In this document: positions 1 through 64,000 of the stretch, piece by piece
Numbering within the stretch: position 1 is the first letter of the stretch
How the letters are laid out: each line of letters begins with the position of its first letter
DNA from: Escherichia coli
Lineage (GTDB): Bacteria; Pseudomonadota; Gammaproteobacteria; Enterobacterales; Enterobacteriaceae
Reading direction: 5' to 3' (one strand)
Assembly: GCF_003019035.1 (NCBI RefSeq)
Contig: NZ_CP027447.1
DNA length: 64,000 bases
Position numbers and translations under genes: made by a program
Notes under the pieces: model-generated
Seen by the model: the letters and a program-made list of their open reading frames with translations, nothing else
Databases searched by the model: none
Told to the model about the DNA's origin: nothing

Positions 1-123
1 CGTTAGACGTATTATTTTTCATTAAAAATGCTTAAGTATGCATTTCAATGCACCACGATAGTGCAACAAACCTGGCGTGCACCATGATGATCATTCCATC
101 AGGTACAGCTTCCCTGCGACGTA

Positions 124-906
124 TCAGTCACCGTAGACATTAAAGTCGAAATACTTTTTCGCCATCTTGTCGTAGGTGCCGTCCTGACGCAGCTCGTTAA
201 GCGCCTTATTGAAGGCCGCCGTCAGTTCAGCATCATCTTTACGCAGCCCTACACCGGTGCCGTCACCGAAGTATTTTTTGTCTTTCACTGATGGGCCTGC
301 AAAGGCGAAATCTTTACCGGCGGGTTGCTTAAGGAAACCTTCGCTGGCAGCAACTTCATCTTGTAACGCAGCATCCAGACGTCCTGCAGCCAGATCGGAA
401 TAGACTAAATCCTGGTTGGCATAGGCCACCACATCCACGCCTTTGCTACGCCAGGTCTCGTTAGCGTATGCTTCCTGGGTTGATCCCTGCAGCACACCAA
501 CATGTTTACCTTTCAGTGAATCCAGCGTTGGCTGAATCGGTGAACCTTTGGCGGCAATCAAACGAGAATCTGCGGCGTACAGCTTGTCGGAGAAAGCAAT
601 CTCCTGCTGACGTTTATCGGTAATGGAGAGCGACGAAATAATGGCGTCGATTTTTTTCGCTTTCAGTGAGGGGATCAGCGCGTCAAAGTCGCTGGCAACC
701 CAGGTACATTTCACCTGCATCCGTTTGCACATCTCGTTACCGAGATCGATATCAAAGCCAACAAAATCACCTTTAGCATCTTTCGACGAGAACGGCGCAT
801 AGGTGGTATCGGTTCCGATACGTACCGTCTCCGGTAGCGCCGCATAGCTGGAAGCCGCTGCGGAGAGACCGACTAACAAAGACAGAGCGAGAATCGACTT
901 CTTCAT
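124..906 (-). CDS. argT: Lysine/arginine/ornithine-binding periplasmic protein
   Basis: 260-aa ORF with signal peptide [22 protein letters not shown]. It matches remembered E. coli ArgT closely (not HisJ). Synteny next to ubiX. Confidence 0.9.
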
Positions 907-1171
907 ACATAACCCTCAAGTGAAAATGGCTTTTTTATGTTGTGTATTGTGTTGTGTGTTTGCAGGCTCTTTCATGCAGGTCTTATGCCATCTTGACGAC
1001 AGCAGTAACATTCAACGTTAAATATGTTAATAAGACGTTGCATTATTGTCCTGAAGTTGAAGATAGCAGGTATAGCGGTTGAATCGCAGCGTTTCGATTG
1101 AATGGCAGAAACAAAATGTCGAGGATTTGATCGCGGTTGCAAAATTGCCCTGAAACAGGGCAACAGCGGAG

Positions 1172-1741
1172 TTATGCGCCCTGCCAGCGGGCAAAGAGAT
1201 CTTCAGGAAGGGTTATTGCAAACTGGTCAAGAACACGATTAACCGTCTGATTTATCACATCATCAAGGGATTGCGGGCGATGATAAAACGCCGGAACGGG
1301 AGGCATAATCACCGCACCGATTTCTGCTGCCTGAGTCATTAAACGCAGATGGCCTAAGTGCAGTGGCGTTTCACGCACGCAGAGCACCAACGGGCGACGC
1401 TCTTTCAGCACAACATCTGCCGCACGGGTCAGTAAGCCATCAGTATAGCTATGGACAATGCCGGACAGGGTTTTGATTGAACAGGGTAAAATCACCATCC
1501 CCAGTGTCTGGAAAGAACCGGAAGAAATGCTGGCAGCAATATCGCGCGCATCGTGCGTCACATCGGCTAATGCCTGCACTTCGCGCAGGGAAAAATCCGT
1601 TTCGAGGGATAAGGTCTGGCGCGCTGCCTGGCTCATCACCAGATGCGTTTCGATATCTGTGACATCGCGCAGAACCTGTAATAAGCGCACGCCATAAATC
1701 GCACCGCTGGCACCGCTGATGCCTACAATGAGTCGTTTCAT
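1172..1741 (-). CDS. ubiX: Flavin prenyltransferase UbiX
   Basis: 189-aa ORF beginning MKRLIVGISGASGAIYG, a flavoprotein fold. Synteny argT-ubiX-purF. Confidence 0.9.
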   Translation of the reverse strand: MKRLIVGISGASGAIYGVRLLQVLRDVTDIETHLVMSQAARQTLSLETDFSLREVQALADVTHDARDIAASISSGSFQTLGMVILPCSIKTLSGIVHSYTDGLLTRAADVVLKERRPLVLCVRETPLHLGHLRLMTQAAEIGAVIMPPVPAFYHRPQSLDDVINQTVNRVLDQFAITLPEDLFARWQGA

Positions 1742-1835
1742 AAATAGTTGCCCTGTCAGACTTGCAGGCAGACTTTGCAGGATTTCGGCGGGAGTTGCAA
1801 GTCAGGGTGCCAGAACGGCACCCTGAGCGAAGGCA

Positions 1836-3353
1836 TCATCCTTCGTTATGCATTTCGAGATTTTCCACTTCGTTCTGACGTTGCACTGCTTTGGCGTCGT
1901 CATTACGTAACGTATCGAGGAAATCGAGGTAGCCCTGATCAACATCTTTGGTGACGTAGACGCCGTTGAATACCGAGCATTCAAACTGCTGGATATCCGG
2001 GTTTTCAGCGCGAACGGCTTCGATCAGATCGTTCAGATCCTGGAAAATCAACCCGTCAGCACCGATGATCTGGCGAATTTCATCTACTTCGCGACCGTGA
2101 GCGATCAGTTCCGTGGCGCTCGGCATATCAATACCATAAACGTTCGGGAAGCGAATTTCCGGTGCCGCAGAAGCGAGGTACACTTTCTTCGCTCCGGCTT
2201 CGCGTGCCATCTCGATAATCTGCTCAGAAGTGGTGCCACGGACGATGGAGTCGTCGACCAGCAGGACGTTTTTATCGCGGAACTCGGCGCGGTTGGCGTT
2301 CAGTTTACGGCGCACGGACTTACGACGCAGCTGCTGACCCGGCATGATGAAGGTGCGGCCAACATAGCGGTTTTTAACGAAGCCCTGGCGGTACGGTTTG
2401 CCCAGAATACGCGCAATTTCCAGCGCGATATCACACGAGGTTTCCGGGATCGGGATCACCACGTCGATATCCAGATCTTCCCATTCGCGGGCAATTTTCT
2501 CGCCCAGTTTGGTGCCCATATTCACGCGCGCGCTGTAAACGGAAATTTTGTCGATGAACGAGTCCGGGCGAGCAAAGTATACATACTCAAACAGGCACGG
2601 ATTGCTGACCGGATTGTCAGCACATTGACGGGTAAACAACTGCCCTTCTTCAGTGATGTAAATCGCTTCGCCAGGCGCGACGTCACGCAGGAAATCAAAG
2701 CCCAGCGTATCGAGCGCAACGCTTTCGGAAGCGACCATATATTCTGTGCGGTTCTCGTCAATATCACGTTTTCCCAGTACCAGCGGACGAATCCCGTTAG
2801 GATCGCGGAAAGCAACCATACCGTGGCCGATAATCATCGCCACGCAGGCATACGCGCCGCGGATTAAGCGGTTTGTGGCAGCAATGGCAGCGAAAATATT
2901 GTCGGCTTCCAGCGGGTAGTGGCGGAAGTTGTCCAGCTCGCTGGCGAAGATATTAAGCAGAATCTCCGAGTCGGAAGTGGTGTTGATGTGGCGGCGTTTT
3001 TCTTCAAACAGTTTTTTACGCAACTCGTGAGCGTTGGTCAGATTGCCGTTGTGGGCAAGCGTAATGCCATACGGAGAGTTAACGTAAAACGGCTGCGCTT
3101 CAGAGGCGCTGGAGCTACCAGCCGTAGGGTAACGCACATGACCAATGCCCATATTGCCCTGCAAACGCTGCATATGGCGAGCTTCAAATACATCGCTCAC
3201 CAGCCCGTTCGCTTTACGCAAACGGAAGCAGTTATTGGCATCAATGGTGATGATGCCGGCGGCATCCTGACCGCGATGCTGAAGCACCGTTAAGGCATCA
3301 TAAATCGACTGGTTAACCGGCATAACACCGGCGATACCGACAATACCGCACAT
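1836..3353 (-). CDS. purF: Amidophosphoribosyltransferase
   Basis: 505-aa ORF starting MCGIVGIAG (N-terminal Cys nucleophile). Carries the PRPP-binding motif [13 protein letters not shown]. Confidence 0.95.
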
Positions 3354-3389
3354 ACGTCTTTTTCCTCGTTAAGCCACATCTCAGAGCAC

Positions 3390-3878
3390 TTACGCTCTGG
3401 GCAAGAAACTTGACGAGCTTTGCAGATAATCAAAAAACCATCTGATGATAAAACTGAACTGCGGGATCAGCTGTGATTTGCTCCAGTCTTCGCTTTTCGA
3501 CACCCCGGTAAAGGAGTCGAGAAAGAAGAGAATGGCAGCAACAATCAACACACCGCGCAACGCACCGAAACAGACGCCCAACACCCGATCGGTGCCTGAC
3601 AACCCCGTTTTCTCCACCAGCTGGCCTATCACGAAGTTCACGATAGCACCAACAATCAGGGTAGCGATAAACAGTACCGCGATGGCAATCCCATTTCGAA
3701 CCAGTTCGTCTTCAAAGCCCGTAAACCAGACTGACAGGTAAGTGTAGTAATGACTGGCAACAAAGAAAGCACAACCCCATGTCACCAGCGATAACGCTTC
3801 ACGAACAAAGCCGCGGATCAGGCTAACCAGAGAGGAAAAAGCAATCACCGCGATTATGGCGTAATCAATCCAGACCAT
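3390..3878 (-). CDS. cvpA: Colicin V production membrane protein CvpA
   Basis: 162-aa polytopic membrane ORF directly upstream of purF, as in the E. coli cvpA-purF operon. Confidence 0.9.
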   Translation of the reverse strand: MVWIDYAIIAVIAFSSLVSLIRGFVREALSLVTWGCAFFVASHYYTYLSVWFTGFEDELVRNGIAIAVLFIATLIVGAIVNFVIGQLVEKTGLSGTDRVLGVCFGALRGVLIVAAILFFLDSFTGVSKSEDWSKSQLIPQFSFIIRWFFDYLQSSSSFLPRA

Positions 3879-4041
3879 ATGTGTCCCACGATTTTACGCC
3901 CTGTCATCCTGTTCGGGGCGCATTCTAACAGAAAAAGAAAACGTTTGCGTAGGGATTTCCTTCCCACGCATCAATAAAAATGGCGCTGAAAAAATATTCA
4001 ACGCCATCGACTTTTTATGCCTTTGCGGCATCGTGCAATGC

Positions 4042-4106
4042 GTGTCGGATGCGGCGTGAACGCCTTATCTGTACCAGATAAGACGCGTTAGTATCGCATC
4101 AGGCAA
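4042..4106. repeat. REP/BIME element (two inverted REP units)
   Basis: gtcggatgcggcgtgaacgccttatc is followed by gataagacgcgttagtatcgcatcaggc. These are typical enterobacterial REP sequences in an intergenic position. Confidence 0.7.
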
Positions 4107-4113
4107 GACCGTA

Positions 4114-4776
4114 TTAATTCGGTGTATAACCCATTACCACGCCGCTTAAGCCAGAAAGTTGCTTCAACTCACCCAGCGAACCTTTCAGCTTATCTTTCGA
4201 GGCATCCGGCCCAACCAGAATACGGGTAATTTTACCCTGCACTGGCGTGGATGGCGACGTATAAACCCGATAACCGGCACCGCGCAGCTTACCGACAATC
4301 TCATTCACTTTATCGGCATTTTTCAGCGCCCCCAGTTGTACAACATAGGCTTTACCCGTTGGCGCTGCTTTTTCTTCCACGACCGGCTTCGGTTCTGGCT
4401 TCGGCGCAGGTGGTGCTTCAACCTTCGGTTTCGGCGGCTCCACCGGTTTCGGCTTCGGTGGGGCGACCGGTGCAGGTTCCGGTTCAAACTCGGTGTTATT
4501 GGCTGCAATAGTGGCCGGATCGAGCGACGGTGCTGCGGCATCACCTGCCCGCACCTCTTCCGCTGCGCCTTCCGGCGGCTGCGTCGGCAACGCCTGGGTG
4601 GCGGCTGGCATCATATCAGGCTCATCGCGATCGCCCGCTTTCGGCACCAGCGGGATAGCCGCGAACTCATCCTGATAATGTTTTTTCTGCCCGTCCAGCA
4701 GCCCTGGAAGTACTATCACCCCCAGCGCCACCAGCACGATCGTGCCCACTAACCGATTCTGAAACTTACTTGCCAC
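4114..4776 (-). CDS. dedD: Cell division protein DedD (SPOR domain)
   Basis: The ORF has a Pro/Lys-rich linker and a C-terminal SPOR-like domain. The start is placed at the GTG giving (M)ASKFQNRLVG (220 aa), as remembered for E. coli DedD. Confidence 0.85.
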   Translation of the reverse strand: MASKFQNRLVGTIVLVALGVIVLPGLLDGQKKHYQDEFAAIPLVPKAGDRDEPDMMPAATQALPTQPPEGAAEEVRAGDAAAPSLDPATIAANNTEFEPEPAPVAPPKPKPVEPPKPKVEAPPAPKPEPKPVVEEKAAPTGKAYVVQLGALKNADKVNEIVGKLRGAGYRVYTSPSTPVQGKITRILVGPDASKDKLKGSLGELKQLSGLSGVVMGYTPN

Positions 4777-6034
4777 CGCTTCTCCTCGCGTCAATCACTT
4801 CCATGACATGTGCGACCGTGTGGAACGAACCACACACCAGCACGGTATCTTCCGCTTTAGCGTCCGCCATTGCGGCATCCCATGCCTGCGCCACGCTATC
4901 AAATGATTTGCCGTTACCCAAATGCTCAAGCAGTTGTTCTGCCGTGGCACCGCGCGGCCCTTCCAGTGGCGCACAATACCAGTCATCAACCACGCTTTTC
5001 AACCAGGCCAGAGTTCCGGCAATATCTTTATCATGTAGCATACCGATAACCGCCAGCACGCGCCCGTTTTTCGGTAGCGCTTTCATACGCCCGGTGAGAT
5101 ATTCCGCCGCATGTGGATTATGCGCGACATCAAAAATAACGCGTGGCGACTCGCTCACAATCTGGAAACGTCCCGGCAAAATTGCGCTGGCAATCCCGTC
5201 GCGAACGGCATTTTCACTGACCTCCAGCCCGCTGGCACGCAGTGCCGCCAGCGCCGTTGCGGCATTCGGTTGCGGGACAAGCGGCAACGGCAGATTTTCC
5301 AGCGTGCCGTGAGCATCGCTAAACGTCCAGTCATGATCGGTGACGGAATAGTTCCACTCAACGCCCCGACGTTGTAACAGTGCACCTTTTTCCTGCGCCA
5401 CATCAGCAATGGTAGAAGGCATTTCCGGCTCACCGACAATTGCCGGTTTTTCGCTGCGGAAGATGCCTGCTTTCTCGCGACCAATACTTTCGCGATCTGG
5501 CCCCAGCCAGTCGGTATGATCCAGCGCAATGCTGGTTACTACCGCGACATCGGCATCGACAATATTGGTTGCGTCCAGACGACCGCCCAGCCCTACTTCC
5601 AGAATCACCACGTCAAGTTGTGCCTGTTTGAACAGCCACAACGCCGACAGCGTACCGTACTCGAAATAGGTCAGGGAAATATCACCGCGTGCCGATTCAA
5701 TCTCCGCAAAAGAGGCGGTGTGGGCCGATTCCGGCAATTCCTGGCCCTGCACACGAACGCGCTCGGTATAACGCACCAGATGCGGTGAACTGTAGACGCC
5801 CACTTTGTACCCTGCCGCCATCAGAATCGACTCCAGCGTACGGCAGGTGGTGCCTTTGCCATTCGTACCCGCAACGGTAAACACAAATGGCGCTGGTTTC
5901 AGAATGCCAAGACGCGCCGCGACCTGGCTCACGCGCTCAAGGCCGAGATCGATAGTTTTACTGTGCAGGTTTTCCAGATAAGAAAGCCACGAAGCCAGAG
6001 GCGACGCGGCTTGAGGAGTGCGTTTGATAATCAT
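4766..6034 (-). CDS. folC: Dihydrofolate synthase / folylpolyglutamate synthase
   Basis: 422-aa ORF with the Mur-ligase P-loop AGTNGKGTT. Synteny accD-folC-dedD. Confidence 0.95.
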   Translation of the reverse strand: MIIKRTPQAASPLASWLSYLENLHSKTIDLGLERVSQVAARLGILKPAPFVFTVAGTNGKGTTCRTLESILMAAGYKVGVYSSPHLVRYTERVRVQGQELPESAHTASFAEIESARGDISLTYFEYGTLSALWLFKQAQLDVVILEVGLGGRLDATNIVDADVAVVTSIALDHTDWLGPDRESIGREKAGIFRSEKPAIVGEPEMPSTIADVAQEKGALLQRRGVEWNYSVTDHDWTFSDAHGTLENLPLPLVPQPNAATALAALRASGLEVSENAVRDGIASAILPGRFQIVSESPRVIFDVAHNPHAAEYLTGRMKALPKNGRVLAVIGMLHDKDIAGTLAWLKSVVDDWYCAPLEGPRGATAEQLLEHLGNGKSFDSVAQAWDAAMADAKAEDTVLVCGSFHTVAHVMEVIDARRSGGK

Positions 6035-6103
6035 GGTATCCGCTGATTCGTTACGGTGAGAATAGCAAAAGGGCAGAGCCAGTGGCCCTGCCCTTATCAG
6101 TTA

Positions 6104-7018
6104 TCAGGCCTCAGGTTCCTGATCTGGTACCGGTGGCACCACTACGCCTTCACGCGGCGCTTCAGGATTCGGCGCTGGCAGATTCATCAACTTCGCCAGA
6201 ATGCTCGCCAGTTTCAGGCGCATTTCCGGACGACGGACGATCATGTCGATCGCGCCTTTCTCGATCAGGAATTCACTGCGCTGGAATCCTGGCGGCAGTT
6301 TTTCGCGAACGGTCTGTTCGATAACACGCGGACCGGCAAAGCCGATTAACGCTTTCGGTTCAGCGATGTTGAGATCGCCCAGCATGGCGAAACTTGCAGA
6401 AACACCACCCATGGTCGGGTCGGTCAGCACGGAGATGTACGGCAAGCCGCGCTCCTGCATTTTTGCCAGCGCCGCAGAGGTTTTCGCCATCTGCATCAGC
6501 GACATCAGTGCTTCCTGCATACGTGCGCCACCAGAGGCGGAGAAGCAGATCAGTGGGCAGTTATCTTCCAGCGCCTGCTCAACGGCACGCACGAAACGTG
6601 CACCCACAACAGACCCCATTGAACCGCCCATAAAGGCGAACTCGAATGCCGCAGCGACAACCGGCATTCCATACAGAGTGCCTTTCATCACCACCAGCGC
6701 ATCTTTTTCGCCGGTTTCTTTCTGCGCAGATGCCAGACGGTCTTTATACTTCTTGGAGTCACGAAACTTCAGCACATCTTTCGGCTCAAGCTCGCTACCC
6801 AGCTCCACAAGGCTTCCTTCATCTAACAGGCTATGCAGGCGATTACGCGCTGTCATACGCATGTGATGGTCACACTTCGGACAGACCTCAAGATTACGTT
6901 CCAGCTCAGCGCGGTATAAAACCTGACCGCAGCTATCACACTTAGTCCACACCCCTTCAGGAATGCTCGCCTTGCGGGTGGGAGTAATGTTGCTTTTAAT
7001 TCGTTCAATCCAGCTCAT
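6104..7018 (-). CDS. accD: Acetyl-CoA carboxylase carboxyltransferase beta subunit
   Basis: Starts [10 protein letters not shown] and has the Zn-ribbon CDSCGQVLY...CPKCDHH. It is 304 aa from the internal Met of the 332-aa track ORF. Confidence 0.93.
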
Positions 7019-7173
7019 TAGGGACCTTTCTGTCTGAACCTGGTTCGATGCCAGTTTTATCTTTGGGGACGCATAATGCCATTTTTGCCCCCAACAGACC
7101 ATGAATGTTGCACATTAAAACATAACAGCCCGAAACTTTGGATAAAAAAGTGGTCGAACCGCGGAGTTACTTT

Positions 7174-7833
7174 TTATTTTGCGGCGCGTGCCGCAGCGCG
7201 TTTGTGGCGAATAAATTCGAAAACACCTGGCAATATTGAAACAAAAATAATGCCAACAATCATCAGTTTAAGGTTGCTCTGAATGAAGGGGAGCGTTCCG
7301 AAGAAATAACCCGCGTAGGTAAAAATCAGTACCCATAGCAACGCGCCGATGACGTTAAAAGCGGCGAAATGACGGTACGACATGTGGCCCATTCCCGCAA
7401 CAAACGGCGCGAACGTTCTGACGATCGGCACAAAACGGGCGAGAATAATCGTTTTGCCGCCATGTTTCTCATAAAACTGATGGGTTTTGTCGAGATAACT
7501 GCGACGAAAGATTTTCGAATCCGGATTACTGAACAGTTTGTCACCAAATAACCGTCCAATGGTGTAGTTCACCGCGTCACCCACAATCGCGGCGATCAGC
7601 ATCAGCACCACCATCATATGGACGTTGAGATCGTTGGTTTCCAGTGATGCCAACGCACCGGCAACAAACAGCAATGAATCACCCGGTAAAAACGGCGTTA
7701 CCACCAGACCGGTTTCACAGAACAAAATTAAGAACAAAATGGCATAAACCCAGACGCCATACTCCGCGACCAGTTCTGCCAGATGCACGTCAATGTGCAG
7801 GATAAAATCGATGAGGAAATAAATCAGGTCCAT
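7174..7833 (-). CDS. dedA: DedA-family inner membrane protein
   Basis: 219-aa membrane ORF in conserved synteny. Confidence 0.88.
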
Positions 7834-7915
7834 ATTTGCCTATGCCTTGTACTCGTCATCTATCAGGCTGTAACTACGTTGGCTACAGCCTGAAATGTTC
7901 CGAGCATTATTCTCG

Positions 7916-8728
7916 TTAGTCCGCCAGAAATAGCGGGCCCATTGGCGGTTTTGGAAGATCATACCGGTCAGGGTAATCCACCGCGACCAGATACAGCCCT
8001 TCCGCTTTTGCCGTTGCTGCCGCCAGCGTTCTGTCCTTTGCCGCTAGCAACTCTGCTATCCAGCTCTCCGGCTGGTTGTGGGCACCGACTTCCATCAGGC
8101 TGCCGACAATATTCCTGACCATATGATGTACAAAGGCATTCGCTTTGATATCTACCACCACATAAGGACCGTGACGCGTGACATTAATATGCATAACGTT
8201 GCGCCACGGGGTCCGGGACTGACACTGCACCGCACGGAACGAGGTGAAATCATTCTCGCCCAGCAAGCATTGCGCAGCCCGATGCATCCGTTCAGCGTCC
8301 AGCGGTTCGTAAAAATGGGTTACCCCTTTACTCAGTACCGCCGGGCGCAGCCGATGATTGTAGATGATGTAGCGATAACGGCGAGCCGTGGCGCTAAATC
8401 GGGCATGAAAATCATCAGGTACAGCTTTAACCCAACGCACGGCGATGTCACCAGGTAAATTCGCATTTACGCCCAACGTCCACGCAGCGTCTTTGCGCTG
8501 CGCGGTCGTTTCGAAATGCACAACCTGCCCGGTGCCGTGTACACCTGCGTCAGTACGCCCGGCGCAGAAGACGGTGATGGGTTCGTTCGCCACCTGGGAG
8601 AGCGCCTTTTCCAGCTTCTCCTGCACACTGCGTACTTCATTCTGCCGTTGCCAGCCGTAATACTTACTGCCGTCGTACTCAATGCCCAGCGCAATTTTAT
8701 AAACTGGCGGTTGTTGCTGGTCGGACAT
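7916..8728 (-). CDS. truA: tRNA pseudouridine(38-40) synthase
   Basis: 270-aa ORF containing the catalytic-Asp motif GRTDAGVHG. Confidence 0.93.
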
Positions 8729-9741
8729 TAGTACAGATACTCCTGCACCAGTTTCTCGGCGATTTTTACTGCCATCAGCGCGCCGCCAAAGCGAACGTTA
8801 TCGGCCACCGACCAGAACTGAACTTGCTCCGGCATACCGTAGTCATTACGTACGCAGCCAACGGAAAGATGCGGCGTACCAGAAGCATCCCCCACCTGAG
8901 TCGGGAATTCGTTCTCTTCAGAGAGCACAATATCTTCGCCCTGAGCAAACGCATCACGCGCTTCTTCTGCTGCCAGCGGACGCAGTGCTTCAAAGTTGAC
9001 CATCTGGGCATGACCGTAGAATACCGGTGCCTGGACGACGCTTGCCGAAATCATCAGCCCTTCGTCCTGCAGGATTTTGCGTACTTCGTCAACGATACGA
9101 CGTTCTTCACGCACGCTACCTTCGCTATCCGGCAGTAACGGCAGCATGTTGAACGCCAGCTGACGCCCGAAGAAATCTTCTTCATCAATCGGAATGCCGT
9201 TGAGCAATTTCGCACTCTGCCCCGCTAACGCATCGACCGCTTTTTTACCCTGGGCGGAGGCTGAAATCAGGCTGGTAACGCTGATACGTGATAAACCGCC
9301 CTGATCAATTAGCGGTTTCAGTGCCGCCAGCAGTTGGCTGGTCAGACTGTCCGGTACGGCGATGACATTCCGGTTGCGGTAATCGGTCAGTACAAACGGG
9401 TTTACTTCCGGCACCACCAGCGGTACGTCAGGTTCGAGAGCAAACAATCCGCTGCTATCGATCACCAGGCAACCTGAGTTGGTCGCTTCTTCAACCCAGG
9501 CAGCGGTAGCTTCTTTGCCTGCGACAAAAAATGCCAGCTGCGCCTGCGTCCAGTCGAATTCAGCGGCATCCTGCACGGTGATTGTCTTACCACCAAAGCG
9601 CAGTTGTTCGCCTGCGCTTTCGTTACGTGCCAGTGCATAAATTTCCCCAACCGGGAACTGACGTTCAGCCAGCGTTTCAAGCAGGGCTTCGCCCACAGCG
9701 CCAGTTGCGCCCAGGACGGCAATGTTCCAGCCTTCAGACAT
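8728..9741 (-). CDS. usg: Aspartate-semialdehyde dehydrogenase paralogue Usg
   Basis: 337-aa ORF with an N-terminal GATGAVG Rossmann motif. Its stop overlaps the truA start. Confidence 0.88.
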
Positions 9742-9806
9742 GGTGGTTTACTCCAGAAATAGCAAAGCTCCCTGCCAATATTACAGCAGAGAGCATGAAG
9801 AAGAGA

Positions 9807-10964
9807 TTAACGTGCCGGATGATGGACGGCGTTAAAACCCAGTTTACACAGCAATGATGCCGCACTGGCGTCATCACAAATTACATACAGAGATGACCAT
9901 TCACGGCGCTCAAGATAGTTTTTGCGCAGCTTATCGAACTCACCCGGTATTCCGGCGACTTTACGCAGCGGCGCGTCATCGCGGCGCACATCATACACCA
10001 AATGCACCAGCCTTTTCAGCGTCGGTTGATCGAGCGGGCCATGCAGCGTAATGCGACCAAACTCTGGCGCGGGCAGCAACGTATCCAGCGCAACGTGTTG
10101 TTCATGCCCAATAAACTTGCTATAAGCTTCAAACACTTGCGTAGTACCGCGTGCTTTACCTTCCAGGGTATAGCCTGCGATATGCGGCGTGCCGATATCC
10201 ACTTTTTTCAGCAATTCCACGTTAAGTTCCGGTTCGCCTTCCCAGACATCCAGCACTACGCTTAACTTCTGGCCTTCGTTCAGGCAGGTCAGCAGGGCGG
10301 TATTATCGACGACTGCGCCACGGCAGGCGTTAATCAGAATCGCTCCTGGTTTCAGGCTGCGGATCAGTTTTTCATCCGCCAGATGCAGCGTTTTGTACGG
10401 ACCATCTTTAAAGAGTGGCGTATGGAAAGTCAGAATATCCGCATGCTGAACTAATTCATCCAGCGAGCGGAAATCCCCCTCATCCCCACGGTCGGCGCGG
10501 GGCGGATCGCAAAGTAAGGTTTTGATCCCTAAAGCTTCCAGTCGCGCCTGTAAACGACGACCAACGTTACCAACGCCAACGATCCCCACGGTACGCTCGT
10601 GCAGTGAAAATCCATCGCGTTCGGCAAGCATCAGCAGGGAGGAGAAAACATATTCCACCACCGCAATCGCATTACAGCCAGGTGCCGCGGAAAAACCAAT
10701 TCCCGCCTGCTTTAACCACGCTTCATCGACATGGTCGGTCCCCGCGGTGGCAGTGCCAACAAATTTAATGGGTTTTCCTGCCAGCAAAGATTCATTCACT
10801 TTCGTGACCGAACGCACCATCAGCGCATCCGCGTCTGCCAGTTGAGCGACGGGGATTGGACGCCCGGGAACCGCGGTCACCTCACCCAAACGGCTAAATA
10901 AGTCGCGGGCATAAGGCATATTTTCATCAACAAGGATTTTTAACCCTTTTTCAGTCTCTGACAA
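9807..10964 (-). CDS. pdxB: Erythronate-4-phosphate dehydrogenase with a prophage-encoded N-terminal extension
   Basis: The body matches remembered PdxB ([15 protein letters not shown]...). The codon before KILVDEN is TTA. The only in-frame start is TTG at 10962-10964, 7 nt after an AGGAG on the minus strand (10972-10976). Codons 1-7 (SETEKGL) lie in phage DNA. Confidence 0.85.
10921..10940. repeat. attL core (20 bp)
   Basis: TTTTCATCAACAAGGATTTT is identical to 46884-46903. On the minus strand it encodes pdxB K-I-L-V-D-E-(N). Confidence 0.85.
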
Positions 10965-11061
10965 TCTAAGGCTCCTTTATTAACAAACGCCCATTTGCAA
11001 ACTGCTGTTTAATCTGAAAAAACATTCATAATCATACAGATAACAACATAACCATTTAGAC

Positions 11062-11096
11062 GGGCAATACTGAAAAATTGTTATTCAGTATCGCCC
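11062..11096. other. 13-bp-stem inverted repeat in the attL P' arm, between int and pdxB
   Basis: gggcaatactgaa...ttcagtatcgccc. The single A/C mismatch becomes a G-U pair only in the minus-strand (int to pdxB) transcript. Confidence 0.4.
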
Positions 11097-11122
11097 TTTA
11101 AGCCGTTTCAGGCTATATAAAA

Positions 11123-12127
11123 TTAATCCCCCGTGGACACTGCGTGGACACTCACGCCACCTTTCAGCGGATTAAGGGCCACCGCATCCTGCAGGTAATC
11201 CGGTGCAAAATGTGCATATGCCATTGTTTGCTGAATGGTTGCGTGGCCAAGAATCTTCTGAAGCGCAATAATGTTTCCTCCGTTCATCACAAAATGGCTG
11301 GCGAACGTATGCCGCAGCACATGTGCAGCTTGGCCTTTTGGCAAATCGGGCTTAACTCTTTTCAGCGCCAGGCAGAATTCCCGGTACTTCACCTCAAACA
11401 AGCCGCCTGTTTCTCTGGTTTTGATCGCCTCACAAACTGCCTGCGAAATTGGCACTGTTCTCTTTCGGCCATTTTTGGTTTCAAGAAACGTTACACGGTT
11501 ATGAACTATCTGTTCACCACGAAGCTTACAAGCTTCACTCCAGCGCGCCCCCGTGCTTAAACACAAAAGCGCAACACGCCAGTAATCGCCCTCCAGTGTA
11601 TCGAGCAATAGCGCCACTTCCTTCTGGGACAGGAAAGCCATTTCTCGTGGAGATACATAAAGAATAGAAATTCCCCTTACCGGATGTTCTGCATCCCAGA
11701 GGCCTATTTTCTTCAGTATGGTAAACATTCCGGATAACCGATTCATGTATCTGTTAGCAGATGACGGTTTCAATCCATCAGCTATCTTTTGAGAACGCCA
11801 CGCGATAATTTTTAGCTTATCAAGATCCACAGCCTGCATATCAGCGCCAAGCTCATTGATTATGTTGCGCAGTTGTTTTCGGTCTTCTTCCGCCTTACGC
11901 CTGTGCTGGCCGTGATACATCCACCACAACTCAAGCAAATCATTTAGCGTTCGACGATCACGGTAGCCCTGTATATATTCCCGCTTTTCAGCGTTCGCCA
12001 TGATGTAGCGTTCAGTGGCCACCGCTACCGATTTTTTGTCAAATACCTTACGCACGCGCTTTCCCTTGCGTCCGTTCGGCCTGATGTCCAGCAAATAACG
12101 ACCATCTTCGAGCTTCTTAATCGACAT
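11123..12127 (-). CDS. int: P2-type tyrosine integrase
   Basis: MSIKKLEDGRYLLDIRPNGRKGKR... aligns along its length with remembered P2 Int, including LSTGARW, HxLRHTFASH and MAYAHFAPDYL. The start is placed at MSIKK. Confidence 0.93.
   Translation of the reverse strand: MSIKKLEDGRYLLDIRPNGRKGKRVRKVFDKKSVAVATERYIMANAEKREYIQGYRDRRTLNDLLELWWMYHGQHRRKAEEDRKQLRNIINELGADMQAVDLDKLKIIAWRSQKIADGLKPSSANRYMNRLSGMFTILKKIGLWDAEHPVRGISILYVSPREMAFLSQKEVALLLDTLEGDYWRVALLCLSTGARWSEACKLRGEQIVHNRVTFLETKNGRKRTVPISQAVCEAIKTRETGGLFEVKYREFCLALKRVKPDLPKGQAAHVLRHTFASHFVMNGGNIIALQKILGHATIQQTMAYAHFAPDYLQDAVALNPLKGGVSVHAVSTGD
11133..11150. promoter_or_regulatory. Putative Int arm-type binding repeats (P' arm)
   Basis: GTGGACAC-TGC-GTGGACAC is a tandem repeat with 11-bp period inside the 3' end of int. 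A near-identical copy lies at 46820-46837. It resembles the P2 arm-site consensus TGTGGACA as I recall it. Confidence 0.55.
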
Positions 12128-12223
12128 TGCGAAGCCCTCCAATGAACCGCTCTACAATTTCTCCAGCCTCTTTCCAGCAATAATCAGACCAGACAAAAAG
12201 CAGGTCTAACCAGTTTTCTGGCC

Positions 12224-12544
12224 TCAGCGGGATAATTTTTGGATTGTTTCGGTTGAAACACGATCTCCCTCCGAATTGCAGGAACCATCAAGAGAGAGAG
12301 CCGGAGAAATTTGCCCAACCTCCGGCATCGTTTCATCTGTTGATAACCAATAAGCATATTTCTTAAATTTAGGGTGTTTAGTAACCTTAAGTAAGGCACC
12401 CTCTGTTACTTGCTTCCCCCTCACCTCATAGTTAGTTACCGTCCCATAAGGCAGCCCAACACAATCCGCAAACTCCTGGCGGGTCATACCTTCTGCTTCA
12501 CGAATCAGGCGAAATTTTTCACCCATGCTTGACAAAGATGCCAT
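12224..12544 (-). CDS. Immunity repressor (HTH_XRE; positional C/CI equivalent)
   Basis: Contains the HTH motif GMTRQEFADCVGLPYGTVTNYE. It is divergent from cox and co-oriented with int. The start is uncertain; MASLSS was chosen because it lies 10 nt after GGAGGA. Confidence 0.75.
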   Translation of the reverse strand: MASLSSMGEKFRLIREAEGMTRQEFADCVGLPYGTVTNYEVRGKQVTEGALLKVTKHPKFKKYAYWLSTDETMPEVGQISPALSLDGSCNSEGDRVSTETIQKLSR

Positions 12545-12602
12545 ATCGGGCATATCCTCCATCGCAACATGCCACATCGGGCATAAACATAAAAACACTC
12601 AA

Positions 12603-12619
12603 ATAAGCCGATATAAGCC
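12603..12619. promoter_or_regulatory. Candidate repressor operator (direct repeats) in the C/cox divergent promoter region
   Basis: ATAAGCC is repeated at 12603-12609 and 12613-12619 (10-bp period) between the divergent repressor and cox genes, as for the direct-repeat operators of P2 C. Confidence 0.4.
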
Positions 12620-12657
12620 ATTTTGAGCCATTCGAACGAATTAGGGAGATTACCACA

Positions 12658-12945
12658 ATGAGCGAATCAGAGCTTGGGGGCTTCATTCAGGTAGCACCAT
12701 ATCCACTTGAAGCGGTGCCATATCAACTATTCGCCAAGATGATCGGCCGCAAGGAATCCACAGTCAGAACCATGATTGACGCAGCAAAGCTACCGACAAT
12801 TGACTTTGTGAAACCAGGTTCAGTAAAGACGCGTGCATCAGAAAACTGGGTATATCTGCCAGCATTTAACGAAGGCATGCGCAAAGCGTTTTTTGAGCAA
12901 CCGAAAGAACGCCGCGATGCATGGTTGTTGTGGCTGGGGCTTTAG
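12658..12945 (+). CDS. cox: Cox-like excisionase / early regulator
   Basis: 95 aa. AVPYQLFAKMIGRKESTVRTMIDAAKLP...WVYLPAFNEG...RDAWLLWLGL parallels remembered P2 Cox. Confidence 0.85.
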   Translation: MSESELGGFIQVAPYPLEAVPYQLFAKMIGRKESTVRTMIDAAKLPTIDFVKPGSVKTRASENWVYLPAFNEGMRKAFFEQPKERRDAWLLWLGL

Positions 12946-12951
12946 CCATAA

Positions 12952-13158
12952 ATGACCAGCCATATCATCAGCGCCATTCTGACCCTTGTTTTTATTGAGA
13001 CAGACGTAATAGCGATCTATTTGTTTCGTAAGTTAACGGGACATGAAGAACGCTTTATTGAACTCAGCATTAAATATATCGCCGCTTATACCAAAGGGCT
13101 TTTCCCGGCAGCTATTGGGGCGATGTTTATAGTGTTTGTTATCTGGTTTATCGGGTGA
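12952..13158 (+). CDS. Small two-TM membrane protein (hypothetical early gene)
   Basis: 68-aa ORF immediately after cox with two hydrophobic segments. Confidence 0.45.
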   Translation: MTSHIISAILTLVFIETDVIAIYLFRKLTGHEERFIELSIKYIAAYTKGLFPAAIGAMFIVFVIWFIG

Positions 13159-13197
13159 GAAACCTGATAAACCACAACTACTGCAATGAGGGTAATT

Positions 13198-13305
13198 ATG
13201 TGTGGCATGGACAAATTGGACCTTATGTTAATTGTAATACTATCAATTAACTTCGGTTACCTCTTAAGCGGCGTAATTCTCATGTGCGGAGGCAAACGAA
13301 AATGA
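13198..13305 (+). CDS. Hypothetical 35-aa hydrophobic peptide (not in ORF track)
   Basis: ATG lies 5 nt after GAGGG. Sequence MCGMDKLDLMLIVILSINFGYLLSGVILMCGGKRK. Its stop overlaps the next ATG (ATGA). Confidence 0.3.
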   Translation: MCGMDKLDLMLIVILSINFGYLLSGVILMCGGKRK

Positions 13306-13409
13306 ACCAGCAGTCCGCAAAACGTGAAAACAATGCGATGCGATTTAATCGCAAATATTTTGAGTTTGGCCGCTATGCCGGAATAATTAAATCTGTACAG
13401 AGTCTTTAA
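13302..13409 (+). CDS. Hypothetical 35-aa basic peptide (not in ORF track)
   Basis: MNQQSAKRENNAMRFNRKYFEFGRYAGIIKSVQSL. It is coupled by ATGA to the preceding ORF and ends 1 nt before the next ATG. Confidence 0.3.
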   Translation: MNQQSAKRENNAMRFNRKYFEFGRYAGIIKSVQSL

Positions 13410-13410
13410 C

Positions 13411-13752
13411 ATGAAACAGCAACGTAATTCACGCTTTCGTAATGGTGCTGAACGTCACGCTAACCGTTTCGCTACCAGTGCATCACGCAACAACATTCGC
13501 TACAGCCTGAGTGATACACACGCAACGCCGGATGGCTACCCAGTAAAACAAATCGGCGAGCATGCCTGGCTAATTGAGAAAGCTGGAATCGTGGTCCACA
13601 AATGCCCACGCAATCCGTTTACTGGAAACCGCATTTTTGCTCTAAGCAGCGGCGACAATCAGTTCGGGCAGGATTTCACATTATACGAAGCACTACGCAC
13701 GGTTGATCGTCTGCTTCGCGGACAAAGTTTTATTAAACAGGCTGATTTATAA
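13411..13752 (+). CDS. Hypothetical early protein
   Basis: 113-aa ORF tightly packed in the early operon. No family recognised. Confidence 0.55.
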   Translation: MKQQRNSRFRNGAERHANRFATSASRNNIRYSLSDTHATPDGYPVKQIGEHAWLIEKAGIVVHKCPRNPFTGNRIFALSSGDNQFGQDFTLYEALRTVDRLLRGQSFIKQADL

Positions 13753-13762
13753 CAGGTGCTTT

Positions 13763-14050
13763 ATGACCAAAGACCATGCACAAGGTGTATTTATCCGTTT
13801 TATTGATTTTCGCGGTGAACTGTTATTACGCGCATCCGCTATTGATGGAGTGGCTCCGGCGGGTAAAAACGGAGCCGACGAAGCCACTTACGTTTATCTG
13901 AACGGCACGCGACTGCTTGTGGAACTTCCGTACCAGACCGTACGAGAAATCATTAGCAAAGCTGAAAAAGCGCGCCAGGCTAATGGCAATGAACCCTATA
14001 TCGAAATTATTTGCATGGATTCAGAAGCTAAAATTCAGAAAGCAGATTAA
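13763..14050 (+). CDS. Hypothetical early protein
   Basis: 95 aa from the ATG preceded by AGGTG. The longer track ORF start overlaps the upstream gene. Confidence 0.55.
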   Translation: MTKDHAQGVFIRFIDFRGELLLRASAIDGVAPAGKNGADEATYVYLNGTRLLVELPYQTVREIISKAEKARQANGNEPYIEIICMDSEAKIQKAD

Positions 14051-14061
14051 AGGGTGTTGCA

Positions 14062-14304
14062 ATGGACAAAGAATATAAAACACTCATCAACAAAGCACTT
14101 GAGCGTTTTTATTTTCGCTTAAGTGCATCAGGCGCTCATGCTGAACGTGCAGCCCGTGACTCATTGACCAGGGCAATCCGGAGTCTGTATGACGTGGCTT
14201 TTTACGCTGATGATCTGGATGCACTTAACGAACTTTCCGAGCTAATCTGTGCCGCAGAATGCGGGGAACATATTGAACCGTATAAGCTGGGGAATATCGC
14301 ATGA
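14062..14304 (+). CDS. Hypothetical early protein
   Basis: 80-aa ORF in the operon context. Confidence 0.55.
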   Translation: MDKEYKTLINKALERFYFRLSASGAHAERAARDSLTRAIRSLYDVAFYADDLDALNELSELICAAECGEHIEPYKLGNIA

Positions 14305-14438
14305 GTATATTTATCTCATGGCTTGTTCTGATTATTTCTGTGGCCTGCGCCATTGGGATTATGCGAATTATTCATTCAGTAAAAAAGATTGAACGCTTTT
14401 CACTGGCGAATAACAGAGCAAATAAAACCACAGGTTAA
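14301..14438 (+). CDS. Hypothetical 45-aa single-TM peptide (not in ORF track)
   Basis: ATGA-coupled to the upstream ORF. Sequence MSIFISWLVLIISVACAIGIMRIIHSVKKIERFSLANNRANKTTG. Confidence 0.35.
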   Translation: MSIFISWLVLIISVACAIGIMRIIHSVKKIERFSLANNRANKTTG

Positions 14439-14499
14439 ATAAGAAAATGTAAAAACAATCCGCATTCGCGGAGGTATTCGCATACGCCAAGGAGGCGTA

Positions 14500-14703
14500 A
14501 TGGCAATTAAGCATTTTCCTGTCGTTCGTTTTACCTCCAGAGGACGTGAATACGAAGTCGACGAACGCCTGATTACCACAATCGACAAACACCGTTCAGA
14601 AAAGGATGCACATCACATCTATCTCACTGACGGCACTTACTTCTGCGCCACGAATGTGGTGCAGGTGAACCTTATCCGACAGGTACAGGAGTCACGCAGA
14701 TGA
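14500..14703 (+). CDS. Hypothetical early protein
   Basis: 67-aa ORF preceded by AAGGAGG. Its stop overlaps the next start. Confidence 0.6.
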   Translation: MAIKHFPVVRFTSRGREYEVDERLITTIDKHRSEKDAHHIYLTDGTYFCATNVVQVNLIRQVQESRR

Positions 14704-14945
14704 CCATTCTGGATTATATCGCTGCCAATCCGGGGTGTAGCGGTGGAGAAATCGCCGCAGCACTGAATACCCCAACCACAGCCATTAATGCGGAGTTACG
14801 CCGACTCTGGCGCAGCGGTTCAGTCATAAGAAAAGAGCGCAAAACAGGCGGTCGCTTTTCTTACCAGATAAACCCGATGCCGTTCGGGTGCGGCAATCCA
14901 CTTACCAACATGTTTAACCAGCTACTGAAGGAAGCCAGAGCATGA
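14700..14945 (+). CDS. Small winged-helix-like DNA-binding protein (hypothetical)
   Basis: 81 aa. The segment ILDYIAANPGCSGGEIAAALNTPTTAINAELRRLWRSGSV looks like a MarR/wHTH recognition unit. Translationally coupled on both sides. Confidence 0.55.
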   Translation: MTILDYIAANPGCSGGEIAAALNTPTTAINAELRRLWRSGSVIRKERKTGGRFSYQINPMPFGCGNPLTNMFNQLLKEARA

Positions 14946-15241
14946 GCGCCATCAACCACCAGGAATTACGCGAACTGGCAACTGACCTTCAACGAATGGC
15001 AACGCATCAAAAATTACTGGCGTTTCGCGCAACGCTCTCGCCGTCTGCTGTGCTGGCACTGCTGGATGAGCTGGAGCACGCCAGAACCACGGCTCCTGCC
15101 ATTCGCCTGACACTCCATCATGAAATCGCCGATTTCTGCGCGACGTTGGAGGCACCAGGCGAACCGGAAACGCCGGAAGCAATACAGCAAGAGCTGCTGC
15201 AACGCATTGACAAGGTTTTTGATTTTTTTCTGAACCAGTAA
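14942..15241 (+). CDS. Hypothetical early protein
   Basis: 99-aa acidic helical ORF coupled to the upstream gene. Confidence 0.55.
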   Translation: MSAINHQELRELATDLQRMATHQKLLAFRATLSPSAVLALLDELEHARTTAPAIRLTLHHEIADFCATLEAPGEPETPEAIQQELLQRIDKVFDFFLNQ

Positions 15242-15334
15242 GAAACCAGAACATGCACACACAAAAAAACCGCTTGCCATGCCGCAATCAGTCAGGTTAC
15301 ATTTCCGCTGCACCTCACAAAACGGGTGCCGGGT

Positions 15335-15358
15335 TTCGCAGCCTGCTGACTACACAAG
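15335..15358 (+). promoter_or_regulatory. Upstream target-like copy (TTCGCAG ... CTACACAAG) complementary to the c4-like RNA
   Basis: TTCGCAG (15335-15341) and CTACACAAG (15350-15358) are exact complements of 15479-15485 and 15464-15472. Confidence 0.5.
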
Positions 15359-15363
15359 CGCAC

Positions 15364-15384
15364 AACCGCGCCAGCGGTTTTTTT
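15364..15384 (+). terminator. Rho-independent terminator
   Basis: Stem AACCGC/GCGGTT, loop GCCA, followed by T7. Confidence 0.65.
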
Positions 15385-15425
15385 GTGCGTACTGTATTGC
15401 CACGTTTTTTTCGCGTCAGAATTAT

Positions 15426-15506
15426 GGCGGGGCGTACGGGGCCGACTTCGGTCGGGCCGGGTTCTTGTGTAGCCGGTACTGCGAACCTCGTACGTCTCGC
15501 CACCCA
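15426..15506 (+). ncRNA. Candidate c4/CI-type antisense regulatory RNA (about 80 nt, three-way junction)
   Basis: A 14-16-bp closing stem (15426-15441 with 15486-15501) contains three G-U pairs that are valid only for a plus-strand RNA. It encloses a UUCG-tetraloop hairpin (15440-15458) and a second hairpin (GGTTC/GAACC, 15460-15487). The loop of the second hairpin carries CUUGUGUAG and CUGCGAA, which are complementary to sites upstream and downstream. The 3' tail is ACCCA (RCCA-like). No ORF. Confidence 0.5.
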
Positions 15507-15510
15507 CAGT

Positions 15511-15553
15511 TTCGCAGCTCTGGATGGTGAGTTTTCACAACTTACTACACAAG
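15511..15553 (+). promoter_or_regulatory. Downstream antisense target overlapping the RBS of the 76-aa ORF
   Basis: TTCGCAG (15511-15517) and CTACACAAG (15545-15553). The latter overlaps the AAGGGG Shine-Dalgarno, 7 nt before the ATG at 15564. Confidence 0.5.
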
Positions 15554-15563
15554 GGGCCACACC

Positions 15564-15794
15564 ATGGCAAACCGCAAACCACACCGCGCTATCGCGGAGC
15601 GTCGTCACATCCAGACTGAAATCAACCGCAGACTTTCCCGCGCATCACGCGTCGCGCAAATCATGCACATCAATATGCTGCATGAGCGCAGCCACGCACT
15701 ATCAAACATTTATTCCGCCTCTGTTTTCAGCTATCTGGCGGATGATCTGCACGAGCTTCAACAGCTCATCCAGCAGCAAAACAAACTCCATTAA
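15564..15794 (+). CDS. Hypothetical 76-aa protein (positional analogue of icd downstream of a c4-type RNA)
   Basis: ORF with an SD. Basic N-terminus and helical C-terminus. Family not recognised. Confidence 0.55.
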   Translation: MANRKPHRAIAERRHIQTEINRRLSRASRVAQIMHINMLHERSHALSNIYSASVFSYLADDLHELQQLIQQQNKLH

Positions 15795-15866
15795 TTCCTG
15801 TTCCGGGCCTTTCCTGCACCTTGCGGCGGGAGGCCTTCGCACATCTGTAGTAAAGAGAATTGCAGC

Positions 15867-16256
15867 ATGATTGACGCTCATGACTTCACAAGATGGGTGC
15901 GCACACAGGACACCCGTCTGGCTCCCGTTCTTCAGGGATTATTTGATCTCTACATCCGTGGTCGTGACAACAGAGCACGCACCACAAAACCAGAGAATGC
16001 AGACACCCTTTATTTCACAGTAGACGACTGCTACCGCGTGGACTTCACACCACACGGGCTGGCGTTGCACTGCCTGACACCACACGGCGAATCACTACTG
16101 GCTTATTACGACTCCCCGGCCTCCGTATTTGCGGCAATGCTGGCGCATCGCACTGCTGGCGGGTGTGCCTCGCTGAGTGAATACACCGCTGAATTTAACC
16201 GCCTTTCCACCCTCTTCTCGCAGGAGTGGCAGCGCGTGACGGGATACCAGCCATGA
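15867..16256 (+). CDS. Hypothetical 129-aa protein
   Basis: ORF whose stop overlaps the probable gene A start (ATGA). Confidence 0.55.
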   Translation: MIDAHDFTRWVRTQDTRLAPVLQGLFDLYIRGRDNRARTTKPENADTLYFTVDDCYRVDFTPHGLALHCLTPHGESLLAYYDSPASVFAAMLAHRTAGGCASLSEYTAEFNRLSTLFSQEWQRVTGYQP

Positions 16257-19093
16257 GTGAGTTTGCATGGAGCTGGAATGAACCACGGCCAGCCATTGAT
16301 CCAGCCAGATTTACGGAGCACAGGCAGGAAACTGAAACCGACCTGCAACGCGCCATCCGTTACTACCTTGAGGCGGACAAAAGGGCACAGAAAGAACAGG
16401 AAGCAAAGGAAGAAGCCTTTTTCGCACAATCCGCCATGGGTAAAAAACTCATGGCATCCCATGAGGAAGCCGGACAGCGTGAAAAGCTGGCACAGAGCAT
16501 CATCAGTAAGCGCCGGGCAACAGAACAAGACCCGGTAGCCCGTGCCTTTGCCACACTGAAGGCGCTTCCCGTTTATCTGCGAGAACCTCTGAGCCGCCAC
16601 CTCTCTTTCCTGCGCAAGAAGCAGGAAGCCGATCGTCAGAAAGGCAAAAAGAGCTGGCAGGCGGAACGCTATGCACGCGGAACCCTGCGCAAAATATTCG
16701 AACGTCTGGACCGCACCGACAGCCGCTGGCTGACACCGGGTTATCGCTCTCTTGCCGGACGCGAACGCCTGGACGATTTGCTTTACCTGCCGCAGCTCAA
16801 CAAACACCAGATACAGACGCTGGCCACCATGACGGCGGCGATGTTCAGCAGCACCTTCGAAAAACTCTGCGATGGCTTTGGCGCGACTGATGGCGAACTG
16901 ACCATGGATGTAACGCTGAAGGCGTATCAGATGCTGGCCCGCATGGCGTTACACCTGCACATCATGCCTCCACATTATGACGCACTGACAACAGATAAAG
17001 ACCGGAGGAACGAACCGGACACGGAGCTGCTGCCGGGCGCAATCCTTCGCCTGACCTGTGCGGAATGGTGGAAACGCAAACTGTGGCTGTTACGTTGCGA
17101 GTGGAGAGAAGAACAACTCCGCGCCGCCTGTCTGGTTTCCAGAAAAACATCACCCTATCTGAGCCAGGACGCGTTAAGCGAGTTTCGCGCACAGCGCGAG
17201 AAAACACGCGATTTCCTGAAAAGTTTCATGCTGGAAAATGAAGACGGGTTCACGATTGATCTCGAGACGGTGTATTACGCGGGAGTAAGTAACCCGGTTC
17301 ACCGTAAGGCAGAAATGATGGCCACCATGAAGGGACTGGAACTTCTGGCCGAAGCCCGTGGCGACAGAGCGGTGTTTCTGACTGTCACCTGCCCGTCAAA
17401 ATACCACGCAACAACGGAGAACGGTCATCCGAACCCCAAATGGAACGGGGCCACCATGCGCGACTCCAGCGATTACCTGGTTAACACGTTTTTTGCGGCG
17501 GTCCGCAAAAAACTGAACCGCGACGGCCTGCGCTGGTATGGCATCCGCACGGTGGAGCCTCACCATGACGGCACCGTGCACTGGCACATGATGGTCTTTG
17601 CTCATCCAGAAGAAATCGACAGCATCGTGGCCATCACCCGCGATATTGCCATTCAGGAAGACCGCCACGAGCTGGGCAATGATATTACTCCGCGCTTTAA
17701 GGTGGAGTATGTCGACGGCTCAAAAGGCACACCAACCAGCTACATCGCCACCTACATCGGAAAGAACCTGGACAGCCGCGCCGTGGATGGCATCGACCCG
17801 AAAACGGGCAAGCCACGCGTTGACCACGAAACCGGAAAATCAATGGCCGAGAGCGTGGAACGCGCCATCGGCTGGGCGCGCCTTCACCGGGTCCGCCAGT
17901 TCCAGTTCTTTGGTATCCCCTCCCGTCAGGTGTGGCGTGAACTGCGCCGCCTTGCCAGCCAGATGGCACGCAACCCGGAAGGCCCGCAACGGCTGAAGGA
18001 TGACGCAATGGACGCGGTACTCGCTGCCGCTGATGCCGGATGTTTTGCCACCTACATTGAGAAACAGGGTGGCGTACTTGTTCCACGCAAAGACTACCTG
18101 ATTCGCACCGCCTACGACCTCGCAGATGAGCTGAACGATTACGGCGAGCAGAGTGTACAGATTTACGGGATCTGGTCGCCGCTCATCGGGGAGTCTTCCC
18201 GCGTGTGCACGCACCCGGATAACTGGAAGCTGGTAAGACGTAAACCGGAAGCGGAAGACAGCGCCCGCGAAAATGGTTTTGACCTTCAGGGCGGCCCTGC
18301 CGCCCCTTGGACTCGTGGCAATAACTGTCCCCGTGTACAGGAAACGGACAACAACGGGACAGAACAGCCGGAAGAACGGCCAGCACCGTGGCCGCAGCTC
18401 CCTGACGGCGTTGAAGTGAACGAATGGATGCGCTCACTGAAACGGCACGAACGCCGGGCGCTGATGCGTTCGCTTCGTGACAAACAGGCAAAAAACAGCA
18501 GTGATGAAATGCAGAGCTGGACACAGAGCCGCAAACAGCAGCGGCCTTTGCCTGATAACCACGAATTACTCGCTAAAGAATGGCGGGAGTCTGCTGAATC
18601 TCTCGGCCTGCATATCGGTGAACAGCAGATGCAGCACCTGTTACGGGGCGGCAGTCTGTACGTTGACGGCAGCATCATTGCACCGCAGGGATTTGAAATT
18701 GTACGCAAACCGGATACCCGACCGGACAGCCGGATCACGCAGCTCTGGCAGCGCCTGAGCCGTAACCACGGCGTAAGCAGCACGGAGATCCGCCATAACC
18801 CGGTCGCCAGCTATCTGGAACAGCTGGCGGCATCAGACCCCGAAGCCGCCGCACGCCTGGCATCCACACTTCAGCAAGACCAGAACACCATGAAAACACC
18901 CGTTACCGTGCTTTCTGACATGCTGCGCGCCATCCGCGACGCAGAGCACGCACAGAGAATCAGTGAAACCACTGAACGCGCCCGCCGCAAAGCAGACCTG
19001 CTGCGGGGTGGCCTGACCATTGGAAACAAAAAACAGACAGAAACGGGATTCACAAATCCCGTAAATGAGCAAAAAACGCGCCGCGATATATGA
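16253..19093 (+). CDS. A: P2 gpA-type replication initiation endonuclease
   Basis: LTVTCPSKYHA and VEPHHDGTVHWHMMVF are rolling-circle HUH/Tyr motifs that parallel remembered P2 A. The start is placed at the ATG (MSEFAWSW) coupled to the upstream stop. Confidence 0.9.
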   Translation: MSEFAWSWNEPRPAIDPARFTEHRQETETDLQRAIRYYLEADKRAQKEQEAKEEAFFAQSAMGKKLMASHEEAGQREKLAQSIISKRRATEQDPVARAFATLKALPVYLREPLSRHLSFLRKKQEADRQKGKKSWQAERYARGTLRKIFERLDRTDSRWLTPGYRSLAGRERLDDLLYLPQLNKHQIQTLATMTAAMFSSTFEKLCDGFGATDGELTMDVTLKAYQMLARMALHLHIMPPHYDALTTDKDRRNEPDTELLPGAILRLTCAEWWKRKLWLLRCEWREEQLRAACLVSRKTSPYLSQDALSEFRAQREKTRDFLKSFMLENEDGFTIDLETVYYAGVSNPVHRKAEMMATMKGLELLAEARGDRAVFLTVTCPSKYHATTENGHPNPKWNGATMRDSSDYLVNTFFAAVRKKLNRDGLRWYGIRTVEPHHDGTVHWHMMVFAHPEEIDSIVAITRDIAIQEDRHELGNDITPRFKVEYVDGSKGTPTSYIATYIGKNLDSRAVDGIDPKTGKPRVDHETGKSMAESVERAIGWARLHRVRQFQFFGIPSRQVWRELRRLASQMARNPEGPQRLKDDAMDAVLAAADAGCFATYIEKQGGVLVPRKDYLIRTAYDLADELNDYGEQSVQIYGIWSPLIGESSRVCTHPDNWKLVRRKPEAEDSARENGFDLQGGPAAPWTRGNNCPRVQETDNNGTEQPEERPAPWPQLPDGVEVNEWMRSLKRHERRALMRSLRDKQAKNSSDEMQSWTQSRKQQRPLPDNHELLAKEWRESAESLGLHIGEQQMQHLLRGGSLYVDGSIIAPQGFEIVRKPDTRPDSRITQLWQRLSRNHGVSSTEIRHNPVASYLEQLAASDPEAAARLASTLQQDQNTMKTPVTVLSDMLRAIRDAEHAQRISETTERARRKADLLRGGLTIGNKKQTETGFTNPVNEQKTRRDI
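19043..19062. repeat. Palindrome ACGGGATTcacaAATCCCGT (copy 1; candidate parC/ParR site)
   Basis: 8-bp arms within a roughly 30-bp unit that is repeated 73 bp downstream. Lies in the last codons of gene A. Confidence 0.45.
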
Positions 19094-19115
19094 AGCGCGC
19101 ATAAAACAGGCAAAA

Positions 19116-19135
19116 ACGGGATTTCAGAATCCCGT
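19116..19135. repeat. Palindrome ACGGGATTtcagAATCCCGT (copy 2; candidate parC/ParR site)
   Basis: Same arms as copy 1. Lies 35 bp upstream of the parM ATG. Confidence 0.45.
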
Positions 19136-19169
19136 AAACGATTAATTAATCAACATAAGGAAAAGCGAC

Positions 19170-20129
19170 ATGAAAATTTGTATCGATGACGGCTCCACCA
19201 ACATCAAGCTGGCATGGACTGAGAACGGCGAACGCCGCAACGCCATCAGCCCGAACAGCTTCAAGTCGGAATGGTCTGCGCCGTTCGGTGGCACGCAGCC
19301 CGCGAACTACATGCTTGATGGCGTGCGCTATGGTTTTGATCCGGTCAGCGATCGCTTTGTCCAGACGACCGACACGCAATACCAGTACAGCGATGTGAAT
19401 GTCATTGCCATTCATCACGCGCTGGTCAAATCAGGCATCACACCACAGGAAGTGGATGTGGTTGTCACCCTGCCACTGAGCGAATATTTCGACACAAACG
19501 CACAGCCGGACATGGCCAACATCAACCGCAAAAAAGCAAACGTCATGCGCCCGGTGGCGTACCAGAACGGAAAAGCATTCACTATCCGTAACGTACGGGT
19601 TATGCCTGAATCCATTCCGGCTGGTTTTAAAGCACTGGCTGACATGAGTCCGTTTGAATCCCTGCTGATTGTGGATTTAGGCGGAACCACGCTGGATGTG
19701 GCAAAGGTTCAGGGACAACTGGCAGGTATCAGCCAGGTGTTTTGCGATCCACACGTAGGCGTTTCCCTGATGGCCGATGCCGTACTGTCGGTGATGGCCA
19801 CTAACGGTATGCGCACCAGTCACCACATCGCCAATACCATTATCGAACATCGCCATGATGAAGCCTGGCTGCGCCAGCACATCCACAATGACGCGCATTA
19901 CGCCAGCCTGATGGCGGTTATTCGTGAAAAGGAAGAAACACTGAAACAACGCGTGATCCGCGCGCTGGCGGTTTTTTCGGGTTACGGGCGGGTGATGGTT
20001 GTCGGTGGCGGGGCGGAGATTGTGGCACCCGCTATCCGCGAAGCCTGCGGAGTTAATGCGACTTTCATCGCGGACGGGGTGCCACAATTTGCTCTGGTTA
20101 ATGGGCTGTACGCAATGAACAAGGAGTAA
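19170..20129 (+). CDS. parM: ParM/StbA actin-like plasmid segregation ATPase
   Basis: 319 aa. ICIDDGSTNIKLAW, YSDVNVIAIHHAL, MPESIPAG, IVDLGGTTLDV and VVGGGAE align colinearly with remembered plasmid R1 ParM. Confidence 0.85.
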   Translation: MKICIDDGSTNIKLAWTENGERRNAISPNSFKSEWSAPFGGTQPANYMLDGVRYGFDPVSDRFVQTTDTQYQYSDVNVIAIHHALVKSGITPQEVDVVVTLPLSEYFDTNAQPDMANINRKKANVMRPVAYQNGKAFTIRNVRVMPESIPAGFKALADMSPFESLLIVDLGGTTLDVAKVQGQLAGISQVFCDPHVGVSLMADAVLSVMATNGMRTSHHIANTIIEHRHDEAWLRQHIHNDAHYASLMAVIREKEETLKQRVIRALAVFSGYGRVMVVGGGAEIVAPAIREACGVNATFIADGVPQFALVNGLYAMNKE

Positions 20130-20133
20130 ACCA

Positions 20134-20445
20134 ATGACGACACCAACCAGAAGAATAAGTTTCTATCTGAAGCCAGCTGCCGTCAAGAACGAAGGAGAAG
20201 CATGCGCCTGGCTGGACAGTCTTACACCAGAAGCCCGCAAAAGCGGCCAACGCGTGGCTTTTCTGGCCGGGCTGGCACTTCTGAAGACGAATCCGGCAGA
20301 GGCTTACCGACTGGCCGCATGGGCTGATGATGAGATGTTACCTGTGACACAAATCAGCTCAAAAAAGTTTGAAGCACAGTCTGCACCAGTGGCTAAGATA
20401 ACCAGCCAGATGGCTGGGAATATCCGGGCGTTATTTCCTGAGTAA
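20134..20445 (+). CDS. parR: ParR-like centromere-binding adaptor
   Basis: 103 aa. RRISFYLKP...LDSLTPEARKSGQRVAFLAGLALLKTNP parallels the R1 ParR N-terminal RHH region. Lies immediately downstream of parM. Confidence 0.7.
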   Translation: MTTPTRRISFYLKPAAVKNEGEACAWLDSLTPEARKSGQRVAFLAGLALLKTNPAEAYRLAAWADDEMLPVTQISSKKFEAQSAPVAKITSQMAGNIRALFPE

Positions 20446-20515
20446 AAGCATCTGCGCGAAAAATGCTCACGTTTATAGAGACAGTATCATTCCATTTGGC
20501 ACACTTACTTCAATA

Positions 20516-20602
20516 ATCGATCTGTTAAACAAATAGATTGTCTATTATCTATCGATTAAAACGATCAATTATCTTGACAGTAATGTGCCTTTTTGTAAGA
20601 TC
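20516..20602 (+). promoter_or_regulatory. GATC-rich operator-like module plus sigma70-like promoter reading rightward
   Basis: ATCGATCTGTTA (20516-20527) and ATCGATTAAAACGATCAAT (20551-20569). TTGACA (20574-20579), 16 nt, TAAGAT (20596-20601). Three GATC sites at 20519, 20563 and 20599; the last overlaps the -10. Both motifs recur at 45754-45804. Confidence 0.5.
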
Positions 20603-20809
20603 GTTCGCATTGTGAGCGACAAGATAATTGCGCGGCATTGTCCATGCAAAACGCCCCAATAGCAGCAACTATTGGGGCGTAAAACTCGGTCGGACTCACT
20701 TAACCTGATATGCGTGCCTTCCGAAGTAAATCAAAATGTGCGTCGTATATTTTATTGCTTACACGCACCTCTGTAAAGGCACGCATATTTTTCCTATGAG
20801 GTAAATAAA

Positions 20810-21079
20810 GTGCGGGCTAAAACAGGTATTTGCAAGAACCCTCATCGTTATAATCCAACATTTCTGTCTCTCCCTGAATATCAAGGACAAGAAGGTCGGC
20901 ACAAATGCGCTGCCTGTGCTTTTGAGCTAGGCATAAAAGATGCGCTTGAAGGACGCGCTATGGCTCAGAATGATTTAGTTTTAGCTAACATTCCGTTTAG
21001 CCAGGCTGGAACTGTAAGGCACAGAGATGCCTATGAAGCATATGTTCGTGGTTGGCGATTAATACACAGCAACAATTGA
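20810..21079 (+). CDS. Hypothetical 89-aa moron protein
   Basis: GTG start 9 nt after GAGG. It has its own promoter region and a strong terminator. Contains HKCAACAFELG. Family not recognised. Confidence 0.5.
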   Translation: MRAKTGICKNPHRYNPTFLSLPEYQGQEGRHKCAACAFELGIKDALEGRAMAQNDLVLANIPFSQAGTVRHRDAYEAYVRGWRLIHSNN

Positions 21080-21088
21080 TACTTTTGA

Positions 21089-21111
21089 AGCGCCGATAAG
21101 GCGCTTTTTTT
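21089..21111 (+). terminator. Rho-independent terminator
   Basis: AGCGCC-gataa-GGCGCT followed by T7. Confidence 0.8.
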
Positions 21112-21398
21112 GTTTGCACGATAGTGCACAAGTTTGCACAATTTTTTTGAACGACTTTTTGTACTTCCGGCCCGCGTGGTGGCTGGATCCGTCAAGGATC
21201 CGTACGTGCACAAAAATACGCGTTTTTTCTGCGCGCAGGTGACGGGGGAACAGCCCGCGTTTCAGGGGGTAAATAGCATTCCCTTAACGATGTCGCAGCG
21301 ACATGACAGAATGGCCGTATTTCTCACGCTGAGCGTGAAAAATACGTGAGGGATTCTGCTTTGATGGGGTGAAAGGTAAGGCCGTCAAAATCGCACTG

Positions 21399-21420
21399 AG
21401 GCGGCGAGAACATGCAGTCA
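21399..21420. other. Possible cos (cohesive end) region
   Basis: GGCGGCGAGAACATGCAGTCAG lies about 165 bp from the 3' end of Q, the expected P2 cos position. It has only weak resemblance to remembered P2 cos (GGCGAGGCGGGGAAAGCAC). Confidence 0.25.
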
Positions 21421-21514
21421 GCGCAGTGGGATTGCGTAAGAGTCTGACCGTCGATGATGGCAATAAGCAGGAAAGCGTCGTGAAATTATCTGACTGATAC
21501 AGGAGCTGGAGAGT

Positions 21515-21539
21515 CGGGGCATAAATTTTTTATGCCCCG
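21515..21539. other. GC-rich hairpin just downstream of Q
   Basis: CGGGGCATAAA-ttt-TTTATGCCCCG, an 11-bp stem with no flanking U tract. Confidence 0.4.
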
Positions 21540-21565
21540 GCGAAGCAGCAGACAAGCGAAGCGCG

Positions 21566-22612
21566 TCAGGATGTGGGCTGGGTATCTAACAGTGCGTAAG
21601 GGTTAAAGCGGATCACCTCTTCGCCAAGCCAGTCATTGATGTGCTTCATGGCCTCCATGACGGGCATCAGCTCGTTAATTGCGTAAACCCGCGCGGCCTT
21701 CTCCACATCACCAAACGCACTTTTTTCGCCCGGCATCGCCCCCATCAGTTGCGGCGGAACGCGGTGCGCAGCCAGCACATCATCACGGGATGCCGCCTTA
21801 ACATTCATGAACTCATCTTTTGCGGTGATCTGCTGGAACGGCAAAATTTGCACCCCCTCTTTGCCCCCGTTGGGCGCATGAATGAGCACGTTTTTAAACG
21901 CACCACCACCACGTGCCCCCTGTAGCGTTTCTTTCAGGGAGTCCATGCTTTCGCGGTTTACCTGCGCTGCACCGATGTAGATGATGCACCCGGCGTGGGA
22001 TCCGTTGTCGTAGTACAGTTTTCTGAACATGTCCGCTGAATGAGAAAGGCTGGCCGAGAGTAATGCGCCAAGATATTCCGGCATGCCGTAGATTTCCTGG
22101 TTAATATCCGGATTCATCAGGTGGCACACTTTGCCAGGACGAAACTGGAACGCGTCCTTGCCATCCTGCACATACCACCATGATTCAAGATCGCTTCCGC
22201 GTCGCATGTATTTCGCCAGGGCGTGCCGTAATTTAAGCGGTTCGCCGAGCATATTGCTTCGAAGCTCAAGGAATGCGTTACCGAACACAAACCAGTCCAG
22301 CGCCAGCGCCGAGAAATCCTGCCGGGAAAGCAGCGGGTGCGGGATGTAGCAACCGAGTAATACATTGCGCTTAAAGTAAAGCGCAGACTGATGCCAGGAC
22401 GTTTGCCGGGCAGCTCTTGCCAGACCGTACCAGTCCACCGGGGTTTCATACCACCGCCCGTTATCAGCACAGTACATATTGTCCAGCAGGTCATGCCCGG
22501 TCAGGCGATAAGGACCATCAAATGTGAATGCACTGAGCGATGATTCTTTCCTGAGCGCATCAGCGAGATCAATGCGTGAACTCATGCGCACTTTTTTATT
22601 TTTTCTGCTCAT
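21566..22612 (-). CDS. Q: Portal protein (P2 gpQ)
   Basis: 348 aa, colinear with remembered P2 Q (GRWYE, VFGNAFLE, PDINQEIYGMPEYL, HRVPPQLMG). Confidence 0.93.
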   Translation of the reverse strand: MSRKNKKVRMSSRIDLADALRKESSLSAFTFDGPYRLTGHDLLDNMYCADNGRWYETPVDWYGLARAARQTSWHQSALYFKRNVLLGCYIPHPLLSRQDFSALALDWFVFGNAFLELRSNMLGEPLKLRHALAKYMRRGSDLESWWYVQDGKDAFQFRPGKVCHLMNPDINQEIYGMPEYLGALLSASLSHSADMFRKLYYDNGSHAGCIIYIGAAQVNRESMDSLKETLQGARGGGAFKNVLIHAPNGGKEGVQILPFQQITAKDEFMNVKAASRDDVLAAHRVPPQLMGAMPGEKSAFGDVEKAARVYAINELMPVMEAMKHINDWLGEEVIRFNPYALLDTQPTS

Positions 22613-24363
22613 CAGAACTCCATAACCGTGAAACGCTCGTTTTCTCCTTCGCCGCCAATCGGTTCGTTAATGACAGCAAGCATGGTTGCCCACGCAAGGT
22701 CGCCGTGGCTGATCCCCCTCGCTCGGTCCGTTTCGTAAGTGATAAAGCCGCCCGGTGTTTTCACCTTACGCACGGCGTTAAAGGCCGCGACCAGCTCGCG
22801 TTCGGCGCGATCGTATTCCCACCGCCCGGCACGCATTATTTGCAGCATTTTCAGTACCAGCGACCGTTTTGATGACAGCGTGAAGGTGTACGGAATAGCA
22901 GCAGGGAAAAACCGCTTCACTATCTGATAAACAGCCTCCCCGTTCCCGCCCGTCACATCAATGCCGATGTGTTCCACGTTGTAGCGATACGTGAACTCTT
23001 CAATGACTCTGGCCTGTTCTTCAAACTCCAGCCCCTGAACGCGTCGCGTCTCCACCGTTCGAAAACGGCCACCAGGAACAGCCGGAGGAACCACCACGGA
23101 CACAGCGCCGCTGTCGCCGTTGCCACTACTGCCGTTTGCGTCATACCCAATCCATACCGGACGATTCCCCATCGGGCGGGGAGCAAAAGGTTTCCAGTCT
23201 TTCCAGTCGTCGTATCCGTCAACACCACAGCCAATCAGGATATTCAGGTTAAATGCCGATTCCCCTTCGCGGACAAACTCACACATATAGAGATTGAGGA
23301 ACTCGTCTTCGGTGTTTTCATCACGAATTTCATCAATATCGGTGTGTTTCCAGCCGTGATTAACCACATCTTCCAGCGTGACAATTTGCCGCCACGTCCG
23401 GTCAGGGCAGATAAGCCCGTTATGCAGCGTTTTCCAGTCCACAGAAAAACGCTGGCGTTTATGCGTGGCCTTTTTCTCGTTCCAGCGGTCGCCGTTCCAG
23501 TAGGCGTATGCCTCGTGCGTTTCGGTGGATGGCGTGGAGAAGTAGGTGCGCCGCAGTCCGCTGAGGGTTGCCATAGCGCCAGCCACCTTGCGCAGTTCAG
23601 CAAAGCGACTGACCCAGAAAAATTCATCAAAATAAAAATTGCCCGTATAGGACTGTGCCGACGCAGCAGAAGTGCCGAGAAAATGCAGCTCTGCGCCGTT
23701 GGAGAGGATGATTTTATCACCCCCTTTCAGCTCCACATCAACTTCAGCCGCGGCCTTCTGAATAATGCTTTTAAACTGGAACGCCTGACGACGCGACGCA
23801 GACAAAAAAATCTGGTTACGCTGGTAAGGTTGCGCCACATCGTCACGCAGCGCCATCAGCAGCGCTTCCTGTGCAAAATACCAGGTCGCCCCAATCTGTC
23901 GGGATTTCAGGATCATCCTGTTACGTATCCCGGCTTCCCTGCAAAGGGTCAGGGAGTCAAACCAGCCCCGCTGATGCCACTCCAGCCTGCTGATGATTTT
24001 TTCCCGCAGTGCGGCAATCTGTTCCGGCGTGAAATGATTTTTGAGTTTTTTCGCCCGGCCTTTCTTTCCTGCGGCCATCACATCCGGCTGGCCATCATGC
24101 AGCTTTTTAAGCTGCCGGGTCAGCAGGTCTATTTCCTTAAAGTCACCGCCTGTTTTATTCTGTTTTTCAGTAAGCTGGATGAGGCGCGCATCGATGGACT
24201 GCGTGACACGCTGCACGGGTGGCGTTTCATCCCACTGGTCACGTTTTTTCCACGCATAAATCGTGTTCGGGTTTATTCCCATCAGACGTGATATTTCTGC
24301 GGGCGGATAACCCTGCCAGTAAAGTTGCCGCGCACGCTGGCGCACAAAAGCGTCCTGAATCAT
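22612..24363 (-). CDS. P: Terminase large (ATPase) subunit (P2 gpP)
   Basis: 583 aa with an N-terminal HTH-like region and a terminase ATPase/nuclease body. Overlaps the Q start. Confidence 0.92.
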   Translation of the reverse strand: MIQDAFVRQRARQLYWQGYPPAEISRLMGINPNTIYAWKKRDQWDETPPVQRVTQSIDARLIQLTEKQNKTGGDFKEIDLLTRQLKKLHDGQPDVMAAGKKGRAKKLKNHFTPEQIAALREKIISRLEWHQRGWFDSLTLCREAGIRNRMILKSRQIGATWYFAQEALLMALRDDVAQPYQRNQIFLSASRRQAFQFKSIIQKAAAEVDVELKGGDKIILSNGAELHFLGTSAASAQSYTGNFYFDEFFWVSRFAELRKVAGAMATLSGLRRTYFSTPSTETHEAYAYWNGDRWNEKKATHKRQRFSVDWKTLHNGLICPDRTWRQIVTLEDVVNHGWKHTDIDEIRDENTEDEFLNLYMCEFVREGESAFNLNILIGCGVDGYDDWKDWKPFAPRPMGNRPVWIGYDANGSSGNGDSGAVSVVVPPAVPGGRFRTVETRRVQGLEFEEQARVIEEFTYRYNVEHIGIDVTGGNGEAVYQIVKRFFPAAIPYTFTLSSKRSLVLKMLQIMRAGRWEYDRAERELVAAFNAVRKVKTPGGFITYETDRARGISHGDLAWATMLAVINEPIGGEGENERFTVMEF

Positions 24364-24517
24364 TGCTCCCCCTGAGTAATTACAGGAAGATTACCCGCGC
24401 GCGAAACTGTTCTCCTTAACCCCCTGTTCTGGCCGTTTTCTTACAACAAAAGCCCTTTGTATCAGCCTGTTACGCTTTGCCATCATGACTGAAGAACCAG
24501 TCAGAGGGGCAAAAACT

Positions 24518-25354
24518 ATGGCTAATGAAAAAAAGACATCCCGCAAAAAGTTTCGCGTGGCTGTCTCCGGATCAACTGTTGATGGCCGTGAAATCAGTCC
24601 GGTGCATCTGCGTGAAGCCGCCGAGAACTTCAACCCGGATGTTTACGCTGCCCGCGTGAACGTTGAGCACTATCTCTCGCCATGCCCGTCAAGCGAATTT
24701 TCCGCAATGGGCGATGTCACCGCACTGAGTACGGAAGACATTACGGAAGGTCCGCTGGCCGGACGTACTGCGCTGTATGCAGAAATCGAACCGACCGAGC
24801 GCATGAAGCAGCTTGTCGCGGACGGCAAGAAAATCTATTCCAGTATCGAACTGCACCCGCAGTTCTCCGTTAACGGGCGCGCCTATCTGGTCGGGCTGGC
24901 GATGACCGACACCCCGGCAAGCCTGGGCACTGAGCGCCTGAAATTCACGGCACAGCAACGTCAGGCGGTAATGACGTTCAACAGTATCCAGGGTGAAGCG
25001 CCGCTTATTTCCGAAGCCATCGAGTCTGAAATCATCGAAATGGCAGAACAACGCCAGGAAGAAGGCACCCAGTGGTTTAACCGCGTAATGGGGATTATTG
25101 GCCGTGGCCGCAAAGCGGATGACGCCAGTTTTTCCCGTATTCAGGAAGCGGTGGAAGGCGTCGCAACGTCACAGGCCGACATTATCGACCGTTTTAATGT
25201 GCTGGAAACCCGCCATCAGCAGGACAGCCAGAAAATTACGTCACTGACCACAGAGCTGGCAGCACTGAAGGAAAAACTGCGCACGCAGGACGGCGATCCG
25301 CAGAACCGGTTCACCGCAACAGGTGCAGCCTCCGACCAGCTGGCTGACTTCTGA
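24518..25354 (+). CDS. O: Capsid scaffolding protein (P2 gpO)
   Basis: MANEKKTSRKKFRVAVSGSTVDGREIS parallels the P2 O N-terminus. Divergent from P. Confidence 0.9.
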   Translation: MANEKKTSRKKFRVAVSGSTVDGREISPVHLREAAENFNPDVYAARVNVEHYLSPCPSSEFSAMGDVTALSTEDITEGPLAGRTALYAEIEPTERMKQLVADGKKIYSSIELHPQFSVNGRAYLVGLAMTDTPASLGTERLKFTAQQRQAVMTFNSIQGEAPLISEAIESEIIEMAEQRQEEGTQWFNRVMGIIGRGRKADDASFSRIQEAVEGVATSQADIIDRFNVLETRHQQDSQKITSLTTELAALKEKLRTQDGDPQNRFTATGAASDQLADF

Positions 25355-25377
25355 TAAGACAAAGGAGCAAATTTTTT

Positions 25378-26430
25378 ATGAATCTGGTGATGTCAGATAT
25401 TACCCGCAACAAGCTGGGTTGCTATATGGCGCAGCAGGCGTCGCTTAATAATATTCCGGTTTCCGCACTGGTATCGCGATTTACCGTGGAACCCTCGGTG
25501 CAGCAGCGTTTTGAAAACGCCTCAAAGGAAAGCACCGAATTTACAAAAAGAATTAACGTGATCGGCGTGACCGACCAGAAAGGCGAAAAAATCCTCCCGG
25601 ACACCACCGGGCCAATTGCACGCACGAATACCAGTTATGACGGCACAAAACGCCGTAACCCGAATAACGTGGTTGATCTGAAAAACCGCAAATACCAGTG
25701 CGAACAGGTGAACTACGACACGTTTATTTCATATCCGCAGCTTGATGCCTGGGCGGCACATCCTGATTTTCAGTCCCGCATCAGCGCACAGATTGCCCGA
25801 CAGGTGGCGCTTGACCGCATCATGATCGGTTTCAACGGCACGTCTCACGCGGATGAGTCCAACTTCAGCACCAACAAGCTGCTTCAGGACGTTAACGTGG
25901 GATGGCTGGAGCACATCAGAACCGACGCCAGCGAACGCGTTATGAATGACGTGACGCTGACCTCCCGCAACATGGACAACACCGTGGCGCACGCGGGTAA
26001 GTATGCGAACGCTGATGCACTGGTACAGGACGCGCGTTCATCCCTGCTGGATGAATGGCACAAGGAAGCTGACGACCTTGTGGTGATTATGGGGCGCAAC
26101 CTGTTTAACTCGCTGCGTCTGCCCGTGCTGAACAGCATCAGCGGCCAGAATCCCAATGCGGAATTACTTGCCGGGCAGCTCATCCTGTCATCGCGCACCA
26201 TTGGCGGGCTGGGCGTGTTCCTTGCGCCGTTCTTCCCGGATGCAACGATGCTGATCACCTCGTTCAACAACCTGTCGATTTACTGGCAGAAAGGTTCAAT
26301 GCGTCGCCTGATGAAAGACGAGCCGGAATACAACCGCATCGCCACCTACCAGTCCATCAATGACGCTAATGTCGTTGAAGACTATGGCAAGTGCGCGATG
26401 GTCACTGGCCTGAAGTTCGCCGACAGCTAA
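25378..26430 (+). CDS. N: Major capsid protein (P2 gpN)
   Basis: 350 aa. FTVEPSVQQ, MIGFNG and NLSIYWQ are similar to remembered P2 N. Confidence 0.92.
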   Translation: MNLVMSDITRNKLGCYMAQQASLNNIPVSALVSRFTVEPSVQQRFENASKESTEFTKRINVIGVTDQKGEKILPDTTGPIARTNTSYDGTKRRNPNNVVDLKNRKYQCEQVNYDTFISYPQLDAWAAHPDFQSRISAQIARQVALDRIMIGFNGTSHADESNFSTNKLLQDVNVGWLEHIRTDASERVMNDVTLTSRNMDNTVAHAGKYANADALVQDARSSLLDEWHKEADDLVVIMGRNLFNSLRLPVLNSISGQNPNAELLAGQLILSSRTIGGLGVFLAPFFPDATMLITSFNNLSIYWQKGSMRRLMKDEPEYNRIATYQSINDANVVEDYGKCAMVTGLKFADS

Positions 26431-26475
26431 TCAACTCACGGCGGGCATCATGCCCGCCAGTAACGGAGAGAACAA

Positions 26476-27276
26476 ATGATTACTCCTGCACAGCAACACT
26501 GGCAGAACGTGATGGCACAGCGCGCAGGCCGGGCGAATGAAGGCGTGGACCACGCCGCGCGTACCGCGCATGAAGAGGTGCTGTATCGTCTGCGTCTGGC
26601 ACAGGCCCGGCTTAAGGGCGTACAGGCCAGAAGCGCGAAAGCCGCCATCAAAAAAGAGTTGTTGCCGGATTTTTCCGGCTGGATTGAGGGAACGCTGGAG
26701 GCTGACGGCGGGCAGCAGGATGAAGTGATTGCCACGCTGATGGTGTGGGCGATTGACTGTGGCGATCTTCCGCTTGCGCTGCGTATCGGCGCGTATGTGG
26801 TCCGTCACAACCTCATCATGCCGGATAACTTTGGCCGTACTGCTGCCACGGTACTGACCGAAGAAATCTGTAATCCGGTACTGACGCAGGCCGGGACGGA
26901 TGCCGACGCGGATTTGTCCGCCTTTATCGAACCACTGGACACCCTCCGGGAGATTGTCACCGACCAGGACATGCCGGACGAAGTGCGCGCCAAATTATGC
27001 AAAGCGTGCGCCTTTGCCCGCCGTGGCCTGAGTGATGCGGACAGCATGGCCCTGTCACTGAAGCTGCTGCGCGAAGCAATGCACCTGAACCCGAACGCAG
27101 GTGTGAAACGCGAGATTGCAACCCTTTCCCGCGCCCTGAAAAAAGCCGATTCCGCAGCCGCACCAGAAGACGCCAGCGCACAGCAGGCGCAGGACGAAAG
27201 CAGCAAAAGTAAAAAGACAACGCGGAAGCCTGCAACACGAAAAACCACCGCGACGCAGAAGGCGAAGCGCGGTTAA
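26476..27276 (+). CDS. M: Terminase small/endonuclease subunit (P2 gpM)
   Basis: 266 aa. DMPDEVRAKL and GVKREI with a basic C-terminal tail, as in P2 M. Confidence 0.9.
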   Translation: MITPAQQHWQNVMAQRAGRANEGVDHAARTAHEEVLYRLRLAQARLKGVQARSAKAAIKKELLPDFSGWIEGTLEADGGQQDEVIATLMVWAIDCGDLPLALRIGAYVVRHNLIMPDNFGRTAATVLTEEICNPVLTQAGTDADADLSAFIEPLDTLREIVTDQDMPDEVRAKLCKACAFARRGLSDADSMALSLKLLREAMHLNPNAGVKREIATLSRALKKADSAAAPEDASAQQAQDESSKSKKTTRKPATRKTTATQKAKRG

Positions 27277-27368
27277 CGACTGACCCCGTCAGCGGGCGGC
27301 GTGCGCGGTGTTCCGGTTTGACTCCGTGACCGTTTACACCGCGCACCCACCGCCCGATTTTTTCAGGA

Positions 27369-27872
27369 GTGAACCCCATGAGTATGGTTGCCAGAACCAA
27401 CCCCGGACCCGCAGAGGACGACATCACCGATACCGATGATGGTGATACCCGTATTTCAGCGGGTGCATTCTGGCCGGATATTGTGCTGCGTGAACTGCGT
27501 CTGGCGGTACGACTGCCGGGGCGCGTGACCACCTCCCGCCTGCTGCATACCGCCACCGGAGCTGTGGCACACGTTACCCGCGAGCTGGAAGCATGGCAGC
27601 AGGAACAGCAGGCGGCTGGCCATCAGACGCTGGCCGATGTTCCGGCACCCGTAATTAACGGAGAAAGCGTCAATCTCTGGCACTGGCGCAATGCTGTTTA
27701 TACCGCCACACGCGCCCTGATTCTGGAGCGTTACCGCGATGCGGACACAACGGACAAGGGCGACCGCCGGGCGGACGCACTGGATATACAGACATCGGAT
27801 TTGTGGCGCGATGTGAGCTGGGCCATCTCTGACATTCTGTGCCGCCCGCGAATCTTTGCGGAGTTGTGCTGA
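27369..27872 (+). CDS. L: Head completion/stabilisation protein (P2 gpL)
   Basis: 167 aa. FWPDI..RELR and ERYRDADTT motifs. Correct position in gene order. Confidence 0.85.
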   Translation: MNPMSMVARTNPGPAEDDITDTDDGDTRISAGAFWPDIVLRELRLAVRLPGRVTTSRLLHTATGAVAHVTRELEAWQQEQQAAGHQTLADVPAPVINGESVNLWHWRNAVYTATRALILERYRDADTTDKGDRRADALDIQTSDLWRDVSWAISDILCRPRIFAELC

Positions 27873-28072
27873 TGAAAGTGAAGGCACTGGAAGGCGACAC
27901 CGTGGATTCGCTCTGTTTCCGGTACTACGGCACGACGCAGGGCGTCACCGAAAAGGTGCTGGATGCCAACCCCGGACTCTGTCAGCAGGTATTTCTGGAC
28001 GCCGGGCAGGAAGTGGAGATGCCGGAGCCGGAGAAGAAGAAACGAGAAATGATTCAGTTGTGGGGGGAGTAG
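27872..28072 (+). CDS. X: Tail protein X (P2 gpX, LysM-like)
   Basis: MKVKALEGDTVDSLCFRYYGTTQGVTEKVLDANPGL parallels P2 X. ATGA-type coupling to L. Confidence 0.88.
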   Translation: MKVKALEGDTVDSLCFRYYGTTQGVTEKVLDANPGLCQQVFLDAGQEVEMPEPEKKKREMIQLWGE

Positions 28073-28074
28073 CA

Positions 28075-28398
28075 GTGAGCACCATTCAAACAGGGATCAC
28101 AGAGCAGGTTATTGCGTGGCTCTTTGACCACCTGCCAACGGTGTATGCAGTAGGCGCGGCGGTCAGCATTTCCGCGCTGATGAGTCTTTATGACGGACGA
28201 ACACTGGTTCAGACCGTAACGGGATCGCTGGCGTGCGGCGTTCTTGCCATGGCCGTGGCCGGGTCGTTGCGCTTCTTCGGTTTTCCTGAAGATGCCGTGA
28301 CGTTTATTGGCGCATCAATCGGTTTTATGGGCGCAGAGAAAGCACGCGACAAGGTTATTGCAGCCTTTAATCGCAGGGTGAAGGAGAAGGACGAATGA
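28075..28398 (+). CDS. Putative holin
   Basis: 107 aa from a GTG after GGGGGGAG. It has 2-3 TM segments and a charged C-terminus, and precedes the endolysin. Confidence 0.6.
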   Translation: MSTIQTGITEQVIAWLFDHLPTVYAVGAAVSISALMSLYDGRTLVQTVTGSLACGVLAMAVAGSLRFFGFPEDAVTFIGASIGFMGAEKARDKVIAAFNRRVKEKDE

Positions 28399-28787
28399 GC
28401 AACACATTTAAATTCAGCAGCCGGAGCGAAAAGAATTTGCAGGGCGTAAATCCTGATCTGGTGAAAGTGACCCGACGGGCACTGGAAATTTCGGAAGTGG
28501 ATTTTGGTATCACCGAAGGGTTGCGCAGCCGTTACCGCCAGAAGCAACTTGTGGCCACAGGTAAGAGCCAGACCATGAACAGCCGCCACCTTACGGGGCA
28601 TGCCGTGGATGTTGTGGCTTATATCGGCAGCCAGGTGTCATGGGAATGGCCGCTGTACGAAAAAATCGCAGCAGCATTCAGACAGGCCAGCCGGGAGCTG
28701 AATATTCCGGTGGAATGGGGCGGCGACTGGAAGACCCTGAAAGACGGACCGCATTTTCAGTTGCCACACGGAGCCTATCCGGCATGA
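28395..28787 (+). CDS. Endolysin, M15-family peptidoglycan peptidase
   Basis: 130 aa. The SRHLTGHAVDV Zn-ligand pattern is typical of L-alanyl-D-glutamate / D-Ala-D-Ala peptidase lysins. Confidence 0.8.
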   Translation: MSNTFKFSSRSEKNLQGVNPDLVKVTRRALEISEVDFGITEGLRSRYRQKQLVATGKSQTMNSRHLTGHAVDVVAYIGSQVSWEWPLYEKIAAAFRQASRELNIPVEWGGDWKTLKDGPHFQLPHGAYPA

Positions 28788-29311
28788 AGCTCTGGCCCAC
28801 GCTTGGCGTCGCTTTCCTTCTGATTGCCGGATGGGGAACATCCATGCGTCTGTCGTGGTCACTGGGCCGGGAGAACGCCAGAAACGAAGCGCAGGCCAGC
28901 GCCCTGAAAAGCACCGTCGACACCCTGAATATCATCAGCGCCGGGGTACAGGATATGCAGCAGGTGCTGGCGCAACTCCGCGTGGAAAATCAACAGAGAA
29001 ATCAGGACGGAGAGGCCAGACGTGAACAGCTACGCAACGATATTGCAAAAGATGAATGCGCCCACGCTTTGCCTGACGCTCGTTTTACTGACAGGTTGCG
29101 CAGGCACGCAGAACGCGCCACTGCCAGCGCCGTCAGTCCGGCTTATACCGCAGACGCTGACCATACCGGTAACGCCTCCCCCCCTTCCCTGACACTCCCA
29201 CATGGGGAAATCTCGGTATATGGGGCGACCGCCTTCTGGATGCACTGGAAACCTGTAACGCTGATAAACGGGCCATTGAATTACTGGAACAGCGCAGGCT
29301 GCAACGACTGA
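28784..29311 (+). CDS. i-spanin (LysB/Rz-like), probably artificially extended by the C7 frameshift
   Basis: N-terminal TM (LWPTLGVAFLLIAGWG) plus a coiled-coil region. With one C fewer at 29178-29184 it would stop at 29190 (about 135 aa, near the size of P2 LysB). Confidence 0.6.
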   Translation: MKLWPTLGVAFLLIAGWGTSMRLSWSLGRENARNEAQASALKSTVDTLNIISAGVQDMQQVLAQLRVENQQRNQDGEARREQLRNDIAKDECAHALPDARFTDRLRRHAERATASAVSPAYTADADHTGNASPPSLTLPHGEISVYGATAFWMHWKPVTLINGPLNYWNSAGCND

Positions 29312-29343
29312 ACAACGAGGATAACAACCATGCTGAAAACTGA
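29052..29343 (+). pseudogene. o-spanin (LysC/Rz1-like lipoprotein) interrupted by a +1 frameshift in a C7 tract
   Basis: MNAPTLCLTLVLLTGC has a lipobox and the ORF stops after 46 codons (TGA at 29190). The remainder, TPTWGNLGIWGDRLLDALETCNADKRAIELLEQ..., continues in the next frame to TGA at 29341. A C6 tract would give a 97-codon ORF. Confidence 0.65.
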
Positions 29344-29797
29344 TTCCCTGCGTGAAGCCATGACCCGTTCATGCCGATGGTGTCAGGCCAACCCGGAAAA
29401 ATTCACCATTTTCGTGGAGAGCGGCAACATTGAAACGACCGGAGAAACCCCATCGTTTGTTTACCACTATCAGATGGTGATGTTTGTCATGGATTACGCC
29501 GGAGAGCTGGACGACCTCACGCTGCCGCTGCTGGCGTGGTTATCCGAAAATCAGCCACAGTTGTTGCTCAATCCGGAGCGTAATCAGGACATCAAATTTT
29601 CTGCCGTTATCAATGACGATGACAGCGCCGATCTCCTGTTTACGCTCCCCCTGCGGGAACGCGTTCGCATCACGCGCAGCAGTCAGGGTACACCGCAGGC
29701 AGAACACCTGCCGGAGCCAAAACCCCGCCTGCCCTCTTCCGAAGGCGACTGGTCGCATGTATTCCAGGATGTGACGTGGAGTGAAAGCGATGGATAA
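29330..29797 (+). CDS. R: Tail completion protein (P2 gpR)
   Basis: MLKTDSLREAMT...LAWLSENQP parallels P2 R. Confidence 0.88.
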   Translation: MLKTDSLREAMTRSCRWCQANPEKFTIFVESGNIETTGETPSFVYHYQMVMFVMDYAGELDDLTLPLLAWLSENQPQLLLNPERNQDIKFSAVINDDDSADLLFTLPLRERVRITRSSQGTPQAEHLPEPKPRLPSSEGDWSHVFQDVTWSESDG

Positions 29798-30425
29798 GGC
29801 ATTCATCCGCGTGGATAAAACCTTTGAGGCCATCCGCGACAGCCTGAATCAGCAGGCCATCAATAACATCGCCAGAAAGCTGGCACAGGATTTACGCCGC
29901 GCCCAGCAGGCGCGCATCCGGTCACAGAAAGCGCCAGACGGGACCGCATGGACACCACGCAGACGCCGCGCAACCCGGATACAGGAACGCATTCGCTTTA
30001 TCTGGAATAACGAAGCACGCACGCTGAAAAACTGGCATCACGACACGGGGAAATACGGGCGAACCATTACCGGGTGGGATGAGGATAAAAACAATATCCG
30101 CACGTTTTATCGGGATGACATCGACCGTTTTCTGGAAATACGCACCCGGCGCATCAACCAGGACAGCACAAAGCGCGTCCCCATGTTCGTAAAACTGCGC
30201 ACCGCCCGCTACCTGAAAGCCCGTGCAGATGCTTCCGGTGTGACGGTGGGTTACAGCGGCGTAGCCGCACGTATTGCCCGCGTTCATCAGTACGGTGAGC
30301 GCGATCAGGTTGCGCCGGGCATTTTCACCGATTACCCGGTACGTGAGCTGCTGGGTATCAGCCAGGCAGATGAGCGCCTGATTTATAACACGGTGCTGGG
30401 CCGGATTGCGGAGGCTGTACGGTGA
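29781..30425 (+). CDS. S: Tail completion / virion morphogenesis protein (P2 gpS-like, enlarged)
   Basis: The ends resemble P2 S (QKAPDGTAW..., IARVHQYG, DYPVRELLG). It is about 60 aa longer in the middle than the ~150 aa I recall for P2 S. Confidence 0.8.
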   Translation: MKAMDKAFIRVDKTFEAIRDSLNQQAINNIARKLAQDLRRAQQARIRSQKAPDGTAWTPRRRRATRIQERIRFIWNNEARTLKNWHHDTGKYGRTITGWDEDKNNIRTFYRDDIDRFLEIRTRRINQDSTKRVPMFVKLRTARYLKARADASGVTVGYSGVAARIARVHQYGERDQVAPGIFTDYPVRELLGISQADERLIYNTVLGRIAEAVR

Positions 30426-31003
30426 GCGCAGAACTCATGCGACTGCTGAGCAATATCATCCGCACCGGGATCATCTCTGAAGTTGATGAGAAGTCCTGGC
30501 GCGTGCGCGTTCGCAGCGGCGAACTGGAAACAGGCTGGTTGCGCTGGAACACCACGCGCGCGGGAGCCTTCAATGTGTGGCTGCCGCCATCAGTGGGCGA
30601 ACAGGTGGTAATTGCCTGCATTGGCGGCAACCCGGAAACCGCCATGATAATTGGCAGCCTGTGGAGTGATGCCAATCCGGCCCCCGGCAAAAGCCTGAAA
30701 GAAATCGTGGTCAGCGCGCCGGATGGCGCGGTGTTCCGCTACGACGCGGACGCAGGCGCACTGAGCGCCAGCGGCATGAAAACGGCCACCCTGCAGGCAT
30801 CCGTCAGTGTGACACTGGACACACCTGTCGTGGAATGCACAGACCTTCTGAGAACAGCGACGCTTGACGTCACAAAAGGAGGAAAGATGAGCGGCAATAT
30901 CACGCACAGCGGCGGCAACTTCACCTCAAACGGCATTACCGTGCATACGCATAAACACGGTGGCGTGAAAGGCGGCAGCGATTCGACAGGAGGCCCGCAG
31001 TGA
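30422..31003 (+). CDS. V: Baseplate spike/hub (P2 gpV)
   Basis: 193 aa in the expected gene order, with C-terminal HTHKHGGV. Confidence 0.85.
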   Translation: MSAELMRLLSNIIRTGIISEVDEKSWRVRVRSGELETGWLRWNTTRAGAFNVWLPPSVGEQVVIACIGGNPETAMIIGSLWSDANPAPGKSLKEIVVSAPDGAVFRYDADAGALSASGMKTATLQASVSVTLDTPVVECTDLLRTATLDVTKGGKMSGNITHSGGNFTSNGITVHTHKHGGVKGGSDSTGGPQ

Positions 31004-31350
31004 CAACCCGCTACACAGGAATGAATCCGGACGGGACGGGAAACCTGAACGATATGGAGCACCTGAAACAGTCAGTCAGGGATATCCTGACCACCCCGCT
31101 GGCAAGCCGGGTTATGCGACGGGAATATGGCAGCCTTGTGCCTGATTTGATTGACGAACCCATGAATAACACCACGCGTCTGCAATGCATGAGTGCTGCC
31201 GTGATTGCGCTGACACGATGGGAACCCCGCATTGCCCTGGATGCCATCGACGTTGTCTGGAAAGCGGGAGGCCGCGCCGGGGTGACGCTGTCGGGCACTG
31301 TCATGCAGACCATGCAGAATGTTGAGTTAACCATCACGCTGAGGGAGTAA
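31000..31350 (+). CDS. W: Baseplate wedge protein (P2 gpW, GPW/gp25 family)
   Basis: 116 aa. SVRDILTTPLASRVMRREYGS is typical of gp25-like proteins. Confidence 0.88.
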   Translation: MTTRYTGMNPDGTGNLNDMEHLKQSVRDILTTPLASRVMRREYGSLVPDLIDEPMNNTTRLQCMSAAVIALTRWEPRIALDAIDVVWKAGGRAGVTLSGTVMQTMQNVELTITLRE

Positions 31351-31353
31351 ATC

Positions 31354-32250
31354 ATGCCCGCCGTTGACCTTTCCCAGTTACCGGAACCCGCCATCATCGC
31401 GGAGCCTGACTTTGAGGCAATTCTGGCTGACACAAAGGCCATGATGATTGCGGCTTATCCCGCCGAACAGCGTGAAGCCGTCTCCGCCGCGCTGGAGCTG
31501 GAATCGGAACCCCTGAACGTTATCGCCCAGACAACAGCGTTTCGTGAAATGCTGTTACGCCAGCGGGTCAATGAGGGGGCACGCGCCTGCATGTTAAGCC
31601 ACAGCGCCGGGACAGACCTGGACAACCTCGCGGGCAATATGAACACAAAGCGCCTGACCATCACTCCGGCAACGGATACCACCGACGCAGTGATGGAAAG
31701 TGACACCTCGCTGAGACTGCGGGCGCAGCGGGCGTACGATGGCCTGAGTGTTGCTGGCCCGTCAGGTGCATACGAGTATTTTGCCCGCAGCGCCAGCGGT
31801 CTGGTGCGTGATGCGCGGGCTATCAGTCCGTCTCCGGCAAATGTGACGGTTTCCATCCTGTCCACTGAAGGCGACGGCACAGCAACGGAGGCGTTGCTTA
31901 ATACCGTTCGCGCCGTTCTGAATGCAGAGGATACCCGCCCGGTGGCCGACCGCCTTACTGTACAGAGCGCCAGCATCGTGACATGGCGGCTGAATGCAAA
32001 ACTGTACTTTTACCCCGGCCCGGAATCCGAACCTATTCTGGCCGCGGCTGAATCGTCGTTCAGGAAGTGGCTGGCTGAGCAGGGGCTTATCGGTCAGGAC
32101 GTGGCGTTGTCCGCCATTGCTGCCGCACTGCATGTGCACGGTGTGCAACGCGTGGAGATAATCGAACCCACACAGAATATGGCCATCAGCGACATACAGG
32201 CGGCGCGCTGTGAGTCATTCACCATCAGCGAAGGTGGGCGCAATGAGTAA
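31354..32250 (+). CDS. J: Baseplate wedge protein (P2 gpJ)
   Basis: 298 aa in the expected gene order. Confidence 0.88.
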   Translation: MPAVDLSQLPEPAIIAEPDFEAILADTKAMMIAAYPAEQREAVSAALELESEPLNVIAQTTAFREMLLRQRVNEGARACMLSHSAGTDLDNLAGNMNTKRLTITPATDTTDAVMESDTSLRLRAQRAYDGLSVAGPSGAYEYFARSASGLVRDARAISPSPANVTVSILSTEGDGTATEALLNTVRAVLNAEDTRPVADRLTVQSASIVTWRLNAKLYFYPGPESEPILAAAESSFRKWLAEQGLIGQDVALSAIAAALHVHGVQRVEIIEPTQNMAISDIQAARCESFTISEGGRNE

Positions 32251-32851
32251 TTCGTTGTTACCACCATCAGCCAGCAATTTCATGCGTTGTGCCGAAGCCG
32301 TCGGAACACGCATTACAGACATTCCGGTAGACCTCAACACGCTGTGGTCGCCGGACACCTGCCCGGTGCATCTGCTGCCTTATCTCGCCTGGGCGTTTTC
32401 CGTTGACCGCTGGGATCGCAACTGGCCGGAAGAGACAAAGCGACAGGTGATTCGTGATGCATGGCTGATACACCGACACAAAGGGACCATCAGCGCACTG
32501 CGAAGAGCCGTGGAGCCTCTCGGCTACCTGATTGAAGTAAAGGAGTGGTGGCAACTCAACGAGGAGCCGGGAACATTTCGCATTGTTGTCGGAGTACTTG
32601 ATCAGGGCATCACCGATGAAATGTATCAGGAACTTGAGCGCCTTATTGCGGATGCAAAACCAGTAAGTCGCCATCTGACAGGGCTGGCGATCAGCCTGAG
32701 TGTGAACGGAAAGATTTTCGTTGGTACGGGATGCTATCACGGCGATGCCCTGACGGTTTATCCCTACACCCCGGAGTCCATTATTGTCGAAGGGGATTAT
32801 TTCCCTGCCCCGGCCATTCATTTAATTGATAATCTGAGAGTAAACGCATGA
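32243..32851 (+). CDS. I: Baseplate/tail-fiber attachment protein (P2 gpI)
   Basis: From MSNSLLPPSAS. WSPDTCPVHLLPYLAWAFSVDRWD and ADAKPVSRHL parallel P2 I. Confidence 0.88.
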   Translation: MSNSLLPPSASNFMRCAEAVGTRITDIPVDLNTLWSPDTCPVHLLPYLAWAFSVDRWDRNWPEETKRQVIRDAWLIHRHKGTISALRRAVEPLGYLIEVKEWWQLNEEPGTFRIVVGVLDQGITDEMYQELERLIADAKPVSRHLTGLAISLSVNGKIFVGTGCYHGDALTVYPYTPESIIVEGDYFPAPAIHLIDNLRVNA

Positions 32852-34353
32852 CAGTGAAATACTACGCCATTCTGACTAATCAGGGCGCGGCACGACTGGC
32901 TAACGCGACGATGCTCGGCAGTAAGCTGAATCTGACGCAAATGGCCGTTGGTGATGCAAATGGTGTGTTACCAACACCAGACCCTGCACAAACAAAACTG
33001 ATTAACCAGAAACGCATTGCACCGCTGAATCTTCTGAGTGTTGACCCTAACAATCAGAGCCAGATTATTGCGGAACAAATCATCCCTGAAAACGAGGGAG
33101 GATTCTGGATCCGTGAGATTGGTCTTTATGATGATGAAGGCGTACTTATTGCGGTGGCAAACTGCCCGGAAACGTACAAACCGCAGTTGCAGGAAGGCAG
33201 TGGACGCACCCAGACTATCCGCATGATTCTGGTTGTCACGAACACCGAAGCCATCACGCTGAAAATCGACCCGTCAGTGGTTCTGGCAACCCGCAAATAT
33301 GTGGATGATAAAATCTCAGAGCACGAACAGTCACGACGTCACCCGGACGCCTCGCTGACCGTAAAAGGTTTTACTCAGTTAAGCAGTGCAATTAACAGTG
33401 AATCAGAAACACTGGCCGCAACACCGAAAGCGGTTAAGGCTGCATATGACCTGGCTAACAGGAAATATACCGCCCAGAACGCCACCACTACACAAAAAGG
33501 GATTGTTCAGCTCAGTAGCGCCACGAACAGCACGTCTGAAACGCTGGCAGCGACACCAAAAGCTGTTAAGGCGGTAATGGATGAAACGAACAAGAAAGCA
33601 CCATTAAACAGCCCGGCACTGACCGGAACGCCAACAACACCAACAGCGCCACAGGGGACTAATAATACCCAGATCGCAAGCACGGCTTTCGTTATGGCTG
33701 CGATTGCCGCACTTGTAGATTCGTCCCCTGATGCACTGAACACGCTGAACGAACTGGCTGCGGCGCTGGGCAATGACCCGAACTTTGCGACTACCATGAC
33801 TAACGCGCTTGCGGGTAAGCAATCGAAGGATGCCACCCTGACGGCGCTGGCGGAGCTTGCTACATCAGCAGATAAACTCCCATATTTTACAGGGGCAGAT
33901 CGTGCCGCGTTAACCGCGTTGACAAGTGTTGGACGTGCCATTCTTGGTAAAACCAGCACTCAGGGAGTTCTTGATTACCTTGGTTTGGGGGAAGGCTCTG
34001 CGCTGCCCGTTGGTGTACCTGTTCCATGGCCCTCAGCCACACCGCCAACGGGGTGGCTAAAATGTAACGGAGCAGCATTTTCTTCTGAAAAATACCCCAA
34101 ACTGGCAAAGGCTTACCCAACGTTAAAATTACCGGATTTACGGGGTGAGTTTATCCGTGGCTGGGATGATGGGCGCGGGATTGATGCGGGACGTACCCTG
34201 CTTTCTGGGCAGGATGGTACAAGTTTTTCTCATTACGGAGGTAATTTCGACATTGGGTCTGGTCATTCAATCAATAACTATGACCAAATTGTTTCTAACC
34301 AACCAGGCTTTTCCCGTTTTTCATTTGCGGGCCTTCACGAGGTGATGGGTTAA
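32848..34353 (+). CDS. H: Tail fiber protein (P2 gpH-like): constant part fused to variable cassette Sv1, C-terminally truncated by frameshifts
   Basis: 501 aa with ETLAATPKAVKA repeats. The crossover site lies at codons around Y-L-G-L-G. The conserved cassette ending RPRNIAFNYIVRAA is present but out of frame at 34361-34411. Confidence 0.88.
   Translation: MTVKYYAILTNQGAARLANATMLGSKLNLTQMAVGDANGVLPTPDPAQTKLINQKRIAPLNLLSVDPNNQSQIIAEQIIPENEGGFWIREIGLYDDEGVLIAVANCPETYKPQLQEGSGRTQTIRMILVVTNTEAITLKIDPSVVLATRKYVDDKISEHEQSRRHPDASLTVKGFTQLSSAINSESETLAATPKAVKAAYDLANRKYTAQNATTTQKGIVQLSSATNSTSETLAATPKAVKAVMDETNKKAPLNSPALTGTPTTPTAPQGTNNTQIASTAFVMAAIAALVDSSPDALNTLNELAAALGNDPNFATTMTNALAGKQSKDATLTALAELATSADKLPYFTGADRAALTALTSVGRAILGKTSTQGVLDYLGLGEGSALPVGVPVPWPSATPPTGWLKCNGAAFSSEKYPKLAKAYPTLKLPDLRGEFIRGWDDGRGIDAGRTLLSGQDGTSFSHYGGNFDIGSGHSINNYDQIVSNQPGFSRFSFAGLHEVMG
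33968..33993 (+). repeat. Invertase crossover site 1 (inside H)
   Basis: cttgattaccTTggtttgggggaa. Shares the half-site GGTTTGGGGG with the five other sites. Central dinucleotide at 33980-33981. Confidence 0.7.
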
Positions 34354-34404
34354 TTATGTAACCATTCGTCCTCGTAATATTGCGTTTAATTACATCGTAA
34401 GGGC

Positions 34405-34430
34405 AGCATAAAAACGTTGGTTTGGGGAAG
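34405..34430 (+). repeat. Invertase crossover site 2 (same orientation as site 1; G-run shortened)
   Basis: agcataaaaacgTTggtttggggaag. It has G4 where the other five sites have G5/C5. Confidence 0.65.
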
Positions 34431-34897
34431 GCTCTGCGCTGCCCGTTGGTGTACCTGTTCCATGGCCCTTAGAAACACCGCCAACGGGGTGGCTAAAATG
34501 TAACGGAGCAGCATTTTCTTCTGAAAAGTACCCCAAGCTGGCAAAAGCCTACCCCACCAATAAATTACCGGATTTACGGGGTGAATTTATTCGTGGCTGG
34601 GATGATGGGCGAGGAATTGATGCAGCACGCGCTTTATTGAGCATTCAAACCGGGATGTTGGAAAAACACCGCCATATTGTTGTAGCTAACGATGGATATG
34701 ACACAAAGGATGAATGGGAGTTGGCCACGATTTTCAAAAAAACATATACACAAGGCAGGGGGCTTGATGCCACAAATACAGGAGGGAGTTTGATTCCATC
34801 ACCAACGCTTCATTCACGAGGAAGTATTGGTAACACAGGTGGTAGTGAAACCCGCCCCCGCAATATTGCATTTAACTATATCGTGAGGGCGGCTTAG
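34419..34897 (+). pseudogene. Promoterless tail-fiber C-terminal cassette Sv2 (out of phase with its crossover site)
   Basis: Encodes (G)EGSALPVGVPVPWPLETPPTGWLKCNGAAF...ETRPRNIAFNYIVRAA in frame 34427. The missing G in the site-proximal run would shift it out of frame after fusion to H. Confidence 0.6.
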
Positions 34898-34903
34898 TTA
34901 TAT

Positions 34904-35515
34904 TCAACTGGCTGCTGCCAGTGGTATTTCCGGCCAGTTGATATCTGATGCCATGTTTATATCCATTGCGTTCAGTGCGTCTATATAATCCAGCACGGCG
35001 TTAAGCCGGGTGGTTTCTGCCTGCGTCAACTTCCGCCCGGCCCGCAACTTCAACTGAATCAGACTAATGGAAGCCATTGCAGTATCAATCAGCGACTGGC
35101 GCTGTGTTTCTGCCGCTTCTACTGCGGCGCTATGCTGTGCCTCGGTATCCGTCACCCATTTTTCACCATCCCATTTATCGTATGGTGTTAACGGGGCGAT
35201 AGTGGTTGTATTTTTCGGGTAGTCACCCAGCGTCGTGATTTCTTCGGTGTTTCCCGTATCAGTGCTATAGACGGTTTCACCACGATGATCTGGCGTATAC
35301 TCCCATGAATTTAAATTCTCCGAACGGCGGATAGCATAGCCCGCTTTATGTGCGCCCGGGGCATCTAAACAGGAATTTGCCGGAATACCGACACCCGCAG
35401 CAAGATATTCAGTTGATTCGGAAATATATTCCCGTGTCTCACCATCATAGTTATAAACGACGATGTTTCCTGCCTGTACGGCAATAAGGTCATCATTTAA
35501 TATCGCGTTATTCAT
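34904..35515 (-). CDS. Tail fiber assembly chaperone (gpG/Tfa family)
   Basis: 203 aa. The C-terminal coiled region with RLNAVLDYIDAL...WPEIP is typical of Tfa proteins. Its start overlaps the stop of cassette Sv3 (TAATG). Confidence 0.85.
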   Translation of the reverse strand: MNNAILNDDLIAVQAGNIVVYNYDGETREYISESTEYLAAGVGIPANSCLDAPGAHKAGYAIRRSENLNSWEYTPDHRGETVYSTDTGNTEEITTLGDYPKNTTTIAPLTPYDKWDGEKWVTDTEAQHSAAVEAAETQRQSLIDTAMASISLIQLKLRAGRKLTQAETTRLNAVLDYIDALNAMDINMASDINWPEIPLAAAS

Positions 35516-35976
35516 TATGCGGTTCTCACAATATAATTGAAGGCAATATTGCGTGGGCGGGTTTCATTCCCCTCTGAGGATTCCGTTCTGTATTGACTGG
35601 TAAATCTACCGTTAATTGCACCTTGCCGGACGGCGTTATCTGTCGACAACAGACTATCCCCTCCTTTGTCATTTGGCACCAGTACCGTGTTATCCCACGC
35701 ATCCCATGACCGAATATTATGATAATGACTTCCTGTTAACCACCCCTGCATGCTTAAGATGCCCCTTCCGGCATCCACCCCGCGCCCATCATCCCAGCCA
35801 CGAATAAATTCACCCCGTAAATCCGGTAATTTTAACGTTGGGTAAGCCTTTGCCAGTTTTGGATACTTTTCAGAAGAAAATGCTGCTCCGTTACATTTTA
35901 GCCACCCAGTTGGCGGCGTGGCTGAGGGCCATGGAACGGGCACACCAACGGGCAGCGCAGAGCCTTCCCCCAAACC
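35515..35976 (-). other. Promoterless tail-fiber C-terminal cassette Sv3 (coupled to tfa)
   Basis: GLGEGSALPVGVPVPWPSATPPTGWLKCNGAAF...ETRPRNIAFNYIVRTA. No start codon of its own; abuts crossover site 3. Confidence 0.8.
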
Positions 35977-35990
35977 AACGTTTTCATGCT
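35965..35990 (-). repeat. Invertase crossover site 3
   Basis: Plus strand ttcccccaaaccAAcgttttcatg. Inverted relative to sites 1-2. Confidence 0.7.
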
Positions 35991-36454
35991 GCCCTTACGA
36001 TGTAATTAAACGCAATGTTATGGGGGCGTGTTTCAGATGCTGTGCGAACTGAGCGAGAGGCGTCGAATGTCCATACAGAAGCACCATATCCTTCAATGAT
36101 CTCAGTTGGTTGTAAGCCTACTGATAATATAGAGTCAGTTTGACTAAATGGTCCTGAATTAAACGCATCTTTAAAAAGCTGAGTACGCCCAAAAGTGCCA
36201 ACTATATTCTGAATAGCGTCAGACTGTGCAGACAGTAGGTTGCGCCCATTATCAACGCCCCGTCCGTCATCCCAGCCGCGAATAAATTCGCCCCGTAAAT
36301 CCGGTAATTTATTGGTGGAGTAGGCCTTTGCCAGATTGGGGTACATTTCAGAAGAAAATGCTGCGCCGTTACATTTCAGCCACCCCGTTGGCGGCGTGGC
36401 TGAGGGCCATGGAACGGGCACACCAACGGGCAGCGCAGAGCCTTCCCCCAAACC
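35984..36454 (-). other. Promoterless tail-fiber C-terminal cassette Sv4
   Basis: Same conserved N-terminal roughly 70 aa and C-terminal RPHNIAFNYIVRAA, with a unique middle. Confidence 0.8.
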
Positions 36455-36468
36455 AACGTTTTTATGCC
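36443..36468 (-). repeat. Invertase crossover site 4
   Basis: ttcccccaaaccAAcgtttttatg. Confidence 0.7.
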
Positions 36469-36893
36469 GCCCTTACGATGTAATTAAATGCGATATTTCG
36501 CGGCCTGACAGCAACAAAATTTATACCATCACCTACAGAGTTACTGGTGAAATTAAATCGTGAAAATCCTGGCTGATTTCCGACGATGCCATCATGAAAA
36601 TTAATTGCGTGCCCCGCACCATCACCTATATTTCCGGCACGCTGAGAAAAATTTGTAGCCTCTTGGCTGCTTAATAATGCTCGCCCATTGTCCACACCTC
36701 GTCCATCATCCCAACCTCGAATAAATTCGCCCCGTAGATCCGGCAATTTATTGGTGGGGTAAACCTTTGCCAGATTTGGGTACTTTTCAGAAGAAAATGC
36801 TGCTCCGTTACATTTCAGCCACCCCGTTGGCGGTGTGGCTGAGGGCCATGGAACAGGTACACCAACGGGCAGCGCAGAGCCTTCCCCCAAACC
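36462..36893 (-). other. Promoterless tail-fiber C-terminal cassette Sv5
   Basis: Conserved ends. The middle is related to Sv1 (QPGFSRFNFTSNSVGDGINFVAVRPRN). Confidence 0.8.
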
Positions 36894-36907
36894 AACGTTT
36901 TCATGCG
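36882..36907 (-). repeat. Invertase crossover site 5
   Basis: ttcccccaaaccAAcgttttcatg. Confidence 0.7.
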
Positions 36908-37410
36908 GCTCTTACGATGTAATTAAACGCAATGTTACGAGGACGGTTTTCGTTTGCAGTTGGAACAATTCTTGAAGCATCAAGGCCAATCACTTTTGGG
37001 TAAACAGCGCCATCTGTTCTTTCTGTCACCATACTTCTGACTAAGGAGAAATAACTATTGTTCGTTGAGGGGCTCAAAGGCACTACTGCCCCCTTAAACG
37101 AACCTACTGATTCCCATATTGAATAATTTTCGGTGTTTACAGTCTTGAACTCACCATAGATATTACGTATGGCATCGCCCTGAGCGGATAATATTGCCCT
37201 CCCCGTATCCATACCACGTCCGTCATCCCAGCCACGAATAAATTCACCCCGTAAATCCGGTAATTTTAACGTTGGGTAAGCCTTTGCCAGTTTTGGATAC
37301 TTTTCAGAAGAAAATGCTGCTCCGTTACATTTTAGCCACCCAGTTGGCGGCGTGGCTGAGGGCCACGGAACGGGCACACCAACGGGCAGTGCAGAGCCTT
37401 CCCCCAAACC
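36901..37410 (-). other. Promoterless tail-fiber C-terminal cassette Sv6
   Basis: Conserved ends with a unique middle. The track ORF extends upstream only through non-cassette sequence. Confidence 0.8.
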
Positions 37411-37424
37411 AACGTTTTCGTTTT
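37399..37424 (-). repeat. Invertase crossover site 6
   Basis: ttcccccaaaccAAcgttttcgtt, 55 bp upstream of the invertase start. Confidence 0.7.
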
Positions 37425-37478
37425 TATCCCTACCTATACCAACTATGTATTTTTCACGAAACAAAGAGGATGTTTTTT

Positions 37479-38078
37479 ATGCAAATTGGCTATATTCGTG
37501 TGTCAACAAATGACCAGAACACGGATTTACAACGCAATGCACTGAACTGCGCAGGATGTGAACTGATTTTTGAAGATAAAATCAGCGGAACGAAATCAGC
37601 CAGACCGGGATTGAAAAAACTGCTCAGAACGCTATCAGAAGGAGATACGCTGGTTGTCTGGAAGCTGGACAGACTGGGCAGAAGTATGAAACACCTGATT
37701 ACGCTTATTGAGGAATTGCGGGAAAAAGGTGTTAATTTCCGTAGTCTGACGGACAGCATTGACACATCAACACCCATGGGGCGTTTCTTTTTTCACGTCA
37801 TGGGGGCTTTAGCCGAAATGGAACGTGAATTAATTGTAGAGCGTACACTGGCCGGACTGGCAGCAGCACGCGCACAAGGACGCATTGGCGGACGTCGCCC
37901 GAAGTTGACAAAAGAACAACACGAGCAAATAGCGAGGCTGATTAAAAACGGTCATGACAGGAAACAACTGGCGATCATTTACGACATCGGCATATCGACG
38001 ATTTATCGTTATCACCCTGTAGGCGATATACAGGCTGAAGAAACAACCAGGCAGACTCAGGAAAATGAAAACCGCTAA
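37479..38078 (+). CDS. Serine DNA invertase (Hin/Gin/Cin/Pin/Min family)
   Basis: MQIGYIRVSTNDQNTDLQRNAL... contains the catalytic Ser, followed by VWKLDRLGRS and a C-terminal HTH. The start is 8 nt after AGAGGA. Confidence 0.92.
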   Translation: MQIGYIRVSTNDQNTDLQRNALNCAGCELIFEDKISGTKSARPGLKKLLRTLSEGDTLVVWKLDRLGRSMKHLITLIEELREKGVNFRSLTDSIDTSTPMGRFFFHVMGALAEMERELIVERTLAGLAAARAQGRIGGRRPKLTKEQHEQIARLIKNGHDRKQLAIIYDIGISTIYRYHPVGDIQAEETTRQTQENENR

Positions 38079-38097
38079 TCTGACCATTAGCGGTTTT
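38068..38097. terminator. Bidirectional rho-independent terminator between the invertase gene and U
   Basis: AAAACCGCTAAT-ctgacc-ATTAGCGGTTTT, a 12-bp perfect stem with an A-run and a T-run. Confidence 0.8.
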
Positions 38098-38104
38098 GCG
38101 TTAA

Positions 38105-38599
38105 TCAAAACAGCCCTTTAACGGAGCTGGCCGCGCTGTTAAGGGATGATGTGACCTTATCTTTGAAGCCGGACAGCATATCACTGAACGATGAGGATTG
38201 CAGGCGCTCCCGCAAATCCTCATCACAGCGTTCAAGAGTCAGTGAAAATTCTATCTTTTTCGCCTTACCGTAGCGATCAAACTCGGAGCGGGTCGTATTC
38301 GTTTCAGTCAGTACATACATGCCGTAAATCTGCCCGACACCATCAATCAGAGGCCAGGGGCGTCCTGTATATGCCTGCGTGGTCAGCAGCGAAAGCGACA
38401 CTTCGCCACCTGTAATTTCAGGATAAAGCACGCCAGAAAGCACGATGCGATCATCACCTGCACCGATATACTGCCAGCTTGCTGAGCGGTTTACGCGCTC
38501 ATTTTTCACATGCCGCCAGCTTTTGTTTTGCTGTAACTGCTGATGCGGCAGTGTGCGCAGCTCAAAAACAAACATGCCGTAGATCATCATCATGACCAT
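38105..38599 (-). CDS. U: Tail protein (P2 gpU)
   Basis: FVFELRTLPHQQLQ...WRH...LSGVLYPEITGG parallels P2 U. Confidence 0.88.
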   Translation of the reverse strand: MVMMMIYGMFVFELRTLPHQQLQQNKSWRHVKNERVNRSASWQYIGAGDDRIVLSGVLYPEITGGEVSLSLLTTQAYTGRPWPLIDGVGQIYGMYVLTETNTTRSEFDRYGKAKKIEFSLTLERCDEDLRERLQSSSFSDMLSGFKDKVTSSLNSAASSVKGLF

Positions 38600-38605
38600 G
38601 ACTCC

Positions 38606-41422
38606 TCAATCTTTATCGTAAAAACTGCCACGTCCGGCACGGGCGCGCCGTTCCACCTCTGCCCTGACCATTTCACCGACCAGTTTCGCCAGTTCGCGGG
38701 GATTCTGCGTAACAACGTTATGCAGATGAACATGAATTTCACCGCCAAATCTGGAGACAGCAGGCTCCCGATTACGGGAAGCTGCAGGAACTGATGCCAC
38801 TGGCGATCGTATGGCCTCCGCCACCGGGCGGGAGCTGGCCGCAACAACAGGGACCAGCGCCGGAGGCAGCGGAGCCGGGACCACGGGTGTGATATTAATT
38901 GCGGGGGCAGGCTTACTGGCCTGCGCAATCTTCCGCTCCTGCCACTCCCCACGAACGGCAAGTGCGCGGGGCAGGTTCTTAAAGACAATATCACCGGGGC
39001 CAATGCGTTTTTTCGTCTCATCAACCAGCTTACCTGTGTTATCAGCAATTTTGCTGAGTCTGCGTAGCGTCCCGGTATTGCTGTCTGTGAGCGGTTTGTT
39101 GTCTTTGGGTTTATCACCTCCGGTGCCATTGCCATTTTCCACAGGCTTCGGCGGATTGATTTTCGCCAGGTCACCCTGAAGCAAGGCAACCTTGTCCTGA
39201 AGAATGGCCGCACGCTGTGCGTCTTCGATTTTCTTGCGCGCCCTTTCCGCTTCATCCGGAAGGACGCCAAGTTTTTCAAGTATCCACGCCAGCGTATCCA
39301 GTAGCATTTTTGCAGGTGTCAGAACAAGCTGTAACGCATCGCCAAGAACGTTACCGAATATCTCGCCAGCACTGGTGCATTTATCCAGCGTTTCCTTGCT
39401 GGACTCCATCGGTGACAGCAGCGATTTAAACCAGTTAAACACCTGGCTGATCCCGCTTCCGATTGCGTCAAAAACAGGACCAAACCGTTCAAAGGTTTCG
39501 CGCAACGGGGTCAGCCTTTCCATAATCCCGCTGAACACCCCGGCAAAAAATGCCCTGATGGGATCCCAGTATTTCCAGATAAGAACGGCAGCTCCGGCAA
39601 GCGCAGCCACGATAAGACCAACCGGACTGAACAGCGCCCCGATAGCGCCTCCCAGTAAAGAAACGGAACCCGTCACCATTCCCCACAGCGCAGGCAACAC
39701 CCTGACGACATTCATTGACCGGGTAAGAATGTCAAAACCAAGACGCAGGGTGGCCAGCTTCCCGTAAAGCACCCCAATAACCAGCGACAACGAGCCAATC
39801 GTTGCAGTCATTGCCAGCAACGCACCGCCTGCTATCAGTAGCTGGCGCGTCAGTACCGGATGGGCCTGCGCCAGCGAGGTGATTTTTTCAAGCACACGCG
39901 TGAGCCACTGCGTGACAGAACGCAGCGGACCGTCAACCAGATCACTGATGCGAATACGAAGACCTTCCCATGCGCTGTCGAGATTTTTCAGGTCCCCATC
40001 AAGATTATCGGCCATTACTTTTGCAACGCGATCGGCCTCTCCCCTTGCCCCCTGCAATTCTCTGGTCAGTTTTTGCAGCTCTCCTGAACCAGCCGCCGCA
40101 ACAAGCGTCTGCAAACCAACGAACGCCTCTTCTCCGGCGATGTCCTTGAAGAAGGAAACCTGGTCCACCTGTCCGTATTTTTGTGTCGCCTTATAGAGAT
40201 CAAGCAGCACATCCTCCATCGGGCGCATTTTGCCTCTGGCGTCAGCAACTGACACCCCCAGCTCTTTCAGTGCATCAGCCGCAGCTTTTGGCGGTGATGC
40301 AAGGCGGGACAGACTTGCGCGCATGGCCGTACCAGCATCGCTTCCGCGAAGACCATTATTGGCAAGCATCCCGGCCATGGCCGCCGCTTCTTCAAGACTG
40401 ATACCAAGTTTTGCGGCAACCGGACCGGTATACTTCATGGTTTCGCCCAGCGCGCGTAAATCAGTATTGGTCCGGGTGAATGCTGCTGTCAGCGTATCGC
40501 CAACACGGCCCATTTGATCGGCTGTCAGGTTGAACTGTGTGAGGATATTGGAGCCTATATCAGCCGTCTCGCCGAGTTCGACGCCACCTGCCAGCGCCAT
40601 ATTAAGAACACCGGGCAATGCGGCCTGAATGGCCTGCGGAGTAAAACCAGCCATTGCCAGAAAGCTCTGCCCACTGGCGGCATCACTCGCAGTAAACTGT
40701 GTTTCAGAGCCAAGTTTTAACGCCTGCTCACGCAGCGCCTTAAACTGCGGGCTGTTTTTGTCGATTCGCGTCAGTGCCTGAACGCGGGACATCTCTTTGC
40801 CGAACCCGATCGCAGGCTGCAAAAAACGCCCGGCAGCATAGCCGCCCGCCGCTGCCGCACCAATTGCCAGCGCACCACCCGTTTTCAGTTTTCCCGCTGT
40901 TTCCTGCGCGCGCGAATACCGCTCACGCGCCCGTGTTACACGCGCAAGCGCCTGCCGTTCGCGTTCAAGCTGGTTGTTGTACTGTTCGGTGCGTCTGATG
41001 GCCTGCTGGATGGTGTTATCGCTGCCTGTCAGGGAAATGCCGTGGCGTTTCAGCTCTCCGCCAAGCTCCCGCATTTTCTGAATTTCCCGTGTGCGCGATT
41101 CATTCAGGCGTTCAAGCCGGGTGCTTAACTGCTGCATCAGCTTTTGTTGTTTTTCGCTGAGCACTGTACCCGTGCGTTGTAACTGATTAAGGGCGTTAAG
41201 CTGGCGTCGTGCTTTCACGATGCCCGCATCCGCTTTACTGACAGCGTCACGGGCGCGCTCAAATGATCGCGCCTGACGCTCGAGATTTTTGATCGCCCCC
41301 TGCGTTCGCTGGATGGAGTCACCAAACTGCCCCATCAGGCGGCGGGCGTTTTCGGCAGGCCGGGTCAGCCTGTCAACGGCGCTGAAAGCGACCCGGATAT
41401 CAAGAGTCTTCATTGTCTGCAT
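38606..41422 (-). CDS. T: Tail tape measure protein (P2 gpT)
   Basis: More than 900 aa, helical with Gly/Ala-rich TM-like segments. The start is uncertain (41449, 41422 or 41413). Confidence 0.88.
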   Translation of the reverse strand: MQTMKTLDIRVAFSAVDRLTRPAENARRLMGQFGDSIQRTQGAIKNLERQARSFERARDAVSKADAGIVKARRQLNALNQLQRTGTVLSEKQQKLMQQLSTRLERLNESRTREIQKMRELGGELKRHGISLTGSDNTIQQAIRRTEQYNNQLERERQALARVTRARERYSRAQETAGKLKTGGALAIGAAAAGGYAAGRFLQPAIGFGKEMSRVQALTRIDKNSPQFKALREQALKLGSETQFTASDAASGQSFLAMAGFTPQAIQAALPGVLNMALAGGVELGETADIGSNILTQFNLTADQMGRVGDTLTAAFTRTNTDLRALGETMKYTGPVAAKLGISLEEAAAMAGMLANNGLRGSDAGTAMRASLSRLASPPKAAADALKELGVSVADARGKMRPMEDVLLDLYKATQKYGQVDQVSFFKDIAGEEAFVGLQTLVAAAGSGELQKLTRELQGARGEADRVAKVMADNLDGDLKNLDSAWEGLRIRISDLVDGPLRSVTQWLTRVLEKITSLAQAHPVLTRQLLIAGGALLAMTATIGSLSLVIGVLYGKLATLRLGFDILTRSMNVVRVLPALWGMVTGSVSLLGGAIGALFSPVGLIVAALAGAAVLIWKYWDPIRAFFAGVFSGIMERLTPLRETFERFGPVFDAIGSGISQVFNWFKSLLSPMESSKETLDKCTSAGEIFGNVLGDALQLVLTPAKMLLDTLAWILEKLGVLPDEAERARKKIEDAQRAAILQDKVALLQGDLAKINPPKPVENGNGTGGDKPKDNKPLTDSNTGTLRRLSKIADNTGKLVDETKKRIGPGDIVFKNLPRALAVRGEWQERKIAQASKPAPAINITPVVPAPLPPALVPVVAASSRPVAEAIRSPVASVPAASRNREPAVSRFGGEIHVHLHNVVTQNPRELAKLVGEMVRAEVERRARAGRGSFYDKD

Positions 41423-41938
41423 TCCCGCTGCGAAGTGCCGCCCGCTCACGCCAGCTAACCACTTCGCCGGGCGTCATCATGAAGATTTCGGCGGGCGACC
41501 AGTTAAAAATGGCGGCAATATCCGCCACCAGATCTTCGATGTGCTCAAAGCACACCAGGGTGATTACGCTGCCGTCTCCTGCACGCTCTTCGCGCCAGAG
41601 TCTGGCTCGCTCATAAAATTTACAGCCACAGCGCACAACTGAATAAAATCGCGTGACGACATTTTTTTAATCATCACTTCATCCAGTCGTGGCGAGGTCA
41701 CGCGAGGCAACAGCGTGAACATGGTATCCGCTTTCAGATTCAGCACATCAGACAGCGACAGACCACGCAGGGATCCAGCCTGCTCAATAGCCCCGGTGAT
41801 CTCCACATACGTGATTTTTTCGCCACCACGCTCAATTGGTCGGGTCAGTTTTACGCCACGTTCGACAGCCATATCCTCACCTGCCGTCACATCATCCGCC
41901 ACGGTGTTATTCCGGGTTTCAGTATCGATGTCTTTCAT
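41400..41938 (-). CDS. Tail assembly chaperone frameshift product (gpE+E')
   Basis: A -1 shift at the A7 run joins E to the overlapping ORF (...RCGCKFYERARLW...WSPAEIFMMTPGE...) that ends at 41400. This is the conserved arrangement in P2-like and lambda-like tails. Confidence 0.7.
41564..41938 (-). CDS. E: Tail assembly chaperone (P2 gpE)
   Basis: 124-aa ORF between FII and T, containing the slippery run. Confidence 0.8.
   Translation of the reverse strand: MKDIDTETRNNTVADDVTAGEDMAVERGVKLTRPIERGGEKITYVEITGAIEQAGSLRGLSLSDVLNLKADTMFTLLPRVTSPRLDEVMIKKMSSRDFIQLCAVAVNFMSEPDSGAKSVQETAA
41662..41668 (-). other. Programmed -1 ribosomal frameshift slippery heptamer (A AAA AAA)
   Basis: T7 on the plus strand is A7 in the E mRNA, located where the E and E' frames overlap. 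Confidence 0.65.
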
Positions 41939-41993
41939 CAGTTGTCTCCTTTTCAGTCAGAGGCGACGCACTGCGCCGCCTGCATATTACTTA

Positions 41994-42506
41994 TCAGCCA
42001 AGCCCAAGCGCGGAACGGATACGGTCAGGCACAATGTCCTTGCCGTCCTTCCGGTAGATGTGGTTCAACAGGTCGATTTCCCACAGCGGGCGATCGTTAA
42101 CGCTCAGCTTGTAGTAGGTGTTTTTGACAGCGTAAGTGTGTGATGTGGCTTCGCCCTGTTTGGCTTCCCCCATATCAATTTCCGTCACACGCCCGCGCAT
42201 CTCGATTTCATACAGATCGCTTTCTGCATCGGTGTAGTATTCACCCGCAAAACGCAGCAGCGTGCCGTCAATCGTGCCGCCATATTTAAGGAACAGCGCA
42301 CGAACAGCTCCCCCCATGACAAAACTCGCATCAAGCGCGGAGTCGTCCAGACCGAGATCAATACTTACCGCCCCCATCATGCCACCACCACGATAGCTGT
42401 CGGTTTTGCGCGTCAGTTTGGGCGGCGTGACGGATGTCACTTTGCCCACTTCGTTTTCACCATCCACAAACAACGTAAAAAAGCGAAGATGTTTTGGTAC
42501 AGCCAT
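41994..42506 (-). CDS. FII: Tail tube protein (P2 gpFII)
   Basis: 170 aa immediately downstream of the sheath gene. Confidence 0.88.
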   Translation of the reverse strand: MAVPKHLRFFTLFVDGENEVGKVTSVTPPKLTRKTDSYRGGGMMGAVSIDLGLDDSALDASFVMGGAVRALFLKYGGTIDGTLLRFAGEYYTDAESDLYEIEMRGRVTEIDMGEAKQGEATSHTYAVKNTYYKLSVNDRPLWEIDLLNHIYRKDGKDIVPDRIRSALGLG

Positions 42507-43690
42507 CAGGCACCTCCCAGCACCGCAAATGCGGGACCAAAGAATTCATCAGTAAACGTCTGGTAAAGCTCCATGTCTTCCAGTGGCGGAACGGGCGTAT
42601 ATTTGTAGCGAATACGCACACGTCCCTGACGTAAATTCGTGGTGCCGTTATCCACCACGTCATACCAGCACTCCGCACCAATCAGTTTCCCGGCAGTAAC
42701 CAGCGAATCCAGTTTTGCCCTGATGGCACTGATAACATCCTTCACGTTCGCAGGCGTCAGTGGACTGTCGATGGTTTCAAACTGCGCTTCCGCAATTGAA
42801 TCAGCCAGCACCTGTGCGGTTCGGGTATACACCTCAAAGATGTAGGCGTTCGTTTCCGGTGTGCGGTTGCCCCAGAAGCGGAACCCGTTGCGACGAATAA
42901 TGGTCGTGATTTCTTTGTTGTTGAGGCTGTTGGCATCGCTGTCTTCGGCCTGCAACGACCAGAACACATGCCTGGACATTCCCAGCACATTTTTAACCGG
43001 AACGTTGGACAGCGATTTGTGCCAGCCCTGCTCATGGTCAATGTACGCACGAAGACCGCACGCATAAGCAGGCGCGGGGAACGTTTCGTTTTTGCCACTT
43101 TTCGGGTTGTAGGCGATGAAGTCAGGCCATAAGAGCATCACCTCACGTTCGTTGAATTTCTGGCGGTAGGTAATCGCCTCAGCCATCGTGTTACAGCCGT
43201 GACATGAGGCATACACAAACGCGCGCAGTTTACCCGCAATCACGCACAGGGATTTTGTTACCGCCTCCGTGTCCAGCTCCGGCGCGGCCAGAATACGCGG
43301 ACGGTATCCGATGCTTTCATCCTGCTCTGCAACAAGCAGCGCATACATCCCCGTATAGCTGCCGTCAGATTCAGAACCACCGATAACCAGTTGATCCTGC
43401 GTTTTTCCGTCTTCTTCTTTGTGTTCAGCCACGCGAACGACGATCACCTTTGTGCTCACCTGGTCTGCGATGGCCTTAAGCGCACGATAAAGCGTCCCCG
43501 TTGTTCCGCATTTTCCCAGCACGTCATTGACGCGGGTCAGCAGTGTGGGCTTGTTCAGCGGGAACAGCTTCGCGTCCGCATCATCCGCCGTTGCCACGAT
43601 ACCGATAACGCTGGAATCAACATCGTTAATCGCTGTTACCAGGTCGGTATTTTCCGTAACACGGGCACCATGAAAACGAGTTTCACTCAT
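42506..43690 (-). CDS. FI: Contractile tail sheath protein (P2 gpFI)
   Basis: 394 aa in the expected gene order, sheath family. Confidence 0.9.
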   Translation of the reverse strand: MSETRFHGARVTENTDLVTAINDVDSSVIGIVATADDADAKLFPLNKPTLLTRVNDVLGKCGTTGTLYRALKAIADQVSTKVIVVRVAEHKEEDGKTQDQLVIGGSESDGSYTGMYALLVAEQDESIGYRPRILAAPELDTEAVTKSLCVIAGKLRAFVYASCHGCNTMAEAITYRQKFNEREVMLLWPDFIAYNPKSGKNETFPAPAYACGLRAYIDHEQGWHKSLSNVPVKNVLGMSRHVFWSLQAEDSDANSLNNKEITTIIRRNGFRFWGNRTPETNAYIFEVYTRTAQVLADSIAEAQFETIDSPLTPANVKDVISAIRAKLDSLVTAGKLIGAECWYDVVDNGTTNLRQGRVRIRYKYTPVPPLEDMELYQTFTDEFFGPAFAVLGGA

Positions 43691-43847
43691 AGCTTCAGCC
43701 CCTTGTATCCGTTAAATGATTCGGCAACAATCATCACCCACCACGCGCGTAATCTCACCCCTGCGCCGTTCTCCCGACCCGGCGACAACAAAAAGCAGTA
43801 ACCCCCTCCGCACGCACATGCGACCATGCCGCACAGGGAGGGAACAG

Positions 43848-44957
43848 ATGACCGACACCACCATGCAATTGCTCAGTCAGGGCACAGACCCCGTAAAAAT
43901 GCCGGATTTTGATATTCTCGCGGAGGGTAAAACACTGTCCGGCGTGGCAGAGCGCCTGATGAGCCTGTCGCTGACCGACAACCGGGGATTTGAGGCAGAC
44001 CAGCTCACCATCACGCTGGATGATGCGGATGGTCAGTTGCGGCTACCGCCACGGGGCGCGCGCCTGACGGTTCTCATTGGCTGGAAAGGCGAACCGCTGA
44101 CAGAAAAAGGCTCTTACATTGTTGATGAAATCGCACACGAAGGACCGCCGGACAGGCTGACTGTTTCAGCCAGAAGCGCAGATTTTCGGGATGAATTTAA
44201 CGTTAAACGTGAGGTGTCCTGGCATGATGTGACCGTTGAGCGTGTGGTATCCGCCATCGCTCATCGGTACGGTCTGAAACCGCAAATCAGCGAAATGCTG
44301 ATGGATATCGAAATCGACCACGCCGACCAGACCGAAGAAAGTGACATGTCCTTCCTTACGCGCATGGCGGAAATGCTGGGCGCAATCACCACGGTAAAAA
44401 GCGGTAATCTGTTATTCATCATGCCCGGCGGTGGCGTGAACGCGCAGGGCCAGCCGTTGCCATCGTTCGCCATCACACGCAGCAGCGGCGATCGCCATCA
44501 GTTCCGCATTGCTGACCGCGAGGCGTATACGGGGGTACGCGCTTACTGGCTTGATCTTAATTACGGGAAAAAGAAAAAAGTCAGCGTGAAACGCCGCAAA
44601 CCGCCAAAACCGAAAAAAGAGAAAAGCAGCAGCCGTGAAGGTGATTATATGGAAGGCGCGGAAGGCAATGTGTTTGTGTTACGCAAGACTTATCAGAACG
44701 AGCAGGCAGCAAGACGCGCAGCGGCGGCAAAGTGGCAGCAGCTACAACGCGGAGCCGCATCATTTTCCATCACGCTGGCACGTGGACGTGCAGAACTCTA
44801 CCCCGAAATGCATGGCACGGTAACAGGATTTAAAAGCGAGATTGATAATCAGGACTGGATTATTGCAAAAGCCGAGCACACCATTGATAACAGCGGCTTT
44901 ACCACGCAGCTTGAGCTTGAGGCAAAAATCCCGGAATGGATAGCGGAAACAGAGTGA
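43848..44957 (+). CDS. D: Late control / tail protein D (P2 gpD)
   Basis: From MTDTTMQLLSQ (RBS GGGAGGG), 369 aa. Adjacent to ogr as in P2. Confidence 0.85.
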   Translation: MTDTTMQLLSQGTDPVKMPDFDILAEGKTLSGVAERLMSLSLTDNRGFEADQLTITLDDADGQLRLPPRGARLTVLIGWKGEPLTEKGSYIVDEIAHEGPPDRLTVSARSADFRDEFNVKREVSWHDVTVERVVSAIAHRYGLKPQISEMLMDIEIDHADQTEESDMSFLTRMAEMLGAITTVKSGNLLFIMPGGGVNAQGQPLPSFAITRSSGDRHQFRIADREAYTGVRAYWLDLNYGKKKKVSVKRRKPPKPKKEKSSSREGDYMEGAEGNVFVLRKTYQNEQAARRAAAAKWQQLQRGAASFSITLARGRAELYPEMHGTVTGFKSEIDNQDWIIAKAEHTIDNSGFTTQLELEAKIPEWIAETE

Positions 44958-44999
44958 GCAACTTAGAATAGCGACAGCACCACGTTAAGGGAGGTCGCT

Positions 45000-45260
45000 A
45001 TGTTCCGTTGTCCGCTTTGTGGCGCATCTGCCCGTATCCGCACCAGTCGTCCGGAAAATGATTCAAACACCGTGCGGCAAAAGTATTACCAGTGTAACAA
45101 TCTGGAATGCGGCGTATGCTTCTCAACACTGGAAGCTTTCCATAAATTCACATCAAAACACGCCTCCGGCGTTCACTCTTCAGAAGATATCCCGTGGCAT
45201 GATCTGCCAGCTTCACACAGGGGAAACAATCAGATGAGTTTGCCTTTATCTCAGAATTAA
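45000..45260 (+). CDS. ogr: Ogr/Delta-family zinc-finger late transcription activator
   Basis: MFRCPLCGASARIRTSR...YYQCNNLECGVCF has the CxxC...CxxxxC pattern, like P2 Ogr. Confidence 0.88.
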   Translation: MFRCPLCGASARIRTSRPENDSNTVRQKYYQCNNLECGVCFSTLEAFHKFTSKHASGVHSSEDIPWHDLPASHRGNNQMSLPLSQN

Positions 45261-45269
45261 CAGGCAGAA

Positions 45270-45298
45270 TTGCCGGAGTAACAAAAAAGCGATAGATT
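45270..45298 (+). promoter_or_regulatory. Candidate promoter of the hok-like mRNA
   Basis: TTGCCG, 17 nt, TAGATT. The predicted start near 45305 coincides with GGGTGCC, which pairs with the 3' end of the transcript. Confidence 0.45.
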
Positions 45299-45451
45299 AC
45301 GCGCGGGTGCCTTTCGGCTGATGGTCGGAGGGAATACCCGAAGGCCAGATGTGGAAAGGCCCCGGAAAACATCTCTGTTTAACCGAGGCCCTAACATATC
45401 TACCTTAAGCAAGTGATAGGTTAGCGCCTCTCCAACAAAGGAGCAAGCGCT

Positions 45452-45592
45452 ATGTCGCAAAAATCGCTTACGGCCATCACGTTCTGCGTGACGGTAATCC
45501 TCATCATCTGGATGCTGCACGGTTCGCTGTGTGAAATACGGATGAGCTTCTGGGGAGCGGAGTTTGCGGCGTTCTTACAGTGTAAGCAGTAA
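45452..45592 (+). CDS. Hok/Gef-family type I toxin (46 aa; not in ORF track)
   Basis: MSQKSLTAITFCVTVILIIWMLHGSLCEIRMSFWGAEFAAFLQCKQ. An N-terminal TM is followed by the SLCEIR...E(F/V)AAF signature of Hok (compare R1 Hok ...[22 protein letters not shown]). SD AAGGAG. Confidence 0.75.
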   Translation: MSQKSLTAITFCVTVILIIWMLHGSLCEIRMSFWGAEFAAFLQCKQ

Positions 45593-45677
45593 GGAAACCG
45601 CGACGGGGGAGCAATCCCCCGTCAATCGGTTGCTAAGGTTGGCTGAAGTGGCACCCTATCTCTCAGACATGAACAAC

Positions 45678-45712
45678 AAACCCGCAGCGTAAAAACTGCG
45701 GGTTTTCTTTTT
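45678..45712 (+). terminator. Rho-independent terminator of the hok-like mRNA
   Basis: AAACCCGCAG-cgtaaaaa-CTGCGGGTTT followed by TCTTTTT. Confidence 0.8.
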
Positions 45713-45753
45713 GCTACCCTCACAAATGAGGGCACCATACATAAGCAATAGGC

Positions 45754-45807
45754 ATAACAGATCGATGCAATAAATCCGATCGATAAAAACGATCGATTTG
45801 TTATCAT
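45754..45807 (+). promoter_or_regulatory. Triple-GATC operator-like module and weak promoter upstream of com
   Basis: ATAACAGATCGAT (45754-45766) and ATCGATTTGTTAT (45792-45804) form a 13-bp inverted repeat. ATCGATAAAAACGATCGAT lies at 45779-45797. GATC sites at 45760, 45778 and 45791. A TATCAT -10 candidate (45802-45807) has a poor -35. Confidence 0.5.
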
Positions 45808-45841
45808 ATCGGCAGCAGTAACCACACAAGAGGTGCCGCAA

Positions 45842-46039
45842 ATGACGCAAAATGTACGATGCAAAAATTGCAACAAACTACTTGCCCGCGCCTCATTTCA
45901 CTACATTGAAATAAAATGTCCGCGCTGCAAAACACTTAACCAGATAACGAGAGCCATCGAGCACCCCACACACATGAGGAGTTATGACCGTGGGGATCGC
46001 AATCCAGCACCAACCAGCACATACACCGGAACACACTAA
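45842..46039 (+). CDS. com: Mu Com-like zinc-finger translational activator
   Basis: MTQNVRCKNCNKLLARASFHYIEIKCPRCKTLNQITRAIEHPT compares with remembered Mu Com MKSIRCKNCNKLLFKADSFDHIEIRCPRCKRHIIMLNACEHPT. Its 3' end overlaps the next gene out of frame. Confidence 0.8.
   Translation: MTQNVRCKNCNKLLARASFHYIEIKCPRCKTLNQITRAIEHPTHMRSYDRGDRNPAPTSTYTGTH
45964..45995 (+). promoter_or_regulatory. Stem-loop sequestering the methyltransferase SD and start codon
   Basis: CCCCAC (45964-45969) pairs with GTGGGG (45990-45995), enclosing GAGGAG and the ATG at 45984. This is analogous to the Com-regulated mom translation-initiation hairpin. Confidence 0.45.
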
Positions 46040-46775
46040 GGTTTATCAGACTGACAATGCCACGCTCTGTCGTGGGAATGCGCTGGAAATATTGCCGCTG
46101 ATTGAGCCAGAAAGTATTGATGCCTTAATCACTGACCCGCCTTACAGTTCGGGCGCGACACACAAGGCCGGACGCACCAACCAGGGCAGCCACGCAAAAT
46201 ATCTGAACGGCGAGAACCTTCATCGCTTTGATGGGTTTGCGGGTGAAAACATGGATGCCCGTTCGTGGGCTTACTGGACACAATTATGGATGGCACAGGC
46301 ACACCGCGCAGTCAGGCCGGGCGGTTATGCCCTGGTATTTACTGACTGGCGACAACTGCCAGCTTTAACCGATGCGTTTCAGGCCAGCGGTTTTACATGG
46401 CGTGGAATCATTGCGTGGAACAAAGGAAGGGGGTCACGAACACCCCATACGGGGTATTTCCGGCATCAGTGCGAATACATCGTCTGGGGCAGTAAAGGCC
46501 ATTTAGGTAAATCGCCTTCGGGACCGTTCGACGGCTGCATGACGTTCCCGGTTATCCCATCAAAGAAAATGCACCCGACCGGAAAACCAGAAGAACTTAT
46601 GGCAGAACTGGTCAGGACTGCGAATAGTGGTGGAACAGTCCTTGATCCTTTTATGGGATCGGGAACAACGGGTGTTGCAGCACTGAAAGCAGGACGCAAA
46701 TTTATTGGTATAGAAACCAGTGATCATTATTTTGATGTAGCAACACAACGGCTCAAAACGGCGATCGAACCATAA
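45984..46775 (+). CDS. Orphan beta-class amino-DNA methyltransferase (N6A/N4C; DPPY)
   Basis: 263 aa. Motif IV (LITDPPYSSG) lies near the N-terminus and motif I (VLDPFMGSGTTGVAA) near the C-terminus. No adjacent restriction gene. Confidence 0.85.
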   Translation: MTVGIAIQHQPAHTPEHTKVYQTDNATLCRGNALEILPLIEPESIDALITDPPYSSGATHKAGRTNQGSHAKYLNGENLHRFDGFAGENMDARSWAYWTQLWMAQAHRAVRPGGYALVFTDWRQLPALTDAFQASGFTWRGIIAWNKGRGSRTPHTGYFRHQCEYIVWGSKGHLGKSPSGPFDGCMTFPVIPSKKMHPTGKPEELMAELVRTANSGGTVLDPFMGSGTTGVAALKAGRKFIGIETSDHYFDVATQRLKTAIEP

Positions 46776-46778
46776 GAC

Positions 46779-46800
46779 AAAGCCCGCAATGTTGCGGGCT
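46779..46800 (+). terminator. Hairpin terminator after the methyltransferase gene
   Basis: AAGCCCGCAA-tg-TTGCGGGCTT. Confidence 0.6.
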
Positions 46801-46819
46801 TACTCTACCTCTCGAAAAT

Positions 46820-46837
46820 GTGGTCACTGCGTGGACA
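46820..46837. promoter_or_regulatory. Putative Int arm-type binding repeats (P arm)
   Basis: GTGGTCAC-TGC-GTGGACAT matches 11133-11150 at 17 of 18 positions. Confidence 0.5.
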
Positions 46838-46883
46838 TACGCTGATACAAATCCTTTTATATCAAGAAATTAAATCTTTGTTT

Positions 46884-46903
46884 TTTTCATCAACAAGGAT
46901 TTT
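46884..46903. repeat. attR core (20 bp)
   Basis: Identical to 10921-10940. On the minus strand it is followed upstream by GTG (46904-46906), the stranded native pdxB start codon. Confidence 0.85.
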
Positions 46904-47004
46904 CACGTTTGTGTTACCTGTATGAGACGAGAGTTAACCGGACAAGTGTGCCATAATCTCGCGGCCAGGCATACTTGCGAAGATTTCAGGTATAAGGATA
47001 CGTA

Positions 47005-49178
<2,174 letters not shown>

Positions 49179-49340
49179 TTACTCCAGAATGCAGCGCAAG
49201 GCGAGGAGTATCCCCGTCTCATCTCTCTGGTTTCAGGGTTACGGTACGCGTTGGCAGGATTTAACGCGTACGTCTTTTTAGCAGGATATCGACAAAGCGG
49301 GAAGTTTGCCTGGAACTGGCGGCGATTGTCAATGATGTGA

Positions 49341-49366
49341 AAAAGGGAACCATCGGGTTCCCTTTT
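49341..49366 (-). terminator. fabB rho-independent terminator
   Basis: AAAAGGGAACC-atcg-GGTTCCCTTTT. On the minus strand it is followed by a T run. Confidence 0.7.
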
Positions 49367-49398
49367 GCGTTAGTGCCGGAGGCCGCATTGGCGCGTAA

Positions 49399-49436
49399 TG
49401 TCGGATGCGGCGCTGGCGCGTCTTATCCGACCTACT
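49399..49436. repeat. REP element
   Basis: tgtcggatgcggcgctggcgcgtcttatccgacctac. Confidence 0.7.
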
Positions 49437-49441
49437 CCGAA

Positions 49442-50662
49442 TTAATCTTTCAGCTTACGCATTACCAGCGTGGCGTTGGTGCCGCCGAAGCCGAAGCTGT
49501 TAGACATAACGGTAGTCAGTTCGCGATCGGTCGTTTCGGTCACAATGTTCAGACCCGCAGCCTGCTCGTCCAGCTCTTCAATGTTGATGCTCGGTGCGAT
49601 AAAGCCGTGTTCCAGCATCAGCAGAGAGTAGATAGCTTCCTGTACGCCAGCAGCGCCCAGAGAGTGACCGGTCATTGCTTTGGTTGCAGAAATCGCCGGG
49701 CTCTTATCGCCGAACACTTCACGGATAGCCGCCAGCTCTTTCACGTCGCCAACCGGAGTCGAAGTACCGTGGGAGTTCAGGTAGTCGATTGGGGTATCAA
49801 CACCGTGCATCGCCATCTTCATGCAGCGCACTGCACCTTCGCCAGACGGAGCAACCATGTCTGCGCCATCAGAGGTTGCGCCGTAGCCAACGATTTCAGC
49901 ATAGATGTGAGCACCACGCGCCAGCGCGTGTTCCAGCTCTTCAACCACTACCATACCGCCACCGCCAGCGATAACGAAACCGTCACGGTGAGCGTCGTAA
50001 GTACGGGAGGCTTTTTCCGGGGTGTCGTTGTATTTAGTAGACAGCGCACCCATCGCGTCGAATTCACAAGCCATTTCCCAGCACAATTCTTCGCCGCCAC
50101 CAGCAAACACGATGTCCTGTTTGCCCAGTTGGATCTGCTCTACTGCGTTACCGATACAGTGTGCGGAAGTCGCACACGCGGAGCTGATGGAGTAGTTAAC
50201 GCCGTGAATTTTAAACGGCGTGGCGAGGCAGGCAGAAACGCCGGATGCCATCGCTTTGGTGACCACATACGGGCCAACCGCTTTCAGGCCGCGCGGGCCG
50301 CGCATTGCGTCAGCGCCGAAAACCTGGAAACGCGGGGAGCCGCCGCCGGAACCTGCAATCAGGCCAACGCGCGGGTTATTCTGGTAAGCTTCCGGGGAGA
50401 GGCCAGCATCTGCAATTGCCTGCTCCATAGAAAGGAATGCATAAATGGATGCGTCGCTCATAAAGCGCACAACTTTGCGGTCAATGAGGCCAGTGGTATC
50501 CAGTTTTACGTTGCCCCAGACGTGGCTACGCATGCCGGAATCCTTCAGCTCCTGAGAGAAAGTGATCCCTGAACGTCCTTCACGCAGAGATGCCAGGACT
50601 TCCTGCTGGTTATTACCGATGCTGGAAACAATGCCCAGGCCAGTAATCACTGCACGTTTCAT
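49442..50662 (-). CDS. fabB: 3-oxoacyl-ACP synthase I
   Basis: 406 aa. [18 protein letters not shown] with the active-site SSACATS. Confidence 0.95.
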
Positions 50663-50754
50663 TCAATACCTCTGTAAGTCGCACATAGAGTAAGTTTCGC
50701 ATGCACAATAGCGTACACTTGTACGCCGAACAAGTCCGATCAGCCAATTAATAG

Positions 50755-52827
<2,073 letters not shown>

Positions 52828-52844
52828 TCTGCTCTGGCATTGCT

Positions 52845-52876
52845 TGCCGGATATGGCGTGAACGCCGCATCCGGCA
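52845..52876. repeat. REP element
   Basis: tgccggatatggcgtgaacgccgcatccggca. Confidence 0.65.
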
Positions 52877-52882
52877 CATTAC

Positions 52883-53161
52883 TTACTGCTGTGACGCCTG
52901 CTGAAACAGGTGTTCCCACATATCGGTCACCAGCGCCTGGTCACGCGGCGACAATTCACCGGCACCAATGGCTTTTTCCAGACTCTGGCTAACGGTTGTA
53001 TGTACCGCCTGAGCGGAGTGGTCGTCACCACTTTCCAGTTCTGCGATGGCTAATGTCAGGTGGCCACGCAAATACCCACTGGCAAACAACTCATCATCAC
53101 TGGCATGGTCAACCATACCGTCGATTAATGCCAGAATGCGTGATTCAAACTCCGCGATCAT
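52883..53161 (-). CDS. yfcL: YfcL (DUF440-like small protein)
   Basis: 92-aa ORF in conserved synteny. Confidence 0.85.
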
Positions 53162-53194
53162 CTTCTTTCCTCATTGTAAAACGTGGCGCTGGCT

Positions 53195-53743
53195 TCAGTT
53201 GAGCGCTTCCGGCCACGGGAACTGTTCCGCCGTAAGTTCCGGCGTGTGATAATAATTTTGTAGTGCTTTAATGAAGCGTGCCGGACGTTCGGGAATGCCG
53301 TTTGCCAGATAATCCATCACCTGCGCATGTACCCGCCGTTGAAATACCACGCGGTCCGGTTCGAAATCCCCTTCCAGATTGTCGCAGCTAACATTAAACG
53401 GATATCCCGCCGCCACGCAGAACAACCAGTCCAGCGCCTGCGGCTTCACTTCAACATCTTCAAACTGGCTTTGCGTTTGGGCATCGCGTCCGTCGGGACA
53501 ATACCAGTAGCCGAAATCAACCAGCTCACGGCGCGCTTTCCCGGCAATACACCAGTGCGAAATCTCATGAATTGCGCTGGCATAAAAGCCATGAGCAAAG
53601 ACGATTCGGTTATACGGTACTTCCGCATCAGCAGGAAGATAGATCGGTTCGTCGTCGCCTTTAATCAGACGGGTATTAAAATCATCGGCAAAGCAGCTAT
53701 TAAAAATTTCAATCAACTGCTCATAGTGGTGTGTACTGTTCAT
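53195..53743 (-). CDS. epmC: Elongation factor P hydroxylase
   Basis: 182 aa (YfcM) in conserved synteny. Confidence 0.85.
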   Translation of the reverse strand: MNSTHHYEQLIEIFNSCFADDFNTRLIKGDDEPIYLPADAEVPYNRIVFAHGFYASAIHEISHWCIAGKARRELVDFGYWYCPDGRDAQTQSQFEDVEVKPQALDWLFCVAAGYPFNVSCDNLEGDFEPDRVVFQRRVHAQVMDYLANGIPERPARFIKALQNYYHTPELTAEQFPWPEALN

Positions 53744-54552
53744 TAGTTCATCCCCAACCAGTGGAGGATCTCCTGTCCATGGCTATCGTAAAGTAATTTG
53801 GCACTCATCACCGCCGAGACGATAACGATCATCGGGCGGATCAGCTTTTGTCCTTTGCTCAACACCAGTCTTGACCCCATGCGCGCGCCGAGGAACTGCC
53901 CCACCAGCATCACAAATCCTGTCGCCCAAATCACTTTGCCGCCGAGAATAAACAGCAGCAAACCACCGATGTTTGACGTTGCGTTGAGTAATTTGGCGTG
54001 GGCCGTGGCTTTGGCGAGGTTGAATCCGCACAGCGTAACAAAGGCCAGCGCGTAAAACGACCCAGCAGCCGGGCCAAAGAATCCATCGTAAAAACCGACG
54101 CAGCCCCCCGCCACCAGCGCAAATGGCAGTCCATACATCCGGCGCTGGCGATCTTCTTCTCCCAGTTTTGGCATCAGCAAAAAATAGAGGCCGATACAAA
54201 TCACCAGGATCGGTAAAATCTGCCGTAAGACATCGGCCTGAACATACTGCACCAACAGCGCGCCGCTCATTGAGCCGACAAAGGTCATGGCGATATTGAG
54301 TTTCTGATCGCTTAAGCTAACCACTTTGCGCCGAATAAAGTAGATAGTGGCGGAAATAGAGCCGCCGCAGGCTTGCAGTTTATTAGTTGCCAGCGCGTTA
54401 GCCGGAGACATCCCCGCCGCCATCAATGCCGGAATGGTGAGTAACCCACCGCCACCGGCAATCGAGTCGATAAATCCCGCCAGCATGGCGACAAAAAAGA
54501 GAACTCCCAGCAACAGCGGGGAAACCATAAACAGGCTATTAAACGTTTCCAT
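53743..54552 (-). CDS. yfcA: TauE/SafE-family membrane protein YfcA
   Basis: 269-aa polytopic ORF. Confidence 0.88.
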   Translation of the reverse strand: METFNSLFMVSPLLLGVLFFVAMLAGFIDSIAGGGGLLTIPALMAAGMSPANALATNKLQACGGSISATIYFIRRKVVSLSDQKLNIAMTFVGSMSGALLVQYVQADVLRQILPILVICIGLYFLLMPKLGEEDRQRRMYGLPFALVAGGCVGFYDGFFGPAAGSFYALAFVTLCGFNLAKATAHAKLLNATSNIGGLLLFILGGKVIWATGFVMLVGQFLGARMGSRLVLSKGQKLIRPMIVIVSAVMSAKLLYDSHGQEILHWLGMN

Positions 54553-55376
54553 TAGATCACGTGCTCATCCAGTAGCGCCTGGCAGGAAGGCGGCAACGGA
54601 GGCGGTGTCTTCTTCTCAGGCTTTGTTGTTCCCGGTTTTGGTGGTTCAAACCAGCTTTGCAGTTCTGCCCCGCAACCATCGCCTGGTGGTGGTAAAGGTT
54701 GATCTTCACACTCCAGACTATCGGCAGGACAACGTAATCGTACATGCATATGCGCGCGATGCTGGAACCAGGGTCGCACTTTACGTAACCAGTCGCGATC
54801 GGTGCCCGCATCAAGGCAAAGTTGTTGTTTAATCGCCGGATTAACAAAAATGCGCGTGACGTCTTTGTCCTGGGCGGCGAGTTTGATCAAGCTGAAAATT
54901 TCTGGCTTCCACAGCGCGGGGACAACGTGTTTACCGTCGCGGGATACTAAGTCCAGTGCTTGCGGGCGCAAGAGTTGCGCGGAGGTCCAGCGTGTTTTCG
55001 GCAGTTGCAGGAAGATATCGACATCCAGCCCGGTCTGGTGGCTGGCGTGACCGCCGTTGAAACGACCACCAGCGGGCATCCCCATATCGCCAATCAGCAC
55101 CGTACCCATGCCCAGATTGCCCACCTGGCGACTCAGACGCTGGATAAACATCACCAGATCCGGGTGCCCGAAATAGCGACGCTGATCGGTACGCATGACC
55201 TGATAATGCTCGGACTGTATCGGCAGCGTGTCAGCGCCGACGATACAACCATTGGAAAAGCTGCCTATCGATTGTGCGCTACCCGGCACAGGTTGGGTTA
55301 TTTTTTGCCACGGCGTCGCTGCCAGGCTGGCACTACTGGCAAGCAGGGCCAGCAGCGCAATCGCGGTTTTGTTCAT
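54552..55376 (-). CDS. mepA: Penicillin-insensitive murein DD-endopeptidase
   Basis: 274 aa with a signal peptide and HxH metallopeptidase motifs. Confidence 0.9.
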
Positions 55377-55379
55377 TTT

Positions 55380-56465
55380 TTACCAGCGTGGAATATCAGT
55401 CTTCACATCGGCATTTTGCGCCCGTTGCCGTAACAGGTGATCCATTAAAACGATCGCTAGCATCGCTTCCGCGATCGGCACCGCGCGGATCCCAACACAA
55501 GGATCGTGACGACCTTTGGTGATCATCTCAACTTCTTCGCCAAAGCGGTTAATGGTGCGCCCCGGCACGGTAATACTGGAGGTTGGCTTCAGCGCCATAT
55601 GGGCAATGATTTGCTGCCCGCTGCTGATACCGCCAAGAATGCCGCCCGCATGGTTGCTCTGGAATCCGTCTTTGGTGATTTCGTCGCGGTTCTGGCTGCC
55701 ACGCAGCGCTACCACGTCAAAACCATCACCAATTTCTACGCCTTTCACCGCGTTGATGCTCATCAGCGCATGGGCGATGTCGGCATCCAGGCGATCAAAG
55801 ACCGGCTCGCCAAGTCCGGCGGGGACGCCACTGGCAACAACGGTGACTTTCGCGCCGATGGAGTCGCCCTCTTTTTTCAGCGCGCGCATCAGTTCATCTA
55901 ACGCGTCGATTTTGTCCGGGTCCGGGCAGAAAAACGGATTTTGCTCGACCTGCGACCAGTCTTTGATTTCCAGCGGAATGTCACCCATCTGGGTCAGGCA
56001 GCCGCGGATTTCAATACCAAATTTCTCGGCGAGATATTTTTTGGCAATCGCCCCTGCCGCCACGCGCATGGCGGTTTCTCGGGCGGAAGAGCGCCCGCCG
56101 CCGCGATAATCGCGCAGGCCGTATTTTTGTTCGTAAGTGTAATCGGCATGACCTGGACGGAAAACGTCCTTAATCGCACTATAATCCTGAGAACGCTGGT
56201 CGGTATTTTCGATCAACAAACCGATGCTGGTGCCGGTAGTAACACCTTCAAAAACACCGGAGAGAATTTTGACCTGATCCGGCTCACGGCGCTGGGTGGT
56301 ATAGCGCGATGTCCCAGGGCGACGACGATCAAGGTCATGTTGCAGGTCCGCTTCCGTCAGCGGAATGCCTGGCGGAACACCATCGACGATGCAGCCGAGC
56401 GCCAGCCCGTGCGATTCGCCGAAGGTGGTTACGCGAAAGAGTTGTCCAATTGTGTTTCCAGCCAT
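55380..56465 (-). CDS. aroC: Chorismate synthase
   Basis: [20 protein letters not shown], 361 aa. Confidence 0.95.
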
Positions 56466-56499
56466 CACGGCTCCGTTATTGTTGTGTTTGCGTGTTTAC

Positions 56500-57432
56500 T
56501 TAATCTTTATAAATCGCGAAATGTTCACGGGCCGCCAGCAGCTGCTCTTTGGTGAGCATAAACACACCATCGCCGCCGTTATCAAACTCCAGCCAGGTGA
56601 ACGGAACATTCGGATATTGTTCCATAAGATGTACCATGCTGTTGCCCACTTCACAAATCAGTACGCCGTCATCCGCAAGGTAATCAGCCGCATTACCGAG
56701 AATGCGACGCGTCAGTTTCAGGCCGTCGGTGCCAGACGCCAGACCCAGTTCCGGCTCGTGGCGGTATTCGTTTGGCAGGTCGGACATATCTTCCGCATCG
56801 ACATACGGCGGGTTAGTGACAATCAGGTCGTACTGCACTTTCGGCAAGTCGCGGAACAGATCGGACCGAATAGGAATGACGTTGTGGATCAGACCGTGTT
56901 CTTCGATATTCTGTTCGGCAACCGCCAGCGCGTCGGGAGAGATATCTACCGCGTCGACTTCTGCATCCGGGAAGGCATAAGCACAGGCAATCGCAATGCA
57001 GCCGCTACCGGTACACATATCTAAAATATGCTGCGGTTGCTTGCTGATGAGTCCGGCAAATTTATTGTTGATCAGTTCACCAATCGGCGAGCGCGGCACC
57101 AGCACGCGTTCATCGACGTAAAATTCATGGCCGCAGAACCAGGCTTTGTTGGTCAGGTAAGCCACCGGAATGCGTTCGTTGACGCGGCGGATCACGCGCT
57201 CAACAATACGGTGTTTTTCGCTGGAGGTCAGACGCGCGGTGCGCATGTCTTCTGGGATATCCAGCGGCAGGTAGAGCGAAGGCAACACCAGTTGCACGGC
57301 TTCATCCCACGGATTATCGGTGCCGTGACCATACCAGATATTTGCCGCGCTGAAGCGGCTCACCGACCAGCGCAACATGTCCTGAATGGTTTGCAGCTCA
57401 TTTACTGCTTCATCAACGAAAATTTTATCCAC
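56500..57432 (-). CDS. prmB: Ribosomal protein uL3 glutamine N5-methyltransferase
   Basis: The GTG start after GGAGG gives (M)[14 protein letters not shown] (310 aa). NPPY motif. The longer track ORF is upstream read-through. Confidence 0.9.
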
Positions 57433-57597
57433 GTATTCCTCCAGGGCATGATCGCAATAATTTCGGCGGCTAGTTTGCCATGAAGATGACGATAAATCAG
57501 CATTCACACGCGGTGAGTGAGGAAAAATACGTTTTAAGCGATCGATTGTACGGTGAGTCGGGTAAACTGTAGGAAAATTAGAAATAGAGACAGTTAA

Positions 57598-58149
57598 ATG
57601 AAAAAGAAAACAACACTTAGCGAGGAGGACCAGGCGCTGTTTCGCCAGTTGATGGCGGGGACTCGCAAGATTAAGCAGGACACGATTGTCCACCGACCGC
57701 AGCGTAAAAAAATCAGCGAAGTGCCGGTCAAGCGGTTGATTCAGGAGCAGGCCGATGCCAGCCATTATTTCTCTGACGAGTTTCAACCATTATTAAATAC
57801 CGAAGGTCCGGTGAAATATGTTCGCCCGGATGTCAGCCATTTTGAAGCGAAGAAACTGCGGCGCGGTGATTATTCACCGGAGCTGTTTTTGGATTTGCAC
57901 GGTTTGACGCAGCTGCAAGCCAAGCAGGAGTTAGGCGCATTGATTGCCGCCTGCCGCCGCGAACATGTGTTTTGCGCCTGTGTGATGCATGGTCATGGTA
58001 AGCATATTTTGAAGCAGCAAACGCCGCTGTGGCTGGCGCAACATCCCCATGTAATGGCATTTCATCAGGCACCGAAAGAGTACGGTGGTGATGCGGCATT
58101 GCTGGTGTTGATTGAAGTGGATGAATGGCTGCCGCCGGAATTGCCCTGA
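57598..58149 (+). CDS. smrB: Ribosome-rescue endonuclease SmrB
   Basis: 183 aa with a C-terminal Smr domain (LDLHG...HGHG). Confidence 0.9.
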
Positions 58150-58234
58150 CATCATGACGGGCATACGCTTTCACTGACAGACGTCGACGGTTAAGTGTAA
58201 GATTATCCAAACAGAACTCAACGCAGGGCACTCA

Positions 58235-59593
58235 ATGATGAATATCCGCACGCTTAAGCTCACTAATCTGGGGCGGTTTGAAGAACTTGACGTTCATCTG
58301 GCTCCAGTGGAGGAGTTCAAGAGCAATGTGACCGTTTTTATTGGTAATAATGGTGCAGGTAAAACATCAATATTAAAATCGTTGGCAACCAGCCTGAGTT
58401 GGTTCGTTGCCCGAGTTCGTACTGAAAAAGGTAACGGTAGCCCTATTCCTGAAGACGCTATTCTGAACGGTAGGAGTTCGGCGACAATTGAACTTCAGGT
58501 ACTGAATACGCATCCAGCGACGGAGGTCGCTACGCCCTACCGTTGGTTGCTTGCCAGAACGGCCAGTGGGAAAAAATCGACCACCGCCTCCAGCCTGCAA
58601 GAGGCCAGCCAATTGGCTGCGTTTTATCGAGATCAATACACCCAGAATAGCGGGGCATCCTTCCCGCTTATCGCCTTCTATCCCGTAGAACGTGTCGTGC
58701 TGGATGTGCCGTTGAAAATAAAAGAACGTCATAATTTTTTGCAACTGGATGGCTACGATAACGCCCTGAATCAGGGTATTGATTTCCGCCGTTTCTTTGA
58801 GTGGTTTCGCAATCGCGAAGATGCAGAAAATGAATCGGGCTTACCGCAAGACGTTCTGGATAAGCTCAGTACCAGGATAGATCTCGATAACGCCGTCTTA
58901 AATGCATTAACGGCAATCATGGCCTCGTCCCGGGATCGCCAGTTGACCGCCGTCAGAACGGCCATTAGTCGCTTTATGCCAGGGTTCAGCAACTTACGCG
59001 TCAGGCGTAAACCTCGCCTGCATATGTCGATAGATAAAAATGGCCAGACACTGAATGTGCTGCAATTATCGCAGGGTGAAAAATCACTGATGGCGTTAGT
59101 CGGCGATATTGCTCGCCGCCTGGCAATGATGAACCCGATGTTAGAAAACCCGCTAAACGGCGAGGGAATTGTATTAATTGATGAAGTGGACATGCACCTG
59201 CATCCAACATGGCAGCGTACAATCATCCAGCGTCTGACGACAACATTCCCACATTGCCAGTTTGTCTTAACAACCCACTCTCCTTTAGTGATCAGTGATT
59301 GCAAAGATGTGCTGGTTTATTCTCTGGATGATGGCGAATTAACGCAGCTCCCGTCTCTGTATGGGCAAGATGCGAATACTGTGCTTTTGAATGTGATGGA
59401 TACGGATATTCGCAATGCGACAGTGGCAGAAAAACTTAACGATCTTTTGGATCTGATTCAGAAAAACGACTTTATCAACGCTAACGCTCTTCTGAATACG
59501 CTAAGCCTGGAACTTCCTGAAAACCATCTTGAACTGGTGAAAGCCAGAATGCTTCTGCGCAAACAGGAAATTAAACATGCGCGAAATAACTAA
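58235..59593 (+). CDS. AAA/ABC-type ATPase (AAA_15/21, PtuA-like)
   Basis: 452 aa. Walker A GNNGAGKTS, signature LSQGEKS, Walker B VLIDEVDMHLHP and H-loop TTHSP. Confidence 0.75.
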   Translation: MMNIRTLKLTNLGRFEELDVHLAPVEEFKSNVTVFIGNNGAGKTSILKSLATSLSWFVARVRTEKGNGSPIPEDAILNGRSSATIELQVLNTHPATEVATPYRWLLARTASGKKSTTASSLQEASQLAAFYRDQYTQNSGASFPLIAFYPVERVVLDVPLKIKERHNFLQLDGYDNALNQGIDFRRFFEWFRNREDAENESGLPQDVLDKLSTRIDLDNAVLNALTAIMASSRDRQLTAVRTAISRFMPGFSNLRVRRKPRLHMSIDKNGQTLNVLQLSQGEKSLMALVGDIARRLAMMNPMLENPLNGEGIVLIDEVDMHLHPTWQRTIIQRLTTTFPHCQFVLTTHSPLVISDCKDVLVYSLDDGELTQLPSLYGQDANTVLLNVMDTDIRNATVAEKLNDLLDLIQKNDFINANALLNTLSLELPENHLELVKARMLLRKQEIKHARNN

Positions 59594-60236
59594 AGGGCAA
59601 CCGCCGGCCAGTTTGCAACAGTGGGTGAGAGCAAAACCACGGGATAAAAATGCCAATCAGTGGTTTCAGGAACTTTATGCGCAAAAAAAATGGGATATCG
59701 TTGGCGATCTCAGCCAGCAGTGCGCTCAGGAGCAATTTTATCTCTGTGCTTATTGCTGCGATCGCGTGACAGGTACAAACCGCGATACCGTTAATGAACA
59801 TGTCGAAGCCAGGGATTTAGCCCCTGCTCGCAGTCTGGAATTCACCAATATCGTTGCAAGCTGCAAAACAAAAGGCCAGTGTGACGACTCGCATAAGAAC
59901 CAGCCATTGCTGTTAACGCCGCTTATGCCGGAATGTGAAACCGAGTTTATCTTCAAGATCAGTGGTCGAATTGAAGGGACGACGCCGAAAGCTATCGATG
60001 CGATTAAGGTACTCAACCTTGGCGATAGTGAACGTAATAATCGGGCATTGATTGAAAAACGTAAGCAGCTTTCCGACAGCCTTCTGTGGGCTAATGGCAT
60101 TGACCCTTCAGAGGGGCTTGAGGATGACGACCTGCTGCAAGCGGTTATCGACGAATTACTCACCCCCGTCGACGGTTATCTGGCACCTTTCGCTCCCGTG
60201 GTGGCGAATATTCTAAAAAACTGGATGACCGCATGA
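59577..60236 (+). CDS. HNH-type nuclease (TIGR02646-like, PtuB-like)
   Basis: 219 aa. CAYCC...NEHVEA Cys/His pattern. Overlaps the ATPase gene by 17 nt. Confidence 0.65.
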   Translation: MREITKGQPPASLQQWVRAKPRDKNANQWFQELYAQKKWDIVGDLSQQCAQEQFYLCAYCCDRVTGTNRDTVNEHVEARDLAPARSLEFTNIVASCKTKGQCDDSHKNQPLLLTPLMPECETEFIFKISGRIEGTTPKAIDAIKVLNLGDSERNNRALIEKRKQLSDSLLWANGIDPSEGLEDDDLLQAVIDELLTPVDGYLAPFAPVVANILKNWMTA

Positions 60237-60248
60237 CATAACGGACAA

Positions 60249-60266
60249 CGGGGCCAGATGGCCCCG
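60249..60266. other. GC-rich hairpin between the convergent HNH gene and yfcO
   Basis: CGGGGCC-agat-GGCCCCG. Confidence 0.4.
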
Positions 60267-60284
60267 CGTCGTGTGGTGTATGCG

Positions 60285-61145
60285 CTACAGTTCGTTGAGC
60301 GTGTACTGGAAGCGGCAAGTAGAATCAATCGGCTGCCTGCTGCTGGTATCCACCTGCACCACCATGTCGTGCAGTTGTTTGTCCGTAATGGGGTGCCGGT
60401 TGGGCGTAACCGTAACGCTTGAACTGTCGCAGCCGGAGGTGGAGAACGTGATCATCTCTGCCACAAAGCGGCAGTACGCACCGCGTTCATCCATCTGGCT
60501 GCCGTCGCAAAGCCTGCCGTTTTCCATCAGGAAGGTCGGGAGCGTTTTCTCAATTATGCCGCCCGTCGACTGTAATGACAGCACCTTCGTATACGAAATG
60601 TAATCCTCACTCCACGAAATATCATAGGTGGCCACTGAGACCGGGCAGGTCGAGTTACGCGCCTGCGGGCCGATATAGGGGCCCATTGTTTTTTCTAACG
60701 GCGCAGAACTCTCATTATACGTTGTGACCAGCCATGGGCAGCCATGCACGTCGGCATCATAATAAACGTCGATAGGCATATCGTAACAATCCCACTTGGT
60801 TTTATCCGATTGTTGATCATACTCAGCAAGCCCAGGACAGTTTGACAACGATGTTAAAACAAAATAATTCGAATATAAACTGGGCGGGGTATCACTCCCT
60901 GTCCAGCTAATATTTTCCAGATAACCCACTTGCAACGTGGTGGTGGAGTTCTTATACACACCATGCATAACACCGTCGGGGGTAAGAATATCAAGGTGGT
61001 ATCTGATTTGCGTATTGTAACTGGAAATGCCCGAAATCGTATGCAACGTGGCAATCTTTTTCGCCGCCTGCGCGCCCTCCCCCGCAAACATCAGCAGTAA
61101 CAAACAGGTTATCAAACGGAATATTTTCATATCAAAGGTACTCAA
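60285..61145 (-). CDS. yfcO: YfcO (DUF2544) fimbrial-cluster protein
   Basis: 286-aa secreted ORF. The start may instead be MKIFRLIT at 61130. Confidence 0.8.
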   Translation of the reverse strand: MSTFDMKIFRLITCLLLLMFAGEGAQAAKKIATLHTISGISSYNTQIRYHLDILTPDGVMHGVYKNSTTTLQVGYLENISWTGSDTPPSLYSNYFVLTSLSNCPGLAEYDQQSDKTKWDCYDMPIDVYYDADVHGCPWLVTTYNESSAPLEKTMGPYIGPQARNSTCPVSVATYDISWSEDYISYTKVLSLQSTGGIIEKTLPTFLMENGRLCDGSQMDERGAYCRFVAEMITFSTSGCDSSSVTVTPNRHPITDKQLHDMVVQVDTSSRQPIDSTCRFQYTLNEL

Positions 61146-61662
61146 ACGTTGCGGTTAAAGAAGCGGTAAACTCACCCATCGTCACTTCCCGGCCGCTTTT
61201 CGCCTGGAGCCAGGCATTAAAATTCAGATTGTTATCACCGTTACTCAGCACAAAGGTCGCGCCGCTGGTGTTGTTAATCGGCACCGCCGTTCCGTCGGTT
61301 TTTTCCATCCCAATCCCCACGCCCTGCGCCCCAGAGGAGGCATCCAGCGCCAGAAAACCGGGCTGCTCGCTGTCTTCCGTACCGGTCAGCGTCACCCGGA
61401 CCTGATACTCGGCTGGCCCTTTACAATCTTTCAGCTGAAACACCACCGGCACCCGCGCCGACTGCCCGGTCACCATCAGGTCTTTACGGCTGATGGTGGG
61501 GAAATGCACCTCCGCCAGCGTTTCGCCCTGAATCACCAGCGTGCAGGACTTACTGAGTAAATTGCCGTAGAAATGCAGGTTGTCAGCCGCCTGTGTCGTG
61601 CCGCCGTACGCCAGCAGCGCCGCCAGCGCCGCGTAGCGGTAATGTGTGCGAGTCAGATTCAT
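61132..61662 (-). CDS. yfcP: Fimbrial-like subunit YfcP
   Basis: 176 aa with a signal peptide and fimbrial fold. Overlapping operon arrangement. Confidence 0.8.
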   Translation of the reverse strand: MNLTRTHYRYAALAALLAYGGTTQAADNLHFYGNLLSKSCTLVIQGETLAEVHFPTISRKDLMVTGQSARVPVVFQLKDCKGPAEYQVRVTLTGTEDSEQPGFLALDASSGAQGVGIGMEKTDGTAVPINNTSGATFVLSNGDNNLNFNAWLQAKSGREVTMGEFTASLTATFEYL

Positions 61663-62138
61663 TGGTAATCCACCGTTAAGGTTGCCCAGGCAGAGAAGTT
61701 CCCTTCACTGAGCGCCGCGTCGCTGGCTTTTACCGGCACCGCGGTCAGCGTCGGCGGGCTCGCCGGGTCTATTTTCAACTGTTCGCCCACTTTAAACGGC
61801 TGGCCGTTTTGCTGAAGCTCAATCCCCAGGCCAGCGACGTCGGTTTCAATGGCGGCGTCATCGTAACTGGTCTGGTGACCCGTCCAGGTCAGGCTCATCT
61901 CCCAGGCGTCGTCGCGCACATCAGGATCGCAGGTGATGGTGTAAGGCACGTCCTGGCGGAAGTTGTCGCCGTTGATGTTGTCGATGATCACGTTGCTGAA
62001 CGCCACTTCAATGCTCTTACCGTCGCTGATGGTACAGGCGGGCGGCGAAACCAGCGTGCCGTGAAAAGTAACGTCGTTAACCGCGGCCTGCGACAGGCCA
62101 GCAAAACCGTAAAGTAAGCACCACGCGAGTCGTTTCAT
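61659..62138 (-). CDS. yfcQ: Fimbrial-like subunit YfcQ
   Basis: 159 aa with a signal peptide. Confidence 0.8.
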   Translation of the reverse strand: MKRLAWCLLYGFAGLSQAAVNDVTFHGTLVSPPACTISDGKSIEVAFSNVIIDNINGDNFRQDVPYTITCDPDVRDDAWEMSLTWTGHQTSYDDAAIETDVAGLGIELQQNGQPFKVGEQLKIDPASPPTLTAVPVKASDAALSEGNFSAWATLTVDYQ

Positions 62139-62638
62139 TGGTAGTCCACCACCATGGTCATGGTCGCGTTAAACTCCGATGCCATCAGTTCCACACCGCT
62201 CTGCTTCACCGGAACAGCTTCGAAGTCTGGCTGAGTACTGGTTTTGAACGGCAGCCAGCTGCTGTTGCCCACGGCCACCAGCGAATGGTCGGTGGCATTC
62301 TGAATGCGAATGCCGAAGCCATCGATCCCGGTACTCAGTACCGTTTCACCATTAATTGTGGTGGTGGTGGCCTGAAGCTGCATTCGCAGGTCGTCGCTGA
62401 CGCTGTTTGAACAGTTCATGGTGTAGCCCACCGGCTGACGGTAGTTAGTGCCATTAATGCCTTTAATGACCACACTGCCGAACTCCACCGCGCTTCCCTG
62501 TATCGAGCAGGGCGGTGGCCCATCCACCAGCACGCGCAGCGTCAGGTTGACGATTTTGCCGCCCGCCATTGCCGGGGAAACGGTCGCGCCACAGGCCAGC
62601 AGTAGCGCGGCAGACCCGGCCAGAAAGAACGCTTTCAT
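62135..62638 (-). CDS. yfcR: Fimbrial-like subunit YfcR
   Basis: Start placed at MKAFFLAGSAALLLACG (167 aa). Confidence 0.8.
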   Translation of the reverse strand: MKAFFLAGSAALLLACGATVSPAMAGGKIVNLTLRVLVDGPPPCSIQGSAVEFGSVVIKGINGTNYRQPVGYTMNCSNSVSDDLRMQLQATTTTINGETVLSTGIDGFGIRIQNATDHSLVAVGNSSWLPFKTSTQPDFEAVPVKQSGVELMASEFNATMTMVVDYQ

Positions 62639-62654
62639 GTTGCTTCTCCCGTTA

Positions 62655-63407
62655 TCAGCCTTTGCTGCTTTGATCTTCATCCACCTTGCAGGTGTCCCCT
62701 TCACAGCGGAAGATCAGCGGCAGGCGCGCGCCGTAGTCGTTGATGTAGGTCAGCACCGGGGCGCTGTCCATTTTTGCCTTTAACGGCTGTGACGTTTTCG
62801 GCGACATCACCAGCGGTTTAAACCCGGCGGCGGTCGGCCCTTTCTTCTGTGTGCTGGCATCGCTGATGATGACGTGGTATGGCGTCGGGTTATTGACGGT
62901 ATAGTCCTGGCCGCTGCGCGTGAGCGTCACCTTAAACTGCCACGGTTTTCTCATGTCGATCTTCTCCAGCGCCTTTGGTCGCCAGAACAGCTTGATGCGC
63001 GTTTGCAGGGCAATTTGCAGAGTGTTGGCTTTCCCGGTCTTTGGCGGGATCTCACGCACGTTGTAGTAGAACAGGCTTTCGCGGTCAGACGGCAGCGTGT
63101 GAATGTCCGGCAGCGCCTGAATCTTCACCTGGCCGTTCATCATGGCGTCAATACGCTGCACCGGCGGCAGTACCGCCAGCGGCGAGGTGATTTTGTTGCC
63201 CTTCTCGTCTTCCAGCCAGCTTTGCGCCAGGTAAGGCAGCTTTTCGTTGTTGTTACGCAACGTCACGCTGATCGATTTATCGCCTTCGTTAAACACCAGA
63301 CGGGTGCGGTCCGGGGTGACCGAGGCGTGCGCCGCCAGGCTGACGGTGGAAAGCAGTGCCGCCAGCGCCGTGCTGACGACCATTGAACTGGATAATTTAT
63401 AAGACAT
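62655..63407 (-). CDS. yfcS: Periplasmic fimbrial chaperone YfcS
   Basis: Start placed at MSYKLSSSMVV (250 aa). PapD-like RLVFNEGDKSISVTLRN. Confidence 0.85.
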   Translation of the reverse strand: MSYKLSSSMVVSTALAALLSTVSLAAHASVTPDRTRLVFNEGDKSISVTLRNNNEKLPYLAQSWLEDEKGNKITSPLAVLPPVQRIDAMMNGQVKIQALPDIHTLPSDRESLFYYNVREIPPKTGKANTLQIALQTRIKLFWRPKALEKIDMRKPWQFKVTLTRSGQDYTVNNPTPYHVIISDASTQKKGPTAAGFKPLVMSPKTSQPLKAKMDSAPVLTYINDYGARLPLIFRCEGDTCKVDEDQSSKG

Positions 63408-63426
63408 TGATCGTTCCTTAATCAGA

Positions 63427-64000
63427 TTATTGAGTAGCTGAAATTGACGTCGGCGCTTCCGTTGGTGTGACTTGCCGCGTCTGGTCCTGAATAACAGGTT
63501 TAATTTCTGGCGCTGAAGAATCAGGGGCTGCCGTTCCCTTTTGTTCACACGGCAACAACAGGCCGCTGAACAGATCGGCAGGTAGCGGCTTCGGCAATAC
63601 GATCTCGCATTGTGCGCTGCCTTCCCAGAATACCGTCATATGCTCACCCGCATTGACTCCCGCCAGATAGACATTGCCTTCATCATCCACAATGCCAACC
63701 TGCTGCTGCTCGTCGTTTTTCACTTCCGCGCCAAACGGCGGGTAGCTGCCGTCACGCAACCGCAGTACCGCCATCGCTTTTTGCCCGCTGATCACTTTGA
63801 ATTTGCGATAGCCAATTGCACCTTCCGTCAGGGTTGCCTGTACCACCGACTGGGTGGCTTCCGCATCTTCCGGCAGGTTGTTTAAATCGATATACGCCTG
63901 ATTGCGATAGTAGTTGTTAATATCGGCGACCACCGCCTTGCCAAACATATTGGTGTACACCGGCGCGCCGTTGCTTTCGACCGGCACGTCAGCAATCCCG
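63427..64000 (-). CDS. yfcU: Fimbrial usher, C-terminal part (partial; continues beyond the window)
   Basis: The frame is open to the window edge and the sequence resembles an usher C-terminal domain. Confidence 0.75.
   Translation of the reverse strand, partial: GIADVPVESNGAPVYTNMFGKAVVADINNYYRNQAYIDLNNLPEDAEATQSVVQATLTEGAIGYRKFKVISGQKAMAVLRLRDGSYPPFGAEVKNDEQQQVGIVDDEGNVYLAGVNAGEHMTVFWEGSAQCEIVLPKPLPADLFSGLLLPCEQKGTAAPDSSAPEIKPVIQDQTRQVTPTEAPTSISATQ

Follow-up and report, generated by a model that had tools for sequence, protein, structure and literature searches.

How does a gene of vitamin B6 synthesis keep working when a complete prophage sits within its first codons? The question is raised by a 64,000-nucleotide stretch of Escherichia coli DNA (the window), in which pdxB is interrupted at its 5′ end.

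The initial annotation had proposed that a perfect 20-bp direct repeat bounds the prophage and that joining the flanks rebuilds pdxB. The repeat, TTTTCATCAACAAGGATTTT, has exactly two copies in the window, both on the plus strand and without mismatches, and none of 100 shuffles contained two or more matches. Identity stops at exactly 20 bp, as the neighbouring bases differ both to the left (a/t) and to the right (t/c). The reverse complement of the attR flank is caggtaacacaaacGTGAAAATCC, and joining the outer flanks at the pdxB-flk junction gave a reconstructed attB whose 262 nt match many prophage-free E. coli genomes at 100% identity, bearing out both proposals. An intact attB is present in 5,123 of 5,426 complete E. 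coli genomes, and an uninterrupted attP is carried by the free phages Chuche (exact core) and P88_4B11 (one mismatch) and by two contigs from metagenomes. The two copies are a true attL/attR pair. An explanation of the repeat by coincidence or misassembly, without att duplication, was an a priori possibility with nothing further to recommend it, and is refuted, to the point of a negligible probability, by the shuffles, the empty sites, the free-phage attP and the recurrence of the same junction in 302 independent complete genomes and ~21 metagenome contigs. A candidate 18-bp arm-type motif likewise has only two copies in the window, and two or more copies were seen in 0 of 100 shuffles. The features of the element are as follows.

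10921–10940: attL core (20-bp identity); its minus-strand reading is pdxB codons 2-7 (K I L V D E) plus the first two bases of codon 8
46884–46903: attR core, second copy of the 20-bp identity
11133–11150, plus strand: candidate arm-type integrase site of the P′ arm; its tandem GTGGACA motif overlaps the final codons of int
46820–46837, plus strand: candidate arm-type integrase site on the P side, oriented as the P′-side copy
10941–46883: P88-like prophage (Xuanwuvirus, Peduoviridae; P2-family), 35,963 bp counting one core copy
11123–12127, minus strand: P2-type tyrosine integrase (Int); 334 aa with the start called by PGAP, the mechanical ORF continuing to 12142
12224–12562, minus strand: C-type immunity repressor (HTH), first gene of the leftward lysogenic operon
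12658–12945, plus strand: Cox, transcribed divergently from C; excisionase that also represses Pc

The prophage is full length, carrying an int-C/cox switch and replication, terminase, capsid, portal, tail and Ogr genes; P2-type structural and replication genes are present according to the annotated features of matching phages. Its nucleotide identity to P88_4B11, ΦSM and P88 is 95.7-98.3% over 74-100% of the queries, and the int-C-cox region is 100% identical to PhiR44_2, 98.3% to P88_4B11 and 96% to Citrobacter phage ΦSM. Pfam matches include Phage_Cox, HTH_3 and Ogr_Delta, and the integrase combines Phage_integrase and Int_N domains. Judged by these sequence features, the element is a tyrosine-integrase prophage bounded by attL and attR and belongs to the P2-like genus Xuanwuvirus.

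The attL junction is found in 302 of 5,426 complete E. coli genomes (5.6%; ~1 in 18), which is also the number of split pdxB-flk sites, accounting for every interrupted junction. Natural lysogens include Z0117EC0133 (NZ_CP098183), EPEC E110019 and the O145 RM8988 group. An integrase search of GTDB species representatives returned 54 loci at no more than 82% identity, none of which adjoins pdxB, so targeting of pdxB is confined to one young int/att cassette. We also scanned IMG/VR and metagenomes for copies of the core in which the next base is not C. This recovered two IMG/VR contigs and, from metagenomes, ~21 attL and two attP contigs, all of the same lineage, and no second phage family using the core site; the other matches, in soil and marine contigs, were unrelated chance matches.

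Within the lysogen, the 5′ end of pdxB is supplied by the phage.

9807–10964, minus strand: chimeric pdxB CDS, 385 aa; codons 1-8, (M)SETEKGL, are phage-encoded and native PdxB follows from Lys2 on
10962–10964, minus strand: phage-encoded TTG start codon, the PGAP CDS start in lysogens here and the start given in PMC6456863
10972–10976, minus strand: phage-encoded Shine-Dalgarno AGGAG (AAGGAG = 10972–10977), 7 nt upstream of the TTG (PMC6456863)
10977–10979, minus strand: in-frame TAA that closes the frame upstream
10941–11122, minus strand: intergenic part of the P′ arm, 182 bp from core to int stop, forming the new pdxB 5′ leader and upstream region

The displaced pdxB segment (GTG, RBS and promoter) is replaced by unrelated sequence encoding SETEKGL, and the minus-strand junction reads TAA AGG AGC CTT AGA TTG TCA GAG ACT GAA AAA GGG TTA AAA ATC CTT GTT GAT GAA AAT ATG CCT. 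The spacing of AGGAG 7 nt before TTG and the replacement of the initiator Met by (M)SETEKGL, both read in the initial annotation, were confirmed, the 385-aa ORF being in frame with pdxB codon 2; because of the in-frame TAA (10979–10977) it cannot start further 5′. In lysogens PGAP calls a pdxB of 1158 nt that starts at the phage TTG; the K-12 call is 1137 nt and starts at GTG. The chimeric protein has 2-Hacid_dh, 2-Hacid_dh_C and DUF3410 domains, and the Salmonella PdxB crystal chain 3OET has extra N-terminal residues. TTG, Shine-Dalgarno and reading frame are intact in all 26 of the independent related P′ arms, where the coding linker varies by a single synonymous change (AAA>AAG at 10947). 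Variable sites amount to 2 of 36 nt in this module and 14 of 146 nt in the rest, all known arms being at least 97% identical, with too few substitutions to show selection.

The arrangement was presented as though new, but it had been published. Magaziner et al. (2019, J Bacteriol 201:e00638-18; PMC6456863) described the same junction, TTG and AAGGAG for ΦSM in E. coli K-12 pdxB, and RefSeq/PGAP already calls the 385-aa PdxB. Their MG1655(ΦSM) lysogens grow on minimal medium (M9), no pdxB homologue was reported in ΦSM, and in C. rodentium itself the phage is integrated in a traF-like gene rather than pdxB (PMC6456863). ΦSM (Shae_phiSM, OR565851; a Citrobacter rodentium phage) belongs to the same genus, Xuanwuvirus, and carries the same int/att cassette at 96% nucleotide identity; its P′ arm differs at one nucleotide (11093) from the arm studied here, with the same TTG and AAGGAG at -7. 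The published 17-bp core, ATCCTTGTTGATGAAAA, is the reverse complement of 10921–10937 and lies within our 20-bp core; ΦSM attP shares all 20 bp, whereas PMC6456863 gives 17 bp of identity. As for ΦSM, the core starts 6 bp inside pdxB, the 20-bp identity starting 3 bp after the first base of the GTG. The strain studied here is a natural E. coli lysogen with a sibling of ΦSM that differs in its right-end cargo (Com and a DNA methyltransferase, against TagO-like genes in ΦSM). From the module identical to that of ΦSM and the 302 natural lysogens with pdxB annotated intact, we infer that this lysogen is prototrophic for vitamin B6.

Use of the phage TTG and Shine-Dalgarno for PdxB in the lysogen is supported indirectly, by the 385-aa PGAP calls and by the prototrophy of MG1655(ΦSM), whose linker and Shine-Dalgarno are identical. 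The TTG had been taken as the only usable start; it does have a Shine-Dalgarno, but the native Met9 ATG (10919–10917) persists in frame as well. On another reading the TTG would go unused, with PdxB made from Met9 or not at all and the lysogens living on exogenous B6 vitamers or a bypass, and a sigma-70-like match (TTGTCA-17-AAAAAT, 10964–10936) would start a transcript just 5′ of that ATG. However, Met9 has no Shine-Dalgarno, and initiation there would remove the first β-strand, the conserved MKILVDEN of the alignment. Moreover, MG1655(ΦSM) grows on M9-glucose like the wild type (PMC6456863), natural lysogens of many lineages and hosts have the pdxB ORF annotated intact, and every P′ arm compared (26/26) retains the TTG and, at the optimal spacing of 7 nt, its AGGAG, all of which makes non-use of the TTG highly improbable. 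The description of pdxB as essential holds conditionally (auxotrophy on minimal medium) but not absolutely.

The native start of pdxB lies at the other end of the prophage.

46862–46906, minus strand: orphaned native pdxB start, GTG 46906–46904, which now opens a 14-codon ORF, (M)KILVDEKNKDLIS and stop
46907–47004: divergent intergenic region between native pdxB and flk; it holds the original RBS and promoter of pdxB, which the prophage separates from the gene body by ~36 kb
46780–46801, minus strand: intrinsic terminator in the P arm, leftward orientation; 9-bp stem with 6 GC pairs, tail TGTCTTATGG

The native GTG, RBS and promoter region were thus located at attR, at the ~36 kb distance given in the initial annotation. 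The start is GTG here and in K-12, as opposed to the ATG of PMC6456863, and the best native -35/-10 candidate of the pdxB-flk region is TTCGCA-17-GATTAT (46981–46953). Transcripts from this displaced promoter would, to judge from the sequence, be stopped by the P-arm terminator, which in the lysogen stands at attR. In the circular phage the same terminator is downstream of int, across the core, and is the only one near attP.

This leaves the phage side as the probable source of pdxB transcription. As had been annotated, int and the repressor gene are co-oriented upstream of pdxB: C (12224–12562), int and pdxB are all on the minus strand, the int stop codon is 11123–11125 and the distance from core to int is 182 bp. 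In P2, Pc drives the operon of repressor and integrase (PMC3936717). We found no canonical terminator between int and pdxB, and a minus-strand scan of 10964–11122 gave no terminator-like site; read-through from Pc (C-int) is a plausible source. Three features of the gap bear on it.

11062–11096, minus strand: hairpin (13-bp stem) lying 26 nt past the int stop and not followed by a U tract
10974–11000, minus strand: published predicted promoter, -35 TTGCAA (11000–10995) and -10 TAAAGG (10979–10974) (PMC6456863)
11031–11060, minus strand: weak sigma-70-like candidate TCTAAA-18-TATGAT, 8/12 matches, from the relaxed scan and below the standard-scan threshold

Only the minus-strand RNA forms the hairpin stem without interruption (-21.0 kcal/mol, z = -7.3); the plus strand has a mismatch (-17.5 kcal/mol). 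In the ΦSM variant (11093 G>A), too, it is the minus strand alone that still pairs, through G·U. An Rfam scan of 10700–12800 matched neither hairpin nor leader to a known RNA family. A structure of this stability, 26 nt beyond int, may yet terminate or process a large share of the C-int transcript, and Rho-dependent termination is possible in the 158-nt untranslated gap between int and pdxB.

An autonomous promoter in the 182-bp P′ arm might instead be the main driver of pdxB, the hairpin insulating the gene from the C-int transcript and making it independent of the lysogenic switch. The published prediction places a promoter there, but its -10 lacks the conserved final T and overlaps the Shine-Dalgarno, so that promoter and Shine-Dalgarno cannot both be usable and the prediction conflicts with the same paper's Shine-Dalgarno assignment: the transcript would start near 10967, ~3 nt before the TTG and without the Shine-Dalgarno. 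Neither standard nor relaxed promoter scans recovered it. The candidate at 11060–11031 stands directly downstream of the strong hairpin that separates it from int, and its leader of ~60 nt would include the Shine-Dalgarno; its -35, however, is poor (2/6), and the hairpin lacks a U tract. The standard scan gave no convincing minus-strand promoter in 10965–11122, but the same scans also missed Pc, so this negative is weak for the P′ arm, and an AT-rich arm could hold a functional non-consensus promoter. Control of pdxB mainly by the P′ arm keeps a real, if minority, chance of being correct.

We consider it very probable that a P88-like phage integrated at pdxB codons 2-8, that its P′ arm rescues translation, and that transcription comes from the phage side, most likely by read-through from Pc. 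In this scheme the phage tyrosine integrase inserted the complete temperate phage at the 20-bp core, and the crossover carried the native GTG, RBS and promoter away to attR, ~36 kb off. The P′ arm appears built for survival of the gene, with AGGAG placed 7 nt before a TTG, which is followed by seven sense codons that run in frame into the core, and the lysogen would make a 385-aa PdxB in which (M)SETEKGL replaces the initiator Met. The rescue module and chimeric ORF can be read directly in the DNA, and their function is supported by the published prototrophy of MG1655(ΦSM), which has the same module. Transcription would most likely come from the constitutive lysogenic transcript (Pc, C-int) reading through, because there is no canonical terminator between int and pdxB and the sole leftward terminator of the circular phage lies in the P arm, on the far side of the core; a weak P′-arm promoter downstream of the int-proximal hairpin may contribute. 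Excision should give back native pdxB exactly.

A bolder extension may be put forward, tentatively, as it is rather unlikely to hold in full. In ~5.6% of E. coli, pdxB would have lost its native growth-rate-regulated promoter and become mainly the distal gene of the Pc-C-int transcript, read through the conserved hairpin of the int 3′ UTR. Vitamin B6 synthesis would then be tied to the C/Cox switch and go off when Cox represses Pc at lytic onset, and the position of the terminator, across the core, would have evolved for it.

New here are the attL frequency of 302/5,426, which covers all interrupted pdxB-flk junctions, the overlap of the published -10 with the Shine-Dalgarno, and the int-pdxB gap that lacks a canonical terminator while the sole one near attP is in the P arm. 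The locus is a clear case of an attachment site that evolved to keep its target gene working through new 5′ translation signals, whereas phages more often preserve target genes by 3′-end duplication. About 1 in 18 sequenced E. coli have a PdxB with a phage-derived N-terminus and, probably, phage-side transcription. Which promoter drives pdxB, and any coupling of B6 to the lysogenic switch, matters for annotation, for strain curing and engineering and for reading transcriptomes at this locus.

With P2 the prophage shares the order attP-int-C/cox, transcription of C and int towards attP, arm-type direct repeats in both arms, Cox and Ogr (PMC3936717). The sites of P2-type integrases are mostly intergenic and rarely inside non-tRNA genes (Nilsson et al. 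2011; PMC3448106); in contrast, the cassette described here integrates at the start of the coding sequence of a metabolic gene, which it rescues with translation signals of its own.

Prophages of active lysogeny (Listeria φ10403S in comK; SpyCIM1 at the mutL 5′ end) likewise occupy the 5′ end of a host gene or a position close to it, and expression of that gene could then depend on prophage state. The φ10403S and SpyCIM1 insertions inactivate the target gene until excision. A regulatory switch of this kind does not describe the present locus, where pdxB is an intact 385-aa ORF with Shine-Dalgarno and start and where ΦSM lysogens are prototrophic (PMC6456863).

Prophages that reconstitute a gene end (phage 21 and e14 at icd; tRNA/tmRNA phages such as ΦNP at ssrA) also integrate within a gene, restore it with phage sequence adjacent to the core and return the original on excision. 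Phage 21 and e14 at icd, and the phages that target tRNA and tmRNA genes, duplicate a homologous 3′ end. ΦNP at ssrA is of this 3′-end duplication type (PMC6456863). The duplication model fails for pdxB, since no homologous copy of the displaced segment lies beyond the core: unlike in the 3′-end types, it is the 5′ end that is replaced, and by non-homologous sequence that supplies a new RBS, a start codon, a seven-residue linker and, most probably, transcription from upstream.

Exactly two copies of the 20-mer TTTTCATCAACAAGGATTTT are present in the 64-kb window (10921-10940 and 46884-46903), both of them on the plus strand and with 0 mismatches; two copies were found in 0 of 100 dinucleotide-preserving shuffles. 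Core identity is exactly 20 bp because the flanking bases differ at both copies, which corrects the 17 bp published previously (PMC6456863). Read as the reverse complement, the right junction is ...caggtaacacaaacGTGAAAATCC. Joining the outer flanks regenerates a 262-nt pdxB-flk junction to which many E. coli genomes are 100% identical over the full length, and 5,123 of the 5,426 complete genomes of the species have this empty site (attB) intact. The junction reconstructed in the initial annotation is thus present in prophage-free references, and every coordinate given there was correct. The joined inner flanks form the free-phage site (attP). Phage Chuche has it uninterrupted, with an exact core, and it also occurs in two metagenome contigs. 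The repeats are therefore a genuine attL/attR pair. The attP core of Xuanwuvirus P88_4B11 (1481-1500) carries one mismatch to E. coli attB (TTTTCCTC instead of TTTTCATC; window position 10926) that would turn Asp into Glu if carried into attL. This mismatched base, a C, is absent from all of the at least 21 attL junctions examined; strand exchange may occur beyond it, on the side away from pdxB, or it may be lost through mismatch correction or selection.

The repeats enclose 35,963 bp of phage DNA, with truA, usg and pdxB (all minus strand) to the left and flk (plus) and yfcJ (minus) to the right.

Prophage genes and candidate integrase sites
11123-12127, minus: P2-type integrase (int)
12224-12562, minus: C-type HTH repressor
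12658-12945, plus: Cox, divergent from C
45000-45260, right end: Ogr/Delta zinc-finger protein
45833-46039: Mu Com-like zinc ribbon, overlapping the methyltransferase start
45984-46775, right end: N6/N4 DNA methyltransferase
11133-11150 and 46820-46837, same orientation: 18-bp tandem motif GTGGWCACTGCGTGGACA, candidate arm-type Int site, sole two copies

The placement of the GTGGWCACTGCGTGGACA motif is the layout that would be expected of arm-type Int sites, and a P2-type tyrosine integrase carried out the integration, with its core within pdxB codons 2-8. For the int-C-cox region, identity is 100% with Escherichia phage PhiR44_2, 98.3% with P88_4B11, 96% with Citrobacter phage Shae_phiSM (ΦSM) and 92% with Chuche. 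The remainder, which carries genes for replication, terminase, capsid, portal and tail, is 92-98% identical to P88-like Peduoviridae. All sequence-level defining features of the P2-like Xuanwuvirus group were found, and the locus is a member of it. The type phage P88 (KP063541) aligns only from ~2.5 kb inside the left end (13430 onward), so the int/att cassette is a module common to a subset of the genus. Judged by this alignment, P88 has a different int/C/cox module, and integration-site specificity would thus be modular within Xuanwuvirus. The cargo block at 45000-46775, between the late genes and attR, has a Com-controlled methylase arrangement; Chuche has the same Com and methylase cargo, and ΦSM and P88_4B11 carry a TagO-like and a hypothetical protein there.

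The minus-strand sequence across the left junction is TAA-AGG-AGC-CTT-AGA-TTG-TCA-GAG-ACT-GAA-AAA-GGG-TTA-AAA-ATC-CTT-GTT-GAT-GAA-AAT-ATG-CCT.

Features between int and pdxB, and at attR
10979-10977, minus: in-frame stop
10976-10972, minus: AGGAG (Shine-Dalgarno), 7-nt spacer before TTG
10964-10962, minus: TTG start, followed by seven phage codons (SETEKGL), then PdxB
9807-10964, minus: chimeric pdxB ORF, 385 aa
11062-11096: 13-bp hairpin, 26 nt past the int stop, no U tract after it; sole strong structure between int and pdxB
46906-46862: 14-codon ORF, (M)KILVDEKNKDLIS*, opened by the orphaned native promoter, RBS and GTG

The phage therefore supplies a Shine-Dalgarno, a TTG and a linker that together yield an intact chimeric ORF. 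The initial annotation had read this as a phage RBS and TTG replacing the pdxB start, and rightly so: Magaziner et al. (PMC6456863) describe the same in-frame TTG, with AAGGAG at -7, for ΦSM, whose integration removes the pdxB start codon and native regulatory elements, and RefSeq/PGAP calls a 1158-nt CDS from it in natural lysogens (WP_000004833.1, WP_001546042.1; 1137 nt in K-12). The native start is GTG in the source strain and in K-12, not ATG, a further correction to PMC6456863. All 26 independent P' arms (the phage DNA between core and int) retain the TTG, Shine-Dalgarno and reading frame, and the single linker change among them is synonymous; in so young a lineage this does not demonstrate selection. 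Translation probably initiates at the phage TTG, and the N-terminal extension is probably tolerated; extra N-terminal residues are also present in the Salmonella PdxB crystal chain 3OET. Lysogens with an identical Shine-Dalgarno/TTG module have been shown to be prototrophic, MG1655(ΦSM) growing on M9-glucose like wild type (PMC6456863). The ΦSM P' arm differs from ours by one base, at 11093, and its attP shares all 20 bp of the core; every sequence-level defining feature of the ΦSM-type pdxB integration class was observed, and the prophage belongs to it. The observation is thus confirmed and its reading supported; both publication and RefSeq annotation of the phenomenon predate this analysis, and the interest left lies in which promoter serves pdxB and in the prevalence of the site's occupation.

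Transcription of pdxB probably comes from the phage side. A P'-arm promoter was predicted previously (-10 TAAAGG, -35 TTGCAA; PMC6456863). This prediction is internally inconsistent: the -10 (10979-10974) lacks the conserved final T and overlaps the Shine-Dalgarno (10977-10972), so its transcript would start near 10967, without the Shine-Dalgarno. A standard scan of 10965-11122 on the minus strand returned no promoter, and a relaxed scan gave only one weak candidate, TCTAAA-18-TATGAT (11060-11031). It is somewhat unlikely that a promoter in this arm supplies most of the pdxB mRNA. The P2 lysogenic operon, of repressor and integrase, is transcribed from Pc (PMC3936717). No canonical terminator was found between int and pdxB. 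The only leftward terminator-like element near attP lies beyond the core in the P arm (the phage DNA inside attR; 46801-46780), so the C-int transcript of the circular phage would cross the core before ending; in the lysogen it would continue into pdxB. Pc read-through fits this geometry and terminator placement and is our favoured source of pdxB mRNA, with a weak P'-arm promoter perhaps contributing.

The hairpin, which lies in the int 3' UTR, is unbroken in minus-strand RNA alone (-21.0 kcal/mol; the plus-strand version has a mismatch and reaches -17.5); its two imperfect positions form G·U wobbles on the minus strand and mismatches on the plus strand. The sole stem polymorphism, 11093 G>A (ΦSM and the compared sequences L103 and L111), leaves the stem paired, through G·U, on the minus strand alone (ΦSM variant, -18.4 versus -13.9). 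This hints that the hairpin, which has no Rfam match, acts in the leftward transcript, where it could stabilise or process int mRNA.

Whichever phage-side source serves pdxB, the native promoter, positively growth-rate regulated according to the title of Pease et al. 2002 (cited in PMC6456863), is disconnected from it. Its transcripts would encode only (M)KILVDEKNKDLIS* and be halted by the P-arm terminator. This minus-strand-oriented element would also protect the convergent methylase gene from transcription entering from the host side.

Of the 5,426 complete genomes, 302 (5.6%) carry the full-length attL junction; these lysogens cover many hosts and pathotypes, among them O145 STEC, ETEC, EPEC E110019 and isolates of avian, porcine and human origin. 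Exactly as many lack an intact pdxB-flk junction (5,425 - 5,123), and one cassette therefore explains every interruption. In IMG/VR and metagenomes, a core running into a non-native base was found in no lineage besides the prophage's own, and no integrase relative in other species (≤82% identity) adjoins pdxB. The 20-mer variant TTTTCCTCAACAAGGATTTT occurs in about a dozen unrelated soil and rhizosphere contigs (L067, L068, L077, L082, L083, L088, L090, L094, L102, L104, L106-L108) in a conserved context, ...ccaatgccTTTTCCTCAACAAGGATTTTtaacagtcttgt..., which probably marks the conserved start of a gene from some unrelated organism, with no phage connection. The opening 140 nt of the E. coli E24377A pdxB gene (NC_009801.1 2608151-2608290) match the window at only 83.6% identity, where nearly all other E. 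coli reach ≥98%; the att-proximal end of the gene there is apparently a divergent allele and has probably recombined.

Because pdxB stays functional, the locus does not follow the comK or mutL model of an active-lysogeny switch. As in integrations at icd, tRNA genes and ssrA, the gene is reconstituted by phage sequence; unlike these, the prophage swaps the 5' end for non-homologous sequence, with no 3'-end duplication.

Follow-up and report, generated by a model that had tools for sequence, protein, structure and literature searches.

Organization of the immunity cassette

The window analysed here is a 64-kb stretch of Escherichia coli DNA, and the element it carries is, judged by its sequence, a P88-like prophage of the P2 family, 100% and 99.6% identical to Xuanwuvirus records, in which Pfam identified the Cox, Derepression and GPA families. 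About 1,144 of 5,426 complete E. coli genomes carry the stretch with the cassette described below. The relevant features, with plus-strand coordinates unless the strand is omitted, are as follows.

14700-14945, MarR-type winged-helix gene just upstream of the cassette
14942-15241, plus strand, last early-operon ORF before the cassette, Ead/Ea22-like, with its stop 11 nt before the eta-like ATG
15253-15870, plus strand, eta/Ash-like ORF of 205 aa (Pfam Phage_ASH, 26.5 bits with the cut-off at 26; PHROG matches at 1e-15)
15274-15303, plus strand, predicted internal sigma-70 promoter (-35 TTGCCA at 15274-15279, 18-nt spacer, -10 TACATT at 15298-15303)
15310-15384, plus strand, IsrK/P4-SeqA-type sRNA (Rfam RF01394 at 64.1 bits, gathering threshold 50)
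15335-15341 and 15350-15358, plus strand, upstream target copy inside the sRNA: a1 (TTCGCAG) and b1 (CTACACAAG)
15364-15384, plus strand, intrinsic terminator of the IsrK/SeqA-like RNA, AACCGC-gcca-GCGGTT-T7 (terminator scan and Rfam isrK match)
15420-15507, plus strand, c4/P4-CI-type antisense RNA (Rfam RF01695 at 83.2 bits, gathering threshold 45)
15424-15426, plus strand, in-frame ATG within the eta/Ash-like ORF, a kil/orf45-like nested start
15464-15472 and 15479-15485, plus strand, b' (CTTGTGTAG) and a' (CTGCGAA) of the c4 RNA
15511-15553, plus strand, downstream target copy: a2 (TTCGCAG, 15511-15517) and b2 (CTACACAAG, 15545-15553)
15564-15794, plus strand, gene for a derepression-family protein of 76 aa (Pfam PF25738, 32.5 bits with the cut-off at 27; PHROG 3688, 1e-46)
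15867-19093, plus strand, orf129 (15867-16256) and the gpA-type replication endonuclease gene (ATG at 16253; Phage_GPA, 437 bits)

The eta/Ash-like ORF begins upstream of the internal promoter and spans it together with the sRNA, the c4 RNA and the a2/b2 copy, the arrangement of a P4-type cassette in which such an ORF covers seqA, CI and seqC. Its frame was open in 115 of 123 unique cassettes, in 105 of them in the same phase, compared with 37 of 123 for the minus strand and 20% for shuffled sequences. The derepression gene, presumably the target of c4 control, is nested within this ORF in a different frame, and the downstream order of derepression and replication genes again follows P4, with the difference that the replication gene belongs to Phage_GPA and is not the P4 alpha primase. 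ATGA overlaps link the ORFs starting at 14500, 14700 and 14942 and, past the 11-nt gap, those starting at 15253, 15867 and 16253, so that the eta-like stop overlaps the ATG of orf129 and orf129 in turn overlaps the gpA-type gene. No convincing terminator was found on the plus strand between cox and the left arm of the repeat described below, and we infer that transcription from the early operon would read into the cassette. The genes that such transcription, and translation, must reach are orf129 and the gpA-type gene.

The isrK model was matched over its full length, with two 5' hairpins and a terminator. Both hexamers of the predicted promoter are invariant, the spacer between them varies among lineages, and the pair occupies the same position as the TTGATT/TACACT pair of lambdoid IsrK loci. 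The promoter ends 7 nt before the start of the isrK model, which places the predicted transcription start near 15310. A candidate promoter further upstream, with TTGACA at 15208, was rejected for want of an acceptable -10 at 16-18 nt spacing.

In the c4 RNA, which scores above its Rfam threshold, CTTGTGTAG and CTGCGAA are complementary to CTACACAAG and TTCGCAG at both target copies, of which b2 extends into the Shine-Dalgarno region ahead of the derepression gene. When P88 is compared with the window, a1/b1, a'/b' and a2/b2 are seen to change in concert and to stay complementary. What an earlier sequence-only reading of this DNA had called a c4-like module is, by its Rfam matches, an immunity cassette of the c4/P4-CI type.

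A long-range inverted repeat around the sRNA promoter and body

The starting point of our analysis was the observation that ACACACAAAAAAACCGCT (15257-15274) is complementary at 17 of 18 positions to AGCGGTTTTTTTGTGCGT (15373-15390). This was confirmed, and a repeat search extended the arms to 21 nt with 90% complementarity (19/21, including 15 contiguous perfect pairs), at 15257-15277 and 15370-15390 with 92 nt between them. It is the sole inverted repeat of at least 17/18 with a spacer of 20-200 nt in the entire window; 40 composition-preserving block shuffles of the window yielded no repeat of at least 17/18, and the naive chance expectation is about 0.01 per window. The repeat is real. Our literature search found nothing on it or on P88-type RNA immunity. 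Three segments are needed to describe its pairing.

15257-15277, plus strand, left arm (L), with its core CACAAAAAAACCGCT at 15260-15274
15358-15369, plus strand, local partner (P) of the right arm: GCGCAC (15358-15363, outer helix) and AACCGC (15364-15369, terminator 5' half)
15370-15390, plus strand, right arm (R): terminator loop GCCA, 3' half GCGGTT, U-tract T7 (15378-15384) and flank GTGCGT (15385-15390)

Several elements overlap in L. It sits directly before the predicted sRNA promoter and runs into the -35 hexamer, its A7 run falls at about -47 to -41 of that promoter, and it forms codons 2-7 (or 8) of the eta/Ash-like ORF, the start codon of which stands 4 nt before it. The sequence-only reading made no mention of this ORF. 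Among 16 diverse sequences of family A, the family of this P2-type phage, the L core is unchanged, and homology to other genomic contexts begins at 15244-15260 and never within the core. In sequence L resembles P with extra A's (ACACAC-A7-CCGC-TT-GCCA against GCGCAC-AA-CCGC-GCCA). As a terminator for the minus strand L was rejected, as no hairpin directly precedes its T-run, it is not among the hits of the terminator scan, and that strand has no genes here whose transcription it could end.

Predicted folds with and without the left arm

The segment at 15364-15384 consists of a G+C-rich hairpin with a U-tract directly after it, and its 3' half and U-tract do lie in the right arm, as had been proposed. 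In RNA starting at 15310, which lacks L, the terminator hairpin and the P:R helix as a whole were predicted to pair with a probability of 0.9-1.0, the outer GCGCAC of P pairing with GTGCGT in read-through RNA. In RNA containing L, equilibrium folding gave an L:R pairing probability of about 1.0 and a terminator hairpin probability of about 0 in every context, which supports the earlier suggestion of two mutually exclusive folds. L:R already prevails with no more of R than AGCGG available (at 15377, 0.90 for L and 0.04 for P), and with the 3' end at 15384 it is about 7 kcal/mol more stable than the local hairpin (-53.7 versus -46.7).

To follow the folding of growing chains we combined equilibrium prefixes with findpath barriers, the latter being heuristic upper bounds. 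On that footing, leaving the terminator hairpin for the long helix costs 9-12 kcal/mol as long as the 3' end lies at or before 15384, and about 5 kcal/mol once 15390 has been transcribed out. Because the barrier is high until 15384 and low at 15390, the L:R helix probably forms only after the termination decision. Before R exists, the first 26 nt, AUG and L included, are predicted to be unpaired, and folding further predicts a pairing of inner L and CAAGCG (15355-15360). In the L:R state the eta-like AUG has an unpaired probability of 0.10-0.34, the helix beginning 4 nt past it.

The earlier proposal that this long hairpin is a terminator/antiterminator switch is supported only in part. A classical antiterminator must capture the 5' half of a terminator ahead of the synthesis of the 3' half. 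L shares the sense of the 5' half, and the segment it can pair with runs from the loop through the 3' half and U-tract into the flank beyond (15370-15390), so it does not sequester the 5' half in advance and is not a classical antiterminator. L also precedes and overlaps the predicted -35, so RNA made from the sRNA's own promoter would lack L and could not switch, and only RNAs that enter the cassette from the early operon would contain it. The repeat encloses the upstream TTCGCAG/CTACACAAG copy as described, but it does not sequester it, the unpaired probabilities of a1 and b1 being 0.66 and 0.88 in the long hairpin and 0.68 and 0.80 in the free sRNA. We concluded that the inverted repeat probably marks read-in transcripts rather than serving as a classical antiterminator.

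Arms in other cassette families

Relatives were sampled with DNA patterns of the c4 core in viral contigs, which gave 161 new loci; a protein-based search of genome contigs for relatives of the derepression protein returned only 3 near-identical loci. In L074, L040 and the L069/L089/L133 family, a distal arm just upstream of the -35, complementary to the 3' side of the family's own terminator, dominated the prediction. The arm sequences differ among families, for example GCGACAGTT-A6-GAGCTTG versus CAAGC-GTC-T6-GTTGTCGC, and in the L069/L089/L133 family the eta-like ATG again stands directly 5' of the arm. Compared with the terminators of other families, the L089/L069/L133 and L040 arms rank 0-3 of 28 on their own. 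Similar arms occur in two other cassette families, and not in the P4-type or lambdoid ones: the lambdoid IsrK cassettes in the sample have no arm upstream of the promoter, the P4-type cassettes have at that position a T-run that is unable to pair with the U-tract, and in the remaining P4-like cassettes any arm is weak at best and its distal pairing loses out. The absence of the helix from lambdoid and P4-type cassettes implies that it is dispensable for cassette function. Most families have an A-run or a T-run at the position of the A7 in L.

Within family A, 99% of the P:R cells are paired, with wobble-compatible one-sided changes. The L:R helix found no covariation support in that family, 13 of its 21 pairs being invariant and only one showing a double change, and its outer pairs decay in some lineages (P88-type and L130). 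A permutation test across families, limited to the outer 10 nt, gave p = 0.06 with representatives that are not independent, and we do not claim proven covariation between families. Upstream context was rejected as a discriminator, as co-oriented upstream ORFs occur whether or not a family has the arm. The ORF of L004-type genomes begins about 500 nt further upstream, so the adjacency of arm and start codon is not universal.

Possible roles of the repeat

We tentatively favor, while conceding that it may well prove wrong, the reading that the repeat is a fold-back helix that can exist only in transcripts from the early operon of the P88-like prophage. The setting would be a cassette of the P4 type, in which the eta/Ash-like ORF, an internal constitutive promoter, the IsrK/SeqA sRNA with its terminator and the c4/CI RNA are followed by the second target copy at the ribosome-binding site of the derepression gene and then by the replication genes. 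Transcripts from the internal promoter would begin near 15310 without L, use the local hairpin at 15364-15379, and end there as the sRNA or continue beyond it. Upstream transcripts would carry L, and until the terminator is synthesized the A/C-rich arm would be single-stranded and the eta-like start codon open. Once R and GTGCGT have left the polymerase, L would displace the local 5' half, and a helix of about 18-21 bp would bury the eta-like start region and dissolve the terminator hairpin. Only read-in RNAs already under translation, by ribosomes handed over from the upstream ORF or loaded on the nascent RNA as for P4 eta, would then proceed through the cassette into the replication genes. 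Untranslated read-in RNAs would be locked, and may be terminated more efficiently or cut because of the A7:U7-extended duplex on the terminator 3' half.

A broader form of this proposal is that in several P4-type cassette families an arm placed right before the internal promoter, where the eta-like ORF begins, re-pairs the 3' side of the terminator only in read-in RNA and so discriminates transcripts by promoter of origin, with their fate (termination, processing or entry into the replication genes) tied to eta-like translation; we consider it possible, though on balance doubtful.

Against the fold-back reading stands the view, which we think somewhat unlikely, that the repeat has no function at the RNA level. 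L would be kept as a UP-element-like A7, as the region upstream of the -35, as eta-like codons 2-7 and as an unstructured A/C-rich translation start, and the complementarity would be a relic of an old duplication of the terminator 5' half, or would be maintained by template-switch correction between the arms. UP elements, A/T-rich and located at about -40 to -60, stimulate promoters by way of the C-terminal domain of the RNA polymerase alpha subunit; the A7 sits where the proximal subsite would be, and such an element would account for it equally well. The A-runs or T-runs of most families at this position, including a P4-type T-run that could not pair with a U-tract, fit this view, as do the resemblance of L to P with extra A's, the lack of informative covariation within family A, and the restricted distribution of the helix, which is missing from lambdoid and P4-type cassettes and loses as a distal pairing in other P4-like ones. 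It does not account for a complementarity that goes far beyond an A-run facing a T-run, with its 15 contiguous perfect pairs and none like it among the shuffles, nor for the part of L that is not A/T (CCGCT, CAC, GC), which has no known promoter role, nor for the match of sequence-distinct families (L089/L069/L133 and L040) to their own, different terminators.

A second alternative, in our opinion unlikely, is that L acts as a second, distal 5' half that strengthens the terminator for read-in RNA and so insulates the cassette and the replication genes against upstream transcription that is not translated, or that it creates an RNase III site at which read-in RNA is severed at the cassette boundary. 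The A7:U7 extension would draw the RNA from the hybrid, the layout resembles a bidirectional-type terminator of A-tract, stem and U-tract with a 92-nt insertion in its loop, and the stability advantage of L:R over the local hairpin at 15384 points the same way. Nonsense mutations in P4 eta lead to premature termination of transcripts from the upstream promoter, which also agrees with it, and the duplex, at 18-21 bp, is near the RNase III minimum. The local hairpin forms first, though, a kinetic objection shared with the next alternative; the RNA exit channel may be too narrow, when the decision falls, for a bulky domain of three helices that begins 5 bp above the U-tract; and a strong block would separate the replication gene from the early promoter unless translation overrides it.

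Less likely again is the antiterminator of the sequence-only reading limited to read-in RNA, in which L would capture R as it emerges, block the hairpin and let early-operon transcription past the sRNA terminator, with RNA from the internal promoter terminating. The equilibrium preference for L with only AGCGG exposed speaks for this; L also matches the terminator loop (GC.A), which is made before the 3' half, and does so perfectly in the L086 and L106 variants. The cassette lies between the early promoter and gpA, and the arms are found in family A and not in lambdoid phages. To our knowledge P2-type phages, unlike lambdoid ones, have no antiterminator protein of the N or Q type, so a bypass of the terminator would be useful to them. 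Intrinsic termination, however, is driven by the duplex on the 3' half adjoining the U-tract, and L on the 3' half and U-tract still leaves a transcript-releasing duplex there; we know of no antiterminator that pairs with these parts of a terminator. The local tetraloop hairpin would also nucleate far faster than a 92-nt domain closes, inner L would already be engaged with CAAGCG, the barrier of 9-12 kcal/mol covers the decision window, and translation of the eta-like ORF already supplies the read-through mechanism documented in P4.

Finally, it is very improbable that the arms, perhaps together with P, are operators at which a phage DNA-binding protein loops out the internal promoter: both arms hold an identical 14-mer (CACAAAAAAACCGC) in opposite orientation with centres 116 bp apart, about 11 helical turns and hence in phase, a MarR-type gene lies just upstream and L overlaps the upstream region of the promoter, but neither arm is palindromic by itself, R is fully accounted for as a terminator, other families keep the complementarity with different sequences and run lengths and no common motif, and the binding protein is hypothetical.

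Comparison with known systems

The closest parallel to the cassette is the immunity region of the satellite phage P4 (eta/kil, PLE, seqA, CI RNA, seqC, epsilon and alpha). In both, an Ash/eta-type ORF begins before the internal promoter and covers the RNA genes, a SeqA/IsrK-type element ends in a terminator, and a CI/c4-type RNA faces two target copies to which it is complementary. Both also have a derepression gene (epsilon-type) followed by replication genes, and an upstream gene placed for translational coupling. Here, in contrast, the host is a complete P2-family phage (Xuanwuvirus) and not a satellite. The P4-type relatives examined also differ in having a T-run and not an A-run upstream of the -35 and no L, with a duplex to their own terminator of -4 to -9 kcal/mol (about -21 at L053). 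A fold-back helix is, as far as we know, no part of the described P4 mechanism. The published P4 account has eta beginning upstream of the internal constitutive promoter, translated only from the upstream promoter and coupled to the upstream gene, its translation preventing termination (PMC10111431).

Salmonella Gifsy-1, with IsrK, orf45 (STnc1160) and anrP, resembles the window: its IsrK sRNA has a promoter of its own and a terminator that leaks, the longer read-through isoform contains a c4-like RNA and an antirepressor-type gene, and long-range alternative structures control translation (PMC4825925). Those structures form within the PisrK transcript, between the middle of IsrK and the 3' part of orf45 (PMC4825925), whereas the extra arm here lies outside the sRNA transcript.

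The immI region of P1 and P7 (c4 RNA, a1/b1, a2/b2 and icd-ant) is similar in that its antisense RNA recognizes targets through two short sequences, one target copy lying upstream and the other downstream on top of a ribosome-binding site, and in that its specificity types differ by coordinated changes at all three places, as the window and P88 do. The context here is instead a P2-type early operon. In immI itself, no inverted repeat flanking a terminator is known to us.

The trp leader, T-boxes and riboswitches likewise have two mutually exclusive helices with one terminator strand in common, but the competitor here acts on the 3' half and U-tract from about 100 nt upstream and outside the regulated sRNA transcript, and no sensing element beyond possible ribosome occupancy was identified.

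For the logic of the fold-back reading the nearest precedents are not homologous. In the fold-back inhibition of IS10/Tn10, a sequence upstream of the element's own promoter, present only in read-in RNA, pairs downstream, so that such RNAs do not behave like those of the element itself, and the maturation gene of MS2 shows kinetic occlusion of a start site that is open only on the nascent chain. If the predicted promoter is correct, the upstream sequence here would also occur only in read-in RNA; the partner differs in being the 3' half of a terminator, and the start that would be occluded belongs to an ORF of read-in RNAs only.

Implications

Cassettes of the IsrK/SeqA and c4/CI kind decide between lysogeny and replication in P4-like satellites, in P1 and P7, in many lambdoid prophages and, here, in those of the P2 family. 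How transcripts from upstream operons pass or stop at such cassettes is understood only for P4, with translation of eta as the key. Should the repeat have no function, it would show clearly how a striking long-range complementarity can arise where the constraints of a promoter, a coding frame and a terminator overlap. A fold-back helix that works as proposed would be a compact, protein-free means of distinguishing read-in transcripts from the cassette's own and a simple design for insulating nested transcription units in synthetic constructs, and would account for the presence of a P4-style immunity unit amid the early operon of a P2-type phage.

The inverted repeat and the RNA cassette

Sequence comparison confirmed the 18-bp inverted repeat proposed in the sequence-only reading, with ACACACAAAAAAACCGCT (15257-15274) complementary to AGCGGTTTTTTTGTGCGT (15373-15390) save for one A·C mismatch (17 of 18 positions), and a repeat search lengthened the match to 21 nt (90%; left arm, 15257-15277; right arm, 15370-15390). 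No other inverted repeat in the whole 64-kb window reached 17/18 with a spacer of 20-200 nt, and 40 block shuffles preserving local composition yielded no comparable one. The terminator whose 3' half and U-tract had been placed in the right arm was recovered by a terminator scan, and the c4-like module corresponds to an Rfam C4 match. The left arm runs in the sense of the terminator 5' half and is complementary to the 3' half and U-tract.

Features of the cassette region
15253-15870, + strand: eta-like ORF (ATG 15253, stop 15870); the left arm is its codons 2-7, and it spans the promoter, isrK element, c4-like RNA and second target copy
15274-15303: promoter-like site, TTGCCA (15274-15279), 18-nt spacer, TACATT (15298-15303), ending 7 nt before the isrK model start
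15310-15384: isrK RNA (Rfam RF01394, 64.1 bits)
15370-15390: right arm, with loop, 3' half and T7 of the terminator-like site AACCGC-gcca-GCGGTT-T7
15420-15507: C4 antisense RNA (Rfam RF01695, 83.2 bits)

Two other inverted repeats were seen nearby. One of 29 nt with 79% complementarity joins 15376-15404, in the terminator U-tract region, to 15963-15991 in orf129; the other is a perfect 15-nt repeat, CTGCTGGATGAGCTG / CAGCTCATCCAGCAG, between an Ead-like ORF (15059-15073) and the derepression gene (15762-15776), with 688 nt between. Since the upstream gene of phage P88 differs, the latter is no general feature, and it may be due to chance.

The gene order is a repressor-like HTH gene on the minus strand, then cox and small ORFs on the plus strand, the cassette and the gpA replication gene, and phages PhiR44_2 and P88_4B11 (Xuanwuvirus, Peduoviridae) are 100% and 99.6% identical to the window at the cassette region. 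In the P4 literature, seqA is Rfam IsrK and the CI RNA is Rfam C4 (PMC3632133; PMC4825925). Both recognition sequences of the c4-like RNA, CTTGTGTAG and CTGCGAA, find their complements in the upstream copy within the isrK element and in a second copy (15511-15553). This second copy overlaps the ribosome-binding site of a gene for a 76-aa protein that belongs to the Pfam 'Derepression' family. In phage P88 the cassette recurs with another specificity, its upstream copy, antisense RNA and downstream copy being altered together with complementarity kept. Across the P88-like group of cassettes (family A), including the window, L002 and many IMG/VR loci, there are at least eight specificity types in which the upstream copy (15334-15358), antisense RNA (15464-15485) and downstream copy (15510-15553) shift in concert (for example TTTCGCAG / CTACACAAG; ATTTCCAC / CAACTACAG; ATTGGAAC / CAACCAAAG; ATTCTCAA / ...CAGAGCAAAG), a pattern resembling P1/P7 heteroimmunity. 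On one IMG/VR contig (L089, 1195-2052), three C4 and two isrK copies lie in tandem within a single 451-aa open frame, apparently an immunity-cassette array.

The eta-like frame and the predicted internal promoter

The eta-like ORF matches Pfam Phage_ASH (26.5 bits, cut-off 26) and, at 1e-15, several PHROG families. A frame is open over the cassette in 115 of 123 unique collected cassettes, 105 of which share its phase relative to the c4 core, compared with 37 of 123 on the opposite strand and 20% in shuffled sequence. On the plus strand, ATGA stop/start overlaps join 14500-14703, 14700-14945 and 14942-15241; an 11-nt gap precedes the eta-like ATG, and ATGA overlaps then join the eta-like ORF, orf129 (15867-16256) and gpA (ATG 16253), so that the eta-like ORF looks like a translational bridge over the RNA cassette. 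Nested within this ORF, in a different frame, is the derepression gene (15564-15794). No convincing plus-strand terminator was found from cox to the left arm. In P4, eta starts 5' of an internal promoter that is constitutive; it is translated only on transcripts of a promoter lying upstream, in coupling with the gene before it, and this translation blocks termination (PMC10111431). The eta-like ORF of the window has the same arrangement. The primary paper on the P4 arrangement is reportedly that of Forti et al. 1999.

The c4-like RNA has a conserved leader, AUUAUGG, that contains an ATG in frame with the eta-like ORF (15424-15426); a promoter-like TTGCCA-17-AATTAT (15397-15425) overlaps this ATG. 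This ATG, also present in other enterobacterial families and the Rfam consensus, is likely the counterpart of P4 kil or Gifsy-1 orf45. In E. coli JNEC-KY179 (L004, 973-2127) and relatives, RefSeq places a hypothetical gene on the minus strand (973-1497) immediately upstream of the cassette, over DNA whose plus strand keeps the eta-like frame open for 370 aa; an 'ash family protein' is annotated at the equivalent place in other genomes, and this is probably an annotation conflict.

Both predicted promoter hexamers are invariant in 16 diverse family A members, with a spacer wholly different in three lineages; in lambdoid IsrK loci the corresponding position is occupied by TTGATT / TACACT. Salmonella IsrK has its own promoter, and a fraction of its transcripts pass the terminator (PMC4825925). 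Because the promoter-like site lies just 5' of the isrK model, the left arm would be upstream of the sRNA start and overlap the predicted -35. Its A7 run falls at about -47 to -41, the consensus position of an UP element.

Predicted folds

The minimum-energy structure of 15250-15400 folded alone is the long hairpin (-57.1 kcal/mol, z = -4.3). For RNA that begins at 15310, the local terminator hairpin had a predicted probability of 0.9-1.0; when the left arm was included (contexts from 15250-15384 up to 15000-15620), the long helix between the arms rose to about 1.0 and the local hairpin fell to about 0. Even with only AGCGG of the right arm exposed (3' end 15377), the long helix was favored (0.90 vs 0.04). 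The two folds suggested earlier are thus mutually exclusive at equilibrium, but the left arm would be absent from RNA of the internal promoter (predicted start about 15310). Nor is the upstream target copy sequestered as claimed: its two segments, a1/b1, are enclosed but stay unpaired, with unpaired probabilities of 0.66 / 0.88 in the long-hairpin fold vs 0.68 / 0.80 in the free sRNA. In read-through RNA only, an outer helix, GCGCAC (15358-15363) with GTGCGT (15385-15390), lengthens the local hairpin and brackets the terminator and U-tract. Almost every cassette family has an equivalent helix (such as GACAC / GTGTC or GGACG / CGTCC).

With the long helix formed, the eta-like AUG is predicted to be mostly paired (unpaired 0.10-0.34). 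As long as the right arm has not been synthesized, the AUG and outer left arm (to 15270) are predicted to be single-stranded, while the inner left-arm CGCUUG (15271-15276, including the first -35 bases) would pair with CAAGCG (15355-15360). The latter comprises the b1 3' end and the start of the outer helix, and its pairing with 15271-15276 would enclose the two IsrK hairpins.

By a heuristic estimate, the barrier from hairpin to long helix is 9-12 kcal/mol with a 3' end at or before 15384 and about 5 kcal/mol once 15390 has emerged. Intrinsic termination is decided with the U-tract still in the hybrid, and is triggered by a duplex on the 3' half with any partner. This mechanism, the predicted folds and barriers, and the pairing of the left arm with the 3' half of the terminator together argue against a classical antiterminator role for the arm. 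The long helix would probably form after polymerase release or passage.

Comparison across cassette families

IMG/VR yielded 161 new loci through c4-core patterns, and annotated records and a genome scan added eight; the 112 first-scan cassettes with adequate upstream sequence formed 29 groups at 80% identity. In family A the arm is always present, with a duplex to its own terminator of -27 to -33 kcal/mol, including the diverged L004 and L074. Among 1,144 complete E. coli genomes, homology to other contexts starts at 15244-15260, never within the core of the left arm (15260-15274). The family A helix is nearly invariant, so pair counts neither support nor oppose it; in the local hairpin and outer helix, one-sided, wobble-compatible changes preserve pairing (99% paired).

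Two more families of different sequence have an arm at the same place, directly upstream of the -35 and fitted to their own terminator, and distal pairing prevails in their predicted ensembles.

Arms in two further families
L089/L069/L133: GCGACAGTT-A6-GAGCTTG vs CAAGC-GTC-T6-GTTGTCGC, -20 to -27 kcal/mol
L040: GGACG-A4-CGCTTG vs CAGGCG..T7-CGTCC, -20 kcal/mol

In the first, the arm directly follows the eta-like ATG, which has a good Shine-Dalgarno sequence. The arm was absent from the lambdoid cassettes sampled. P4-type cassettes have a T-run at the position of the family A A-run, and in other P4-like cassettes the arms are weak or partial and distal pairing loses. Tested by permutation, the outer segment by itself gave p = 0.06, so the cross-family support is suggestive but unproven.

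In the P4-type L017, L010, L107 and L124, the T-run (CCCCTTTTTCTGGC-TTGC) lies about 35-45 nt before the isrK start, in the place of the A-run seen in family A and several others. Three consecutive ATGs open eta in P4-type cassettes, matching the three candidate eta start codons of the P4 literature.

Interpretation

Our leading, though tentative, explanation is that the repeat forms a fold-back helix specific to transcripts reading in from the early operon. The main alternative, itself somewhat doubtful, is complementarity without RNA function, in which the left arm would have arisen by duplication of the terminator 5' half and been held by overlapping constraints, namely the UP-like A-run, the -35 flank, codons and an open translation start. 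It seems unlikely that the left arm, as a distal 5' half, makes a "stronger terminator" or an RNase III site, and the antiterminator proposed earlier, limited to read-in RNA, is quite improbable. A DNA operator pair is very improbable.

The cassette itself is already known from P4 immunity, Gifsy-1 IsrK and P1/P7 immI, and its presence in P2-family phages is visible from database annotation ('ash family protein', 'derepression protein'); our literature search returned no description of the promoter-upstream arm or of its pairing with the terminator. IS10 fold-back inhibition and occlusion of the MS2 maturation-gene start are alike in logic only.

The fold-back helix would tie the eta-like start region to the terminator of the sRNA, on its 3' side. 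RNAs that are nascent or coupled to ribosomes would go on as in P4, where translation overrides termination. Untranslated read-in RNAs would be locked, their start codon being buried and their terminator region paired anew, and may also be terminated or processed.

Follow-up and report, generated by a model that had tools for sequence, protein, structure and literature searches.

A probable IsrK-C4 RNA immunity module in the early operon of a P88-like, P2-type prophage of Escherichia coli

The immI locus of phages P1 and P7 (a1 and b1, c4, a2 and b2, icd, ant) contains a C4-family RNA and belongs to a two-layer immunity, in which a protein repressor is accompanied by an RNA restraining an antirepressor; the two phages differ in immI, whose specificity varies independently of the protein repressor. 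The annotated P1 locus places a1 at 48255, b1 at 48269, c4 at 48343-48419, a2 at 48423, b2 at 48452 and icd at 48470, followed by ant1/2. In the satellite P4 the order is seqA, the CI RNA (seqB), seqC, and then ε and α; the C4-type RNAs of P1 and P4 both have a 5′-end made by RNase P and a trimmed 3′-end. According to the summaries given in PMC4825925 and PMC3632133, the P4 CI RNA controls the termination of the operon that includes ε and α. The product of ε, the E protein, binds the C repressor of P2 and acts as an antirepressor (PMC2995052). For N15, the work of Ravin et al. (1999), as cited in PMC3632133, is reported to have identified a small processed RNA controlling the antirepressor AntC. 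In N15, Gifsy-1 and P1 the same RNAs sit before antirepressor genes (PMC4825925; PMC3632133). In Gifsy-1, experiments demonstrated a short IsrK along with a transcript that reads through and, downstream, a processed RNA, and it is only for this element that Hfq binding and trans-activation of the downstream antirepressor by isrK are known (PMC4825925).

The window considered here, i.e., the whole stretch of 64,000 nucleotides of E. coli contig NZ_CP027447.1 that was analysed, contains a gap of 322 bp (15242-15563) between a 99-aa and a 76-aa ORF. This gap holds a C4 antisense RNA plus a decoy leader, such as have been described in phages P1, P4 and N15 (Table 1). A first-pass annotation, made from the letters alone, had described the gap as highly structured and 320 bp long; the structure was verified by strand-specific folding and by Rfam matches, whereas the length needed correction. 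The host element is a P88-like (Xuanwuvirus) P2-type prophage, with the RNA module located between cox and gene A. The P2-type (Peduoviridae) arrangement of int, C, cox, early operon and gpA is present; indeed, the Pfam matches to Phage_Cox and Phage_GPA, the P2 C homologue and the P88-like identity bear out the earlier assignment to the early operon of a P2-family prophage. The region shows 99-100% nucleotide identity with PhiR44_2 and Xuanwuvirus P884B11, and 91.8% with P88; it is present in 1338 of the 5426 complete E. coli genomes searched, about a quarter, and the module is absent from P2 and 186. None of the GenBank/RefSeq records inspected annotates the module, the region being displayed as empty, as a “hypothetical protein” or as an “ash family protein”, and no description of C4 or isrK in P2-like, P88 or Xuanwuvirus phages was found in the literature searched. 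The module is clearly real and functional, and it represents a new instance, in a P2-type E. coli prophage, of an RNA family and a logic that are already well known, so that a known system is extended and none is newly opened.

Table 1. Position of the RNA elements, target sites and genes in the window
Feature	Position	Strand	Basis or description
P2 C-type immunity repressor	12224-12598	-	37% identity to P2 C, E 1e-22; phrog_147 transcriptional regulator
Promoter-like site	15274-15303	+	-35 TTGCCA 15274-79, 18-nt spacer, -10 TACATT 15298-15303 (consensus scan)
isrK-like leader RNA (P4 seqA-type), 75 nt	15310-15384	+	Rfam RF01394
a1 TTCGCAG	15335-15341	+	Complement of a′; loop and 3′ arm of second isrK hairpin
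b1 CTACACAAG	15350-15358	+	Complement of b′; single-stranded linker of leader
Intrinsic terminator of leader	15364-15384	+	AACCGC-GCCA-GCGGTT, then run of 7 T (terminator scan)
C4 antisense RNA	15420-15507	+	Rfam RF01695, 83.2 bits, MFE fold, covariation; 3′ tail CCCAC
b′ CUUGUGUAG	15464-15472	+	Recognition segment; 12-nt loop of hairpin 2
a′ CUGCGAA	15479-15485	+	Recognition segment; unpaired junction between hairpin 2 and closing stem
a2 TTCGCAG	15511-15517	+	Downstream target of a′
b2 CTACACAAG	15545-15553	+	Downstream target of b′; 3′ end overlaps Shine-Dalgarno AAGGGG
76-aa ORF, homologue of P4 antirepressor ε (E)	15564-15794	+	Pfam, BLASTP, PHROG
129-aa ORF	15867-16256	+	Stop overlaps gene A start (ATGA, 16253-56)
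Replication endonuclease gpA	16253-19093	+	Pfam Phage_GPA, E 3.8e-131; start from RefSeq annotation of identical prophage

The covariance-model search proposed in the first-pass annotation returned both RNAs at full length: C4 with 83.2 bits (E 7.4e-15, model positions 1-87 of 87, gathering threshold 45) and isrK with 64.1 bits (positions 1-77 of 77, gathering threshold 50). With the same models, C4 and isrK scored 74.9 and 60.8 bits on P4, and 78.8 and 62.4 bits on N15, while P1 reached 68.8 bits for C4, plus a match to c4-a1b1; the C4 score found here is thus above those of N15, P4 and P1. The minimum free energy fold coincides with the Rfam consensus, a long closing stem around two hairpins. 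The closing stem suggested earlier (15426-15441 with 15486-15501, including three G-T pairs) is real and actually one pair longer, consisting of 17 bp (15425-15441 with 15486-15502) with G-U pairs at 15430/15497, 15432/15495 and 15439/15488. The proposal that it works only as plus-strand RNA agrees with the predicted folds, the plus strand giving -47.7 kcal/mol (z -4.46; 0 of 200 shuffles equally good) and the minus strand -33.6 kcal/mol (z -1.9). The inner hairpins had been described as a UUCG hairpin, which is present (CCGAC-UUCG-GUCGG, 15442-15455), and as a GGTTC/GAACC hairpin, which had to be replaced: hairpin 2 spans 15456-15477, and both the Rfam consensus and the fold assign to it a GCCGG/CCGGU stem (15456-60 with 15473-77). 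The GGTTC and GAACC segments exist in the sequence, but their helix competes with the conserved ones and was rejected as a conserved second hairpin; in 16 variants it is 83.8% paired, with four of its five pairs broken in some of them and no compensatory changes, and in the same number of variants the C4 stems are 100% paired, with compensatory changes at four pairs. The ACCCA noticed directly 3′ of the closing stem, RCCA-like as in RNase P substrates, is found at 15502-15506, and its ACC (15502-04) is kept in the relatives.

The upstream a1 and b1 sites are part of a separate isrK-like leader, which has its own promoter-like site and terminator. At its 5′ end the leader has two hairpins, joined by a single-stranded linker to the terminator hairpin, which is the 3′ hairpin of the isrK model; C4 starts about 40 nt further downstream. 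The promoter-like site ends 6 nt upstream of isrK position 1 (G15310), and in the alignment P88, phiSM, three lambdoid phages and P4 likewise have a -35/-10 pair at this point upstream of isrK. It is a 9/12 consensus match, of a kind no commoner in the scanned region than expected from shuffling; its position and that of the terminator are conserved across relatives at the sequence level. Within the window no match to Rfam c4-a1b1 (RF03163) was found at the gathering score of 46.7 bits, which P1 and P4-like loci do reach; a c4-a1b1 identity of the upstream sites was therefore ruled out, the sites being of the isrK type. Conversely, the P1 upstream sites match c4-a1b1 and not isrK, no leader terminator is annotated in P1, and the P1 c4 promoter region carries a C1 operator, of which no equivalent was identified here. 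A second promoter-like site (15397-15425) was discarded and is treated as a probable chance match, its -10 being the conserved AAUUAU 5′ flank of C4, from which transcription would initiate inside the stem. An SOS input through a LexA box was also rejected, since no box lies near 15250-15570 and matches in the window are at chance level (17 vs 19 expected).

The first-pass annotation had proposed that the second hairpin presents CTTGTGTAG (15464-72) and CTGCGAA (15479-85); these correspond to b′, in the loop of hairpin 2, and to a′, in the unpaired junction, and therefore both are presented single-stranded. Their exact complements occur twice, as had been stated, with TTCGCAG starting at 15335 and 15511 and CTACACAAG at 15350 and 15545. 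Counting the 9-mer and its complement gave three occurrences in the window against 0.24 expected, a number reached by none of 100 shuffles; the 7-mer is not enriched window-wide (10 matches vs 11.9 expected), and three of those 10 matches fall inside this 183-nt stretch. Also the overlap of b2 with the AAGGGG Shine-Dalgarno was correctly recognized, b2 ending at 15553, AAGGGG spanning 15551-15556 and the ATG lying at 15564; in every relative, and likewise in the annotated P1 locus, b2 is located on a ribosome-binding site.

Covariation strongly confirmed the a/b pairing scheme, which the first-pass annotation had likened to the architecture of P1/P7 c4 and P4 CI. Eight phages belonging to three backbones have different a′/b′ sequences, which are matched by the sites at fixed offsets; similarly, 88 related P88-like loci fall into 13 a′/b′ types, with the four target sites altered accordingly, so that all six sites co-vary across the 13 specificity types. 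The four targets are exact complements in 12 of the 13 types, whereas in the remaining one the b sites are kept by G-U pairs plus single mismatches. When C4 was evaluated together with a′-a2 and b′-b2, 99.1% of the cells were paired and 13 pairs had changed on both sides, a result that none of 500 shuffles equalled (slid controls, 38-46% of cells paired); for a1-a′ and b1-b′ the corresponding values were 99.6% and 10 of 16 pairs (slid controls, 24-54%). Considering the single helices, a′-a1 and a′-a2 each show four of seven pairs changed on both sides with 100% of cells paired, b′-b1 shows six of nine and b′-b2 five of nine; overall, the intermolecular helices are 94-100% paired, with 4-6 positions per helix changed on both sides. 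P4-like elements also display combinatorial specificity types, 12 in this sample of 84 loci. No a′ or b′ sequence is common to these and to the 13 P88-like types, and therefore a helper-satellite immunity based on RNA cross-talk, in either direction, is unsupported in the sample of 88 + 84 loci.

The 76-aa ORF, whose ribosome-binding site is covered by b2, matches the Pfam family Derepression (PF25738) with 32.5 bits (threshold 27; P4 ε scores 170 bits on the same family), shows 29% identity with P4 ε over 66 aa (BLASTP, E 4e-9) and belongs to a PHROG family that matches that of P4 ε reciprocally. A species-level genome scan for ε relatives retrieved 6 loci only, including three P4 satellites whose assemblies are doubtful (MAGs or contaminated). 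Downstream of the 76-aa ORF, the 129-aa ORF has no Pfam or NCBIfam match and matches only phrog_3237, of unknown function; it was considered as a homologue of P4 ORF151, to which no similarity was found, and it is a possible passenger of the control. The expression of gpA, which follows, may possibly be affected through polarity. The P2 C-type repressor gene, which RefSeq annotates in a shorter, 106-aa form, is located near int and cox; its product forms the protein layer of immunity and is presumably what the ε-like protein acts on. Between loci, the identity of the ε-like protein is 89-100% even where that of the C repressors drops to about 30-50%; such conservation is unexpected if the binding to its own repressor must be specific, so that, judging from these sequences, its target could be something else. 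The C4 type of the window co-occurs with seven repressor clusters, and one repressor cluster (cluster 8) co-occurs with five C4 types: RNA type and repressor type assort independently.

The locus shares with P4 its two Rfam families, arranged identically in order and strand, a promoter at the same position, loop and junction segments likewise complementary to upstream and downstream sites, and an ε-family gene downstream. However, the identity between the RNAs is only 64-66%; moreover, in P4 about 245 nt and another ORF separate CI from ε, whereas here the start codon of the ε-like gene follows C4 by 57 nt and, unlike in P4, b2 lies on the ribosome-binding site of the ε-like gene. The replication genes differ as well, being gpA here and the α primase in P4. 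With P1, the order and spacing of a1, b1, C4, a2, b2 and the start codon are nearly identical, and b2 is likewise on the ribosome-binding site of the first downstream ORF. In P1 this ORF is icd, followed by ant1/2, whereas here no icd/ant homologue is present and b2 has the ε-like gene as its first downstream ORF, so that there is no icd-like coupled leader ORF. In the anti-immunity locus of N15 an isrK and C4 pair is likewise found upstream of an antirepressor operon; its C4 is 74% identical to that of the window, and its a′ (UUGAGAA) recurs unchanged as one of the P88-like a′ types, but the backbone is that of a linear plasmid prophage and the antirepressor is of a different family (Ant). 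The closest RNAs are those of Gifsy-1 (isrK-orf45/STnc1160-anrP) and of the SfV, ST64B, mEp460 and Stx-type lambdoid copies, with 77-83% identity for C4 and 77-79% for isrK. In these, too, the module belongs to the early operon, where it lies between the regulatory and the replication genes and upstream of an antirepressor; the differences reside in the lambdoid backbone, in the Rha/Ant-type antirepressors and, for Gifsy-1, in the fact that translation enters via the small orf45 coupled to anrP, whereas here the target is the ribosome-binding site of the ε-like gene. The two published systems closest in RNA sequence do not agree on the sign of the control, as C4/CI is described as a repressor in P1 and P4 and the short IsrK as an activator in Gifsy-1.

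Altogether, the P88-like P2-type prophage probably carries in this locus an IsrK-C4 RNA immunity (“anti-immunity”) module. By analogy, its function would most likely be that of an RNA lock on an antirepressor, i.e., a second immunity layer of the P1, N15 or P4 type; of the parts of the P1/P7 arrangement, a repressor, a C4 RNA and a homologue of a known antirepressor are all present, the antirepressor activity of the 76-aa protein being putative. The first-pass annotation had proposed a second, RNA-based immunity layer gating the 76-aa and 129-aa ORFs and possibly gene A. This idea is supported, but, since the gated 76-aa ORF is a P4 ε homologue, it is best read as an RNA lock on the antirepressor, while the gating of gene A is retained as a conjecture.

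The mechanistic steps beyond the anatomy of the locus are modelled on the known systems. Transcripts from the module promoter would mostly end at the leader terminator, yielding a short IsrK-like RNA, and those reading through would be processed to the mature C4 of about 80 nt. C4 would then pair with a2/b2 and bar ribosomes from the ε-like gene; with their entry blocked, no antirepressor would be made in the lysogen. The consequent loss of translation may, by polarity, also reduce how much the 129-aa ORF and gene A are expressed from the same transcripts. The short leader RNA, which carries a1/b1, would compete for C4, and through this titration the ratio between termination and read-through would set the state of the switch. 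Once made, the ε-like protein would inactivate the C-type repressor. Given the independent assortment of RNA and repressor types, the module would act as a second, RNA-coded specificity layer. The module being located inside the early operon, early transcripts must cross the leader terminator to reach gene A, a point that this mechanism leaves unexplained.

A different mode of action, which overlaps with the RNA lock on ε-like translation, is that of P4: C4 would pair with a1/b1 and a2/b2 on nascent transcripts and cause premature transcription termination, and the genes controlled would be gene A and the 129-aa ORF, and not primarily the translation of the ε-like gene. The two Rfam families in the same order as in P4 are consistent with it, as are the translational coupling of the 129-aa ORF and gene A through the ATGA overlap and a conserved TGGTGAG (15524-30) with TTTTC after it; by pairing with the C4 stem's 3′ strand, this motif can place a2 in a loop. 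However, the terminator scan predicted no intrinsic terminator from C4 to gene A, b2 is on the Shine-Dalgarno exactly as in P1, where the annotated mechanism is translational repression, and P4-type immunity, in which the RNA is the only factor, does not describe this phage, since it has a P2 C-type protein repressor and P4 has no protein immunity repressor; a P4-like termination control is thus rather improbable. The experiments on Gifsy-1, in which the short IsrK activates translation of the downstream antirepressor (PMC4825925), suggest yet another scheme: the read-through RNA would be silent due to cis pairing of a1/b1 with a′/b′, the short IsrK-like RNA would open this structure in trans, and C4 would not be an independent repressor RNA. 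Indeed, the minimum free energy fold of 15310-15580 pairs the a1/b1 and a′/b′ regions in cis (-106.6 kcal/mol, z -3.58), resembling “structure A” of the isrK locus, and the RNAs of the window are nearer to the lambdoid copies (77-83%) than to P4 (64-66%). Still, a2/b2 covary with a′/b′ as strongly as a1/b1, a covariation superfluous if only a1/b1 paired in cis; by its score the C4 domain is a complete C4 RNA that folds on its own, and a processed RNA downstream of isrK (STnc1160) was detected in the Gifsy-1 paper itself (PMC4825925). In addition, there is no counterpart here of the orf45-anrP coupling, because b2 lies directly on the ribosome-binding site of the ε-like gene. Activation of the Gifsy-1 kind is therefore considered unlikely.

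Two further readings deny a function to the RNA and are far less credible. The label present in one GenBank record would make the interval code for a protein of the “Ash” family, the RNA-like features being incidental; a frame from 15253 is open for 205 aa and matches Pfam Phage_ASH (PF10554) with 26.5 bits, and over the 270-nt module it has no stop codon in 13 of 16 variants. That score, however, is at the threshold (26), the same frame spans the whole ε-like gene out of frame, and the other three variants have frame-breaking indels or stops with every RNA pair kept. Furthermore, the variation is concentrated in six short Watson-Crick-complementary sites, the signature of an RNA and not of codons, and the equivalent ORFs of P4 and N15 overlie the C4 RNA gene; on the grounds of the threshold score, the broken frames and the pairing pattern, the protein-coding reading was rejected as very improbable. 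The mosaic nature of prophage early regions, here with an RNA part that is most lambdoid-like and a downstream gene of the P4 ε family, could suggest that recombination with a lambdoid or P4-like element left the module behind as an inactive relic. However, a relic would neither hold four targets matched to two recognition segments through 13 types nor preserve, in the complete E. coli genomes carrying the region, a C4 fold that covers the full model and scores highly, and this hypothesis appears the most remote of all.

In a broader and speculative view, which is at present doubtful, P88-like phages would be full-size P2-type phages provided with the immunity/derepression cassette of the satellite P4, namely the RNA lock and an ε-type anti-C antirepressor. 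The ε-like protein varies very little, in contrast to the RNA lock, with at least 13 types, and to the C repressor, with at least 12, both of which diversify and reassort. On this view, an incoming phage with a different RNA type could therefore evade the lock of the resident, express its ε-like protein and derepress resident P2-type prophages, a cross-induction of phage against phage, and the cassette would also mark the evolutionary link through which P4 gained the ability to hijack P2, or the reverse. According to a recent survey, δ alone among the P4-specific genes has clear homologues in P2-like phages (PMC8628076); the present data indicate that, of the P4 cassette, the immunity RNAs as well as ε are matched by counterparts in a phage lineage of the helper type. 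The IsrK-C4 switch located before an ε-type antirepressor would give P88-like P2-type prophages a second, RNA-coded immunity determinant, and it suggests testable explanations for prophage induction and for heteroimmunity among co-resident P2-type prophages.

The non-coding gap of 322 bp between the stop of the 99-aa ORF (15241) and the ATG of the 76-aa ORF (15564) contains exactly two Rfam matches, the only ones obtained when the whole window was scanned at curated thresholds. They correspond to C4 antisense RNA and to isrK, each over the full model and above threshold, which was the check proposed by the first-pass annotation; the complementary segments and the fold it had described in this gap are also present. 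Inside the isrK match, a1, the upstream complement of the C4 segment a', lies in the second hairpin, while b1, the complement of b', falls in a single-stranded linker. P88, phiSM, three lambdoid phages and P4 likewise have -35 and -10 elements at this position before the leader. A second promoter-like site (15397-15425; TTGCCA, 17 nt, AATTAT) abuts C4, but is unlikely to be a promoter; its -10 coincides with the AAUUAU 5′ flank kept in almost all C4 copies examined, which may provide a context for RNase P cleavage.

Features of the isrK-C4 module and of the surrounding prophage genes (window positions)
Feature	Position	Strand	Description
Promoter-like site	15274-15303	+	TTGCCA, 18 nt, TACATT; ends 6 nt before isrK position 1
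isrK (RF01394)	15310-15384	+	64.1 bits, threshold 50, full model
Predicted intrinsic terminator of leader	15364-84	+	AACCGC-GCCA-GCGGTT and seven T; 3′ end of isrK match
C4 antisense RNA (RF01695)	15420-15507	+	83.2 bits, threshold 45, full model
C4 closing stem	15425-41 with 15486-15502	+	17 bp, three G-U pairs
C4 hairpin CCGAC-UUCG-GUCGG	15442-55	+	Enclosed by closing stem
C4 second hairpin GCCGG/CCGGU	15456-60 with 15473-77	+	12-nt loop
b', CUUGUGUAG	15464-72	+	Within 12-nt loop of second hairpin
a', CUGCGAA	15479-85	+	Unpaired junction after second hairpin
Integrase			Adjoins pdxB
Repressor			37% identity to P2 C, E 1e-22
gpA			Phage_GPA, E 4e-131; after 129-aa ORF
ParM-type partition genes			After gpA

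The + strand RNA of the C4 interval folds with an energy of -47.7 kcal/mol (z -4.46; equalled by none of 200 shuffles), against -33.6 kcal/mol (z -1.9) for the opposite strand, in agreement with the three G-U pairs of the closing stem and with the earlier view that this stem works only as plus-strand RNA. Of the two internal hairpins originally drawn, the UUCG hairpin stands, whereas the second is GCCGG/CCGGU and not GGTTC/GAACC: the latter helix is 83.8% paired in 16 variants, with four of its five pairs broken in some sequences and no compensatory change. TTCGCAG is found at 15335 and 15511 of the + strand, with its complement at a', and CTACACAAG occurs at 15350 and 15545, with its complement at b'. 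The latter sequence and its complement total three occurrences in 64 kb, against 0.24 expected (0 of 100 shuffles reach three); the 7-mer TTCGCAG is not enriched window-wide (10 matches, 11.9 expected), but three of the ten fall inside the 183-nt stretch that holds these sites.

The pairing scheme is supported by covariation. Among eight phages of three backbones (P88-like, lambdoid and P4), a' and b' vary, and so, in step with them, do the sites lying upstream and downstream at fixed offsets. The sample was then formed by 80 IMG/VR loci and three genome loci encoding close relatives of the 76-aa protein, giving, with the phage records, 88 P88-like loci with 13 distinct a'/b' combinations: in 12 all four targets match exactly, and in the other the b sites are kept through G-U pairs and single mismatches. 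In the covariation alignment (A3, 16 distinct variants), pairing reaches 99.1% for C4 together with the downstream contacts a'-a2 and b'-b2, where both partners have changed in 13 pairs (0 of 500 shuffles as high; slid controls 38-46%). For the upstream contacts a1-a' and b1-b' it reaches 99.6%, both partners having changed in 10 of 16 pairs (slid controls 24-54%). These values are direct comparative evidence for selection on all four RNA-RNA contacts. The two segments reassort mutually, CUGCGAA being found, for example, with six different b' loops. One IMG/VR locus (IMGVR_UViG_2582580934_000004, 120-406) carries a C4 variant with a 17-nt insertion duplicating hairpin 2, whose RNA would bear tandem b' loops that differ in sequence, CUUUGCUCU and CUUGUGUAG; the variant is a dual-specificity recombinant, or else a chimera produced in assembly.

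As the first-pass annotation had it, the downstream site b2 overlaps the Shine-Dalgarno of the 76-aa ORF. The product of this ORF matches the Pfam family PF25738, "Derepression protein" (32.5 bits, threshold 27; P4 ε scores 170 bits), is 29% identical to P4 ε over 66 residues (E 4e-9), and its PHROG family and that of P4 ε are reciprocal matches; many of its close relatives are named "derepression protein" by NCBI. The P4 protein E (ε) binds the C repressor of P2 as an antirepressor (PMC2995052); thus the RNA sits on the ribosome-binding site of a probable anti-C antirepressor, in a phage with a C-type repressor. For the 129-aa ORF there is no informative match, nor any relationship to P4 ORF151; its stop overlaps the start of gene A (ATGA, 16253-56).

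Anatomy, family membership, selection on the four contacts, the b2/Shine-Dalgarno overlap and ε homology are thus established, and by analogy with known systems a course of regulation can be proposed. The leader promoter would be active in the lysogen, most transcripts would stop at the leader terminator, yielding a short IsrK-like RNA, and read-through RNA would be processed to C4, which would block translation of the ε-like gene and might, through polarity, also affect the 129-aa ORF and gene A. The short leader would be a competitor for C4. A cis/trans switch of the Gifsy-1 type (PMC4825925) is a live alternative, because in the predicted fold of the full read-through RNA a1/b1 and a'/b' are paired in cis. 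Termination control of the P4 type is another; between C4 and gene A the prediction gives no intrinsic terminator. P88 was obtained via mitomycin C induction (PMC5285337), though no LexA box is present near the module. Between a2 and b2 there is a conserved CTCTGGATGGTGAGTTTTC (15518-15536), in which TGGTGAG (15524-30), followed by TTTTC, complements the 3′ strand of the C4 closing stem (CTCGCCA, 15496-15502), with a2 in the loop between; in the transcript before processing, this pairing could serve as a weak terminator or as an alternative helix. Lambdoid copies have a similar GGTGGTGAGTT.

Escherichia phage PhiR44_2 matches the region at 100% identity, Xuanwuvirus P884B11 at 99% and phage P88 at 91.8%; all three are P2-type Peduoviridae. 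The region is carried by 1338 of 5426 complete E. coli genomes. The repressor is followed by cox, several small early ORFs, the RNA module, the 76-aa ORF, the 129-aa ORF and gpA, so that the P2-family assignment is borne out. A ParM-type plasmid segregation gene directly follows gpA in this integrated prophage (19170-20129 onward), and a partition/stability gene is annotated there in identical prophages. Among 86 collected loci, 76 contain gpA, while three, which carry α, are genuine P4 satellites; no C4 or isrK match is obtained in the early region of P2 or of 186. In a contig labelled as a Firmicute (Vagococcus sp. WN89Y) there is a P88-like module whose ε-like gene is 88% identical, and the three loci with α and ε genes about 99% identical to those of P4 lie on Clostridiales, Ferruginibacter and unclassified MAG contigs; these enterobacterial sequences are probably contamination or mis-binning.

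None of three records inspected annotates an RNA at the module, and one labels the interval "similar to ash family protein". PF10554 (Phage_ASH) matches a + frame (15253-15870; ORF aa 16-109) across the whole isrK-C4-a2/b2 module, and also the old P4 "cI" ORF (8168-8584, -) overlying the CI RNA; N15 "gene 32, transcriptional repressor" (28082-28372, -) overlies C4 likewise. The family looks as if it were built on translated RNA genes. PF10554 was used as a marker for "ε" in PMC8628076, whereas ε itself matches PF25738. In the lambdoid phages 1720a-02, Stx2a_WGPS2, mEp460 and ST64B (about 1640-2200 of each locus) a CDS labelled "antirepressor", "Rha" or "transcriptional regulator" is extended upstream across the isrK and C4 RNAs; its translation probably begins in fact at the ATG some 10 nt beyond b2 (e.g., MATIPTLTQPE...). 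N15 also has an Rfam STnc100 match (19863-20048, 72.5 bits) between gene 24 (cor) and gene 25, unrelated to the module.

IsrK and C4 were already regarded as structural homologues of P4 seqA and CI RNA, and an "IsrK-C4 immunity system" was named for P4, P1, P7, N15 and some lambdoid prophages (PMC3632133; PMC4825925), with PMC2864571 as the source for the motifs C4 and c4-a1b1. The same models match P4 (isrK at 8692-8615, C4 at 8507-8420, upstream of ε), N15, with isrK and C4 upstream of the antirepressor operon, and P1, where c4-a1b1 and C4 fall at the annotated a1/b1-c4-a2/b2-icd-ant locus with spacings nearly those of the window. By analogy, the logic would be that of P1 (c4 and ant), N15 and Gifsy-1 (IsrK and AnrP), namely RNA control of an antirepressor. 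The closest C4 sequences are those of SfV/ST64B/mEp460/Stx-type lambdoid phages (77-83%), followed by N15 (74%), P1 (69%) and P4 (66%), while the downstream gene is of the P4 ε family; these affinities make the cassette a mosaic. In the sample, no a' or b' sequence is common to P88-like and P4-like elements, so direct RNA cross-talk between helper-type phage and satellite is not supported.

A literature search found no description of C4 or isrK in P2-type, P88 or Xuanwuvirus phages, in line with the earlier remark that no such module was known between cox and A, and a survey of P4-like satellites names δ as the sole gene specific to P4 that has clear homologues among P2-like phages (PMC8628076). 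The system itself is not of a new kind: a well-known RNA family is present here, unannotated and very common, in a new phage backbone, and the gene downstream of it is informative. The original observation is confirmed and its interpretation supported, with corrections. Where the sequence extends to the repressor gene, the repressors form 17 clusters, a few fragments included, and are only about 30-50% identical to one another, whereas the ε-like protein is 89-100% identical throughout the collected loci; the nearly invariant antirepressor may recognise a conserved surface of these diverse repressors, or have another target. The C4 types are spread independently over the repressor clusters, the type of the window occurring with seven of them and cluster 8 with five C4 types, which supports the suggestion that the module may act as a modular second, RNA-based immunity layer.

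Follow-up and report, generated by a model that had tools for sequence, protein, structure and literature searches.

The Prophage and the parMR Locus

The window, that is, the whole stretch of Escherichia coli DNA that was analyzed (64,000 nucleotides), contains an integrated P2-family, P88-like prophage. Its att repeats are the two copies of a 20-bp direct repeat, TTTTCATCAACAAGGATTTT, at positions 10921 and 46884, and the integration site is pdxB. The relevant features are as follows.

11123-12142: integrase gene, adjoining the pdxB-type dehydrogenase gene
16226-19093, + strand: gene A, P2-type rolling-circle replication endonuclease, 955 aa (Pfam Phage_GPA, E 3.8e-131)
19027-19068: repeat unit copy 1, candidate ParR site 1, inside the gene A coding sequence
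19100-19141: repeat unit copy 2, candidate ParR site 2, 52 nt upstream of the parM ATG
19142-19169, + strand: leader with a ATTAATCAA...TAAGGA motif and the parM ribosome-binding site
19170-20129, + strand: parM, actin-fold ATPase, 319 aa (Pfam, phmmer)
20134-20445, + strand: parR, stbB-type adaptor, 103 aa (Pfam PF10784)
20446-21565: variable A-Q cargo segment, outside the par module, with an 89-aa ORF at 20810-21079
21566-22612, - strand: portal gene (Q)
22612-24363, - strand: terminase gene

The att repeats, the integrase, the Phage_GPA-type gene A, and the portal and terminase genes bear out an earlier note on this DNA, which had placed the locus in an integrated P2-family prophage. The parMR genes lie on the strand of gene A, with a gap of 76 nt between the gene A stop codon and parM and of 4 nt between the parM stop codon and parR. 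Scoring of the interval between gene A and parM gave no + strand terminator and nothing resembling a promoter, and the leader (19142-19169) gave no sigma-70-like promoter. Since parMR follows gene A directly on the same strand, with neither a terminator nor a promoter between them, it is probably co-expressed with this replication gene. The ATTAATCAA...TAAGGA motif of the leader can also be recognized by eye upstream of parM in two divergent related loci, L011 and L013.

The module is already known. It is annotated in RefSeq and in PHROGs, and a P2-like phage partition system is listed among the hotspot systems of Rousset et al. 2022 (PMC9122126). In phage P88, the annotation calls gp17 ParM and gp18 a partition protein, and PGAP names both parM and parR in the E. 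coli genome records listed. In 1438 of the 5426 complete E. coli genomes there is a match to at least a portion of the segment 18900-21560. A functional study of P88-like parMR was not found in the literature.

ParM and ParR

The earlier note described the 319-aa ORF as colinear with R1 ParM and carrying the actin-fold motifs, and the 103-aa ORF as similar to the N-terminal RHH region of ParR, and it proposed a profile search for the two families. In Pfam both families are matched. Residues 1-157 of ParM correspond to StbA_N (E 6.9e-82) and residues 159-316 to the ParM C-terminal domain (E 6.2e-69), while a phmmer comparison with the PDB gives R1 ParM (1mwk, E 1.3e-92), colinear over residues 2-316 at about 47-50% identity. 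In this alignment the segments IDDGSTNIKL, VMPESIPAG, DLGGTTLD, and GGGAE are the same in the window and R1 proteins. The phosphate 1 (DDGST), phosphate 2 (DLGGTT), and adenosine (GGGAE) motifs and the catalytic Glu in MPESIP are thus all kept, and inactivating substitutions in the ATPase motifs, which the note had named as an observation that would speak against its reading, are absent. The nucleotide-binding and hydrolysis motifs are also invariant in an alignment of seven phage ParM sequences.

Residues 6-71 of ParR match the StbB/ParR family (Plasmid_stab_B, PF10784, E 9.8e-24), and the protein belongs to PHROG 2515, "partition protein" (E 2e-59), in line with the assignment in the note; no match to ParR was found among the PDB sequences. 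The predicted DNA-binding N-terminal part (residues 1-66) is conserved, with a pN/pS of 0.20. It is followed by a hypervariable linker (67-95, pN/pS 0.70) and a conserved C-terminal tail, NIRALFPE (pN/pS 0.125). The tail pattern N-I-x-x-L/F-F-P is kept across ParR alleles having unrelated linkers, and the tail aligns with that of R1 ParR at the N and L positions. An AF2 model of the ParR monomer (pLDDT 53) has helices at residues 20-29, 32-52, and 54-61. The N-terminal strand is not resolved in this model, as expected of an obligate dimer.

We have also considered that the module is a decaying relic of an old plasmid-phage recombination, without present function. A few disrupted copies do occur, with frameshifts in phage 503458 and an IS1 insertion in strain CH4793. 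However, ParM is intact in 152 of the 154 related loci and parMR as a whole in about 97% of them, the pN/pS of parM over 101 unique alleles is only 0.079, the ParR tail is conserved despite the hypervariable linker, and the module is kept across genera at ParM identities of 54-62%. The parMR pair is therefore real and under purifying selection, and the relic reading, already contradicted by the selection data, is hardly credible.

The Two-Site cis Element

The gene A stop codon is straddled by a pair of palindromes, each of the form ACGGGATT-N4-AATCCCGT and each contained in a 42-nt repeat unit; the two units are 81% identical and 73 bp apart, start to start. The copy 1 palindrome, ACGGGATTcacaAATCCCGT, is located at 19043-19062, its core being GGG-N10-CCC, and the copy 2 palindrome, ACGGGATTtcagAATCCCGT, at 19116-19135. 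In the 64-kb window the pattern is confined to these two positions even with 2 mismatches allowed, and shuffled sequences give an expectation of 0. The spacing and the location of one copy inside gene A (16226-19093), within the last 50 nt of the gene, agree with what the earlier note had reported.

In the closely related E. coli population the A-parM spacer is conserved throughout, palindromes included, so the population data alone do not single out the palindromes. Among 81 unique upstream sequences, the copy 2 cores CGGGA and AATCC are nearly invariant and the 4-nt centre is variable. Two GGG-N10-CCC elements spaced by 72-73 bp are kept in three divergent lineages, at -125/-52 relative to the parM ATG in the window, -128/-55 in L011, and -131/-59 in L013. 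This bipartite layout precedes parM in prophages of Hafnia and Plesiomonas, the ParM of which is only 62% identical. None of 20000 resampled upstream segments had a GGG-N10-CCC pair at such spacing. In one naturally occurring variant, L043, a 73-bp deletion has removed a repeat unit, leaving only the other, and yet parMR is still present.

An alternative to a ParR-binding centromere is that the palindromes act at the RNA level, as intrinsic terminators on the minus strand or as mRNA hairpins, or that they are solely an autoregulation operator, the true ParR loading site being located elsewhere or not existing at all. Both palindromes are indeed terminator-like on the minus strand, each having an 8-bp stem and, after it, a T-rich tail; their folding energy is -10.2 kcal/mol (z about -2.7); and the two common polymorphisms in the copy 2 arms preserve G-U pairing on the + strand. 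Against this, the variants of copy 1 disrupt the pairing without compensation, no minus-strand gene converges on the palindromes, and the equivalents in L013 and L011 retain only the GGG and CCC around the 10-nt centre. Site 1 of these two loci folds at the level of shuffled sequences (-4.6 and -5.2 kcal/mol, z -0.6 and -0.2, respectively), which means that the hairpin is not the conserved property. The operator role, for its part, is compatible with that of a centromere, and R1 parC is both. We consider this alternative unlikely. The conservation of the GGG-N10-CCC layout, but not of the hairpin, favors a ParR-binding site over a terminator. The two palindromes, which the note had put forward as an atypical parC, appear to be a credible, if atypical, centromere or operator, and the recurrence of the layout makes a stronger case than the note had available.

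Relation to the A-Q Hotspot

The earlier note regarded parMR as a cassette occupying the A-Q hotspot. The position is correct, as the genes do sit between gene A and Q, but the module is not cargo. Among 378 phage records with a gpA homologue, ParM is present in all 14 in which gpA is at least 85% identical to that of the window, and absent from the other 364, where the gpA identity is below 60%. The order A-parM-parR-cargo-Q is kept in prophages of Hafnia, Plesiomonas, Serratia, and Enterobacter having ParM proteins 54-62% identical. Downstream of parR, the cargo of 100 loci with near-identical parM falls into at least 30 arrangements, 534-3410 bp long; in the window this part includes the 89-aa ORF (20810-21079), which belongs to PHROG 3941, a family with no function assigned there. 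Swappable hotspot cargo was considered as a description of parMR and rejected, as parMR is present in all 14 same-gpA records and the variation among the 100 loci starts after parR. These data indicate that parMR does not vary where gpA is of the P88 type, to which it is tied, and that it adjoins the hotspot as a constant module. Compared with the hotspot listing of PMC9122126, the present analysis adds this constancy and defines the conserved two-site cis element.

The proximity of a known defence hotspot (PMC9122126, PMC13586616) raises the question of an exapted function, in which parMR would serve anti-phage or anti-plasmid exclusion through partition incompatibility, or would stimulate nicking by gpA, rather than move phage DNA. 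The strict linkage of parMR to one gpA type and the placement of one site inside gene A are in keeping with an exapted function. gpA and TraI are both rolling-circle-type nicking enzymes, which is the basis for the proposed stimulation of gpA. The TraI relaxase is bound and stimulated by R1 ParM and ParR (PMC4949242). On the other hand, none of ParM, ParR, and the 89-aa ORF is matched by a PADLOC defence model, the module is constant where the defence cargo is variable, and every component of a classical segregation machine is still there, down to the tail of ParR and the ATPase motifs of ParM. An exapted function is accordingly regarded as improbable.

Comparison with Known Systems

The closest reference is the ParMRC system of R1/R100 (parA/stb). 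The ParM proteins are colinear (E 1e-92) with the same nucleotide-binding motifs, ParR belongs to the StbB Pfam family in both cases, the gene order (cis site, parM, parR) is common, and the cis element consists of two blocks upstream of parM. The element itself differs. In R1 it is built from ten direct iterons of 11 bp, five on either side of a clear TTGACA promoter, whereas the window has two palindromes of 20 bp each (four half-sites), set 73 bp apart, without a recognizable promoter. What is retained is the layout in two blocks at a spacing of 72-73 bp. No 11-bp iteron array was found upstream of the window parM with the same tools that detect such arrays in an R1-like plasmid and in the nearest plasmid relatives; the contrast with R1 parC drawn in the earlier note is confirmed by an R1-like IncFII plasmid, in which repeats with an 11-bp period form two clusters upstream of stbA. 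The half-site AATCCC resembles, by eye, the A-rich-CCC core of the R1 iterons. As a point against a centromere, any filament-capturing complex would here have to form on only four half-sites, compared with the ten iterons of R1. The adaptor is also shorter, 103 aa compared with 117 aa in the R1-like case (from a 354-nt stbB), and the carrier is an integrating P2-family phage instead of a low-copy plasmid.

More generally, ParM/ParR clade and type of cis element go together. Phage group I combines the palindrome pair with the ParR beta-strand TRR[IV]SFYL, phage group II a 20-nt inverted repeat with NRKISFYL, and the plasmid relatives carry 11-bp iteron arrays in two clusters, which in L169 lie 72 bp from each other. 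The two phage-associated ParM groups are not clearly monophyletic relative to the plasmid ParMs.

Two other systems are relevant with respect to function. SrpMRC of the SXT/R391 ICEs is a ParMRC-type system that stabilizes the excised, relaxase-replicated form of the element, the replication of the circular form depending on TraI and oriT (Carraro et al. 2015, PMC4489591). The likeness lies in a ParMRC-type system on a normally integrated element, which in the present case too would act on a transient circle. SrpM and SrpR are, however, only distantly related to R1 ParMR, while the window pair is a close member of the R1 family; furthermore, the SrpMRC carrier is a conjugative element rather than a phage, and its activity was shown experimentally, whereas the window module is known from its sequence. 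The second system is AlpACS, on which the Corynebacterium glutamicum prophage CGP3 depends for the efficient replication of its DNA (Donovan et al. 2015, PMC4446434; PMC5539076). AlpC forms actin-like filaments and AlpA is the co-transcribed adaptor, both induced early, with the adaptor sites upstream of the operon (PMC4446434; PMC5539076). The window module resembles AlpACS in the integrated prophage, the pairing of a predicted filament former with an adaptor, and the candidate sites upstream, with the genes on the same strand as gene A. It differs in that AlpACS belongs to an actinobacterial prophage and has the adaptor gene first, and in that the role of AlpAC was demonstrated, while that of the window module is deduced.

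Proposed Function

One further possibility is a facultative plasmid prophage, in which parMR would provide long-term persistence as a low-copy plasmid, instead of or besides integration. This idea has been published (Rousset et al. 2022, PMC9122126), and one circular "plasmid" of 34,461 bp in PLSDB, NZ_CP148288.1, is made up of the complete genome of a P88-like phage, parMR included. However, the circle retains the integrase, and the chromosome of a sister strain carries an integrated phage with 100% identity to it over the 4 kb that were compared, from the portal side to gene A, so that the circle may represent excised or induced DNA that was assembled into a contig of its own. The remaining plasmid matches are to records between 27 kb and 1.4 Mb in length, which are not phage-sized replicons, and of the 2107 matching places in the 5426 complete E. 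coli genomes, 2105 are on the chromosome. The copy in the window, too, is integrated, between 20-bp att repeats, and parMR is apparently co-transcribed with the lytic replication gene A, which would normally be repressed in the lysogen. The genomic support for a plasmid stage is thus thin, and we consider such a stage rather unlikely.

The reading that we prefer, and regard as probable though by no means assured, is that parMR is a functional type II (ParM/ParR) segregation module, a constant component of the replication region in P88-like (Xuanwuvirus) phages of the P2 family and in related prophages of other Enterobacterales. The need for partition in a short lytic cycle is not obvious, which is a point against it. 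ParR dimers would bind the two GGG-N10-CCC palindromes via their N-terminal ribbon-helix-helix part, the ends of ParM filaments would be captured by the conserved C-terminal tail of ParR, and ATP-driven polymerization of ParM would separate or position circular extrachromosomal phage genomes. The integrated copy has no need for segregation, and the likely substrate is therefore a transient episome, as may exist after infection and before integration, after excision, or during the gpA-driven rolling-circle replication, the products of which are monomeric circles. By analogy to AlpACS and SrpMRC, it is most likely that the module positions or segregates the extrachromosomal circular DNA of the phage.

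ParM and ParR proteins

The module is carried by a P88-like P2-family prophage (genus Xuanwuvirus, Peduoviridae), whose integration is marked by a 20-bp direct repeat at 10921 and 46884. The relevant genes are the following.

11123-12142, integrase gene, adjoining a pdxB-type gene
16226-19093, same strand as parM and parR, gene A (Phage_GPA, E 3.8e-131)
19170-20129, + strand, parM, 319 aa, matched over its whole length by both Pfam ParM domains
20134-20445, + strand, parR, 103 aa, starting 4 nt past the parM stop codon
20810-21079, 89-aa ORF, the hotspot cargo of the window (PHROG 3941, function not assigned; no Pfam or PADLOC match)
21566-24363, strand opposite to gene A, parM and parR, portal and terminase genes

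The HMM search proposed in the earlier note matches both expected Pfam families, StbA/ParM and StbB/ParR. ParM is recognized by StbA_N (E 6.9e-82) and by the ParM C-terminal domain (E 6.2e-69), and it is colinear with the crystallised R1 ParM (1mwk, E 1.3e-92), in agreement with the earlier assignment of an R1-like protein having the actin-fold motifs. The segments IDDGSTNIKL, VMPESIPAG, DLGGTTLD and GGGAE are the same in the two proteins, and the alignment thus contains no inactivating change in the ATPase motifs; the earlier note would have counted such a change against its reading. ParR matches Plasmid_stab_B (E 9.8e-24), which bears out its description as ParR-like, and both proteins are labelled 'partition protein' in PHROGs. 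A PDB sequence search with ParR gave no match, and its AlphaFold2 monomer model is of low confidence (pLDDT 53).

The comparison of at least 70 ParR variants, with pN/pS computed from sampled pairs, adds a division of this protein into three parts. Residues 1-66 are conserved (pN/pS 0.20), residues 67-95 (window 20332-20420) are hypervariable, with several sequences mutually unrelated (pN/pS 0.70), while the final eight residues are conserved again, reading NIRALFPE or NIQxFFPE (pN/pS 0.125). The stretch TRRISFYLKP, at the position expected for the ribbon-helix-helix β-strand, is invariant, and the N and L positions of the tail align with those of the R1 ParR tail. Judged from the sequences, such a layout is what would be expected for a type II adaptor, in which a head that binds DNA is joined by a flexible linker to a tail that binds ParM. 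ParR alleles of ~84% and ~55% identity occur alongside ParM proteins that are 98% identical. The position of the hypervariable linker between the conserved head and the eight-residue tail places the left edge of the mosaic hotspot inside parR.

The phage, genome and IMG/VR collections yielded 154 related loci, of which 152 have an intact ParM and ~149 an intact ParR, and the pN/pS of parM (0.079) is below that of the gene A tail (0.29). The possibility that the module is a non-functional relic is excluded by the intactness and the low pN/pS of parM. The parMR module is real, correctly identified and under selection.

The two-site upstream element

Upstream of parM, a 42-nt unit is found in two copies, 81% identical and 73 bp apart.

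19027-19068, first copy of the unit, with the palindrome at 19043-19062 (site 1)
19100-19141, second copy of the unit, with the palindrome at 19116-19135

Each copy contains the palindrome ACGGGATT-N4-AATCCCGT, a pattern found nowhere else in the window (0 expected by chance), and the first copy is located inside the 3' end of gene A. The repeat analysis thus reproduces in every detail the two palindromes, 73 bp apart and one within gene A, that had been noticed before. In the closely related E. coli population the CGGGA and AATCC cores are nearly invariant and the 4-nt centres variable; however, the whole A-parM spacer is likewise conserved there, so that core conservation in this population discriminates poorly.

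The more distant relatives are more informative. A GGG-N10-CCC pair is located at -125/-52 from the parM ATG in the window, at -128/-55 in the Hafnia relative and at -131/-59 in the Plesiomonas relative, with spacings of 73, 73 and 72 bp, respectively, and in all three the distal site is within the upstream coding sequence. No such pair was found in 20000 resampled upstream segments. As the motif was defined from the window and the Plesiomonas locus, the Hafnia locus constitutes an independent test. The inner bases between GGG and CCC differ among the lineages, and site 1 of the Hafnia and Plesiomonas loci folds no better than shuffled sequence; the conserved property is therefore a DNA motif with fixed geometry rather than a hairpin. 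A minus-strand terminator, considered because the window palindromes score as terminator-like, was rejected since the hairpin is not kept in these two relatives. The present analysis thus adds to the R1-family ParM/ParR pair, which is selectively maintained, a conserved bipartite cis element upstream of parM, as read from the compared sequences.

A natural one-site case is found in IMGVR_UViG_2657245439_000011, where a 73-bp deletion between the repeat units leaves a single hybrid palindrome and shifts the stop codon of gene A, with parM and parR intact.

Other lineages have other elements. In a second phage group from Serratia, Enterobacter and IMG/VR (loci L014/L098, L015/L016, L097/L100 and L099), ParR has 133-134 aa, the ParR strand of the Serratia/Enterobacter group reads NRKISFYL, unlike in the window group, and a 14-20-nt inverted repeat, GGGAAC..ATAGAAAAAT - N26-28 - ATTTTTCT..GTTCCC, is conserved upstream of parM. 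In place of the palindrome pair, this repeat probably represents a different centromere design. Classical 11-bp iterons, arrayed in two clusters, are present in the plasmid relatives and in an R1-like plasmid; in one of these relatives (L169) the clusters are 72 bp apart. Thus, each ParM/ParR lineage has its own type of cis element, as would be expected if the element is the cognate centromere.

In its organization, the phage element is like a two-cluster parC in which each cluster has been cut down to a single palindrome, the palindromes being candidate ParR sites. By eye, the half-site AATCCC resembles the A-rich-CCC core of the R1 iterons. The R1 definition of parC, a direct-iteron array around the promoter, does not describe this arrangement, in line with the atypical layout noted earlier, and parMR would thus work like ParMRC with a variant centromere layout.

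A backbone module outside the hotspot

The earlier proposal that the cassette occupies the A-Q (tin/old) hotspot is not sustained. A gpA at least 85% identical to that of the window is found in exactly 14 of the 378 phage records having a gpA homologue, and these are the same 14 P2-family records that encode the window-type ParM; in the remaining ones gpA is less than 60% identical and ParM is absent. The variable segment begins after parR: in 100 loci, the stretch from the parR stop codon to the portal gene, 534-3410 bp long, takes at least 30 unrelated forms.

The divergent relatives, found by a homologous-protein search followed by location of the encoding contigs, extend this picture. ParM homologues of 54-62% identity (Hafnia, Plesiomonas, Serratia, Enterobacter) are all in P2-like prophages in the same order, i.e., gpA, sometimes a small gene, parM, parR, variable cargo (HicAB, KAP NTPase, ogr and others) and portal, while those of at most 52% identity are located on plasmids or on conjugative or plasmid DNA that has integrated. 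The genome-contig scan with ParM returned three near-identical loci and nothing else, the viral-contig scan with the ParM alignment only relatives of 98-100% identity, and the viral-contig scans with the Hafnia and Plesiomonas ParMs 0 and 1 locus, respectively. A small neighbour-joining tree places the window, Hafnia and Plesiomonas ParMs in one group and those of Serratia and Enterobacter in another phage group, which is about equally close to the plasmid ParMs and to the first group. A recent capture from a plasmid was rejected, the plasmid ParMs being at most 52% identical save for a handful of prophage-bearing records.

These comparisons indicate that parMR is a backbone module linked to the gpA type and not hotspot content, a distinction that the present analysis adds. 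The module is permanently linked to the rolling-circle replication gene of an integrating phage. Defence cargo was rejected because of this constancy. A defence or exclusion role of parMR is disfavoured both by the constancy and by PADLOC, which gave no match for ParM, ParR or the 89-aa ORF.

A 226-kb contig labelled Vagococcus sp. WN89Y (NZ_JBQPOM010000071.1) encodes a ParM with 97% identity to that of the E. coli phage; this Firmicutes label probably reflects assembly contamination or mislabelling. In the window, the 89-aa ORF is preceded by a + strand promoter-like TTGACA-16-TAAGAT (20574-20601) and followed by a + strand terminator (21087-21107). On the minus strand, a promoter-like site (20777-20749) is directed towards a perfect 12-bp hairpin with a T-run (20680-20651), a pair that would yield an antisense RNA of ~95 nt across the 5' leader. 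Rfam gave no match above threshold in 18800-21700, only sub-threshold hairpin matches to ctRNA and sar, which are antisense RNA families.

Transcription and the end of gene A

In the 76-nt gap between gene A and parM, neither a + strand terminator nor a sigma-70-like promoter was scored, so that the simplest reading is that parMR would be co-transcribed with gene A. By eye, the spacer between the palindromes has only weak -35/-10-like hexamers. The exact LexA-box core CTGT-N8-ACAG has one match in the window, at 18325 inside gene A, no more than expected by chance, and was not found in the early region 15253-15560. This region has a strong + strand terminator-like hairpin with an eight-T run (15364-15379), followed by promoter-like sites at 15397-15425, ahead of a 76-aa ORF (15564-15794) at the position annotated 'derepression protein' in P88, and then gene A. 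The transcript of gene A and parMR may start near 15397-15425 instead of at the main early promoter.

The gpA protein has 955 aa, and its alignments to gpA of parMR-less P2-family phages end at about residue 811. The C-terminal ~140 residues (~812-955, window 18659-19093) are thus lineage-specific, and their coding sequence ends in site 1. In place of this extension, a distinct ORF of 167 aa lies between gene A and parM in the Hafnia relatives.

Proposed role

It has been suggested that these phages are maintained by stable plasmid lysogeny (Rousset et al., PMC9122126). The sole record in favour is a circular 34.5-kb 'plasmid' comprising a whole phage, whereas 2105 of the 2107 matching places are chromosomal. 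This record (NZ_CP148288.1, 34,461 bp, from the E. coli strain Z1323PEC0009, isolated from a cat) is a complete P88-like genome with integrase and parMR, and a phage 100% identical to it over the 4-kb stretch compared sits in the chromosome of Z1323HEC0067, of the same strain series, which argues against plasmid lysogeny. NZ_CP148288.1 may represent a circle that arose by excision or induction, or a true episome.

As the most likely role, we propose instead that parMR would act on the phage genome during its extrachromosomal phases. ParR would bind both palindromes and recruit ParM filaments through its tail, and the circular genome would be moved or separated while present, i.e., after infection, after excision and during gpA-driven replication. 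We take gpA to be an enzyme of the same general rolling-circle type as the relaxase TraI. The stimulation of TraI by R1 ParM and ParR (PMC4949242) may offer a parallel for gpA, which is more speculative. The same logic as proposed for parMR is found in two studied systems: SrpMRC stabilises the excised form of SXT/R391, whose replication depends on TraI and oriT (PMC4489591), and prophage CGP3 requires AlpACS to replicate efficiently (PMC4446434).

More tentatively, and with doubt prevailing, the module might be a dedicated 'mitotic' apparatus for phage rolling-circle replication. The two palindromes would form a minimal centromere that overlaps gene A at its 3' end, and through it ParR and ParM would separate the monomeric circles generated by gpA, or position them, and might also stimulate gpA. 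If so, phages lacking parMR would show a measurable drop in burst size, in DNA yield or in the frequency of lysogenisation. An actin-like cytoskeleton would then be required by about a quarter of the P2-like prophages of E. coli, and four half-sites would be enough for a type II centromere.

Implications

As a feature, the cassette was known before. The annotations of P88 and its relatives include ParM and a partition protein, PGAP names parM and parR in the listed genome records of E. coli, and a partition system of P2-like phages was noted by Rousset et al. (PMC9122126). A survey of P2 hotspots from 2026 makes no mention of parMR, and in the searchable literature on P88, Xuanwuvirus and Peduoviridae with ParM no functional study was found. 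Some part of the queried segment is matched by 1438 of 5426 complete E. coli genomes; the module is present in roughly a quarter of them.

If parMR acts on phage DNA, AlpACS and SrpMRC would have in it a widespread counterpart among Gram-negative bacteria, and the case for a need of integrating elements for active partition in their episomal phases would be strengthened. Surveys of defence hotspots should then count it as flank and not as hotspot content. The two-palindrome element would provide a natural example of a minimal type II centromere, with which the number of ParR sites needed in a filament-capturing complex could be worked out.
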